DNA of 62,931 nt, the filler included, from Reticulomyxa filosa (taxonomy: Eukaryota; Protista; Foraminifera), in the NCBI GenBank assembly GCA_000512085.1. It is 22 parts of 22 records of this genome, joined end to end, with 100 filler letters (N's around TTAATTAATTAA, not from the genome) between each part and the next. Parts side by side here need not be neighbours in the genome. Positions count along the whole stretch, not along the records: positions 56,898 to 59,249 come from ASPP01025075.1; 21 more parts are not named here. One strand, 5' to 3'. The notes beneath the pieces were generated by a model. That model was not told where the DNA came from. It was given only the letters and a program-made list of their open reading frames with translations, and did not search any database. Below, in pieces: positions 1 to 62,931 of this stretch. Both the position numbers and the translations under genes were made by a program. Every line of letters starts with the position of its first letter. The first letter of the stretch is position 1.

Positions 1-70
1 CCCCCCCAATGGCAATGTTGTTATTGATTGGTTTGAAACATGTGTGCTTTGACTTACTTATCTGTTGATA

Positions 71-535
71 GCGCGCATTCTATCTGCAAAGCGAGCAGCA
101 GATTATCCGCGATAATATTTGGCGGAGATGACTTTGCAGCGGCACTTGGGGCGGTCAGAACTCCAACCAATCACGAACTATGGTTTGCCAGAAACCAAGT
201 CTTATTGCACAGCAAAGCCAATGAACTACAGTGTATTGATATTGTAAATATTCATTTGAAAGATGAGCAAAGGTTCGAAAGAGAATGCAAAGAAGGCTTT
301 GAAATGGGGTTTGATGGCAAACAGGTCATACATCCTGAACAAGCCTGTCGCTCAAAAATTATTTAGTCCGCCAAAAGAAAAAATCGAGTGGGCACAAAAA
401 GTTGTCACAAAATTCGAGAAAGAAATTTCGGCTGGCGTTGGGGCATTCGAGATGGATGGAACTATGATCGATATGCCAACAGTCAAACAGGCTCAACACT
501 TGGTTCAAAGAGCAAAAGGTGCGGGCTTAATTTAG
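71..535 (+). CDS. CLYBL: Citrate lyase beta-subunit-like protein (CitE/CLYBL), 3' part, with an apparent frameshift near 343
   Basis: Motifs FGGDDFAAALG, CIDIV, GFEMGFDGKQVIHPEQ (ORF 40..366) continue in another frame as PVAQKLFSP...GAFEMDGTMIDMP (ORF 263..535). Probable acceptor AG at 69-70. Confidence 0.88.
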
Positions 536-1543
536 CTGTTTTACTTTGCTTTTATGTCTTCTTTTCATTTTCAGTTCCACATTACTAAACATTCTTTCTG
601 CTTACAGCATTCTATTCAATCAAAAGTTTCGTTAATAATTTTCAAGTATTAATGGGTCACATGACATATCAGTTTCAGTTTTCTTTCAAAAACATCAAAA
701 GTTTATTCATATTCGATTATTAGTTAACCTAATTAAGTGATAATATCATTCAAAATACTAGGCCACTTGATATTTAGTATTTGCAATTGAATAGTAAATT
801 TCACAAACAGAAAATAAACTTGTTTGAACAGATAACAGCAATAACGATAACGATATGTTGTCATGCAAGATACTTTAACCAAATGCGAAATGAAATGACA
901 ACAGACAGATCAAGCGTTCAAATGATTGTCATTTATTCAAAAAAGACACAAACACATTTTTGTTGTTTATATTTGAACTTTTTAAAATATGTTTATATTT
1001 TGGGCATGAACAAAAAGAAACTAAGAGGTAAATAGCTGAAAAAGATAAAAGTCAAGAACTTAAGAAGCAAGAGCGACAACTAATAAAGTAAAAAATGATA
1101 TTTATGTTAATATATTTAGATGAAACTATTGTTTATTTATTTATTACATAATGTATACTTATTTATTTTCGTATATTAACAGAAATTGAAAAATAATGGC
1201 TTTGTCGTCAAGTGGATGAATCGATAATGTTGTATGTGTGAAATATGTGAAAACATTCATTTGTAGATATGTTCATGTTATAATGTAGTAATGAATACGA
1301 TATAATCTTATTTACACATTATGGGGCTAAATATGTAAATGAATAATCTTATTAAATAGATTTACATATTATGATTTATCATAGACTATTTGATAACGTA
1401 ATAGATTTGTGTATTGAAAATAAAACAAAGTATATTAATATAATTTATATGTTTATTACAATATAAATATAATATGTTTATATGATAAAGAAATAATCAG
1501 CAAACAGCTAGTAGATGTGCATAAAAATGATAAATAAACAACA

Positions 1544-2583
1544 CAGTTGCTGTCAAAAGTGTTTAGATGTTGCAAATTTTCATTTGTTTTTTTACTTAAA
1601 TGCAAATATATCTATAATGAAAAAATATAATTTGAAAATTGATAGTAGTTATATTTTATATTATACTATATAAATATGTAATTTTTTGATTTTTCATATT
1701 GAAATTTTTTAAAAGACATAATATAAGAAAAAATTATTATGAAATCAATTGAATACAGAAAAATTAAGATTGTAGAAATTATATTAAAAAAGGATCGTCT
1801 TATCGAAAGATAAAGCAATAAACTGGAATTAGTATTGAGAAAATAAGCCAAGTTAAAAGAAAAACAATAATTTGTAATGCGAACATTTCAAAAACACAAA
1901 ATAGACGTCTAAAAAAAATGGACATTAGATTCTCAAGAAAGTTGATAGGTTTATTAGTATATGGCAAATGTTCTACGCCCACTAGAATAAAGACTGTATG
2001 ACTTGTATGGAGTCGGTTTTTTGTAAAATCGATAATAATCTAGATAATACATTGTATCAAATAATTCTAGTGGATGAACTAATGAAAATATTAGAATGAT
2101 ATCAAATGGAAAAACTTGATATTATTTTTCAACATGACAATGACCCAAAACATACATCGAAATCTACACAAGAATTGATTGCAAAAATAATATTAATGTT
2201 ATTCAGTGGCCTTCACAGTAGTCAGATATGATACGATGGAACAGCGGAATGAATTAAAACGACGTATTAGAAATCATAAAAATCACACGACATCAATCCA
2301 AAGCTTGTGGGAGATTGCTCAAGAGGAATGAGAAAAAATGACAGTAGAATTTTGTCAGAAATTAATTAGCAGTATGCCGGAAAGGGTTTTAGAACTGATG
2401 GAAAAAAGGATGTTATACAAACTGCTAGTTTTTTTTTAAGTAATGCACGTGTTGATAATTTTGGAAATTAAATAGATTATAAATTATAATATGAAAAATC
2501 AAAAAATTGCATATTTATAGAGTATAAATGCAGGATATTTTATCAGAAAATTCGCAACATCTCAATACTTTTGACAGCAACTG
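1544..2583 (+). mobile_element. Non-autonomous Tc1/mariner DNA transposon (Tc1-type), ~1.04 kb
   Basis: ~38-bp terminal inverted repeats: CAGTTGCTGTCAAAAGTGTTTAGATGTTGCAAATTTTC (1544-1581) and GAAAATTCGCAACATCTCAATACTTTTGACAGCAACTG (2546-2583). TA follows the right end; CA precedes the left. A decayed transposase lies inside. Confidence 0.92.
1995..2428 (+). pseudogene. Tc1-family DDE transposase remnant (catalytic C-terminal part; stops and frameshifts)
   Basis: Fragments read CKIDNNLDNTLYQIILVDEL, IIFQHDNDPKHTSKST, WPSQ*SDM (cf. WPSQSPDLNPIE), ELKRRI and LWEIAQEE*EKMTVEFCQKLISSMPERV. No N-terminal DNA-binding region was recognised. Confidence 0.9.
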
Positions 2584-3140
2584 TAATTTTGAAGAGAACT
2601 GACTTACAACTGAACGTATAAAAAAAAACATCTGCAAATGCATATATAATGAATAAAAATGTTATTTAAGACATATGCAAAAATCAAATTTTACAGTCTT
2701 CAAAAGAACAATAAAATGATCGAATTTATTAAAAATTTGTCTTTTAGTATAATTTCATTTTTTTAAAAAATAATGTAAAATTGAAATAAATATTTTTATT
2801 TCCAGAATCATAACTTTCAATTAATCAAAATTTAAAACTTGATATTTTTTTGATCAGTCAATAAATGAAATATTATTATAATTTGTGCAAAACAATAAAA
2901 AAATAATTTATTCTTTTTCCAGTTGGCTCTCTATATATAAAATAATTGCTTTTTTCAATCCATTTGAGACATCGAGTAACTTATACATAAATTCATAAAT
3001 AAATTGTTTTTCTTTTTCATTATGAAAAAAAAAAATCAAAAAACTCCAAATTTTAAAAAAAATAATTTTAAAAATTGAAATTAAAACAAACATTGATAAT
3101 GCCTTTCAATTCAAAAAAATTTGTAAATTTAAAAAAATTA

Positions 3141-3680
3141 TCACCAAACATAAATTTGGCCATTGCTTGAGCCATAACATAAATGAATACTACAATCATC
3201 TTTTAATTTTTGTTCATTATTATTTACTTTCTTTTTTAATAATATAAATTTAAGACAGAATATTACATCAACGTCATCACTTCCTTCGATCACATACAAT
3301 TCCTTCTTATTTGATCGAATATCACAAAAACGAATTGTATTATCTAATGATCCAGAACATATCACATTTAAATTACTACCAATATTCTTTATTACAAATG
3401 GTGAATATTCCACACACGCCACATAATCTGTATGTCCATTGAACTCTTGGATTTGTTTACCAGATCGAATATCCCACAAACGAATGCTTTTATCACTTGA
3501 TCCAGATAATATTGTATTTAATAATTCATTTGATCCATATTTTACACTATTAATCCGATCTTCATGTCCTTTGAATACATTCAATTGTTTTGTTGTTTCA
3601 ATATCCCATATTCGAATGGTATTATCATTTGATCCCGAACAAATTGTATATCCATTTCCACCAATCATACCAACATCGTT
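3141..3680 (-). CDS. WD40-repeat protein, lineage-expanded family, 3' fragment
   Basis: Repeats TICSGSNDNTIRIWD, FKGHEDRINSVKY, ILSGSSDKSIRLWD, FNGHTDYVACVEYSP. Open to the contig edge. Close paralogue at 46483-47035. Confidence 0.93.
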   Translation of the reverse strand, partial: NDVGMIGGNGYTICSGSNDNTIRIWDIETTKQLNVFKGHEDRINSVKYGSNELLNTILSGSSDKSIRLWDIRSGKQIQEFNGHTDYVACVEYSPFVIKNIGSNLNVICSGSLDNTIRFCDIRSNKKELYVIEGSDDVDVIFCLKFILLKKKVNNNEQKLKDDCSIHLCYGSSNGQIYVW

Positions 3681-3780
3681 NNNNNNNNNNNNNNNNNNNN
3701 NNNNNNNNNNNNNNNNNNNNNNNNTTAATTAATTAANNNNNNNNNNNNNNNNNNNNNNNNNNNNNNNNNNNNNNNNNNNN
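3681..3780. other. Artificial contig-joining spacer (N44-TTAATTAATTAA-N44); first of 21 identical spacers
   Basis: The same 100-nt spacer starts at 3681, 6286, 8235, 10461, 14579, 22771, 24444, 26479, 27787, 28922, 30253, 33527, 39325, 44325, 45726, 47036, 48210, 55621, 56798, 59250 and 60723. TTAATTAATTAA places stops in all six frames. Confidence 0.98.
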
Positions 3781-6285
3781 ATTGAACCAGACAAAACTAA
3801 TTTCATGCTGCACTTGTTCCAAGCGATACAAACATCGTTGGCACTCATTTTCCAAATTGTTTTTTTTATGTTGCAAGTCGCTTACTATTTTTTCTTCTTG
3901 CTCTACTTGTCGTTTTTTTTTTTTTTTTTTTTTTTTAAGAATAAAAGATATACGTACAAATATATGTATGACCTTGTGTTGCACGTTAGGACCAAACAAA
4001 TGAAAGTACCTCAAATCCAATAAAGTCTGAGAAAGTCTTCTCATGTTAATATCTTCAGTTGGACTCAAATACTTTTTGCGATCCTCGGAGACCTGTTCTC
4101 TTTCTTGATTCTTCATTTTGTTTTCTGGTTCTGGACTGAACATGTTTGCCACTTCAAACACAATCCAATGGATATATTGTTATTTGCATTGGTATTGTTA
4201 TTGAAACGAAGATACTCACATACATGCTTTAGCATTGACTTCTTCTTCTTCTTCTTCTTTTTCAGTTTGTATTTCCTCTTCATCTTGTTGTTGTTGTTGT
4301 TGCTGTTGCTGTTGCTGTTGCTGTTGTTCGGTCAGTGTGTCCGCGTATTTCGCAGCGTCGTCGTCTTCATTGGACATCTCTTTGGATGCATTGTCAAATG
4401 CGTCTTTGTGTTTGGTGGCAAAGGACAAAAAGCCGCCGTGATTGCTGTTGCTACCGCTGGTTTGGCTCAGTCGCAACTTGGATTCTTCCAATTCACGCTG
4501 CAGCACTTTTACTTCCTCCTGCAACTTCAAGTTGAACAGCTGCTCTGCCTCGAGTCTTTCCTTGCGCGTCTTCATCGAAAGCTTTGCCACTTCGAGCTGC
4601 GCCGTCGTCGATTTCTTCACATATTCCACCTCCCGGCTCTTTTGTTCCAATTTGTGCTCAAACACTGTTCCAATTTCCTATCCAATGTCACATTAACAAT
4701 ATATAAATATATATATTTATGTGTTTATGTGTATATATCAAACGTTGAGTCGCTTTTCCAATTCGACAGCTTTGAGGTGAGAAGCCTTCAATTGTGACTG
4801 TGTCAAAACCAATTCGTCTTGCAACTTCTTCATTTGCGGGGTGTGAGGAGAGTCTGTCGATGAACGGGAAATGACGGAGGGAGTGGAAGGCGATGGAGAA
4901 GGATTGGACAGTTTGGACAGCTGTTGTTGGTAGCGCGACACCTGACTCGTCAACTGTTCGTTTTGATAGATTAGCTCTTGCAAGTCCAGCTCTGCATTTT
5001 CCGCGCGCGTTATTAGGCTCGCAATCGCATTTGCATTCAGCGCCACGTTTTCTTTGTCGTTGTCAGTGGTCGAGGACGGCACTGTACTCTGTGATAGCAT
5101 CTGCGCTGTTACTTCGCGGCGCTCATCCAACTGTTTTTTCAACAATTGATATATCTTGTCTTTTTGTTGTAACTCGCATTCCATCTTTGTTATTTGTTGC
5201 TGCTGTGACTGAAGTCTTTCCTCTGTATTATATTATACATATATACACATATATAAATATATATACATATATACATATATATATATATATATGTATATAT
5301 TGTTAACCATTCGACTGTGGGACTTGGAGGTCGATTGGTACGTATACAACTACGGTGCTATCTTTTCGCAGAGGCTTGGACTCGGCCACCTCTCTCAAAA
5401 TTTCAAAGGCGTTCATCAACAGTCGGTTACGGTTTTTCACACAGTCTTGCACTTGTGTGCTCGTCTCCACAATGTCTTTGTCTAATTCTTTGCAAAGCTT
5501 TGTCGCGCGCATTTGTTCCGTCTCAAACTGTCGCAACTGCGAGCTTAATAATCGTTGTCGAATCTTTGTTTTTTTGATTAGTTTAGAATAAATCCAAATT
5601 TTGTTTTTGTTTTAATTCATATTTCATCCAAACAAAGGTGGTATGTTCACAACCTGATCCATTTCTTGAGAGTGTCTGAGAATTTGTTGGTCCGTGAACG
5701 AGCACTCCATTTCGGACATGCCATTGACAATCTTTTGCAATCGACTCACCAGCCGTTTGTATTCCTGGCGTGTTTGATCCATATCTTCGCTTATCGCCAT
5801 GGAGCCACTTTTCAACCACATAATTCAACACAAATTTTTTTTTTTTTTTTTGCAAGAAGAAGCCAAAGGCCATTCGTTGCAAAAACAAACAAACAAACAA
5901 ACAAAAAAATGAAACTTGTTTTGATAATCATGCCCCGAAAATATTTTGTTGGACTCCAAAATTTTCTCCACTTGATCAATTTGCGATTGGATTTGCAATG
6001 CTTCATTGATTTTGTTCGCAACGCTTTCGTCCGATATCAATAGCTTTTGTGACGTCGGAGTTTGTTTGCAAAGCTCCATTGTTGCTATTGTTTCAAATAC
6101 AAAAAAAGTGAATAATTCACAAAATAATAAAAATAAAATAACGAAATAATTAATCAAATAACTTGGTTTTTTGTGTTCACTCGTCCATGTCGTGTCCACC
6201 AACACTGCGTCGTGTTCCTCCGCACTCGACTCTTTTGAGTCCATTTCAAGACGGAGTGGCGACAGCGATACGTTGGAAAGCTCTT
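3781..6285 (-). CDS. Multi-exon coiled-coil protein of unknown function with poly-Q/acidic tract (partial)
   Basis: Consecutive minus-strand ORF segments (~6285-6160, 6085-5930, 5815-5650, 5565-5310, 5220-4745, 4690-4020, 3900-3795) rich in E/Q/K/L heptads, separated by AT-rich intron-like spacers. Exon limits are approximate. Confidence 0.6.
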
Positions 6286-6439
6286 NNNNNNNNNNNNNNN
6301 NNNNNNNNNNNNNNNNNNNNNNNNNNNNNTTAATTAATTAANNNNNNNNNNNNNNNNNNNNNNNNNNNNNNNNNNNNNNNNNNNNAAAAAAAAAAAAATA
6401 ATAGAATAAGTCCAAGACTAAAGAAGAAGAAGAATAAAA

Positions 6440-7720
6440 TAATGGTATTCTCACTCCTTGGATCGTGCCAGTCCAAACGTCGGACATGGTCGTTATTGGA
6501 AATACTTTCGTCACAAGAGCGACTAGAGTGGATTGGCTTTGTATTTGGAAAGAATCAATCGTGATATGGCATTATAACAGTTGGACAAGATCTCTCAAAT
6601 AAATCCCGGACAATATTGATTTTGCAGTCGGGCAGCACCAAGATCCAGTTTCCAAGATAAAAGAAAAGGAAAATGTGGTTTCGCGCAAAGTGCTAACGAT
6701 ATGAACATTACGATGTTGCAACGGCGGCAGCGACGGGATTTACTGAAGAAATAGAAAAAGATGAAGAAAAGGACATGAACGTTGTTACATGTGGCGGTCG
6801 AGTAAAACACAACATCGATGATGAGAAAGAGAAGAAAGAAAGCTCCAAGACTTCGGGAAGGACTATACAGCGTTGGATTATTATTTTTAAAAATAAAAAA
6901 AAACCTATTGTCGACTTTGCTGCGTTTAACTATGAAATGGCTCTTTACGCAAGCAACTGGCGACTTTGCGCATTCTCGGCCAATATACTGGCTTGTCATA
7001 GTGCGTCGCAATGGAAGCTGATGGAAGATTGTGAAAATGGAAATGATGACAATGACGAAATTTAGCCCATGTTCTTCATTGTCAATTGTTGCAAGATATT
7101 GGACTGGTGTTGTGTGTATGCCAATACTTGCATGCCATTTCTATATTCAATAGACTTTGGCTCGGTTTGCGCGGAAGAGCTAATGTTGCTGCGTCATCTG
7201 TTACAAAAAGCAACAATGTCGTGACTGTCGATGATCGGATCGACGGTCCAAAAGTCGCTCCATTATTTGGCGAAATAAGCCAATTAATTGCCTCAAAGTG
7301 TTGGGGGGCGCTGGGTCCTGCTGGGTGGATACTTGGGCAAGGTCAGTGCCAGCAGTCGATTGTATCATACTCACTCCATCTTCCTTCTGAAGACGTTGTT
7401 GCTGTGGATACGAATTATTTGGTTACCAAAAACAGAATCACTAGGATTCGGGAAGTGGAAGAATTTGTTATTGACAAGGCCACCACTTAAGAAATGATAG
7501 CACTATAGTGAGAGAGCCTTTCAATGTTATCAACTTCCACCGATTCCGTTTAATCGTCCAAAATGGATACTTGATGGGGCATTGCCATAACATTCGAAAG
7601 AGCTCAATTTACGGCATCACACAAACTTGTTGTTATGGTTGGTCACTTATGTGCGCCGGGCCCTTTCATGTTATACCGGACATTATAAATCGTATTTGGG
7701 TCCATCGCTTGAAAAAGTTT
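6440..7720 (+). pseudogene. Decayed member of an unidentified multicopy gene family (homologous to 60823-62240)
   Basis: Coding-like composition broken by stops and frameshifts. RWIIIFKNKKKPIVDFAAFNYEMALY/ATGDFAH aligns by eye with RWIKKKKTVGFAEFDYPELLFIVASGDFAH on the last contig. Confidence 0.6.
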
Positions 7721-8410
7721 TTATATGTACATATATATATTTTTTTATGTACACATCCAATAATTATTATACGTATATTGATTATATATTTATATGTGTT
7801 GCTTCAAATTTTTGAATAGATATTTCAAAGTGTACACTACATGAAGGTTTGGAATGCAGATGGACACGCTGTTGCTACTTACATTGCAATTAGTGCTGCA
7901 GATAGTCCCCAGCAACAACAGCAATAGTGACAAAAATGGCAACAATAGCAGCAGTATCGATGGTTACTACAGTACATGAACGTAAAAGAAGTGGGGCAAT
8001 ATCATAGTCGAACTGTTGCTGATGAAAATCTAATATGTCAAATTATAGAGCCACACTACAACACATGCAGCTGTCATTTCCTCAATGAAATTCATTTTGT
8101 TCATTATTGAACAAAAATCTATTTTAGTGACGGTGTGCATCTAGTATGGATTATGGTATTGCGCTTTGAGTGGCGTATAATTATTTTTTTAAAAAAAAGG
8201 TCCATATCAAACGTAGTGTGGTGCATGATGAATTNNNNNNNNNNNNNNNNNNNNNNNNNNNNNNNNNNNNNNNNNNNNTTAATTAATTAANNNNNNNNNN
8301 NNNNNNNNNNNNNNNNNNNNNNNNNNNNNNNNNNTATTTTTTTGTTATCAATTTTTTTGGATTCAATTAGATACAATTTCAAGTTTTTTTTTTTTAATAA
8401 AATGAATAAG

Positions 8411-10410
8411 GCAATATTCCCTCGGGCGAATCATTTGTGAGACAGTTTTTATATGGACAACGCTTCTTCGAAAAACACTTTGGACATCGGTGCGAAATCT
8501 TTTGGCTGCCCGACACATTTGGGTACAGTGCGCAACTGCCGCAAATTATTCGGCTCAGTGACATCAAATACTTTTTCACTCAAAAACTGAGTTGGAATCT
8601 GATCAATGAGTTTCCACACCATTCGTTCATTTGGGAAGGGATCGATGGCAGTAGCGTTTTGGTGCATTTTGCGCCATCCGATACTTACGTTTCTCGTTTT
8701 AAGTAATTCCCTATTGCACAAAAGAATTTTTTTTTTTTTTATACACATACTATATGAAAAAGTGAAACCATTTCCCACAACGGACGGACATACAATCCAT
8801 ATCACAGAGGGCACTGTCAAAGATGTCGTGGCATCGCGTGACGCATACAAGAACAAGGCATCCAACAATGAGAGCTTGTTGGTATTTGGTTGGGGAGATG
8901 GCGGTGGAGGGCCAACTTGGGAACATCTTGTTATGTTTATTTTATTTTATTTTTAAAAAAACAATAAAAAAAAAAATTGATGTGCAACCCTCTCTTTCTC
9001 TTTCTCTTTTTCTCTCTTGCTCTGCTTTGATTGAGACAACCGGTTTGCTCAAACTCATTTTGCAATTTTGCAAACTGTCCACACACACACTTTCAACAGG
9101 AAAGACTGAAACGCATGGAAGACGTGGACAGCATTCCCAAGGTCAGTATGACATCTCCTGTCGCCTTTTATGAGAAATTGGAAAAATCCGTCGACAAATT
9201 GCCACGATGGATTGGAGAATTGGTAACATTGAAAAAAACAACAGCAACAATACATTACCCATATCCTACATGTACATTACATATACATATATATGTATAT
9301 ATGTATATACGTATGTGTATGTATAACCTTTGAATAAATAAAAAAAAAAAAATATATATAGTACTTTGAATTGCATCGAGGTACGTATACAACCCACGCT
9401 GCAATCAAAAAAGGAAATCGACGTGGCGAGTGCTTGCTACAGCAATGCGAGTTCTTGCATAGCGTGTTGGATCTATTGGACCCAAAGGGACACGAATACC
9501 CAAAGAAGGTGATAGATCAGGCGTGGAGAGATTTGCTGCTCAATCAATTTCATGACGTGTTGCCAGGCTCGTCGATCGAGCTGGCCAATATCGATGCGCG
9601 CAATATCTACAAGCATATCGATGAAAGCATCTCCAAACTCATTCACGAAGGCCAAGTCCTACTCGCCAAGTACGCTGGCCATTTGGCAAAAAGTGTCACC
9701 GGAATGCAGACTGTCGAGGCAGATGGCTTGGTTGTCAACACATGCTCTTTCGAGCGTCATGAGTTGATCACCGTGCCAAGTGATTGGTCTCCACTTGTCG
9801 CAAAAAGTGAATTTGTGCAAAAGACATTTGACAAAAATTTATTAGGTTACTTTTTTTTTTTTTATTTAAAAAAAAAAATTGACAAACAAAAAATGTGTGA
9901 CGTTACTACTAATAGTATACGTGGAGTGTCCACCCTTTGGGATATCTTCATTGGTCCCTCACGAGTTGAAGAGCAAGGCCACGATAACAGAACACAAAAG
10001 TGACGAAACGGTAAAAATGGAAAACAACGACATACAAGTCGTTTTCAATAAGAATGGCTGTATCACTTCCTTAATCCATAAAGCTACAAAGCGAGAAGCA
10101 ATTGACAAAGGATTTGTGGGAAATGAATTTTTATTGTTTGACGACGTACCTGTATGTGACCAAAACTTCACACATACGATATATGTTATTCTCAGTTTTT
10201 AAATTGATTCATGAATTCTATGATCGAATGAACAACATTGCTATCTTTGTTTGTTTTGTTTTTGTAATGCAAGCTCTTCTGGGATGCTTGGGACGTCGAA
10301 ATATACCATTTGCAAAAGTTCAAAACACTAGCCAACAATACTAAAGATTTGAAAATTATCGAAAGAGGACCACTTCGTGTTGGTATTGAATTCACTGTTG
10401 CCATTTCCAA
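8411..10410 (+). CDS. MAN2C1: Glycoside hydrolase family 38 alpha-mannosidase (MAN2C1/Ams1-like), internal multi-exon fragment
   Basis: [89 protein letters not shown]. Splicing intron 8696-8807 restores DTYVSQGTVKDV. Confidence 0.95.
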
Positions 10411-10560
10411 GTTAAATTCAAAAGTCTAATTATTTATACTCCTCTTTTTTTTTTTTTTTTNNNNNNNNNNNNNNNNNNNNNNNNNNNNNNNNNNNNNNNN
10501 NNNNTTAATTAATTAANNNNNNNNNNNNNNNNNNNNNNNNNNNNNNNNNNNNNNNNNNNN

Positions 10561-11476
<916 letters not shown>

Positions 11477-14089
11477 ATCAAATGCAACGATTATCCTTGG
11501 TTTTTTCCCAACAACTTTTTGTTTTTATTTTGTTTTGTTGGTTTGTTGGTTTGTTTCGATTTGATTTTTACAAAAAATGAATCTCTTGTTTGTGATCTTG
11601 TTTTCTTGTCATATATTCTCTGTTTGTTTTTTTTTTATTTATTTATTTACTTAGTTGTGATTCTTTCTTTTTCGATTCTCTTTTGTGACATAACTGCTTT
11701 GGGTTTTTTTTTTTATTGCTATCATTCCATTTTGTTAGAGGTCTGGGTTTTCTTCTTTGTCTTATCATCCACAGTTTAGTCGAAATCAGTTTTGTGGTTA
11801 CTGGTAAACACTCCTTTCCTAAACTCTTCAACAAAGAGATAGTATGCAGCTTTCTCCATATTTCTCACTTGTTTTCTTTCTTAATTCATGTTCGTGTAGT
11901 GGAGTCAAGGATACAAAGAAACATGCCTTGTTGAACAGGTCAATTAACATAATAGCTTACGAACAACAAAATTTTCAAGAAGTTTTCTCTTGTAAAGTGG
12001 CACTTGCGATTTGAAAAGTAACTTTTCTTATTCTACAAAAAATCTTCTCTTTAAATGTTGATTTTCATGGAGATTTAGTTGCCAATGAGAATTGAATTTA
12101 CAAGTTTGTACTTATCACGTTCACAAAAAAAATAACTTACAGCCCTTTTGGTCATCATCATAAGATTTTGAAATAATTACTCGTTCGAAGGGATTAGTCA
12201 AGTTGCTTCAACATCTGCTTAGAATTGAAGTTCGTTTTGAGGTTGATTGATAAAAGTTATAATTAGAAAATTAAAGAAAATTGTTGGAAATTAATTGAAC
12301 GAAAAACCACATATGACTATATCAATCACAAGCAATAAAAAAATATATACATAAGTGAACGCAATTGACGTAGAAATATACATATATAAATAATTGCTAT
12401 CAAATGAAATACTAGTGATCTAGAATAAATCGCAATTTTTCAATTGAACAAACCCAAGGAAAAGATACAAAATCAATTATATGATGTGGAAAAATAAAAT
12501 TAAATATTTAAACATTAGTTATTGGAAACTTAGCGAACATATAATAAATAGTAATTCGATGAAATTACAATTTAAAAGAAAGCTAGAACAATTAGCTAAA
12601 ATTTTGAATGTCATTACAAACAATTGTAATTACAAATTAATTGCAATGTATTAAATCATTATTATTGAAATTGTTTGCTGAATATATGAATAAAATTGAA
12701 TGCAAATATATTTTGACATAATCTGATTAGCATATACTAAATGAAAGCATTAAATATAGATTTAATTAGTATAACATTAATCATATTATTATAAAATAAT
12801 GAAATGAAAAACACTATAATATAAAAAAAAAGATTAAATAATTTATGTAAACTCAAACTTATGCAATAATAAAAAAGATAAGAATAAATATAAATATTTT
12901 CTCTTCTTAAGGATATGCTAATGAACGAAACGGTAAAGATTATACAATATCTTAAAGACAATTTATATAATGTAGAGAATATATAACAAAATGAGCAATA
13001 TCATAAATAACAAAACAGCGCAAAACATTGAAAAATATAATAAATTGTTTAATCATTAAATATATTTCTTTGATATCGATAAGAATACTAAATATACAAT
13101 ACTAATAATAATTTATAATATACAAATAAACTAGTTTTCTATATTTCAAAACAACATCATTCTATTCGAAAAACATACAAATGTTCATAACCAGATTCTA
13201 AAATAAAGTTTGCACATTATAGACAATCTTGTCAACTTTTGACTTATATTCAACATATGTTTCAATACTATAACATCAAACTATTTCAAACAATATTAAT
13301 TTATGTATTTTTTGTCATAATATTTACAATATTGTAATGTATATATGTCTTTTTTAACAAAACTATGTTATATTAACAGCAACTTCTAAATTTAGTTCAA
13401 AACTAATGACTCGTAAATGTACAGTCGTTTTTATCACTAAACACAGTCAACGTCATTCCAGTCAATTCGAACTTAGAAACTTTAGTTTTCGTCTGATTAT
13501 TTGTTATAAATATAAACTCTTCCAAGATCATTAACTACATTATTTTGTATGCACTATGGAATTTAGATCATTATTATTTGATTATTCTTCAAAATAAGTT
13601 ACATTATGATTAAATATTGTACTTCAATCATTTCACTATTTTACATTTTAATTTGTTAATGTCAATTGCTTGATTTCTTGATACTGGTTTTTATCTTCAA
13701 TTCTTTAGTCATTGCCTTTGTCTAGAATGATAGTTCGAGCTCTTTCTTAGCTTACTGTAATTATTACTGCGGGGTTTGGTCACTTATTGAGGATTAACTC
13801 ACTTGCATTATTGCGCATTGTTTGTGTTCGAGAAGCGCGCGAATTGTGATGTTTCACTTTTACTGTTGTTGCGGATTGACAAATCATATCAACGTTTTGT
13901 TTTTTTGTTAACGAACCAAAAAAAAAACTTTTGAGTTGTTGTTTTTTCTCCTGAGAAAAAAGTCACAAGCAAAAAATTTTATGGAAAAATTAAAAAAGTT
14001 TGGATTTTAAAATTTTTTCATTGAAAAGCAGTATTAAAAAACTAACAGTGAGAATAGTGCACCTTTCGTTTTAAAAAAAAAAATTTAAA

Positions 14090-14534
14090 ATGGCAGAAGC
14101 TCTTCTAAACTCAAATAATGAAAAGACAGCCGATCAAAAACAGGATCATGGTATAGTAGATGCAAAAAGTGAGGAAGAGAAAGAGAATGAAGAGAAAGCC
14201 AAGGAAACGACAGCAGGCAATGCCAGTCACAGTACAATGGAACTAGAGACTCGTTTGGGTTTGTACAATGGTATAAACCCATTTGAGCGAGCACCATTGA
14301 CGTGTTACGAAAAGTTTAAAATGGTGTTGTTTACGATAAGCGGCATAATAATAGTGAAGTTCGTGTTATTTTTGATAATATTTATCTTTGTCTACGTGTT
14401 TTCACTATTGGCGACGTGCTGCATAGCCGACCGCAGCAAGCCATTGCCAAAATCGAGAAAGATATGGAGAAACTTGATTATCTTTGCGATTCGAATGTTG
14501 TTATTTATCTTTGGTTTCTATTGGATCAAAGCAA
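14090..14534 (+). CDS. Lysophospholipid acyltransferase (LPCAT/LPEAT-like), first exon
   Basis: NPF..LT.YEKFK motif, a transmembrane stretch, then KPLPKSRK...IRMLLFIFGFYWIK, typical of LPCAT1/2 and plant LPEAT N-termini. Truncated by an intron and the contig end. Confidence 0.8.
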
Positions 14535-14538
14535 GTTT

Positions 14539-14578
<40 letters not shown>

Positions 14579-14811
14579 NNNNNNNNNNNNNNNNNNNNNN
14601 NNNNNNNNNNNNNNNNNNNNNNTTAATTAATTAANNNNNNNNNNNNNNNNNNNNNNNNNNNNNNNNNNNNNNNNNNNNTTTTTTTTTTTTTTTTGCGTTT
14701 TTATCGAGTTCAAAATTTTCGGGGGACAGGATTAAAAAAAAAAATGACGTAATGAACAAATAATAAAAATAAATAAACGAATAAAATAATAATAAAAAAA
14801 GGGTACAACAG

Positions 14812-14996
14812 TGGAAGTTTTTGAAAGCATGATTGGTATTGCTCAAAGAAATCCGCTGGCCGCTGGGGTGTTTGCCTTGCTTGGTGGCATTCTTGGGTTT
14901 TTCATTGGCTTGATTTTTGGAAGTATGGGAAGCAAACCAGAAGAAGTTGTGCTCCGCCCCAAACCACCAGCTGCTGAGACTAAAAAATCACAGTGA
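14812..14996 (+). CDS. Last exon of an ER membrane protein (TM helix plus C-terminal KKxx signal); possibly calnexin-like
   Basis: Acceptor ACAACAG at ~14811, then the hydrophobic helix LAAGVFALLGGILGFFIGLIFG, ending ETKKSQ* (di-lysine at -4/-3). Confidence 0.55.
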
Positions 14997-16477
14997 AATT
15001 GATAAACAATGCGAGCATCGAAAGTGGAGGGAGAAAAAAAATTGACATTATAATGTCATCTAAAATTAATCATTAGGGAGGAAAAAGAAAACAATGGTGT
15101 CGCTGCAAAGCCAAATTTTTGAAAGAAAAAGCCAAAAAACTTTTGCAATTTTTCTTGCACTCATTCATTATTAGGTAGTTGTTTTGCTTTTTGTTTCTGT
15201 TTCGTTCATTGGGGAGGATTGCGCTGAATTTGTCGGAGGTTACTTCAGATTATTGTTATCCTCACAGCCAAAAATGTTCCACATGACACATTCAATAAAA
15301 CTACTCGTGTGTCTCGTACACAAGTTAGTGTTGTTTTAACGAAGAAGCAAGAAGAAAACTTAATGCAAAAAGATATTTTTGAAAGTATATCAATCACAAT
15401 GAATGCCCAATCAATTTTTGTTAACAGTATCTCTAAAGAAAAAAATTGAAAAAAGTTTATGCACGAAATTTTGTATTATGTATACAAAAAAGCGATAATA
15501 CTATTCAATATAACACAATATTTTCGGGTATGCGTGTAGCAAACTTAGTACTAATATACATGTTATAAAACATTATTGTTCTTTTTTCAATCAAGTAATT
15601 AAAAATACATATTAACAATATTGTGTACAATGTTGATATGACAACTCACATTTTTCAAACAGTCATAATCATTAAACTGTATATTGTATGTTTATTGTGA
15701 TAAATCACTTGATGTACCATATATTGTGTTCAGTATATATTTAATGTGTAAATCATATACTTAATCAATATTTGTAATACTTTGTTACCTTATGTTTTTA
15801 CATTATTCTGCAAAGTATGTAGTCAGTAAAAAAAGTCGTATATTATCTTTCTTAGTTTTTTTCTTTCGAAAATAAAAACATGTTTAGTATATTTCATGAT
15901 TCTGGTCGATGATATTGAATCTTTGGATATCATTATCTAAATAACAACTAGTTGGATCCAATTATACGATTTGTCTTCAAAGTGTTTGTCTGTATCTAAT
16001 TATTGTAAAAAAATTGTATTCACTTCTATTTTGGTTAGAAGAAATTCGATCGAACAAATATTATTGCACCTTTTTTTTATAGTTGTATTATGAATAAGTC
16101 ACATGTTGTTGCTGAGTTAATCTTTGACAAATTTTTTTAACGCATAAGAAAAATGTAAAAGTAGTGATCTGTGTATACGTTGTCCTTTAAAAAAAAATGC
16201 TAATGCGATATTACGCAAGTCCAATTACTCGCCTGAAACATAAAACAACGCATGACCAGTAACAAAAAACAAATATGTGCATATTCAATGATATATTGTG
16301 TTGTTAGTTTCAGATTTTCAAAATCCAAAGCAGAAATGTCTAACTTCGAAATTTGGAAGACAAAGAAACCCCAAACATTTAACTTTTTCTCTGTTTTTGT
16401 TTGTGTTCCTTTCAAAGAGGACTTGTAAATAAAAAAAAAAAAGATAAATTTTAGTGCGATAGAAATAAAGATCAGAA

Positions 16478-17617
16478 TCAATCGATATCCATAAAATCAC
16501 CTTTGGACGAAGCATGTTTAGGAACACGATACGATGCCACTTTGTCTTGGCCAGAGCTCATGGTCTGTATACTATCAAGTGTTGAATTTATTTTGGAATC
16601 TTCCATCTGAATGTCATGGTTGTTTTTTTGTTCATCAGCGTTGGCGTTATCATTTACACGCCACCTTTCGGACTTTGTGCATTTGAAAAATGGGAACCCC
16701 CCTTGGAAAGGGTTGATTGGATTACTGCAGCGATATTGCTTCAAGGTACTATGATTATTGATATTCTTACAATTGCTGTCAACGCCATCGCCATCTCTAT
16801 CATGAGTGCACGACACACGAAACATTGTTGTCATTGGATCTTGATATTTCACCAACGCCCCATTTTTGCTGTTTAAAGGTTCAGGAGTCCCAAGCAACAC
16901 CTGCAACAAAGAGCGTTTTCCGTATGCGTCTTTAGGGATCACCAACCGTTTCCGGGAGCCTTCCTCCACGTTCAGCTGCTTCAGCAAATCCGATTGCTCC
17001 CAGGGCGACAATGCCAACGAAGAACAAGAAGACGAAGGCGAAGAAGACGAAGACAAAGATGACGAAGACAACGACGATGAAGTAACGGACGAAGATTGTG
17101 AAGAAGAAAAAAAAGAGGTTGCATCATCATTTTTTTTTTCATCATCACACCACAACTGCGGTTTTGCGGGGAGTTTAGCTTCACCTTCTTTTTGCTCCAG
17201 TTGATGAGGAGACAGTTGGTCGTACGACAGCTTCGGACACTTGCAATGTGTTGGCATTGACTCACAAAACAAAGTGTTTATGTCATTGTCGGATTCTGAA
17301 AACATATACTTGCGCTTATGTCCAATGATAAGTGGTACGCTGCGATGAGCTCTTTGTGGAATGGCCTTTTTTGTTTCTCTTTCACTTTTTGCTAACGTGT
17401 CCAAAAATCTCACATCTGCTACCTTTTGTTCGTTTTTTAACGTGCTCGACAAGTTAGATTTTTTTGTTGGTGGAGACATGTCGTCTTCCATTGTCCGGCT
17501 TGTCTTCACGTCGCCGCAATGTTCATTCGTCATTTGTCCAAAATTTCGCTTGCGGCGCAAAGCACCAACACTGGTTCCTGAGATACCAAAAACATGAGAA
17601 TCTGCATAAAGCGACAT
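16478..17617 (-). CDS. Intronless 379-aa hypothetical protein with a Ser-rich tract and basic NLS-like motifs
   Basis: Long ATG-to-stop ORF, more GC-rich than its flanks; LRRKRNF, PPTKK and HKRKY motifs. No domain recognised. Confidence 0.7.
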   Translation of the reverse strand: MSLYADSHVFGISGTSVGALRRKRNFGQMTNEHCGDVKTSRTMEDDMSPPTKKSNLSSTLKNEQKVADVRFLDTLAKSERETKKAIPQRAHRSVPLIIGHKRKYMFSESDNDINTLFCESMPTHCKCPKLSYDQLSPHQLEQKEGEAKLPAKPQLWCDDEKKNDDATSFFSSSQSSSVTSSSLSSSSLSSSSSPSSSCSSLALSPWEQSDLLKQLNVEEGSRKRLVIPKDAYGKRSLLQVLLGTPEPLNSKNGALVKYQDPMTTMFRVSCTHDRDGDGVDSNCKNINNHSTLKQYRCSNPINPFQGGFPFFKCTKSERWRVNDNANADEQKNNHDIQMEDSKINSTLDSIQTMSSGQDKVASYRVPKHASSKGDFMDID

Positions 17618-17928
17618 TATTTCAGAATATGTATATAATCTCTTTCAAAAAAAGTGCTATTAGCAAAATAATTTTTGTACTTCGCTCGAATACTATTCCC
17701 CTTTTCTTTCTTCTTTTTGTTTAGTGTATTGAATTACTTTGGCTTCTAATGCTTTTGTAAAACTACGCAATAGAGGATAAGGGAAAAGTAACATTTAAAA
17801 CGAAAGTTTGACGTTATAATAATTAGTTTTTTTTTTTTTTAAAGCAGGCGTTTTCAGTGACCCCCCTCTTTATCAAATAATATTAATCGCGTTGCCAGAA
17901 GGAACGAAAAGAAAAAACACTTAAAGAC

Positions 17929-19356
17929 ATGGGAAATCACGCAGCAACAGAAAGTACAGGAACAAAAGGTCGATTTAGTGATTATTACGTGGCAGGAGAT
18001 CGAATAGGTAGTGGAACGTTTGCAGTAGTGAAAAAATGCTACCGCAAAAACGATGCAAAGCAAATATTTGCAGTGAAGATAATAGACAAGAGACACCTAA
18101 CACCAAGAGAGTTGGTGGGTTTGAAATACGAGATAAAGATCCTGCAGACAATGGAGCATCCATCAGTGATCAAAGCAGTGGATGTGTTTGAAGATAAAAA
18201 GAAAGTGAAGATAGTGCTGGAGCTGTGCGAAGGTGGGGATTTGTTCGATCAAATGTTGAAGATGAAGGACAAGCGTGTGGAAGAGAGCAAAGCAGCATGG
18301 ATCACTTGCAAATTGGCACGCGCATTGAAATACTTGCATGAGCATTACGTCGTGCACCGGGACATGAAGCCGGAGAATATACTATTCACCAAAGATGGTC
18401 GAATCAAAATCACCGACTTTGGGCTCGCCCATTATCTGAAGCTACCTGCCGCCTTTCATATTATGCACACGTGTTGCGGCACGCCCCACTACGTGGCCCC
18501 TGAGGTTTTGGGTTCCGAAGAGTACGGTGTCGAAGTTGACTTTTGGAGTTTGGGGGTCATTCTTTACATCATGTTATCCGGATATCAGCCATTCAATTCC
18601 AAGTTTATTTGTTTGTTTAATTTATTAACAATAAATAACCATGGAAAAAAAAAAAAAAAAAAAAACTATTTGTATGTATATTAATACGTATAAATAAATA
18701 AATGTATATTTATATATACATGTATATGTAATTTTTTTTTTAAAAAGGGGGGGACGACAGTTTGAACATGTGTACGTACATGTATACCTAATGTTCATAA
18801 ATGTAAAAGATTGTACACACGAATAAAAATAAAAAAAAAAAGGTCGATTCGTGCGATGTATGGGATGATAACTCGAGGGCAATATCGGTTTCCAAAACCA
18901 CATTGGGACAACATATCTCCGGAAGCGGTGTCTTGTGTGAAAGGGCTGATGCACTTGAACCCGAAAGAGCGACTGAATTGCGACACGTTATGCCAACATC
19001 CTTTCATTGTCAAGTACGTCGACTTGAAAGAGATCGAGAAGGAAGAGTCCAAGCTGCTGCTCGAGCAACAGCAAATGATGCAGAACTCATGCTCGCAATT
19101 GCTTCCGGATGGCTTTCGTCTCCCTTACGATTCCAAAAATGCTGGCAATGGCGCCGACGTCAAAAGCGAAATCCTTGACGAAAAGCTCGAACAGCCCGCC
19201 GCTGTCGTCAAAGATCAAAAAGGTAAACCACAGCCTGTCACGCCGAGTGATCTTTCCACTGATACTCATATTCGTTCCAATCCAATGGATCTTGATGCTA
19301 GCACTGATCCACCGACTTCACACATTTCACCCCTTACGCAAAATCGTGATACTTAA
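17929..19356 (+). CDS. Ca2+/calmodulin-dependent protein kinase family (CAMK1-like) Ser/Thr kinase, two exons (17929-18602, 18843-19356)
   Basis: IGSGTFAVV, AVKII, ELCEGGDLFD, HRDMKPEN, DFG, TCCGTPHYVAPE, DFWSLGVILY. GT..AG intron 18603-18842 joins PFNSK/SIRAMY..FPKPHWDNISPEA. Confidence 0.95.
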
Positions 19357-20950
19357 AAAAAAAAAAACAAACTGAATACAACACACACATAACACCCTTC
19401 CCCCCCCCCCTCCCCTTTTTCTAACTTAATCGTATTCATATATAATTACAAGTTTCGAACTGTGCTGACCGCAATTTTTTTTAAGCACGAAGAAACATAA
19501 GGACAATCTGAAGAAAATTACACTTAGATATTTAAATTCAAAAAATAGCGTGGTGTTGTTGTGTCCTTTCTTGAAAATTCTTTCCACTTCGTCCCCTTCC
19601 CCTTTTTTTTTTTGTCCTCTCTCCCTTTTTTTTTGTCTTCTCCCCCTTTTTTTTTAATCTCCTTTCTACTCCTTTCCCTAGATCTTACTATACCTTGTCT
19701 CTCCTTGCATTTGGGGAAAAAAAACAACAAAAATTACCAACAAAAGAAATGAAGAGATCGCAAAAAGAAGAGGAAAGTTTGATAACTGGTGTTGTATGAA
19801 CTTGACCGTATGCCGCTTGTATGTGTGAAAAGAGTGATGATCCTTTTTTTGTGTGATTGAATGTAATCTTTGTAACCATTCATTTGACACATTCGGAGAC
19901 AAAAATCAAAAAAACTTAAAAAACAAATGAACATGAATGACCAAATAAATAAAGGTCATAATACTGAGAGATTTAATATCAGCTGTTGAAATTATATCAC
20001 TTGGTATTGTTGACTTACTCTTAATTTCCTTTTTTCTGCCTATTTTTTTTGTTGTTTTTGTTTTTTTTTGTTTTTCGTTTTTTGATTTGGTTGTTTTATT
20101 TATTTTTGTTGTTCTTTGTTCTTGCACCTTTTTGTTTCGAAATATTTCGTTGTTCTTGGGTAATCAAATTCACCACGAAAAAGTCAGGCACAAATATACA
20201 ATTCCGTCCAGTTTGCTGTACAAATTAAATGACTCGGGCAACACAATAAAAACGAAAGATTCAATGGATATTTTTTTTACAGTGTAAATTCGTTTGCTCT
20301 ATTTGATACTATTTTGTCGTCACAAAGTATCAAGTAAAAAGGGGCATGCTAAGTGAGCGTAGTTGCAGATTTTTAATTTTTTTTCCCGATATTATTTCTA
20401 GTTTCAAGGCTTTTCGCTTCACTAGAAACGGCATCTTTCTTTTTTTAAACAAAGAGTTTAAAAACTCCAGTAATTACATTTAATAAACTGAAAAACGTTT
20501 ATTAAGTTTCTTTTTGTTTGTGGACAAAACTAATCAAGTGGCAAGCGAAACATTGTTTAAGTGTATATAACAAAAAATCAAAAAGATAGTTGTCTTTCCT
20601 AATTAAAGAAAAATGATGTGTTGATTATTGGAACAGTATAAGGATATGTTTATCTTTCAGAGCATTGTCAGCAATGTTTTATGATTGTAGAGAAATTATT
20701 GAAATGTGAAAGGAGACAGAAACAAAATAAAGGATGTATTTCCTAACTTTCAAAATAAACCAAAACAAACAAAAGCAAAGACAATTACAAAATAGCGAAT
20801 GCCGTACACAAACAAACCAAAACACAATACAATGACAAACAATCTACTGTGGTACATTTGGCATTTTTTTTTTAAAAAAAAAAAAGCAAAAAGCGAGAGA
20901 GTGTCAACGGAGACAAAAAGAAAAACGAAAAAACAAAAACGTGGAGATTG

Positions 20951-21649
20951 TTAAAAGTTTTCTCCCTCAAAGACGGAATTTTCACACTCTCCGGTCCCAG
21001 TTTCGGTGACTAACTTCCTTGCCAACGACGTTGCAGGAGTCAAGCGATGAGCATTTGCACGAATATTTAAAGCTGCATGCTCCTTGTTATTTATTGTACA
21101 TTTATTCTTATTCATCATGATAATTATTATCATTTCCATTTCCCCCTCCCCTTTTTTTTTTTTAACAACAAAAAAACGTATCCTTTCTCTTTTATCCTTG
21201 TGATACGTACCTCTGATCTCTTTGCCTTTTTTTTGCGACACCAAGCACAACAACAAATGAAGCGACAACACGGGCACTTCCAAAGTGGCCATGTCGGATC
21301 GCAGGGGTTATCAGCAGGACTTTCCAGGTAAAAGCGCAACAAACAGGACTTGCAATATTTTTTGGTACACGTTTTCATGGTTTGTTTCAGCATAAAAACA
21401 TGTCCGCAAATGATAACATCTTGCAACTTTTTTTTGTTTTTGCATTGATGGCAACTTAGCATATCTTTTTGAATCGGCTCTTCCAATATCATTCGATAAC
21501 CGATCTCACTATTGCCTTTCACACATGACTCTCCTTCCATTTTCGAATTACTCGCTTTGTCACTTGCGACATTATTTTTCCGCCGTTTTTTTTTCGGGGG
21601 AGGGCGTCCTTCGCCCTCTCCCTCTTCCGTCTTTCTCTTTTCACCGTCT

Positions 21650-21693
<44 letters not shown>

Positions 21694-22770
21694 GTTATTA
21701 TCGTCATTGCCGTCACTATTGCTATTGTTATTAGCTCCTTGCCTCTTTGGGCCCTCTCCTTGTGGCTCTTTATTGCCTTTGTATTTGGCCGTGAATGCTT
21801 CCCCATTCCCATTGCCGACAACGCCATGTCAATACCACTGTGGACGCCGTTTAGCGCCAACGCGTTGCGCAAGTCCCCATCGAATAGAGGTGGTTGTATG
21901 TCTGATATTATCGATTTGAAAGGCCCATTGCCAAATGTACCATCAACATTAAATAGCTTTTGTTCGCTTTTTCATATATGTATATACGTATATATTATAT
22001 AAATGTATACATACGTACACATATACATATACATATATATATATATTTTTTTTTTTGAGTTAATGTCACTCCAAATTTTTTTAGACTTACATTTATACAT
22101 GTATATAATGTAGATGTGAAACTGTGACGATTCAAAGGGTAGGCCCAATCCACTCATCCCAGTAAATAAGGATGGTGGGAGCATTGACAGACTCCACGGC
22201 ATTGGTAGTTTTGGACTGATTATGTCACTGTTCGTGTTGCCATTGAAAAGACTACAACTGGCAGACTCATTATTCGCCGACATATTAGGCTTGCTCTCAG
22301 CCACGCCAGTGCTGCTTGGATCGAACAAACTGGTTGGAAAGCCAATGTTCCGTGCGATATCAAAACTGCTTCCACTTGCAAGTGCCATTTGAAACGGCGC
22401 TTTTGAACATTATATCAATCCCAACAACAACAAAAGGCATGAATCAAAAGGAAAATTCCGAGAACAAAAAAAGAATGGTCCGGGAACAATGCACAGTTAC
22501 GATTTTTTTTTAAAAAGAGGGAGAGAAAGAAGAGGGAAAAAAGAAGAACAAACCCGTACATATTAATCATATGAACACACCAATGGAAGAAGATAATGGT
22601 GAAGAATGTTGAGGAAACCAAGGCCTATGATCAGAAAAAACAGATGATGCAGAATAATGATGAGGAATAGTACGATTATTATTGTAATTATGAATATGAC
22701 TATTATTATTATTATTATCATTATTATTATTATTATTATTGTTATTGTTATTGTTATTGTTATTGTTATT
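20951..22770 (-). CDS. zf-4CXXC_R1 (CDCA7/JPO-like zinc finger) protein with Asn-rich linker and NLS; multi-exon, 5' partial
   Basis: SCHQCK..IICG..TCTKKYCKSCL..WKCPCCRFICCCAWCR at 21230-21460, preceded by PPPKKKRRK. A 1-nt frameshift in a G run at ~21803 is probably a homopolymer error. Confidence 0.82.
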
Positions 22771-22870
22771 NNNNNNNNNNNNNNNNNNNNNNNNNNNNNN
22801 NNNNNNNNNNNNNNTTAATTAATTAANNNNNNNNNNNNNNNNNNNNNNNNNNNNNNNNNNNNNNNNNNNN

Positions 22871-24443
22871 CGAATGCAAAAATGTGGACTCGTACTTGAA
22901 AGTAAGCGAATTTAAAAAGGAGGTGGATGACTTTTTTCAAAGTAAGAATAGACAAATGTTGATGCTGCAATATCAACATAAAAATGTAGATTTGACTCAG
23001 TATTTTCATATCAAATCTATCCTGGAAAATGCTTATTGCAACAACGATTGTCATTCAAAAGTTATTATACTTATCGTGCGCAATCTTCAGCCCACATTGC
23101 ACCCATTTCCGATCGTGTTTTCAAGGTTTTGCTTGTTGTCATTTCGATAGTCAAATTAAATGAAAAGGATTTATGTTGTTTTTTTTTGAACAGAATGTGG
23201 AAAATGATGTTTATTCCGTCATTAACAAACGACGCTCCAACGTTATTGAAAGAATTAAATCAAAATACTTCGGCAATTCTCCAAACTGCAAATCAGTCTT
23301 TTGCACACGTATATTAATATATATGTATATAATATTTGTATATGATTATTTATTCTTATGCATTGAATGTCATGGCTGATGAACAGGTGCTGAACAAAAC
23401 TCTGCAAAGCGGATTTTATCATTTAAAATTTTCACATTTAATTGATGCTCCCTTTGCGCTCTCCAATTTATTTGGTATGCAAGACCCCAAATGGACAAAA
23501 GTCCAAAGTGTAATGATACAACGACTGCAATGGACAATACAAGAAACTATTCCGACAGACGACGTGCTTTGTGAAGTAAATGAAAGCTTTCAACAAAATC
23601 TCAATGCCTTGCATCGTTACAATCTCGTTAAAGAGTATCAAAACGTCGTCGATTATGTAGTTACTGTGGGATGGACACGAGTGCTTTTATCATTTTATGA
23701 TAATTGCTACTTTAAGGTTGTTTTTATTATTATTACTATTATTTTTAAAAATTGGAAAGTTTGTGTTTAAAAAACAAAAAAGGTACTTTTGCAAGCAATA
23801 AACGATAAAAATGAATCAATGCAACAAATGAAACAAATATTTCTTTCAAGTGCAATGACAAAAATTATTCCATTATTTGGAGCAAGTGGTGTATTGGAAA
23901 AACATGCACATCTTTATTGTCCAACAATGAGATACGAGGCACAGTTTCCATTCAGTTGGAATTTCCATGTCTGGTGTTTTGACAAAATTTCGAACACGAT
24001 GAAGTTACCCCTTCCTTCTGGCAACATGACACACGTGCAACAAGACAAAATAGTAATAAGTTCAAATGAAGACGTAGAGGAAAGTGCAAATCGACTGAAA
24101 GATATTTTGCAAACACGTAATGAACCTTTTACATTGTTGAATAAATGCAATCCTCAAAGTTGTGAATATTATACAAAAGATGTGATTCGAGGAAAGTATC
24201 ACATGTATATTAAATTAAAAGGTGATGATCAACTCTGTGCATGTATTAAAGGCATTGTATTTTGCATGGTTTGGCTGGTGAGTGGAAAAAATAATCGTAT
24301 TCACATTCCGATGATTGAATCAGTTTTTTATCATTTTGATAATGTCATTATCCAATTTGTGCTATTGTTATCTCTTTGCAAAAATGATATCAACCTCTCA
24401 GATATCATTGAAACATTATCGAAAGCAGATAAAAAACCATTGG
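22871..24443 (+). CDS. RNF213 (mysterin)-like giant AAA+/E3 ligase family, internal multi-exon fragment
   Basis: SEFKKEVDDFF..MLMLQY..TQYFHIKSIL..KVIILIVR..PIVFSR/MWKMMFIPSL and AQFPFSWNFH resemble, by eye, the post-AAA region of RNF213. No AAA or RING motif lies in this fragment. Confidence 0.5.
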
Positions 24444-24682
24444 NNNNNNNNNNNNNNNNNNNNNNNNNNNNNNNNNNNNNNNNNNNNTTAATTAATTAAN
24501 NNNNNNNNNNNNNNNNNNNNNNNNNNNNNNNNNNNNNNNNNNNTATCGAGCCCCCCCCCCCCCTTCCCTTCGTTTGCCAAAGTTCAGTTTGAGAAAAGTT
24601 CAATCTCAAACCATTTTTTAAATTATTTTTTTTAATGCATACACAAACTATGCATATGTCTTAGCAAGTGTGTAGGTTTAAC

Positions 24683-25061
24683 ATCAGAGCCGCAAATAAT
24701 CCAGTTCTTTCGCACGATAAATTTCGCACATCGAACTAGCAATTGTTATGTTGCCATTGCTGTTTTTATTTGTTTTCCCTACTTACTCCTCATCCCTTTG
24801 TTACCTGGCACTTCTGACACTTCAAATGTTCTTACCACCACCTCGGTTTCGTAGTTCCAAATAAACACATTTCCGGAGTATAACGCACTCAATACCCATG
24901 GCTCAGTAGGGTGGAAATCTACTGATTTCACGCGATCGGATCGTCCCACAAGGACGCGCTAGTTTTTTTAAGAATTGTATTTATCCACATTTCAATACTG
25001 GTACAAACATTAAAAAAAACAGCACATATATTCTTACCTCCACATCAAGTTTTAATGGCAT
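24683..25061 (-). CDS. COPB2: Coatomer subunit beta' (COPB2/Sec27), first three exons
   Basis: MPLKLDVE / [46 protein letters not shown] / [18 protein letters not shown], with GT-AG introns. ATG at 25061. Confidence 0.95.
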
Positions 25062-25848
25062 TGGCAAGTAAGAAGTTCAAATGTAATATATTAAAGATTT
25101 AATTACCCAAAAAAAATTTTTACAGGGTAACCTTGACATACACGACACTGCCCCAAAGGAATAATCTTTGTTTAAAAAATGAATTACTATACTCGAAATA
25201 ATTTTGCAATACGACATCAATTATATCATTAAAAACTTCAGATATGCATTTAATGCAATTCTTGATTTTTAACATATCTAAGGATATTCGCAATGTTGTC
25301 AATTAAATTAAAGAGTTTGCACTTAAAATGAAAATAAAGCGAAAAAAACTGCCAAATGGAATATCCTTCAAACAAAAATAAACATTTGCAAAAAATAGAT
25401 TTGAAAATTCAAATATCCTAAAATAAACAAAAACAGACAAATAGGCTGTCAAATTCTATGCAACTTATTTGAACTTATTTAATAATGTTACGTTTCCCAC
25501 GTTTAATCTAATTTTGGTCTTACTAAAAAATCAAACAAAATAAACAAAACAATTTTCATTCATCACAATTTTTTTTGAAAATCAAAAATCAAACGAATGT
25601 TGCTAAGAGACTAGTATCAGAACAAAACGAAGTTTGCTTCGCATCAAGCAAAGATAAGCCCTTCATACAAGCAAAGTTGATACTAGGATCGGGCAAAAAA
25701 ACATAAGAAAAATTGACAAAGAAAGATGACCGTTGCTGGCAAAAAAAAAAAGAAAAATGCCCGAGAAAACATAAGAGTGATGATTCCTTTATGCAAGTCT
25801 AAAGACAAACTTGGAAAAAAGAAAAGGAAAAAAATCATGATAATGGAT

Positions 25849-26478
25849 TTATGACAAGCTCAATTTAAATCCAATTGTAGTTTCAGTGTCATCCTCAGAC
25901 AACAATGAAGCCAATCCCAGGGTGACATTTACATTTTGGTTCACTTTGACTTGATACGAAGTACCATATTCTTTGCGACTGTTCAAGAACCCTCGGAAGA
26001 AGTTGCCGTTGTTGGACCACGAGGCACCTTGGAAGAGAACAAAAAACAAACAAAAATGTAGTGAGCACATGATTGCAACTTTTTATAGCTATTTTTTTCT
26101 TCTTACCCAAAGATAAAATAGGTGGTGATGTAATTCGAAGATCAGCTTTGCCTTCAGCACGGCCAGCAACTGTGATGGCATCAGACACCTTTTTGTATAA
26201 CGAGAGATCATAACTAACTCCATTTGATTCCTTATCTGGTTTACTGTGACAAGAAATTGACGGAAGTTTTGTGGACACATGAGGGGAAGAAGGAGAAAGG
26301 GGGAGGGGGGAGGGAAAAAAAAAGAGGGGGGGGGAGATAAGAAATCAAAACAAACACATTTTGGTGTTTATTAAACTTATCTTTTATCAGCGACAAAAAA
26401 AAAAAGTAATAATAATAAAAAACTGAACTAAATCAACGAATACTGAGTAGTATCAGTTGGTGAGTACAAGAATCCCAT
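25849..26478 (-). CDS. VDAC: Mitochondrial porin (VDAC, Porin_3 family), 3' exons
   Basis: Alternating beta-strand pattern: SLYKKVSDAITVA, FLNSRKEYGTSYQVKVNQNVNVTLG. C-terminal beta-signal-like TIGFKLSLS*. Confidence 0.75.
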
Positions 26479-27444
26479 NNNNNNNNNNNNNNNNNNNNNN
26501 NNNNNNNNNNNNNNNNNNNNNNTTAATTAATTAANNNNNNNNNNNNNNNNNNNNNNNNNNNNNNNNNNNNNNNNNNNNGTATTCAAAAAGGGGCTAGTTC
26601 CATTTTTTTTTTTTTTTTCTTTTTCATTTTTGTAGTCTTTTTAAAACTTCGGACAGTGAGTAGCAACGACTTTATTCTTAGGACGTTGATGAAGTCTTCT
26701 GCACTAACAAAGTGAAAATAGAGCTTTAGCTTTAATAATTTCTAATTACATACTTTATTTTCTTTTTCTTTTGTTGAGTCAACAAACAATAATTGTTTTA
26801 TCAAATTTTCTTAAAGAAAGGAAACAAAATAAGAATGTCAATTTACTTTTCAAACCGCTCAAACAAATTGGTATTTGTTTTTAATTTATATCTTTTGTCT
26901 TCATAACAAGACAACATGATTAAGTTGTTAATTTTCATTTACTTAGACTAATGAAGACAAGAGTGATATCCATAAGTAATTGAATAATAAGATTGACAAT
27001 TTTTCCTTCTTTGTTTAGTCAAAAAATTAATTCCAAAATGTTGAAGAAAGGTAAATTTCAACATTTGTAAACAAAGTTATAGATAATATCACCCTTTTAA
27101 AATTCTCTTGCACAGTGAATCACGTGCAAAGTAATCTAAATATAGTATAATAAAAAAAAAAAAAAAAAAAAAATTCATTCAACCCCTTCATAATCGATAC
27201 CAACTTTTGTTAAAAAAGTATTACTTAGAAGGAGAAAGTGTTCGAAGCGTCAATACTCTTTAACATCTTAGTGTTTTTGAAAGATATTTTGAAAATTAAT
27301 TTCGACAAGAAATTTCTGAGAAAATTGAAGAAAATCGAAGAAACTCAAGAAAATTTATTATACTTAATAATATTGAAGTATCAAATTTTCGGAGTGGAAA
27401 TATTGTAATATTGAGTGTGCTTTAATATCTTTTATTGCTTTTTA

Positions 27445-27786
27445 GCAACTTATTGTTGCAGTTCAGCATGGTAGGGTGTTATCGTCGGTTCATATAAACT
27501 CCCCCAAATTTGAGGCACGCGCAGTTAAAAGAAAGAGTCTTTTACTGAGCAAGGTGATAACAAGAAAGCCGCTTAGCAAGGCTTGCAGGCTAAATAAAGG
27601 TATATTCAGCACCATCATTTTTTAGTGAGGTTGTTACGGGGTTGAACATATTCCCTTTGCAGACGTAATCGAGAGCTGATATACTCAGGCATAGCAACAT
27701 AAGCTCATAAAAGAATTTCTGCTTTTATCGGCCCGTATTTTGCGACTGAATAAAAGGCAGTCCGGAGCAATAAAACTTTTGTTGGC
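27445..27786 (-). ncRNA. Candidate structured non-coding RNA (unassigned; the 5' hairpin carries a U5-like GCCUUUUAY loop)
   Basis: An island of raised GC with no ORF and a series of stem-loops whose G-U pairs favour the minus strand. See the corresponding finding. Confidence 0.3.
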
Positions 27787-27886
27787 NNNNNNNNNNNNNN
27801 NNNNNNNNNNNNNNNNNNNNNNNNNNNNNNTTAATTAATTAANNNNNNNNNNNNNNNNNNNNNNNNNNNNNNNNNNNNNNNNNNNN

Positions 27887-28921
27887 GAAATTGATATTAT
27901 TTTGACTCGATGGAATAAAATCATGAAAAAAATTTTATTCAAAATGTAAAACAACAAAGAGTTGAATTTTACGAAAATAAAAATAAACAAGAAATAGTAA
28001 ATTGTATTGAATATTTTCCAGAAGATTCACCTATACAAATTTCATATTCAACAATAACTCTCTTTCAAAGTTAATTATGTATATTTACTTATTTTTTCCA
28101 TTTTTTAAAAAATTATTATCAAATAAAAACTTTATATAGGTAATCCAACAAAGAAAATAATAAAATCGAAATATTCCAAAAAAATTGAAAAAAATTCATT
28201 AAAAAGTGAAGAATCGGATTATGATCGATATAACAGTGATGACAGTATTATTTCTGATATGAAAGATGACATAATTGACCAATATTTTTGACTGAATTTC
28301 ATTGCAGCAATCCAAATTGTATACATAGATACCAAAATTGTAATAACAATTCTATTGACCTATGTTCAGCAAGTAATAATGAAAAGAAATAAATCTTTCC
28401 ATCAGTCACAGAAGGATCATTTTCGAATACAAATAAAAAAAGACGTTTGAATGATGGAAGTGCACAAATTATTGCTCAAAATATTGGACATGAGCAAAAG
28501 ATTGACAGAAAACAAAATCAAAAATTATACATTTCAGATCTAGACAAATACTGTCATTCAAATAAAAACAGTAAGATTATATTTTTTTAAATACCAAATG
28601 AAAAAATTTATTTTATGTAAAATATTTCAATGTGTATTGTTAACAGAACTAAAATTGCAGCTAATAACGTGCTAAATCGAAATTACTATATTATTGCTGG
28701 TTATCCACATGCATTGTTTATTTAATGTTAATTGGAACTATGATGAAAAAAGTTACACAGCCAATCTAGTTGTGATGTGTAATCTTTTTTTTTATTGCTT
28801 TGAAAATTTTTTCTTTTAAATAAAATTGAAAACAAATTCAATCTTTAGAAGGTCATTCATCTGTTGTTCGTTCCGTCCAATTTTCACCTGATGGTAACAG
28901 AATTGTATCTGGTTCATGTGA
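27887..28921 (+). pseudogene. Degenerate multi-exon gene fragment ending in a WD40 repeat
   Basis: Exon-like pieces (FYENKNKQEIVNCIEYFPEDSPIQI; YYIIAGYPHALF..NWNYDEKSYTANLVVM) with frameshifts, then KQIQSLEGHSSVVRSVQFSPDGNRIVSGSC at 28830-28921. Confidence 0.45.
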
Positions 28922-29023
28922 NNNNNNNNNNNNNNNNNNNNNNNNNNNNNNNNNNNNNNNNNNNNTTAATTAATTAANNNNNNNNNNNNNNNNNNNNNNN
29001 NNNNNNNNNNNNNNNNNNNNNTT

Positions 29024-30252
29024 GTTCATTCATTCAAATCATGGATCATTTCTTGGATTCATTTTAACAAAGACAAAGATTATGCTTATTACCTTTATAG
29101 CCGTGTTCTTGACAGACCATTGAATAAAGTAATGGAATCGCATTTACCCAATTTTCAATATGTTTTGAATCATCGAGATATCCACTTGTGTATCATCGAT
29201 CAAATTAAGATAATTCAAACACAATTCAATAAACTTCATGATAATGGATTAATAATAGATCGATTGAATTTATTACAGTATTTTTGTATTTCAACAGAAA
29301 CTTCAGATCTTGTTGTCCAATGTTACAAACAAGTTTTTAAGAGAGATATTCAGACGTGTACAGACTTACTTTGTGTGATATCAGTGAAATTAAATGAACA
29401 ACAATTGGATAATGTTATTAAATTTTTCATGGATGGACTTGTTGACAAATATAATATTCATTATGTATGTGCATTATCAATTTCAAAAATAGCATTGAAA
29501 TTGAATAAAAAACAATTGAATAAAGTGTTTGAATGTTTGATGAATACCTTTGACAGTGGAAAAATTACAATTTGTGATTTCTGTGCACACGCACTTGCAA
29601 CGATTTCATCACAACTGGGAGGAAGACAGTTGGATAATGCATTCCAATGTTTCATTCATAGGTTTCCTTCATATTTTTATAATGATTATTATAATGATTA
29701 TTATGAAACAAATGCGACCCAATTTCTAATGAAATTAAAAGAAGAACAATTAGGTGATGTTTTTAAATATTTGATTGATCGATTATCCGATGGAGAAGAA
29801 GACGATAATAATCATAGAAAATGCGCAAATTTAATTGGAAAAATCTCAATGAAATGGAATGAAAAACAATTAATTGATGCTTTCAATTCTTTAATAAATA
29901 TATTCATTAATGTAAATGAAGCAATTGCAGCAATTACAGTGAAATTGCCTGAAAGACAATTTGGTAACGCCTTTAATTATTTCATTAGTAGATTAAATTG
30001 TGAAAAGAGTTCTATATATGATAAATACGCTAATCTACTTAAAATGACTGCACAGAGATTGGACGAAAAACAAATGAACATTGCATTGAATTATTGTATA
30101 AATAAGTTAAATGATAAAAATGAACATCCAAATATTCGTATCAATTGCATTAAATTACTTGAAAGAATTTCAAATAAATGTAATGAACAACAATTGAATA
30201 AAGCTTTTAACTCTTTAATGGATATATTCACTGATAAAAATGATAAAGCATA
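29024..30252 (+). CDS. HEAT/ARM-like alpha-helical tandem-repeat protein of a lineage-expanded family (internal fragment)
   Basis: Frame open across the whole contig. About nine repeats of ~38-40 aa, of the form (I)S.KLNE.QLD.(V/A)F..L...L.D. Confidence 0.8.
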
Positions 30253-31492
30253 NNNNNNNNNNNNNNNNNNNNNNNNNNNNNNNNNNNNNNNNNNNNTTAA
30301 TTAATTAANNNNNNNNNNNNNNNNNNNNNNNNNNNNNNNNNNNNNNNNNNNNCTCTTGGAACTAAGTTCCTTTCGTATTACACTTAATCTTCTCACGAGT
30401 CCTACAATAGTCACAACATAACATCGTGTATAATAATTTAATTAAATACACATTTAGTGACAAAAAAATTATGATAAAGTTAAATAAAGCATTCTTAAAT
30501 TGCAAACAGAATAATTTCATACAATAAAATCTGTTGAAATGTTTATTATATGCACGAAAGGCATTTTTTTTATTATCCAAAACAATGTTTAAGGCAAATG
30601 TTCAATAATAACGATGTTATTGATTATTTGCTGCCCAATTTCATATATTTTGGCAATTTTTCAAATTTTGACTATATTTAAAGCGAGATTGGTTTTTTGG
30701 GACCACTACAAGAAGTCATTTGTTTGATTGAACAAGCGCAGATTATTCATATATTAAGTTAATACTTTGCTTGTGCAGAAGAAAAAGCATCTGTTGGAAT
30801 ATTTGACATAAATAAAATTTTTTAAAATAGGCAATTTATATGTTTTACTGTTATCAAAATAGAAATGATTTTTTTATTTATAGTTGCGAATTCGCGAAGC
30901 GATTAAAAATAAATGAACTAATTAGCGAATTTTATTGTTGTAGAAAAGGAAATTTGCTTTAAATATCTATGTCTTTTACTCCGCAAAATTTTTATGATAA
31001 TTTTTTCTATTGAATGAAACAAAAAGTCTCAGATACTAATTACAACGTACGCTATTAGTTGACGTGTTGTGTGACTGCGTTCGCGGCGTCGAAACAATTA
31101 GGTTGAAATTGATTTTATTACTAGTTTTGTCATTTTCGGAAAAGCGTCTTATGCTTACACTTTTTAATTCTTCGTATTTTATATTTGAAGTAAATAGAAT
31201 GAGAATATATTGTTTTGGCTTTGCGCAAACTATTTCACTATATAATTATTTATGTTCACACTGAATAATTGGAATTTTAGTTCAATAAAGTAATTAAAGT
31301 TATTCATCCGAATTATCTGCTTTTTGTTTTAATGTGCAGATTCTATTGAAAATTAAACCACACCAAACTTATTGAAAATTTAATAAGACAAATTAATAGT
31401 ATGCAACAGAGAGTTGCTGTAGTAAAAAAAGATACAAAGCGATGAAAGATAGTTAGAGGAAACAAATTTTCGAGAGCACCATCATTTATTTT

Positions 31493-33480
31493 TCAAGTGG
31501 TAATATTAGTGTCAGAAGCAACTGTGGATGGATTTGTTGTTACACTCTTTGCTCCTCGAAGGCGTTCGTCCAATAACCCTGTGTGTGTGGAGTAAGACAG
31601 TGCGAATACAAAACAGAGAGCTATGAGGAGCGGGAGAAAAAAAAAAGGAATTAAACATACCCAAAGATGCGCCAGGCGATAATCCTTGAACATTGCGATA
31701 TCTTTTGTGCATCATCGGTCCAAATTCTTTACTCAAATAAACAGCTTCGCGCTCGACCATTAACCGGATAGAGGATACAAATGTGAGATGTCCATAATCA
31801 AAATTTTCTAAACCCCGCGGATACATATTTAAATCAGGTCTTAAATATGACAACAAAGCAAAGATTATCCTATTTTTGTTATTGAGCACAATGAAATGAA
31901 TCCCAAGACCAGCCAACAACAACAACAACAAGAACAAAATAAATAAATAAATAAATAAATAAAATTCAAACCAATTCAACATCCGATACATTCCATACAA
32001 TAAAGCCAGTGGCAAATACATGAAATCCAGCAACGGCAGCAAGTATTGAAACCACTCTTCGTGCTCATGTTTCACACTGCCATCTTTGGCAACCATGATT
32101 TTATTTAAAAGCCACCTCTTAATCACGAAATGGTCAATGCAAACGTAGACAAAATAGCCGATGATCATTTGAGTGTACCCGTGCAGCCAATTCCAAAACT
32201 TATTCCAGCCAAACATAGTCGCCCAAAAGCACAGCATCAAACCATTCAAAAACGCTCCCGTTGCGATATACGACGCGACAGTGGACATAAACCGAGTGGT
32301 CGCCCAAGTGGGGAACATTTTGGGTTCATAGCGATGCAATGGTGTTCCTTTTAACGAATGTGTACATATATAAATGTACATATATACATTATATATATAT
32401 ATATGTATATATATATAACATAGAATGAGAATCCATGTTTTGCCAACAAAACCGACAAACCTTTTCGCAAATTAACCATTTTTTTTTTCCACGCACGGAA
32501 CAGAAGAATGCAAGCAAACAATCCAAAAATGACACTATAGATACCCCCCCAAAGCAATCCTTGATGCAGAGCTTCGGCAAATGTGATAGTATTCGCAGTT
32601 GCATTTACAGCCCAGTCTTGTCCGGAAGAGTCAGCATCATCGCCCATTGGACTGCTCGGCGGCTGCAAAGCTTCCAGTTGTTCCTTGTATTGTTTCACAT
32701 CACTGATAAAGTTACCCACACGACGATACCAATAGCGATAGATATAAGCTTCGGCCAAAATGCCCAACAGACCTTTCTCCCCCCCCCGCCAAAAAAATTT
32801 TTATTTTTATTTTTTAAAAAAAAATAACAATGCTTTGAGTCAAATGAAATTGAAATAAATTACACACGTAACAACCAACCAAGATATGCAGCCCCATAAA
32901 TCCTGGCGGGATACACAATCTTGCTCAAATGTTCCAACGTATGTCGATCTTGCCCAATCCTTTCTTCTCTTTCAAAATACACACTGGGCCAAAAGAACTC
33001 TTGCAACATGAACAGATTGCCATGATCAATTTCACGAGTGACGGGCAGCAAACTTCCAGCCTCTTTTCCGTCGTCCCCTTTGGCATCTGCGTCCTCGGAT
33101 TTGTGCAATGACGGTGGCGCGGCTTCGTCTTCTATCATCACAGGCAACGGGACTTGGCTGTCGAACAAGCCTGCGTTATCACGCTTCGTGGTATTGCCAC
33201 GACGGATCGTGCTGCTGCTCGGCTCCAATGGTACCATTTCCGAGGCGACATTGTTTTCCTCGAGCTGCAGTGACTGCAGCGACTGCAATCTGCGATGCGA
33301 CTTTTGCGCAAATGCAATGCTTTGTCGGACGTTGTTCATCTCGTTCATCTCTCTCGTTAATGATTGGCGGTCCTTCAACAGCTGTTGCTCGGAACGCGAC
33401 GATCGCAGCACCGGCAATTTTTTTTCGTTTCCATTTTCATCGGCTATCGATTTCCCATTCCGATCAGGTGCAACTAATTT
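31493..33480 (-). CDS. STRA6/RBP-receptor-like multipass membrane protein, 3' multi-exon part
   Basis: IVYPARIYGAAYL; GLFACILLFRAWKKKMVNLRKG; STVASYIATGAFLNGLMLCFW; LALLYGMYRMLNW/IIFALLSYLRPDLNMYPRGLENFDYGHLTFVSSIRLMVE. The order and character of these blocks match the STRA6 C-terminal half as recalled (R..L..L.RG; DLSLLP.....DPGY..Y). Confidence 0.72.
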
Positions 33481-33488
33481 TTATTTGC

Positions 33489-33520
<32 letters not shown>

Positions 33521-33810
33521 TTTTTTNNNNNNNNNNNNNNNNNNNNNNNNNNNNNNNNNNNNNNNNNNNNTTAATTAATTAANNNNNNNNNNNNNNNNNN
33601 NNNNNNNNNNNNNNNNNNNNNNNNNNTTATTACGAAATTTGAACATTGTTCATGCAAATAACAAAGAAGATAAGTTATTTCATTAACGTATTCATTCAAA
33701 CAAAATTTTTTAAAATATTTTACTTGTTTTAATAATTCACGTATTTTTTTTTTCAGATAAATATATATAATTATTGTTAATAAATAAGCAATATGTTCAG
33801 AAATAAGCAC

Positions 33811-36722
33811 ATTCAAGACACATTTTTAAAGAATTAAATATATTTTTTTAAGTCAACTAATTATAAAAGAATTATATACAAAAATAATGTTAAAAAAAGA
33901 TTTATAAAATGATTTTATTTGATTTATTTGAAATATCAGCAAATTATTCTAAAAAGAGGGGGGGGGAGGTGTAGTTCCATTTTTATATTTTTTTCTCTTT
34001 AATGTTTTTACTTAAGTTAAAGGAATAAAACGTTGTCTTTGCATTAACTTGGATAATTTAAAAGAAAAGGTAGTTTTTAGAACAAATTGAAAGAATAATC
34101 CAATCTGAATTAAAATATTGGCTTGCAAAAGCGAAAGAGCACAAACATTACATTTGATATCATTTACAAGAGTAACATAATGAAAACATATCGATGATAA
34201 TTTTTTTTTAAAACTAAGAATGTGACAGTGAGAAATTAAAAGATGTCAATTTGTTGGCAAAACTGAGCTTTGATTGGAAAGTTTTTTCAGGATGTGTGTT
34301 AGATATAGTTGTAATTGTCCAAATATGAACTCTAATTTTTCAAGTAGACGAACAGATCCCAACTTGAACAAAAAGCACGTCTTTCAATCAGGAGCACGAT
34401 CTTGTTAAAGAAAACTGTACTTTGGTACAAAATGCAACCTTTTCTTTCTCTTTAAGGTCACGACAATTCGCAGTATTTTATTATTAAAAACTCTAAAAAA
34501 AAATCACTCCAAAAATTTTATTTTTTTTGCACAACAGTCAAGCGGAAAAGGCAATTGAACAGGAACAAAATAAAATATTGACACTCTGTATTGGTGCTTT
34601 CATTATCCATCTCTTTCTTAAAATTGTACATTTTTTTTCATTCTTTTCTAAAATCCTGTTTTGTCGTATTTACACTATATCTCATTGATGAAAGACAATG
34701 TTAGAGGCAAACAAAGCAAAAGATTTCACGATTTTTTTATGAGAATCATTTATATAGTTCATTTCACAATCTTTTTTTAAAGATATTTTTGCATGTAATT
34801 CTTTTAAGATTTGTTGACTTTAAAAATGTACAACTTAAAAATGTGTCTTGAATATTCTTCTTTCCGAATATATAACTATTTATTTAAAATAAATACATTT
34901 TACATTTAAAGATTTTGTTTAATCAATAAGCGAATACAAAATTCATTAAAATAAGATTATTTTATTGTCTCCTTTCAATGAAATTGTTCAAATGTAAATC
35001 GATTTAAATCAAATTTCATTGGAATGAATAAATAAACTAAGACTGTTATGTTCAATTTGTTTGTATTAAATATTCAAGCTTTGTTACAAAATACAATTTT
35101 ATCTAAAACAAAAGAAGAATAAAAAAAAAAGTATTGTTTATGTGATTATTTTCGAACATAGCATACTTTATATAAATAATCAAATTTTTTGCACAATTTT
35201 TTAAATAGTGCAAATTTTTAATCATACTTAAATAATTAAAAAAATATGTTAAATAAAGAATTTATTATTATATTCATAATTTATTAATATTATTGTGTGA
35301 TTTCAATTGATTTCTTGTTTTACATTTTATTTCAAATTATTATATACATATATATGCTTTTTTTCAACAGTATTTCTGAAATGATACAAATAAATATTGA
35401 TGATAATTTATTGTTATATCGTTTCGATTGTCTATTTTCCTTTTCTTTGAGATAATATTTTTGTTTGTAACGTATGGATACAAATGGATAATATAAAGAA
35501 TTATCTGTAGAAAGAATAATTAAGCATTTTCTTGAAAAGAAAAGATTTGGATATAATCAAATATTGCAAATTAAACAACACGCTCCTTTTATGTATTGTT
35601 TTGCATTCAACAAGCAGATGACGAATAAATTGAAATATATGAAAAAAAATAAATAAAAAATAGGAATTGTCCAATTTGTAAATTTTGCTAAAAACACAAA
35701 ACCAAGAAATGATATAATGAAACAAAAGACAAAACTATTTCATCTATTATTATATCATTTTAATTTGATATTTAAGATAATATATTAAAAGATAGTGATA
35801 TCAATGCAATACTTCTTCGTAAAGTTTAAGGATTGATTTTGAAACAGAGTTATTTTTTCTTTTTTCCAGTTTTAATCTTTCTTTTTGAAGTTAATTGTGC
35901 TGTGACGATAACACGAAAAATTGAAACTTTTTCAAAAAAAAAAAGAAAAAATCATGTTTTTGAATTTTCTTTGTATGGAAATTTGAATTAAAAAGAGTCT
36001 AGACATACCTTTGATGATTTAATTTTGTATAATTATACAAACATTGAAAGAAAAGATCTTATACAAATTACAGATTATTATTTAATTCCTAAATTTTACA
36101 CATTTGGTAAATTGATATACAATGACTATTCCAAAGAGAGTGAAATACATTTAATATATTTTCAAAAATAGATAAATTGGTATTTGCATTTTGAATATCA
36201 TACCATTGTAATCTTCACAAGGATTGATTGCTCAAACTAAGCGCAAAGATGAACAAGTTACAATTTAAATAATCACACTCTTTTGTTGTGGATGCGCTTG
36301 AATTATGTTCAATACTTTGCATAGAATTTATCCAAATCTACTGAACAATTGATAAAAAACTTTGACATTGCCGAAACTGTAAGATTTGATCTACAATACA
36401 CATCACAACTCAGTTTTGCCAACAGATCGATATGTTGTTAACACCTTTGAATGTGCTGTTCTTTCACTTTTTAGTGAGTCAATGCTAAAAAAAACCAAAA
36501 ATGACATTCATGTTGAAATATAGTATCTCTCATACTTCTTCTTTAACTTAATGTAAGAACTATCCTTTTTTTTTAGAAACAATTTATTGACATCTTCAAA
36601 ATAATGAGTGAAATCATTTATACAAATAATTTTATAATCTTTTTTTTACATTATTATTTCATGTAATTATTTAAAATTAGTTGACTTAAAAAATATGTTA
36701 ACTCTTAAAAACGTGTATTGAA
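33811..36722. repeat. Three diverged copies of an AT-rich element or decayed gene in inverted arrangement (A + 33811-34400; B - 34560-34853; C - 36250-36722)
   Basis: Shared core ATTCAA(G/T)ACAC(A/G)TTTTTAA..AAGTCAAC(T/A)AAT..AA.AATTA. A and C also share TGTTGGCAAAACTGAG and AACATATCGAT. Confidence 0.75.
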
Positions 36723-38508
36723 TATGCATCTTTTTGAAGTTATATATTATATATAATTATGATTTGATATTATATTTATATTTACATTTGAATAAAATAA
36801 ATTTATTCTGGATATTAAACATAAACAATATTACATATTTGTTGTATTGATATCAATTAGATGGCAATCTTCAATATATTGTTTACATATTTAATAAATA
36901 TCTTACTTTCGTAAAAAAAAAAAAGTGTTATTAATGTACTTATTTTCAAAAGTATTATAATTATACTTAATAAAAATTTTGCAAAATTTAAATTTGTACT
37001 TAAACGACAAGAAAAATATTTAGTCCATGATATAGAGAATATGTTAAACACAGAATTTGTTTATTGCGACATTATCATAATTCACCAAAATTATTGCTAA
37101 TTTGTATATTCATTTTTCTAAATTTTATAAAGGTTTTAAAAAAATTTTATATCGATAATGATTTGTAAGATTTTTAGTTCCCTGTTGAATAATGGTAAAT
37201 ATATATAAAATGATTGGTGATCACATAAAATCATATACAAATTTGTTAATTTTATCATCAATATTTTCATCTGTAATAATTTGATTTTTGGTAATCTGTT
37301 GTTCATTTGTTTGTCCTTCATTCGAAGAGATAAAATAATTTGTTTATACCTTTATGACACTTGAAAAGTATACAAGCAAATTTACTGAGCTAGTAATCAA
37401 TTGATTTGATCGTCACTTGTTTAATTTTTCTTGTAAATTCATCCGTGATATATTTATTACTGTGACATTGTGATTATTTTGTGATTTGTACTTGTAGAAT
37501 CTTTATTATTGTTGATAATTTTATTACTGCAAAAAGAAAGATGAATTAGGTGTTTTCATTACTGTTATTTTTTTTTTTGTCATTAATTTGAAATTATCAT
37601 TATTTAAATATGCTGTACAACGCTCGAAAATAAGCATATGAATAACATCGTTTTTAAAATTCTTTTATTCAACAAAGTTTGAGTGTGATATATGCATATA
37701 TAAAACAAATTAAATATGACAATCTTTTATTTGTGTATCATTACAACAATTACTTCTAGCATTACATAAAAATTCATCTAAATAAGCTTTATTTTTTCTT
37801 CCTTCAATGAAATGGTTCAAATGTACATGAATGATATATTTATTTCAAATAAATAAGCATATGTTCAAAAAAAAGCACATTTTTTACATCATGCAAAGTA
37901 ATGTTTTAAAAGAAACTGTGAAATTTGTTATAGAAACGATTGGACTTAAAAATATCAACAAAAACGCTAATTTTTTGTTTTCTTGTCTTATTTAAATCAA
38001 AGAAGTAAAAAAGATTATTTAGAAGACGAGAGATGCTGTAATTCTCGGCACTAAAGTAAAAGAATATCCAATCTACATTTTTGTGTGCTTGTTGTAACAC
38101 GTTGTGTTGTTATTATTGGCTTGCAGAATTGAAAGAACAAGATTTTTTTTTGTGTATGTGTGTTATTTGCAATAGTAATATAATGATAAAAACAAATTAT
38201 TTTGGTATACTGTATTGTGAGACATCTGCGAGGATATTTTTAAAAATAAAGTTGGAAATGTAACGATAGACATAGAATCCTACTTCTAAATCAATATATT
38301 GATCACACATTCCATTTTCACAAATCCCCATGTTTGCATTATTTAAAAAATTAGGATGGAACATCAATCTAAAAAAAAAATGATCGAGATTTTAAAAAGA
38401 TGTTGAACAACATATTTTCTTTGTTTTATTATTCCATTTGAAATTAAATTTTATGAAATAATTGCATTGTTTCAAAAAGATGATTATATATTTTAATAAA
38501 GTAATAAA

Positions 38509-39324
38509 TTAAATTTGTTTTTTCATCAAAAAAAAAGGAAACAATGAAGGAATCAATTGACAGTCAAACACACCAACATCAAAATAAAATTGAACACATT
38601 TCTGATTAATTTCTTTTATTATTTGAATAAGTTTGGGAAATTTATATTGATAAAATTGACGAAATTGGGCTCTCTCAGTTAAATTAAGATACAATTCAAA
38701 ATAAATTTGATTGGTTGATTCATCACGACTATAAAATGATTCATTTTGAATAGCATTAATATTTGCTTTTGCAACAAGAGCTTGCATTATTGCAATTCCA
38801 TTATACATTTCTTCATATTCTATTATTTTCAATTGTTTTGAAGGAATTTTTAATTGATGATGATTATTAATTTGTGTTGTTGCATTTAATACATTTAATG
38901 TATTTCCACCTTTTACTTTGTTCACATTTTCATTCATTATATTTTCATTGTTATTCTTTTCTTCATTAATCATAGTATTGCAATCAATTTTATTAAAAGC
39001 AAAACTTTTGCATTCCTGATTACGAAACCATTGATAAATAACATTACCCAAACGAATTCGATATCCAACATTGTGACTTCTCATATAACAATTCTGTGCA
39101 TCTGCTTGAATTGGACGATATGGCCAATCTTTCACTATTGATAATACATTTCCTTCACGGGGATTATTATTATTATTACTACTACAATATAATTGCATCA
39201 TAATCTCATTGCTATTACTATCTTTCAATATTGTTACATTTGTAATGTATTCTTTTAACCATTCTTTGTTTTTATCAATTTCTAAATCATTTAATTTAAA
39301 ATAAGCAACCAAATAAGGTTGAAT
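38509..39324 (-). CDS. Hypothetical protein, internal exon (5' partial)
   Basis: Open frame of about 270 codons from the contig edge in very AT-rich DNA. No domain recognised. Confidence 0.55.
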   Translation of the reverse strand: MQPYLVAYFKLNDLEIDKNKEWLKEYITNVTILKDSNSNEIMMQLYCSSNNNNNPREGNVLSIVKDWPYRPIQADAQNCYMRSHNVGYRIRLGNVIYQWFRNQECKSFAFNKIDCNTMINEEKNNNENIMNENVNKVKGGNTLNVLNATTQINNHHQLKIPSKQLKIIEYEEMYNGIAIMQALVAKANINAIQNESFYSRDESTNQIYFELYLNLTERAQFRQFYQYKFPKLIQIIKEINQKCVQFYFDVGVFDCQLIPSLFPFFLMKKQI

Positions 39325-40329
39325 NNNNNNNNNNNNNNNNNNNNNNNNNNNNNNNNNNNNNNNNNNNNTTAATTAATTAANNNNNNNNNNNNNNNNNNNN
39401 NNNNNNNNNNNNNNNNNNNNNNNNTTTTTTTTTTTTTTTTTGGCGTTCAAATTTTTTTTTTTTTTTTTGGTTTTAAAAAAAAAAAAAAATTGAAGATTTT
39501 GGAGTTCATTTGCTTCTTTCCGAAAGTCCCCCCCCCGTCTTGCCGATCAAAGAGTGATACAAGATATTGTAAAATAACTTGACTGTCTTCTTCATTTCCA
39601 ACAACGTTCCAAAAAGGTTCACCAGGGTCCAGATATTTGATTTGATTGGTCAATTGTGGGTGTCATTTATTTTTGTGTCTTGTTTGAACAACTTTGTCAT
39701 CTTTTTTACTTTTCTTTTTCTCTCCCTTTCCATTAAACTCTCAAGAGGGGGGAAAAAATATAACAACTTGGATTCTGCTTTGGTGACACTTGCACGTCCA
39801 CAACTTCCCATTGCGTCCAATCCTCACCAGACATTTTTGGGGACGGCTCTCCTTTTTCCTGGCATCACAAACAAGTGTTATTTAGTTAAGGTCTCAACAG
39901 AGAGCTAGTTTTACTCACCATATTCTGTCAAGTACTTGTAGTCAATTGCTTATTTATGCCAAAATTATCTATTCTAACAAATTAGTCTCGATCCCCCTTG
40001 TAAACTTTTTTTGTCGGCTCGGTTTGTCTGCCCTAACAACCTTTATCCAAAAGTACTTTCGATTTGTGATGAACATGTTCATTCCTTATGTTCGTCGTTT
40101 AAGCCACCACCAAACACAATATTCAATGAATTTTTTCCGAAAACTAAATCACTTTGCTTGAATAAAAATTAACTCTTAGTTACATGATATACAAAAGCTA
40201 AAAGTATTGGCGTAAACCGAGTGAATATTTACTTAGAAAAAAACAAACAAAAATTTGCTAATACTGTATGTTTTGTTTGAAGTTCCAAAAAGCCCACGAA
40301 ATTGGCATGTTTACTTCAAAAAAAAAAAA

Positions 40330-42678
40330 TTAATTGAGTTGTGGTTTGATAACGTGCCAGTCAAAGTTATATGTCAAAGGCATGCCAGTGTGAACAACAT
40401 CAGGAAATTGATCCCACGAAAATGGAGGGACATTGTCATGAGTAGGTCCGGCTTGCACCCACGAACTCAAGCTCTGAAGCATTGCAAAGTTGGATAACTT
40501 TGTGTCGTAGCCCCCAGAAGGAGAAGGCTCATCTTCCAAATCGAATCGACTCATAATGGCCCATCCAGGATCGCCATTTTCGAGAGGATCATTTTTGTAA
40601 TCGTTGTAGCGCATAAACTTTTGCGTAGTGGTGATGTTATTGCATTGATTGGCCATTTTTCGGAACAGACGTGCCCTCGGAGCCAAGTCATAAGACAGAG
40701 TGGGTCCATATGTTGCCGCCAATGCCGCATTTCCGGACACGTTGTAAGTATACTCAATGGCCGGGACTATAAGAAGTATATAATATTGTATTGTGTGACA
40801 AGTATTTCTCGTTCAATATAAAAGCTCTAAAACATAGCAAACAATTTGTTTGTTTGTTTAGTCTTACCATTGTACGAGCCCCAATATCCACGCTCAAGTA
40901 TATTCGTTACATCCAAAAAGGTCACGTTGCCGGGTATCTTGGAATTACACATTGATTTACGATATACGTATAAATAAATGTACATAAGTTTATATATTCA
41001 TTTGTATTGAATGTTAACAGTTCAAAAAAAAAAAAAAACACACAACACACCTGTTCACAGATCCATAACAGGCCGTCTGCCAGAGGCTGTCCTGGAACGA
41101 ACAGTGAGTAAGTCAAAGCCATCCATTGGTTATTGTATGTTCCGGAATTGTATCGTGCGAATGTGCGTGTCCAATCATACCTTTTTATGTGCAACAAAAA
41201 ACATTAATTTAAAAAAAAAAAAGTACACAAATACTTGAAACACTGATAAATGGTGAAGTAAGCCCCCTCCTATTCATCAAAGTGTGACTCACCCGTTCGA
41301 TGCCAAAGCGTTGGCAATGCGTGCTCTTTGCCACGTATACAGAGATTGTGGTACGACAAAGTCATACAAGCTGGCGTTGGCAATGTCGTTTGTGGTCTCC
41401 ATCTGTCCCCACATTTTTAAAAAAAAATTATTGTTATTATTTCCTTTTTTTTTTTTGTTTGTGCCTCTCCCCCCCCTCCTTCGTCTCATAACAAGATATT
41501 ACAAGTCAAACAAAGGAGAACACACATAAACACATTATCTCCCCTTTTTTTTTATTTTTAAGTATGCGTATCAGTTATGTGTTTGTCGTAATTGCAATTG
41601 CATAAACTAAACAGTGGCCATGCCGCTATCCATGACATACCAGTCATCAATGGACGATAACGCGCCAGGGTCTAATGTGAAGAAGACAGGCAAAACACCA
41701 TACAGAACATCAACACAAATCCCAAAGTCTAAAAGGCTCTCAACAAAAAAAAAAAAAAAAAAAAAACTCAACAAGAAGACATGACCATTCTGGAAGTGGG
41801 GATATCCATTTCCAATTCAAAAGAATAAATTTTGTACACACGATTCATCCACCAATACTGAAACCTATTCTCATTTCCAAAAAAAAAAAAAAAGACACTA
41901 AAAAAAACCTCCATACGTATACATAAAATACAAACCAAGTGGAATGAGAAAAGATAATGTCATCCAATTCAGGCGTGACTTTGATCAATCCACTGCAATG
42001 TCCCGACTTGAGACGATGATTGAGTGCTTGTTTACTGGTTTTGAATGCGAACCAATCGACGCGCATGGAATCATTGATGGCTTGGACGACGTCGGGCCAC
42101 TCTTCGTTTGCATTGATGAAATCAAAGGCAAACTCGTCCAACGGTGGCAATCCTGTGTTCAGTTCTTCAATTGCCGCGTTGTAGCCGTCTTTCACACCAT
42201 AAAACTGTCCCATCAGCAATTCCGTGTATTGCCATAATGGGTCCGACGAACTATACTTTTCAATGTTGTCATTGATCCATGCCTTTTGTGTGCTTGTCCA
42301 GTTTTGCAACTCTGTCATAAACGGCTCCAATGATGGCTTCACGTTCATCCATCCTGCGTAGTAACTCCAATAGATCTCGTAACACGATAAGTAACCTTCC
42401 AGGTATCCTGCACCGTACATCCTGTTATAATCTGTTATCTTACTGCTTTCGCTCGGCTTTTGCGTTTGAATTTCTAATACACCCATCCCCGTTCGGTTCA
42501 GCGCGTCGTCGAAATATCCGCATGCCACACCGTTTGTACAGTCAATTACACCCAACTTTACTTTATACGTGTTGCTTGTCGCATTGTAATACACCGTCCC
42601 ATTGAATGAGTGCTCTTCACCCCAAGTTAAAACCAACAATAAATACAACGCAGATATCAGTTTCATATCGTATCTCAT
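40330..42678 (-). CDS. Phospholipase B-like protein (PLBD1/PLBD2, Ntn-hydrolase), signal peptide, about 7 exons
   Basis: Signal peptide MKLISALYLLLVLTWG; YGAGYLEGYL; autocleavage motif SGHCSGLIKV; PGALSSIDDWY; ETTN; YNSGTYNNQWM; GYWGSYN; APRARLFR; MRYNDY; GGYDTK; AGPTHDNVPPFSW. Confidence 0.95.
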
Positions 42679-43127
42679 GTTTTTTTTGTTGCTGTCACCC
42701 CTCTTCTCACACCGCCCCCCCTCCTTACTTTGACAATTTTTTTAAAAACCTGCTTGGTGACCCACTTATCCTAAAAAAAAATTCAAAATCTACTATAAAC
42801 TAATTCAAGCCTTTTTTTTTAACAAAAATACTTTTGAAACTTTGACTATCGCTACTCCTAAAAGTTGGAAATATATCTGATTAATACAGAAAGATTTACT
42901 ACGTTAAGCAAATTTATCCTTCATTGATCACTCCAGTATATACGTTTGACCTGCTCATAAAATGTTTTGTCATTTGGTTGCATTTTTGTAATCGAAACTA
43001 CAAAGAGAAAAAAAAGCTTTTTAAAAACCTGTTTTTTAGTTAAAAAAAGCCTTCCCCAACTTTGGTTTGAGTTTTTGGGATTGAAATAAAGATCAAATCA
43101 ATAAGTGTTTCAAGTTATAAGTAAACA

Positions 43128-43795
43128 ATGGCAAAACCAAAAGAAACAAAAGAGATTGTAGAAAAAAAAGAAGAAATGAACTTAATCTTGGCGAACATCA
43201 CCGCAGCAGAAAAAGAAGAGTTTCGTGAGGCATTCAAACTGTTTGACAAAGATGGAGACGGAGAAGTGACAGTGGATGAAATTTATGAAGTATTTACAAG
43301 CCTTGGATTTAAGTCATTCACAAAAAAGGATATTCTGCGAATGGTCAAGGCGCAAGACGTGAACAGTAACGAAACGATAGATTTGGATGAATTCATTTTA
43401 TTGCTTCGAAGCAAGAGAACCGGAAAATACCAAAGAATGTCTTTTGACGATGAATTAAAGCTTGCTTTCAAAGTGTTTGATGTTAACGGTGATGGCAGCA
43501 TATCCGCTTCTGAATTGGCACGCATCATGCGAGCTTTGGGAGAAAATTTAGACGAAACTGATATTGAGTTCATGATTAAATCTATTGATATCAACTCGGA
43601 CGGTGAAATCGACTTTTTGGGTGCGTGCTTTTTTTTTTTTTTGTCCCCCTTTTTTTGTGCCCGCCTAAACTTATAACGCGTGTGATGTGTGTTTGCATTG
43701 GATGTTTTACTTTTGCAGAATTCAAGAAAATGATGCAACATGCGCCAATTGCACAAGAAACAGTAACAAAGTTAAAAGAAACCCAAAAGGAATAA
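43128..43795 (+). CDS. Calmodulin-like four-EF-hand protein, two exons (43128-43620, 43719-43795)
   Basis: EFREAFKLFDKDGDGEVTVDE, DVNSNETIDLDE, AFKVFDVNGDGSISASE, DINSDGEIDFL/EFKKMM. GT-AG intron 43621-43718. Divergent from the phospholipase B-like gene. Confidence 0.93.
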
Positions 43796-44559
43796 TTGCC
43801 ACCACATTGGAAATTGTCCCTTTCGTTTCACTGGAGAGAACTAAAGGAGGGGAAACAAAAAAAAAAACATAGTCGGATTTCTTTTTGTACTTTTGACAAA
43901 TGTTTTTTTGTTGTTCATTTGTTTTTTTGCGCATTTTTGTCGGCATTGGTGTTCTGCTTTGTTTATGAACCTTCAACGGCAATCATTTTCTGTATTTTTT
44001 TTTGTGAGACAAAAAAAACTCGTTAAGTTCAACCTAAAAACTTGTTTATACTTGTGGAAAAACAGTTTTTCTTCTTCTTTACTCTCCTATAACATGAACG
44101 AGTTTATCAATTATCCTGACTGTGCGAATTTGGTTGTTAGTTTTTTTTTTGGTCTTTTCCCTTTTTGAGTAAAAAAAATTACCTAAATTGAAAAAATTCT
44201 TTCAATGCAAAACTTTTTTGGAAGTATTTATTTAATAAACTGATTTATCGAAATTAAAAAAATGTGATCCATTACACACAAAGTTCCCCTTCCCCAAACT
44301 CCTTCACTGTTTTGTTCTTCAAACNNNNNNNNNNNNNNNNNNNNNNNNNNNNNNNNNNNNNNNNNNNNTTAATTAATTAANNNNNNNNNNNNNNNNNNNN
44401 NNNNNNNNNNNNNNNNNNNNNNNNGGAAATAACAATAATAATAATAATAATAGTAATCAAAATAGATGATCAATAATCTCACCCCCATCAAATAATGTTG
44501 GTATTATTAATTCAACCAACAGCGACGAGCCAATGAAACTTCAAGCAGTGCATTTATAG

Positions 44560-45095
44560 CCATCAGCTACGCGTCAGTGATATTGCTTCCGAGTGGGCGC
44601 CACTATTGTTCCGCAATCCTCAAATCACCTCTGATGCCATCGACCGTGTAAAGCAAATGGACGCGCTGCTCAATGCTGGCAGTCCTCGTGTGGAAGAATC
44701 GAAAGGCAGAGACGATGAGTCCAATAAACAAAAGGCCAAACACAATCCAAACCAGCTTCATAGTAATAACCTCCATGGTACCGGTGGGATGGGGTCATGA
44801 AGATGACATGAAACGCGAAGTGGAATGGAGCGCTGAAAAATCGGTACAGTCGACAAGCACCACCAATGACGGTCGCAAAGAAACCACTGACTCGGATCGA
44901 ATGCTCTGCGATTTAATGATCTTTTTGCTAAGCAATGATATCTCTTTGTTGGACAATAGTTACATTAAAGGTGCTCACACTTTGGCTGAAATCGTGCAAC
45001 ATAAACAATAACTTTAACTTACTATCAACATTAAACATGGTCCTTACAATAAAAACTATGTCCAACACCAATTTTCTTAGCAAAGACGAGAGTGG
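44560..45095 (+). pseudogene. Degenerate coding-like fragment, unidentified
   Basis: GC-richer stretch with overlapping short ORFs in shifting frames (44606-44800, 44673-45011) and internal stops. Confidence 0.3.
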
Positions 45096-46482
45096 TAGGA
45101 AGGGAGGAGGGGGAAAAAATTCAGATTGTAAGCTTTTTGGTTGTTCTTTTTTTTTTTTGCTTGGTTGTACAAGAATATACTTTTTTTTTCACATATTTCT
45201 TGGAGTGTTTGCCAAAGAATTTTGCACTGCTGTTAAATCGCACACAAATTTCTTCCACATGCTTTGTTGTGTTTTGCATTTTTGTTAATTTCAAAGAAAG
45301 AGCCATGTCTGGTGCCAGTAAAAATGAAAGCACTGCAGACCTTATGTCTTTATTATTGGCCAATACCAATATCAATAGACTTTTTAAAAATGACAATGAT
45401 TCTATCCATAAAACTTACTTTATAATTATCAAAATCCAGTTCATTTTCTTTATCAAAGAGAGTTGCTTTTTCAAAGTTATTACATTTCAAAGTTGAAATA
45501 CACAAACAAGCTTGGATATTCAATTTCAGAAATTTTTTACGAGAAATCTAAAGAGAGAAGAAGGAGATCAGGTGAGGAAAATTGGGCATTAAATTAACTT
45601 TGCGAAAAAAATATCACAAAGAAACAACGCCCACACAAAAAGACAAATTTTTGAGCAAAACAATTGAGCACCAACTTTGGAGTTATTTGAATTTCACTTT
45701 GCTTTTGCGCTGGCACTACAACCACNNNNNNNNNNNNNNNNNNNNNNNNNNNNNNNNNNNNNNNNNNNNTTAATTAATTAANNNNNNNNNNNNNNNNNNN
45801 NNNNNNNNNNNNNNNNNNNNNNNNNTTAAAAATTGGTTAAATTGCTTTAATGTTAATAATTTAGTCTCAAGTGTAATATATTTATAATATTCTTTAAATA
45901 AATTTCGAAGCATAATTAAATATACTTATTATTTTGTAGCTCTTATCAATAATACTAACAGATTTACAGCATTTGTAAATTAATCTTTTGGATGAAAAAT
46001 GTATTGACTTCTTTTTCACAAATCTGACTATTATTTTTTTATCAGAAAGTGTTTGATAATAAAATATAAATAACTAAGGGTATTTTGAATGTGTAAATTA
46101 TACAATTAATTGAATATAATTTTATTTAAAGGAAAAAAGCTTATCAATTTACAGAAAAAATATTTATTTGTTTTGACAAATACATTTTTTCAAATTAATT
46201 CAATTTAATAAGGAAAACAAAATTTTACTCAATTAAAAAAATATTTAAAATTTTGGAGTTTAAAATCTTTATCAACTTTTATTCGCAAGGCCGTTTGAAA
46301 ATTTGCATTTGTGTTTCTAAAAAAAAAAATTTATATCTCCGTTATTGTCTATCAATTGGAGCAAAAATATTATCAAACACCTTTTTCTTAAATGACAAAA
46401 AAATTCCAAAATAAATCAAACAACAATCCAAAGCAAAAAATTCAATAAAAAAAAAATAAAAAAAAATTTCATTTATACATAT

Positions 46483-47035
46483 TCATCCCCAAACATGAAT
46501 CAGACCTTTACATGAACCATAATATAAACAAACATCTTTTGATTTTCGTTCATTATTTACTTTCAATGATACAAACGTAAGACATGTTATTCCATCATCT
46601 TTATCATCACTTCCTTTGATCAAATACAATTCTTTCTTATTTGATCGAATATCCCAGAAACGAATTGTATTATCAACTGATCCAGAACATATCACATTCG
46701 AATTACCACTAACAATTTTATCAATATTCTTTACTACAAATGGTGAATATTCAACAGACAATACATAATTTGTATGTTCATTGAACATTTGAATTTGTCG
46801 ACCAGATCGAATATCCCATAAACGAACACTAAAATCTTCTGATCCAGATAATATTGTATTTAATAATTCATTTGATCCATATTTTACACTATTCACACAA
46901 TCTTGATGTCCTTTAAATACATTGAATTGTTTTGTTGTTTCAATATCCCATATTCGAATGGTTTCATCAAGTGATCCAGAACAAATTGTATATCCATTTC
47001 CACCAATCACACCAATATTATTCATTTTATTATTA
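46483..47035 (-). CDS. WD40-repeat protein, lineage-expanded family, 3' fragment (paralogue of 3141-3680)
   Basis: IGGNGYTICSGSLDETIRIWDIETTKQFNVFKGHQD...ICSGSVDNTIRFWDIRSNK...GLIHVWG*. Very high nucleotide similarity to the first copy. Confidence 0.93.
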
Positions 47036-47169
47036 NNNNNNNNNNNNNNNNNNNNNNNNNNNNNNNNNNNNNNNNNNNNTTAATTAATTAANNNNNNNNN
47101 NNNNNNNNNNNNNNNNNNNNNNNNNNNNNNNNNNNTTATAATTTATTGAAAAAAAACAACGGCATATCA

Positions 47170-48209
47170 AATTTATATCCCCAGATTTTGGACTTGAGTT
47201 TCTTCTGCAATATTTGCACGAACAAATTTGTATTTGTCGGTTTCCTCGGCCATTCGTTTACATTCCTCCTCATCCCACGGTTCATTTTGTCGATGAACCT
47301 CTGCAAGACTGTATGTTTTGGCTGCTTCAATCATTCTTTTAATTTCCTTCTAATCTACTTGTTCACTTTGTTGGTCAATTTGAATCGTTTTGATGTTAAA
47401 TTCCTGCTTCTTGTCCTTTGTGGACACTGACAAAGTGCAATTGGAATCCAAATCAAAAGTGACTTCAATTTCAGGAACACCAATTGGAGCAGGTGAAATA
47501 TTCGTGAATAGAAATCTTGACAACAAATTGTTATCTTGTGAATTGTGACTTTACTTCATACACTTGAATCAACGAATTGCATTGACGATAAATATAAGTG
47601 GTAAATATTTCTATCGCTTTGCAAGTGATTGTTTTATTGCGAGGGACCAATTTTGTCATCACACCAAGTGTAGTTTTAATTCCGAATTACAGTGGTACTA
47701 CATACAATAGCAGTATATCACCAGCTTTACAATTTCTCAATTCTTCAAATTTGGTTCGGGTGATGAATGACACAAAACCAACACCTTCATGAAGATAGTC
47801 CAATTCCACATTCACGCTAGTTACGAAACTCAACTTTCGTTTTGCGTATTCGCACTGTATTCGCAATCTTCTCATTGCTCTCTTGTTTTGAGTGATATCC
47901 AATTTGTATCTTTTCTTGCATTCAGCTACAAAAAACGCTATCAATGTGTTGTCGATATCTTCGCCTCCCAAATGATTATCACCAGCTGTTGCCTTCACAT
48001 CAAACACTTGTTTTGCATCAAATACTGCGTTTTCTACGTTGTTGACAGCTTGGATCTTCGCTGCCCTTCCCGCTAGCACTCCTTCATCACTGAATAATAC
48101 GTATAAAGATGTTGTTCGCTTCTCCATGTCATTTGGGATAATTTCACTGCATTGTTTTTCCATGCACCCAAATCAATACCAATTGACCGCTTTTGCAAAG
48201 AAATCATCT
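47170..48209 (-). pseudogene. HSP70: HSP70 pseudogene with two internal deletions, premature stops and frameshifts
   Basis: [96 protein letters not shown]. Stop at 47687. No introns seen. Confidence 0.9.
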
Positions 48210-48324
48210 NNNNNNNNNNNNNNNNNNNNNNNNNNNNNNNNNNNNNNNNNNNNTTAATTAATTAANNNNNNNNNNNNNNNNNNNNNNNNNNNNNNNNNNN
48301 NNNNNNNNNTTTTTTTTTTTTGTG

Positions 48325-48625
48325 CTACGTAACTCGCACAACAGTATGCAAAAGTTTGCAATAACGAAAACGACACCCATTGCAACAATCATCCAATTCA
48401 ATCACCAAGGACACAACTGCTACGTCTTTTTGAGTGCTGTTGCCACCATTCGTTTTTTTTGATTTTGCTTTTTTATAGGTTCGGATGAATGGTAGCTCTT
48501 GCACTTGCTCTATTGCCAAGCTGTCGCCATATCTTTTGTGATAACCCTCTTCCAAAATTCCAAAGTCCAAACTCGTTTTTCTTTTTACATCGAATATCGA
48601 AAATACTTTATCCGCAAAACTCTAT
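48325..48625 (-). CDS. Exon of a hypothetical protein (weak LOTUS/OST-HTH-like pattern)
   Basis: Open frame FADKVFSIFDVKRKTSLDFGILEEGYHKRYGDSLAIEQVQELPFI flanked by intron-like sequence. Confidence 0.35.
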
Positions 48626-49888
48626 TTTTTTTTTTGGTTTGATTTAATTTCGTCTTTGATAACATTGTATGTTGCTTGTTTTGTTTTGTTTTGTTTTTCT
48701 CTCTCTCTTCTCTTGCACTTTCAGAAACGAATTTTTTTATATTTTTGGACCTGTTGCAAGTACGACATATTCTTGCTTTTTTTTTTTTAAAAAAAAAAAT
48801 TGATTTCAATGCAAATGCGGCTATATTTGTCTTGCTGTTGAATGCTTGTTATGTGTTGGCTTGGTTATGATTGGAGCAGAAGCTTCGTTTTTTTGTTTTT
48901 TAAAAAACCCTTTCAAATCCTGCTGATGTGATTGTGTTCAGAATCGTTTGATTTGGCTGTATCTTGAGCTAATCACAATTTAAGTTTCTTTCCTTGTAAA
49001 TACACAAAAAAAACAAAAGCCAAGCTTAAAAAACTACGCTAAAATAAAATCAGACAATCATCCACTATGAATATAATGAGCCCAAATTTAAAAAAATATC
49101 AACTGATCAAAGAGCAATTGTTATATCACAGACAAAAAGTGATTGAATAGTTTCACTATTTTTTTTATTGTAATTCTATCTTTCCATTTTTTCAAAGATA
49201 ATTGCAACATATCAATCATAAATCTATAATATTTCCACTAAATAAATTGCAATGCAATAAATCAAAATACATAAGTAAACTCGATAAATACTTGTATTAA
49301 AAATTTAATCTTTGATATGCTGTCATTTTGGGACTATGTTAAAGAATATTTGATCAATTTGAAATTTTAAAGTTGTATCTCTAAAAATTTAATGAAATGG
49401 TTGATTATTTTTTAAAATTTTTTAAAAAAGAATTGTTTGAGCATTAAAATTGGGTTTTGTTAAAAATCATTTTTTTAGTATTTTTAGTTAATTTTAATAC
49501 ATTATTCAATTTTTAGATACTTTAGTCAACTGTGCAGATAATGCGATTAACAAATCAAATTGAACACATTAATACTTACAATCTCTTATGGTTGTAAATA
49601 CATTTTTTTATTCCAGATATTATAAAATTTTTTGAAATAGATAAAAAATAGCTAACGACAACAAGAAGTAAAAAAAAAGTGAACCAAACCAATTTTTTGA
49701 TTCACTTTAATCCGTTGTATTTTTATCTTGGTTTTGAACGTCGAGCAATTGTGTTAGTGAAGGGAACAATGGCAATTCACTGCTATTTTGTACTGAGTCT
49801 TTGAGTTTGTCTCGCTCCTTTGAATGAAGTTGTATCAAAAGCATATCAACAATTTGTAAGACGTTTTGTTGTTTTTATTTTGGTTTTT

Positions 49889-52800
49889 TTAAAAAAGAAC
49901 TTTTTGAGCTTGTGCCTCCTCAATGGATTGAACGTTATCCCAATTAATAGTTAAATTAGAAATTTGTGGATGTTGAAACTCGGCTAAGTTTTCGGTCTCA
50001 CGGAATTGTTGTAAGTACAACTTACGCTTTGCAACAACGAATTCTATAAACTCGTTACGTTCAATTGCCAATCTAAGTGCTTCTCTCCACCGGAATAGTC
50101 GAACATTGAACTCAATAGCTCGAAATAAAAGGCCATTTTCAATAAGAATGTCCACCGCCTCTTTCAATTTTTTTTTATACAACGCAATTTCAGCTTGTTT
50201 CCTCGTCTATAGTTTTTATGAGTGTATTTTTTTAACACTAAAAAATTTTGCTTTTGTTAAAAATTTAAAAAAGAACTTTTTCCCCGTTTTTTTTGTTTAA
50301 GTTGATAGATATACATAACCGATGAATGCATCCTGGACACATTTAAAAAGAATAACAATTTATCCGGTTCGTCCAATGCCGTCAGCCCTTGTATGACTGC
50401 ATCTAGCATGTTGGACTCCAAAGCCATTCCAGTGAATGCGCCATACATTGCTGTATCTTTGGCCATGTGACACAAGCGAAGAGACTCTGTCCATTTCCCT
50501 TGATTGATGTTATCATACAACAGCAACGGAAAAGGTGAGATGTGGACGGAATATTCACCGCCACTCGACAGACGAATTGTCAACAGTGTTTTTTCTATGT
50601 GAAGAATGCTGGCATCTGCATCCAGCGCGCTATTTTGTAAATACAAATCCTTTCTTTTTTTTTTGTAAGCTGTTATTTTTTTATACACGATTTGCACTTG
50701 TGCTCTTTTTTTTTGGCTTTTGGTTCAAACCTGACATTTGTTTTTACACACGTATATTTGAGTAAATCGGAGTCACTCCAAACTATGTTCGGATAATACC
50801 ACATCAACACACTTTTGTCGCATAAAGCAATCAAAATATCAGCTTCTGGGTGCCATGCAATTGAATTCACAATCTTTTTTTTTTAGAGTGTATGTATACG
50901 TAGAGTGGGATTGATATATATAGTTTGGAGTTGGTTGCTAACCGTATGTAACTTATGCCTTGTAGACTCATTATCTAGTTTGCATATCAGCAAATCCTTG
51001 TTGTTGTCTGTCCACGCCAGTTTTCGGTTGTCATTCAAACCACTTTGGTTTAGACAAACATTGGTGATGTCGCTTGTGTGTTCAATATCGTTGCACAATA
51101 ACTGAGAGGACTGTGGATCTACAAAATGCACGCCTGATGCCACATCCCACATGCATTTACAAAGACAAAAATAAGCAAAAACTGATGGTTATTGTCCTTT
51201 TTTTCCTCTCTGTCTTTTTAATGTTTGATAAACATATTAAAAAGGGTACACCTCAAACAAAATTATGTTTCAAACTTTTTTTTAAAACTGTTTCAAGTGT
51301 AAAACTCAACTTTTTTTATTGATCGAGTCGACAATTGCAACACAATCTACGGCCACAGAAACCAACGAACGATTCAATAAATAGGGTTTAACTGTGTTTA
51401 TCTGAATCGAGGCCATAGGACGACCTTCAAAACTTACTGTTGATATCCCATTTTGATTTGTTAGTAAAATATACCTATTTTCCATCAAAAGCAATTTATT
51501 ATCTTATATTCTTTATTAAAACAGTTTCAAAAAAAAAAGATAAAAAAACAAAAAAATGCACACGTTTGTGTTGCCAAAATTAAAGTAATATAGTTATTGG
51601 ACGGTGATGTGATTGTTTGTGCAGGGGCGTCCAAATTTTTCAAGTCATAAAATTGACAGCTCATTGCACTAGTTAGAGCAATTAAGTGAAACTGAGCACA
51701 TAAAAAATCCACAACCGGAGCATTGAAGTGCAAAATATTACCGTTTTCATTGTTTTCTTGTCCCATAGCAGTTTCACTTTCCAACACGTTGGCAACGTGT
51801 AGCTCACACGGGCTAGCTTGTGTGATCTCCCATTGTTTGTGTTTTATGCACTTACCAGTGACTGTACCCACACAAAGTTGGCCATTGCCTGCACCGGCAA
51901 TAATGTCCATGTTAGTCCTTGACCATTGCACTGACATTATAGATCCCATTTCAATATCTAATTGATTGTAAATCCACTAAATTTTTTTTTTTTTGAACGT
52001 ATATTAAAAAATTTCTTTTCGTATTTAATAAAATAAATGACTAAATTTAGATAGTAAGATATTTAAAAATTTAAACTCCTAGCCGATCACAAAATAAAAG
52101 AAGATTATGTGATCCCACTGCAAAGTACTTGCCGTTTGGGGCCCATCCCACGCTTGTACAAGGAAAAGAAAAAGTTGAACTCGAATATAGCATTCTTCCA
52201 TATTCGTCCCATACTCTATTTTCAAATTGCTACATTTTTAATTAATTTGTAAAAACATATAAGAAAATAATAATAACAACTTGTTTAGCTAAAGGCTTAA
52301 AATGAAAATATACCTGTAACAACAATCTTCTCCACCGGTTACTATTAATTGATTTTGAGCATTCCAATCTAATGCCAAGACAGCAGATGCATGTGCTTTC
52401 CATTTTATTGGTTTATTGTGTCCTTGAATAGGCTGAATAGCAACGTACTCTATTTAACCCATAATACGTATGAAACGTCAGTAAACAACAGTCCCTTCCG
52501 AGCACTTTTTTTGTTCAAAAAGTTTTATAAAAGATGTTTCCTACTCTTACTTTCAAAACAATAAACGACAGCATGATCACTAGGACTCCAATCAATGTCA
52601 TAAATCAAATGTGATACTGCGACTAATCTTGATCGCAAGTTGCCAGTCCGAGACCATTGCTTTATGACACCGTCTTCGCCTCCCGTAACAAGAGCAGACC
52701 CATCTTTATTCCACTGCACACAAATAACAGCGCCCAAATGAGCAGACTCAATTTGTTTTGTGATTTTCCCTTGGGAGCTGTTGTAAAATAGCAACGAGCC

Positions 52801-53257
52801 TTTAAATTCAAATCACACAAAAGAAAAAGGTAGGGAAGGGCGAAAGATCGGGCGTGACAAACAAAAAGCAATGCAGATACAAAAGCAAACCGTCAGTTGT
52901 TCCCAAAGCAGCAAACTGTTGTCCGGGACACCAAGAGAAGGACATACAAACTTGAGGAAGAGTAAATAAATTTGTTTTTGGTAAAATGTTTCGGTTTGCT
53001 TCATCTTCGTCAATATTCCAATTTATTATTGTCTTATCATCACCAACAGATACAAACTCTTTGCCACTGTTTTCCAACCATTTCACTGAGTTCACCGTAC
53101 CTTCATCTAATCGTTTTTTGTTTTTTTTTTTGCAGTTTTCAAATAAAAACAAAATTTTTTTCGAATCGCTTTAATAACTAACGGGTTTGCTGTTAAAAGT
53201 ATATAACACATTGTACTTACGCGCGTGAGATGAAACAACTTTTACTTCTAACTTCAT
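49889..53257 (-). CDS. IFT80: Intraflagellar transport protein 80 (IFT80/WDR56), multi-exon, apparently complete
   Basis: ATG at 53257 (MKLEVK). AHLGAVICVQWNKDGSALVTGGEDGVIKQWSRTGNLRSRL, WKAHASAVLALDWN..LIVTGGEDCCYR, WDEYGRMLY, WAPNGKYFAVGS, MWYYPN, ISPFPLLL, GKWTESLRLC, GLLFRAI..LFRWREALRLA. Stop at 49889. Confidence 0.94.
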
Positions 53258-53723
53258 GCTTTAAAATAGCGGCTATGTCAAATCTTTTAATATTGATTGT
53301 ATCTGTTCGCTATTAGCTCTTTTCTGAAGCGATAGTGGACATACATATGGCGTCATCACGTGCCCAATGCTGACACGTTTTTAAAAATATGTGCACACGT
53401 GGACGTCGAGTGCATTATGTATATTGAAAAAAGATGGGTTATGGTTTTTTTTTAGCTGTTAGATTTGCGAGGACGTGGTGAAATTAAAAAGAATTTTGTT
53501 CAAATGTTTCACACACGATTCTGTTTTTTTCTCCCCGCTGTGTATGGTTGACCAAGCAGGAAAAAAGGGAAGAGGGAGGTACCACATTGAGTTTGAAAGA
53601 AAAGTGAGAATAAACAAACAACACCAAAGTCACCGCGATTATTACTACACATAAACAAAAATTTGGTGCGTCAGAAATTTACAAAATTTCAAGAAGGGGG
53701 GGAGGGGGAAGAAAAAAGTTGTT

Positions 53724-55470
53724 TTATTCTTCATTGGTAGATGACAAACTTTGCATGGATTGAGTTTTCGTCATATCACGGCCAGGTGGTACTATTCAAA
53801 AAAAAAAAAAAAAACAAATGAACTCGGATCGAAATCTTTTATAGGCAAAGACAAAGTAAAAAAAAAAAAAAAAAAAATACATTTGTGTCTAGTTTCAATT
53901 TCTTTCAATGCTTTTGTTCCGGTTTTGGATTGTCGCAGTTGTGCTTTGAGTAACTCCTCAATGGAAGTCATTTTGTCATGCAAGGGTCGAAGTGGCATAC
54001 TACCGCTAGCTACGCCAGCCCCTCCTTTGAACAAGGAAGAGCGTCGAGGGTTGGCCATGCCTAATAAAGAGACGCGAGGGTTGGCCATGCCCAATAAAGA
54101 GACGCGACTGTTGCGAACAGGCTTGACATTTTGTTCCATTTCTTGAGCCAAGGTCTCCCACTCTTTTTGCGACAACTTTCCGTTGTGATCTTGATCGTGC
54201 TGATCAATAAACTGCTGAGCAGCTTCAATGGTCCATCCAGTTTTGGCGGCCAACTCCTGCGCGTCCAACTGACCATCTCCATCGGCGTCAAGTGTATCGA
54301 TTCCAAGCTTGGTGACGTTGCGGACCATTTGTTGCAAGCGCAAAACCGCACCGCGCATGCCAAGAAAGCCAAAGCTCAACTTGTCCTCGTCGCTCAGCTC
54401 GTCGGCGGTCTCGCTGTACGCCTGTGACAAAATGGCGATGAACACGTTTGTGAGGATGAGCAGCATCAACACCGACCACAGCACGTAATACACGGAGCCC
54501 CAAGTGCGACTGCTCACTTGCAATGAGGAGTAGTCGATGTCGCCAACCATAAATCGAACCATATTCGAAAACGCGTACACCATCGACCGGTAGTCATCCA
54601 CATCGCTAGAGAAGATCATATAGCCACAAAATCCAAAGCCAAGGAAAAAGATTATCAATACGAGAATGAACATAAGTAAGTCTTGTCCAGCCTTGCCTAA
54701 ATCAATCATATATATGTTATATATATGTACATATATATATACATACATATATATATATAAATGTACATACCCAACATCGTAAAGAAAAATTTAAGACGAC
54801 GATTAACACTGAAATATTTAAATAGTTTGAAAAAGGACAAAAATCCATTGAAAGCCAGAATATATGTTTCCGAGAGGAAAAAATATTGCAGCTTTCGGAA
54901 CGACCGGAATTGGTAAATGTCTTTCCAGTCGTGGCCTTTTTTGTGACGATAGGCCTCGTTGGCGATGAAGACGATAATGGCGCCATAGAAGAAGCAGTAG
55001 TTGATCAGGTCCAACACTCTCCAACGCGTTTTGCCCCAGTAGCCTTGCTTCGAGCAGCTGCATCCTTCGCGGTACATTTCGTTGCCCATTATCACTGTGA
55101 ACGCCACCACAAACAGCACCCACACGATTTGCAGCGCCGCCAATGCCGTCCCGTCACTGTCGGCATACCGCAAAAACTTCCACGTTTTTATCTCGTAAAA
55201 TGGAAACACGCCGCCATTTGGCATTTCAAATGCCATGCGACCAAAGTATGAAAATTCGACTGATTGTTTTATAAGTATATATATACATATATATATATTT
55301 TTTTTTTTTTTGGAAAAAAAAAAAAAGAGTGAGACTAAACTGAGGGATTATACAAATTGAAATCAATGCAAACCATTTCCGTTGCTTTGTCAATCCAATC
55401 TCCGAGTTGCAGCATGCCACTTTCATTGAGTGCTTGGGAATAGTTCAAAGGGAAATCGTGGACATAGCCT
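53724..55470 (-). CDS. PKD2: Polycystin-2 (PKD2/TRPP) cation channel with C-terminal EF-hand pair, 3' multi-exon part
   Basis: WIDKATEMVCIDFNLYNP, AFEMPNGG, WRVLDL, LSFFKLFKY, GFGFCGYMIFS, RFMVGDIDY, LLILTNVFIAILSQAY. EF loops DADGDGQLDAQE and DQDHNGKLSQKE. Last exon ends STNEE* at 53724. Confidence 0.93.
54045..54106 (-). repeat. 30-bp coding tandem duplication (RVSLLGMANP x2) in the PKD2 tail
   Basis: CGAGGGTTGGCCATGCC(T/C)AATAAAGAGACG occurs twice with one mismatch. Confidence 0.95.
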
Positions 55471-55789
55471 TTTTTTATTTATTTTATTTATTTATAGGAA
55501 TTTGATTCAAACAAAATCATTATAATAATTTATTTTTTTAAAAAAAAAAAAAAAAGTAATGTTTATATAATTTCTGTCGTGTGCGCATATTACATGCAAC
55601 ACACTAAAAAAAAAAACAAANNNNNNNNNNNNNNNNNNNNNNNNNNNNNNNNNNNNNNNNNNNNTTAATTAATTAANNNNNNNNNNNNNNNNNNNNNNNN
55701 NNNNNNNNNNNNNNNNNNNNTGAGATATTTGTTTTGCAATATTTTCTTTCTGCGAATTCAATTTATAATATTCTCTCTAAAAAAACCAT

Positions 55790-56797
55790 AAGAAAAGACT
55801 TGAAAGAATGCAAATAATTACAATGTGCAGGATACTTGGAGTGATGCAATCGACAGCGTACGATACATTAAATGTGATATCGCAGATGTCAATATTGGAA
55901 TTTCGAAGACAACAAGAAGAAGTTAAATTATATTACAAATGTATCCGATTCAAGTAAGAAGTTTCCGGATCACAATTTGACAATGGCATATCAATTGTGG
56001 AGAAGCAATCATAAGATGGAAATTGTTTACATTATCAAGAGCATATATTTATGCATCTGAAGTTGGAGTTCCGACGTAAGGCCTGACCAATATCCACACC
56101 AGAGCAAATTGCCAATGCAGATCGCACGACTACCACATCCAACCAAGTCTCCATTTGAGAGATGGATGAAACCAACACAATAAGGGATATTAGATGAAAG
56201 AACAACTGTAATATTTGCGAATTGTAGTTGCAAGACAGATCCAGGAATTGGAGCTTATAGCCAAGACTGAAAATGTTGTCAAAATATTGAAAGACAATGA
56301 TATCCAGATTGGATATTCAATGGTGAAAGTGGAACCATTTGACAAAGGCAAATCAAGGCCAAAATCGCATTTCAAGCAATGCAGGAAATGCTACAGATTG
56401 AACCATATTGTTCGTGAATGTCCAAAAAAAAGTAAAATATGTAAGTTTACTGATTGTCAAATCATGAAGCGGCAAAATGCCGACCAAGAATGACCCAAGC
56501 AAACACAAATGTGTACTATGTCGAAAGCAGTACCCAAGCGATTCATTGCAATGTGGACCTCAGAAACCAAAGAAGATGACCAATAGAAAGAAGAATAAAA
56601 GAATAATAAAGATCAAATGCCGCAGACAAGAGATCTTATGCTGATGAAATCTCACTGCCAAAACGTGAATTAGCAGATATTAAGTCAGCATTCCAGCAAT
56701 TACAATCCTTATTTTAATCAATTAACCCAAAGTTGATGCAGATTGTGATTGGGAATCGATCAAGAGATGAAATCAACGTTGCAAATACCAATATGCA
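55790..56797 (+). mobile_element. Decayed non-LTR retrotransposon ORF1 (gag-like, CCHC knuckles)
   Basis: IQIGYSMVKVEPF..FKQCRKCYRLNHIVRECP (CX2CX4HX4C), followed by degenerate knuckles ICKF and HKCVLCRKQYPSDSLQC. Multiple stops and frameshifts. Confidence 0.72.
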
Positions 56798-56897
56798 NNN
56801 NNNNNNNNNNNNNNNNNNNNNNNNNNNNNNNNNNNNNNNNNTTAATTAATTAANNNNNNNNNNNNNNNNNNNNNNNNNNNNNNNNNNNNNNNNNNNN

Positions 56898-57334
56898 AAT
56901 GTCCAAGCTATTGCTATGTGATATTCAAACTCTTTCCATTTCATTCTCAATGATGACTTTGAACGATTTAGTATTTCTACTTCAACATCAATATTCATCT
57001 CTTTAATGTGTGTTTCAATCATTGTAAGAATTTCAAAGTTTCGTGTTTGAAACGATTCAAGGTTGTTATGATCAAAATTTTTTTCATAAAAAAATACTAA
57101 ATACCCACAAGATACTCCAGGAATGGCAAGTCGTTTTTGTACACATCCAGATAATGCTACACCATACATGTCATAATGTTGGATCGTTTCTTTGTGTCTT
57201 TCCAATAAACTGTTCACAAGTTCATTGGCGTATTTGTAGTACAAAGCGACAGCGTCAGAGGAAATCACTTTTCCAAGAGTCTCTTCCAAATAGGTGTGGC
57301 ATTGTGAAATAATCTCTTGCTTTTTGTCAGACAT
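56898..57334 (-). CDS. OAS-like (2'-5' oligoadenylate synthetase / cGAS-DncV-fold) nucleotidyltransferase N-lobe, apparently catalytically inactive; 3' truncated
   Basis: VALSGCVQKRLAIPGVSCGYLVFFY aligns without gaps to the recalled OAS motif [25 protein letters not shown]. It is followed by helix FQTRNFEILTMIETHIKE and strands SSLRMKW..EYHIAIAW (cf. RALSF..VEFDVLPAF). Confidence 0.62.
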
Positions 57335-57533
57335 CTTTTGAATATGTGAGAATATTATGGGTAACGTGTTAGAGTTTTAAAATTCGTTAAAGCGGACGGC
57401 AACCCGTTGTTGCAGTCAACAGTTCATAATATTGTGCTCGCAATGACAGAGAGTTGATATAATATAAACAGAACGCCAAGAGTATGTTTACAAAATTGAT
57501 TTAAAAAGAATTATTCAAAATCCAATTGTACTG

Positions 57534-57832
57534 AGTAGATTGCAAAAAAAACTGTTATACCTATTGCACCACTATGAAGAGAATCGATTTTCCACGAAAA
57601 ATAAACATTTAACCTAATTTTTAAAAATTATCTATTCTTTTAAAAGAACAAATTTTAAAATGACAACCAAAAACAAAAAAACAAATCAAACGCCTAAAAA
57701 AAAGTATTTATATTTAAAAACTACAAAATTTGTAGATATTTTTAAAAATTATGTTCAAATGTTATTTTTCATGGGAAAATTGGTTCTCTTCATAGTGGTG
57801 CCATTTAGGTATGGTTTTTTTTGCAATCTACT
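57534..57832. mobile_element. MITE-like foldback element (~300 bp, ~100-bp imperfect terminal inverted repeats)
   Basis: AGTAGATTGCAAAAAAAAC..ATACCTA..GCACCACTATGAAGAGAA..ATTTTCC..TAATTTTTAAAAAT.ATCTA (57534-57633) is the reverse complement of 57733-57832. No ORF. Confidence 0.85.
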
Positions 57833-58863
57833 ATAATAGCACCTTCTAACAATAAAATTATCATACTGATTAAATCAACTCATGTTAGACTTTGTTTAAT
57901 TTGATTGTAATTGAAAGTTAAATCCTGTCAAGTCAGTGTTCAAAGGGAGCCTTGGAATCTTTTTTTACTCAAAATTCCTTTACTTTTTTGGTTAACTTCT
58001 TCATTCTCTTTATTTTAAACTTTTGTTTTTGTGAAATTTGCCCAAAGGAGTGATTTTTTCTATTATTTTTTGCTGGCTGCACCTCACATCTACACACCAG
58101 TCAACGAGCACTACTCTTTCCATGAATCATTACAAGCTTGGACAAGCATTATGAAGCATACGTATACATAGACTCAATTTGAATACTTAAAGTGGCTCGC
58201 ATTAGCATTTGGCCATTGTTCATCCAATATTTTTTGAAACGTCCATTTTTATATTTCGAGGACACAATGATAACAAGTATCATAATGACATATATTGCCT
58301 TAGTATTACATAAGCAAAAGCATATCGCGGTGTTAGTGATACAGAGGCATCTCAAATGGCTTAAAAAAGTGAGAATTTATGGAGTGAGTGTGTACAGAGA
58401 TTCCAAATGTAAATATTTATTCATTTCGATCATGTGCAATGTTGGATCACACTCCAAGTGCACTCTTTTTAATCACTTTGTTCTTGAGAAGTTGCTCATA
58501 CAAAAAAATTATTATTCCCATTCCTTTTCTACTATTCATTTTTTAATTTTGACATCCATGTCCAAATACAAAAGTTGTTTTGGAAATGTCACAACAGCCA
58601 TTCGTTTTTGAAAGTTTTTTGCTCTTGTTTTGCAAAATAATTACATTAGATAAACTAACTTTTTGTTAAGGATCAAATTTAATGACATACAACTGCGTAA
58701 TGAAAGTAGCCCGTTGTCGTCCTGCAAGCTTGGGAATGGCATCTGCAATTTACAGAAAGAACTGGTCGTTGGAAGTGCACAATTCAGTCCGACCTTTTTT
58801 TTTTCCCTTTCCCCTTTTCAACCTCACCAACAAAATCGTATAAAAAAGATTAAGACAAGGATA

Positions 58864-59206
58864 ATGGGCTTGTGCGGTTCAAATGAGATTGATACATCTT
58901 CTACAAAACGACTTGACGGCAACTCAATAGACAACAGTGAAAAAATGTCAATGCAAAAAAAAACTGACAAAGAAATAAACAAAGTACTGAACAAGATGGA
59001 TCAGCAAAAACACCGGATTAGTTGTAAGTTGATGTTATTAGGCGCAGGCGAAGGCGGCAAGACCACACTGCTGCGGCAAATGAGGCGATTACATGGAGAT
59101 GCCTTCACTGAACGCGAGCTAAGAGATTCCAGGCCAAACATTATTAAAAACGTTGTCGAAGCTATGCGAACCTTGGCTGTGTATAGTGAAATACTGAACG
59201 AATCAG
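58864..59206 (+). CDS. Heterotrimeric G-protein alpha subunit, first exon
   Basis: MGLCGS (myristoylation/palmitoylation-type start) and KLMLLGAGEGGKTTLLRQMRRLHGDAFT...IIKNV. Donor GT at 59207. The true start is 58864, not the ORF-track start at 58663. Confidence 0.92.
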
Positions 59207-59349
59207 GTAAATTTTTTTTTTTTTTTCTTTCCATTCACTTACCCCCCCCNNNNNNNNNNNNNNNNNNNNNNNNNNNNNNNNNNNNNNNNNNNNTTAATTA
59301 ATTAANNNNNNNNNNNNNNNNNNNNNNNNNNNNNNNNNNNNNNNNNNNN

Positions 59350-60722
59350 TGATTGAATTGATCAGATAATACAATTGTAACTGTTGCTCCTTTTCCATTA
59401 CATTTCTCATGAAAATTACTTGATCCAAATCCATCATTACTTCCACGATATAATAATGTCACTTTACTTTCTGCTCTTTTTGGTAAAAATGATAATAACA
59501 AACGATTTTCTTCTTTTACCAATATCTTTGACTCAAATTTTATTGGCATTGGTGTATCAAACGTCACTGATTTTGAAAAAGGAGTAAAAGAAATTCCTTG
59601 ACAACATGACGCTCTCATTCTCAATGAATACTTTATACCCCATTCCAATAGATTATCTTTTTCATCTCCAAAGTCAATTGTTCCATTTGATTGATTAAGT
59701 ACTGCTGGAATCTCTTTGATCATTTTCCATTTGAATTGTTGATTATCATTGTTATCATCGTCATTAAATGATAATATTTCCAATTGATACAAATAATCAT
59801 TTTTCCATTGTTTATTTATTTTTTCAATATTGTATTTCATTGATACAATTGGATTATCTTTTGTTTCATCCTTCACTTTGATATCAGTCAAAGCGATAGA
59901 TCCAGATTCAACAACGATCATTTGTTGTTTAAGTAATTGACCAATCATTTGAATAAGTTGTTCAATTTGTTTTTGATCATTGGTGAATTGAACATTAATA
60001 GACGTATCCAAGTTAGGGATAATTGGATTGGATTTTAAAGAATTGATATTAAGATTAGGATCGTCTTGTAATAATTGTTTTAATTGTTCCCTTTTTTGAT
60101 TGGAATCAATATCAATATCATTAATACATTGAGTAATTTGTTCATTTTTTGTTTTAAATTGTTGTTCCACATTTTTAACTTCAGTTAGCAATTCAGTTAA
60201 TATTTGTTTTTTTTTCTTTTTGTACGTATCAACTTCATTCAATAAATATTCCTCGTGTTTTTCAATTGCATTTATCATCATTTTACAACTTTTTGAAATG
60301 TTTTGTTTTGATATTTTGTGATTTTCTTCCAATTTTACGATTTCTGCGTTTATTTGTCCCACTATTTTTGATACTTCTTTCGATTCTTCGTATATTTTAT
60401 TCATTCTTTCATGTTCATTTGGATGCAATATTATCACTTGTGGAACGCGTGTCTTCGTAGATTCTTTGTAAACTTTTGATTCAGGAATTTTAGAAAGTAC
60501 CTTTAACAGATCTGCACGACTCATTACTCCAACTTGTGCTTCCTTGCAGACCTCACTGAAATATTTGCAATTTTTTTACTGTGATGTTATGCCACTTTTT
60601 TGTGATAAAAATTAACTCAATATCTTTTTCTCTCCATTCCATCAAATGTTCCAAAGTCACTCCAATTGTTTGTAGCGCTTTAGCGGTGTTTTCGGCGTTG
60701 ATGATTTTATGCTTTTTCATAA
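59350..60722 (-). CDS. SAM-like / coiled-coil / FN3-like / TLDc-domain protein (truncated at both ends)
   Basis: TLDc start LLYRGSNDGFGSSNFHEKCNGKGATVTIV. Long coiled coil. FN3-like LEWGIKYSLRMRA..GISFTPFS. Splicing an intron (~60557-60618) gives SAM-like GVTLEHLMEWREKDIDEVCKEAQVGVMSRADLLKVL. Confidence 0.8.
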
Positions 60723-60822
60723 NNNNNNNNNNNNNNNNNNNNNNNNNNNNNNNNNNNNNNNNNNNNTTAATTAATTAANNNNNNNNNNNNNNNNNNNNNN
60801 NNNNNNNNNNNNNNNNNNNNNN

Positions 60823-62240
60823 CATCGGTGAACTGTCTTGAGACAATTACCCAATGAATAAAAGAGAATTGACTGCGTGTCGTCATTGTCACCATTGGCA
60901 CTGCGCTTGATATCGTCACAACCTCACCAGCAGCTCCCATTGGTAGAGGGGGAGGGGGGGCGCGCTATGTAAAATTAGTCCATGTTAAAGGATGCGCAAA
61001 ATCGCCACTTGCGACTATGAATAGCAATTCCGGATAATCGAATTCAGCAAATCCGACTGTCTTTTTTTTTTTAATCCAACGTGATATGATATCCGAGTAC
61101 TTTTCTTCCTTCATCATCCTCCTCTTCGTCATTATTCTATTCTCCTTGTTTGCTGGATCTTGATTTGTGCCTCGCAAAACTCCTTAGCCAAATTAAATCA
61201 CGGCCTCGAAAGAATAGTTCCATGTAATAGTGGATTTACTTGACCACCATGTATGATCATTTAATAACAATGTCCGCGTCATCTCCTTTGCTTTCTTCAC
61301 TCCTTCGGCCAATCCAGAGCCTCGCTGCTGCTGTTACGATAACGTATAATGCGCTAATCGCATAAAATGGAAACGATATATGCAACCTTTTGTTTTTCTT
61401 CTCAGCAATCTTGCTTTTGTGGTCGAGCGGCCAAGATACAGATTGTCCAGCGATCGAACTGTGATAACTTTGTTCGACTATTGCAACGCCATCGTGTAAT
61501 GATATCTTATAAAGGCGAATTTCGCTCTTATCATTATTGTGACGAAGGGACCACACTTTAGCCTTGGATAATGGTTGTTCTTGGTAATTCTCGCATCAAT
61601 CACCATACGTCAATTCGGTAACTTTTGGGTTGGCGGTTCAAGAAGGGAGGGCGATATTCCTATTTTCTTTTTTATTATTGGAGATTTTTTCGCTGTTCTT
61701 CTTGCTTTCTTCCATTGTGACGCGCTGTAGGAAATTAGTACATGTTGGAAACGCGCAATGTCGCCACTTGAACATGAACGACAATTTTATAACAAAATTC
61801 AGCAAGGCAGGAAGACTAGTTTTTTTTATTAAAAAAACAAACAAAAACAAATCCAACCAGGTATTCTCTTTATCTTCTGCTTATTGGTTCTTGGTTTTCG
61901 CACAAATTGAGAAACGACCACATTGAACGATGCTACTGGTGTAATGATTTTCTCGATCGCAATGTTGATTATCCCTTAACGACCTCCAATCTTTTCTTTG
62001 AAATTCACTTCTTCGGCCAATCTAGTTTCTGCCACACTTGTAACGACATAATATCAATATCGTTTCCACTTTTGCGCCATATAACAACGCTTCTTTTTTT
62101 CTGGAGAGCTTGCTTTGAGTAGCCGGTACCAAATTGCGCATACGAGCACGCACACAAAATTTTGCTTGATCGACCAGTCTCCTAGATTTCAGTTGGTGCC
62201 AATTTCCACACCGATTAGTTTCCTTCGTCGGCGACATCGT
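60823..62240 (-). pseudogene. Decayed member of the same unidentified family as 6440-7720
   Basis: Fragmented ORFs (62022-62237, 61638-61856, 61257-61556, 60965-61177) with stops. Nucleotide and peptide blocks are shared with contig 3. Confidence 0.6.
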
Positions 62241-62931
62241 TCTTTTTTCTTTTTCTTTTTTTCAAATTTTTGCATTCTTTTTTATATTTTTTTTTTCTTT
62301 TTCTCTTTATCTTTTTTTTCTTTTTTTTCATTTTTTCTTTTTTCCAATTGTTATTTTTTTTTTTCCTTTTTCACATTGTCATTTTTTTTAATTATTTTAT
62401 CATTTTTTTATTTTTCATTCTTATTTTAGAGTCACTTTTTTTATTATTTCATTTTTCCTAAATAAAATTTAAAATTTTTTTCACAATCTTTTTTCCCAAC
62501 CTTTTTCCCAACATTTTTTCCCAACCTTTTTCCCAACCTTTCACAGTATTTTTTCATAATCTTTTTCCCATTTATGTCCCTTTTCCCAAACTTTTCCAAA
62601 TAAAAAAATAAAAACTTTCCATATCGTTTTGAATTTGCTCCTATATACAAATCATAAAGTAAAACAATTTTTCATTTTTTAAATAAAAAAAAACAAATAA
62701 AAAATACTTTGACTGTGGAGCCAATAGCTCCAATTTCAATCTTCCTATACTTTTTTTTTTCTTTGTCACAGACAGGGGGGACAAATTTTTTTTTTTATGG
62801 CGCATGCCTATTAACAAAAGCAAACAAACATTTAATAAAAAATAAAATAAAAAAAAAAAAAGCAAACCCTTTTAATTTTTTTTGAATGCTGGATGGCTTC
62901 GACCACAAATTTTTTCTTTTGGAGGGGATGG

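Follow-up and report, generated by a model that had tools for sequence, protein, structure and literature searches.

Few innate-immune modules are common to bacteria and animals, and OAS-type enzymes are among them. A gene fragment from the foraminiferan Reticulomyxa filosa raises the question of whether an OAS-like scaffold occurs there without its catalytic residues, and what such a protein would do. The fragment lies on the minus strand of the window, which here means the whole stretch of DNA that was analysed (62,931 nucleotides). A preliminary description had read it as an OAS-like nucleotidyltransferase (NTase) with every catalytic aspartate replaced and a candidate sensor of nucleic acids. 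The reading favoured here, with a probability of roughly 0.55 for the explanation as a whole, is that the window protein belongs to a duplicated OAS-fold family restricted to R. filosa, is predicted to be catalytically dead and is likely a non-catalytic binder.

Reading frame and gene family

From a minus-strand ATG at 57334, 145 sense codons run open as far as base 56900. Bases 56899-56898 supply two bases of codon 146, and the frame then enters a run of N's from 56897 downwards. The preliminary description had followed the frame from this ATG to a contig edge and had pointed to its lack of stops. All 145 codons are indeed free of stops, and both peptides quoted at that time are found letter for letter in the translation; the supposed contig edge, however, is an internal assembly joint at which the ORF ends with no stop codon, and the rest of the gene is absent from the assembly piece that carries it (56898-59249). 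The window contains 21 occurrences of the 12-mer TTAATTAATTAA against 0.14 expected, and these split it into 22 sequence pieces. The copy at 56842-56853 lies inside the N run that interrupts the ORF. Because the pieces are chained by such linkers, neighbours across a linker are unrelated, and a tblastn search of all family proteins against the window gave no second match and no remaining piece of the gene elsewhere in it. The ORF fragment holds the N-terminal helices and the whole sheet of the NTase N-lobe, without the C-lobe (Table 1). The same piece carries one other ORF, divergently oriented at 58864-59249 on the plus strand; it is cut by the end of the piece and encodes the beginning of a G-protein alpha subunit (PF00503, E = 1.6e-17).

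Table 1. Features of the OAS-like gene fragment and of the joint that cuts it, in window coordinates.
Feature	Coordinates	Strand	Remarks
5' part of an OAS-like NTase-fold gene, subfamily A	56898..57334	-	Codons 1-145 plus two bases; open frame, paralogues, AF2 model
Assembly joint (N run, TTAATTAATTAA, N run)	56798..56897	.	Gene cut here; unrelated piece beyond
Strand 1 and P-loop equivalent, YGVALSGCVQK, residues 57-67	57134..57166	-	Cys64 at the GS serine; Gly63 and Lys67 kept
Cys64	57143-57145	-	Column of Ser in GS
Strand 2, SCGYLVFFY, residues 75-83	57086..57112	-	Cys76 and Tyr78 at the DxD metal ligands
Cys76	57107-57109	-	First Asp column of DxD
Tyr78	57101-57103	-	Second Asp column of DxD
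Last N-lobe strand, EYHIAIAWT, residues 137-145	56900..56926	-	His139 at the third catalytic Asp
His139	56918-56920	-	Third catalytic Asp column

At the local GC content of 0.31, stop codons make up about 7.8% of random codons, and the calculated chance of 145 open codons in a row is about 1e-5. This low random probability and eight matches to protein records indicate that, judged on its sequence, the ORF is more than chance. Searches with the fragment led to eight longer R. filosa proteins, the best of which is RFI_05373 (74-78% identity). A filter-free phmmer search over 1.84 billion representatives at E <= 1e-3 returned eight proteins with E values from 1e-17 to 1e-72, one of them the window gene's own 118-aa record. 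A profile built on 13 members of the group, here called subfamily A, retrieved 27 proteins, all from R. filosa. For P0029, the most divergent relative, five further relatives were found, which together with it make up subfamily B. The family total is 33 gene models including that of the window, 27 in subfamily A and six in subfamily B, although the real gene number may be below 33, many models being partial and placed on contigs of 0.5-5 kb. No relative outside R. filosa was found by phmmer with the 145-aa query over the 1.84 billion representatives or by word-seeded fragment and profile searches.

The two subfamilies are clearly one family: hhalign aligns A with B at a probability of 100 (E = 6.1e-47) over 318 columns. 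In an IQ-TREE tree of 28 rows, from which five rows without the N-lobe (P0023, P0026, P0027, P0028 and P0034) were left out, A and B split with 100/100 support. The window protein is the sister of RFI_05373 (100/97), in a clade that also holds P0012, P0011 and P0003. RFI_05369, RFI_05372 and RFI_05373 carry adjacent locus tags and each has a longest contig of 9663 bases, which suggests a tandem cluster. Full-length members of the family measure 312-364 aa.

One alternative is that, in this highly repetitive genome, the window copy and perhaps much of its subfamily are duplicates without function or in decay. The gene is cut by the assembly, so that only its 145 open codons can be judged, and in the protein they encode, three residues found in most relatives are missing behind strand 2. 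Several family models are partial, and P0014, P0018 and P0024 miss internal conserved segments; some copies may be decaying or mis-predicted. Set against this is the state of the fragment itself, whose stop-free frame would be expected about once in 1e5 at this GC content and in which each of the 34 columns invariant across nine members of the family is preserved. Moreover, the motif residues are kept among paralogues that are 42-78% identical, a pattern that points to purifying selection on the family. A decaying duplicate is thus an unlikely account of the window gene.

Predicted fold

Sequence comparison with known families is largely silent. The window fragment matched no family in Pfam, NCBIfam or PADLOC even at E <= 10. 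Among the fragment and the 20 relatives scanned, Pfam gave no match to OAS1_C (PF10421) or NTP_transf_2 at E <= 1 to 10 and none to DZF_N, DZF_C, Mab-21 or PAP, and no curated model of Pfam or NCBIfam lay above threshold for any protein tested. With the fragment as query, the only PDB sequences retrieved were two chains of Cas9 fusions (E = 3.7), which were taken as chance. The subfamily-A profile found no OAS among PDB sequences and a single irrelevant match at E = 0.067.

Subfamily B comes closer to known proteins. Among PDB sequences, its profile matched human OAS2 with 21.9 bits and an E of 6.5e-4, and the second-best match lay at E = 0.44. The OAS2 match consists of four stretches, namely the GGS...D-x-D region and the conserved C-lobe helix in both OAS2 domains. 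With P0029 alone as the query, OAS2 was the sole match, at a non-significant E of 0.27. CBASS cyclase models of PADLOC were matched weakly by P0029 (E = 0.0027 and 0.0061) and P0032 (E = 5.2e-4 to 1.6e-3), and no PADLOC cyclase match was obtained for the window fragment, P0005, P0011, P0002 or P0030. The sequence link from subfamily A to OAS is transitive, because it is made through the alignment of A with B and the profile match of B to OAS2. Membership of the OAS group is therefore predicted from modelled structure, language-model similarity and one weak profile match through subfamily B. In a viral structure library nothing matched at E <= 1e-3; squirrelpox OAS was the best structured row, at E = 0.017, and no sign of a viral origin was seen.

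The AF2 model of the 145-residue fragment, built from a 28-sequence alignment, has a pLDDT of 83.0 and a pTM of 0.70. It runs in the order three helices, a strand (residues 56-62), a short helix, a second strand (76-83), a long helix and three strands. An exhaustive VIA search of 48,161 chains with this model gave a top Z of 10.9, and the best 50 rows are all proteins that we take to have the NTase fold. GLD-2 stands at 10.9, OAS1 (4rwn_A) at 10.4 over 133 residues with 17% identity, URT1 at 10.4 and TUT1 at 10.3. In Foldseek the leading match was cGAS (E = 8.8e-4), and OAS3 domain I had an E of 2.2e-3. These VIA scores are tied within 1 Z, so that OAS is indistinguishable from cGAS, TUTases and GLD-2 on the fragment alone. 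As modelled, the fragment is an NTase N-lobe, and the choice of family rests on the full-length relatives.

Among these, P0005 (345 aa, subfamily A) was modelled with AlphaFold2 from a 13-sequence alignment at a mean pLDDT of 77.5 and a pTM of 0.77. Foldseek gave 49 matches to the PDB at E <= 1e-3, and all 46 listed of the 49 are bilobed NTases; they include Pla1/PAP, OAS1/2/3, NF90-NF45, CdnC/CdnD/CdnE, cGAS, GLD-2 and Utp22. In VIA-align, OAS1 occupies the top four rows with Z scores of 19.4, 19.2, 18.9 and 18.2 and an rmsd of 3.2-3.4 A over 278-282 residues, the best alignment (Z 19.4) covering 281 residues at 3.4 A. Yeast PAP follows at 17.6, OASL and OAS3 domain I both at 17.3, and OAS2 at 16.9. 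Lower down are Utp22 (15.4-15.7), ILF3/ILF2 (15.4), CdnC (15.1), GLD-2 (14.9) and NF90-NF45 (14.5), with DZF structures overall at 14.3-15.4. cGAS appears in Foldseek only, at E = 2e-4 and below, and is found nowhere among the best 50 VIA-align rows. In the ESM Atlas, P0011, a member of the window protein's clade, finds OAS1_C clusters first both by features (0.96, 196/256) and by structure (TM 0.69/0.65), the structural match to the OAS cluster being good enough to carry the name. DZF, CBASS cyclase and Mab-21 clusters rank below OAS1_C, and P0029 gives the same ranking.

The high placing of PAP and DZF proteins brings in a second alternative, in which the family consists of housekeeping pseudo-NTases of RNA metabolism, either DZF-like (NF45/NF90) or inactive partners of a PAP/TENT enzyme, unconnected with defence. 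DZF proteins function as heterodimers; they are housekeeping factors, conserved and present in few copies, and their domains are also devoid of catalytic residues. PAP is close behind OAS1 for P0005, at a distance of about 2 Z, and Pla1 reaches a Foldseek E of 1.1e-5; ILF3/ILF2, GLD-2 and NF90-NF45 are strong structural matches as well, and DZF clusters are among the language-model neighbours at 0.93-0.94. However, OAS1 lies 2 to 5 Z above PAP and DZF proteins with longer and tighter alignments, those of PAP having an rmsd of 4.2-5.2 A over 262-270 residues. OAS1_C clusters come first in both Atlas searches, and OAS2 is the only significant PDB sequence match of subfamily B. The presence of 33 gene models in one species, with no relative found outside it by the searches above, is also at odds with such factors, which are normally single-copy and conserved across eukaryotes. 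We consider a housekeeping role of this type quite unlikely.

The preliminary description would have given way to a best match with DZF proteins or poly(A) polymerase, or to the lack of any Pol-beta NTase match. NTase matches came from both the fragment and the full-length models, and the best structural match of the full-length relatives is OAS1, with PAP only about 2 Z behind. The OAS-like fold, a bilobed NTase of the PAP/OAS1 type, thus stands as a prediction, and on these models the fold and the homology to OAS are highly probable.

Catalytic positions

The canonical residues of Pol-beta NTases, a G[GS] motif followed by three carboxylates, are present in two subfamily-B proteins and absent from the window protein. 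P0029 (RFI_15844) and P0032 (RFI_14454) carry G-G-S, a D-G-D eleven residues on and a later D in a strand of the form E-[YF]-D-[IL]-L-V-A-F. In the hhalign and family alignments, the S-G-C, C-G-Y and H of subfamily A fall in the exact columns of the canonical GGS, DGD and D. The motif register proposed for the fragment in the preliminary description is thereby confirmed, and so is the replacement of the serine and all three aspartates, which holds for the window protein and nearly all of its 26 subfamily relatives.

The replacements follow a common pattern. The serine of GS is Cys in 22 of 23 subfamily-A members, the exception being His in P0002. The first aspartate is likewise Cys in 22 of 23, with Tyr in P0002, and the second is Tyr in 21 of 23, with Asn in P0012 and His in P0024. 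The third is His in all 25 members that can be scored. In 23 of 23 members the Gly of the P-loop is kept, as is the Lys three residues past the serine position; the corresponding stretch of subfamily B reads GGS-LQK.

The remaining subfamily-B proteins have lost the canonical set in other ways. P0031 and P0033 show G-G-C, N-S-[IA] and N; in P0030 the motifs read G-G-N, I-G-D (with an insertion) and S. The tree does not group the two canonical members as one clade. The GG[S] and three-Asp residues are the ancestral state of this enzyme superfamily. At least three separate losses within the family follow from this: one in subfamily A, one in P0030 and one in P0031/P0033. Because canonical paralogues occur inside R. 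filosa, the loss is internal to this lineage and independent of that in animal OASL and OAS3 domain I. An independent origin had been proposed from the fragment alone, together with a search for active and inactive paralogues; the occurrence in one genome of the canonical P0029 and P0032 beside the Cys/Cys/Tyr/His forms supports the former and answers the latter for this species.

Conservation of the substitutes raises a third alternative. Only 82 of 294 well-filled subfamily-A columns are conserved at 90% or more, and the four replaced positions belong to this constrained group. Strict conservation of the Cys/Cys/Tyr/His set, in place of drift, is not accounted for by simple loss of function. 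The old site might instead have been repurposed, with Cys64, Cys76, Tyr78 and His139 lining the former pocket and either binding Zn or Fe or forming a redox Cys pair, which would give a different chemistry or a metal or redox switch. All four substitutes are classic soft-metal or redox ligands, and they are kept in 21-25 of 23-25 members, where a dead site should drift; the degenerate subfamily-B proteins differ widely (N/S-I/N in P0031, I-G-D/S in P0030). Full retention of the P-loop Gly and Lys fits the same idea. The set is not absolutely fixed, however: in P0002, the closest paralogue, His and Tyr take the places of the two Cys, P0012 and P0024 have Asn and His for the Tyr, and positions on core strands are conserved anyway. 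We know of no precedent for a metal or redox site rebuilt in such a pocket. The chance that the site has been repurposed in this way appears slim. Its boldest version, a private repertoire of about 30 OAS-like genes in which two canonical genes of the synthetase type stand beside a large subfamily with a new Cys-Cys-Tyr-His metal or redox centre for sensing or catalysis, serving nucleic-acid surveillance in the foraminiferan, is equally improbable.

Proposed function and known systems

The preferred reading remains that of a catalytically dead, non-catalytic binder. Two-metal catalysis in Pol-beta-type NTases needs three carboxylates. The metal-binding carboxylates are absent from the window protein, and no 2'-5' oligoadenylate or other Mg-dependent product is therefore predicted for it. 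Absence of NTase activity is probable on the residues present. In the mechanism envisaged, the predicted OAS scaffold and the Gly-rich turn with its Lys are retained, and nucleotide transfer would be lost with the catalytic serine and the three aspartates. Full-length relatives also retain the C-lobe helix common to OAS proteins. The retained scaffold and a basic core could then support non-catalytic binding of nucleic acid or nucleotide, and such a binder could serve as a sensor, a decoy or a regulator, possibly of the canonical paralogues.

The steps beyond the loss of catalysis are progressively less certain. For a role of the window protein as a binder of nucleic acid or nucleotide, the odds are about even by analogy. 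The case draws on the retained P-loop Gly and Lys, on the basic cores and on precedents for binding in the absence of catalysis, of dsRNA by OASL, OAS3 domain I and OAS2 domain I and of nucleotides by NF45/NF90. The cores have a pI of about 9 to 9.7, and the window fragment itself is acidic (pI 5.9); basic cores are common in AT-rich genomes, which makes the charge argument weak. A role in antiviral defence is a more doubtful proposal, drawn only from the kinship with OAS and CD-NTases and from the species-restricted, partly tandem expansion.

Published surveys touch the family at its edge. OAS-like CD-NTase homologues have been reported in 8 of 12 eukaryotic supergroups, and four entries in the supplementary hmmscan table of that study come from R. 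filosa (Culbertson and Levin, 2023; PMC10732462). One of these, EukProt P025644, shares its weak PTPS (219-327) and DUF6033 (172-237) matches with P0032 and is, going by these matches, very probably the same protein. Another, with NTP_transf_2 at 70-116, would fit P0029, whose D-G-D lies at 114-116. A published data set of eukaryotic CD-NTases thus very probably already contains one or more canonical relatives from R. filosa. Reticulomyxa and foraminifera are not mentioned in the main text, which likewise gives no description of a 27-member subfamily lacking catalytic residues (PMC10732462). The sections seen of a further article contain nothing on Rhizaria (PMC10400998). In the literature searched, no paper joining Reticulomyxa with oligoadenylate and no protist OAS pseudo-enzymes were found. 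OAS-like genes of R. filosa are at most implicit in print, and we found no published account of the expanded inactive subfamily.

DZF proteins offer one point of comparison. NF45 and NF90 (4at7, 4atb, 9gtz) are pseudo-NTases with the same bilobed fold and without catalytic residues, and by the titles of PDB entries their DZF structures still bind ATP, CTP and UTP. Against P0005 they score 4 to 5 Z units below OAS1. Catalytic OAS1 (4rwo, 4rwn, 4ig8) aligns at Z 18.9-19.4 and an rmsd of 3.2-3.4 A over 278-281 of the 345 P0005 residues, at 14% identity; unlike OAS1, the window protein is without the serine and the three aspartates. The canonical members P0029 and P0032 have GGS, DxD and D with an 11-residue spacing equal to that of OAS2 domain II.

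The closest parallel is with the inactive OAS domains of animals. OASL (4xq7), OAS3 domain I (4s3n) and OAS2 domain I (9h1z) have the bilobed NTase and OAS1_C-type fold in common with P0005 and, as in subfamily A, have lost the catalytic carboxylates while retaining the scaffold. According to PDB entries and the titles and abstracts of the associated papers, OAS3 domain I and OASL bind dsRNA. The R. filosa proteins differ from the animal domains in sequence, with about 13% identity to P0005 and no Pfam OAS1_C match, and in their substitutes, a conserved Cys/Cys/Tyr/His set in place of residues that were lost independently. They also differ from animal OAS proteins in architecture, since full-length members stand alone, with no ubiquitin-like or further OAS domains fused to them, and in copy number, with 27 members of subfamily A against one to a few in animals. 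Thus, an OAS-like gene has been duplicated about thirty times in a foraminiferan, most copies carrying a conserved alternative to the catalytic residues, and this would parallel, by an independent route, what is seen in the animal pseudo-enzymes OASL, OAS2 domain I and OAS3 domain I. Together, the canonical P0029 and P0032 and the Cys/Tyr/His forms provide a natural pair for asking what the OAS scaffold does without catalysis.

C-terminal regions in subfamily A

Four long R. filosa relatives of the window's OAS-like gene, members of subfamily A (P0007, P0008, P0009 and P0027, all encoded outside the window), continue beyond the OAS-like core with a shared C-terminal extension. It is conserved, spans about 250-300 residues and contains alignable blocks; no Pfam family matches it. 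The extension could represent an effector or partner domain. The window gene's own clade, formed with P0002, P0003, P0011 and P0012, seems to lack it. In P0002 (RFI_05373), the paralogue nearest to the window's gene, the core is followed at the end of the protein by tandem repeats, each about 20 residues long.

One source labels P0027 a 'Casein kinase II regulatory subunit'. This name is probably an annotation error. The protein can be aligned to both the C-lobe and the C-terminal extension found in the OAS-like family, and it has no CK2-beta Pfam match at E<=10.

Make-up of the window and neighbouring genes

The window (1-62931) is composed of 22 short assembly pieces of about 1.0 to 8.1 kb each, joined by 21 linkers. 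It is not a single contiguous locus; therefore, gene neighbourhood across any linker is meaningless. The OAS-like gene shares its 2.35-kb piece with a divergently oriented gene for a G-protein alpha subunit, of which only the start is present, and both genes are cut by the ends of the piece.

Positions of features in the window and in the paralogue P0002
Feature	Position	Strand	Details
Linkers	window 3725, 6330, 8279 ... 60767		N-run / TTAATTAATTAA / N-run
ORF with C-x2-C-x4-H-x4-C pattern	56215-56493	+	CRKCYRLNHIVREC; piece 55721-56797
G-protein alpha subunit gene, start only	58864-59249	+	PF00503, E 1.6e-17
P0002 tandem repeats	residues about 360-423		after core; FDFDSAAN...ENGQQ

An ORF on the neighbouring piece carries a cysteine- and histidine-containing pattern that looks like a CCHC zinc knuckle, as found in the Gag proteins of retroelements.
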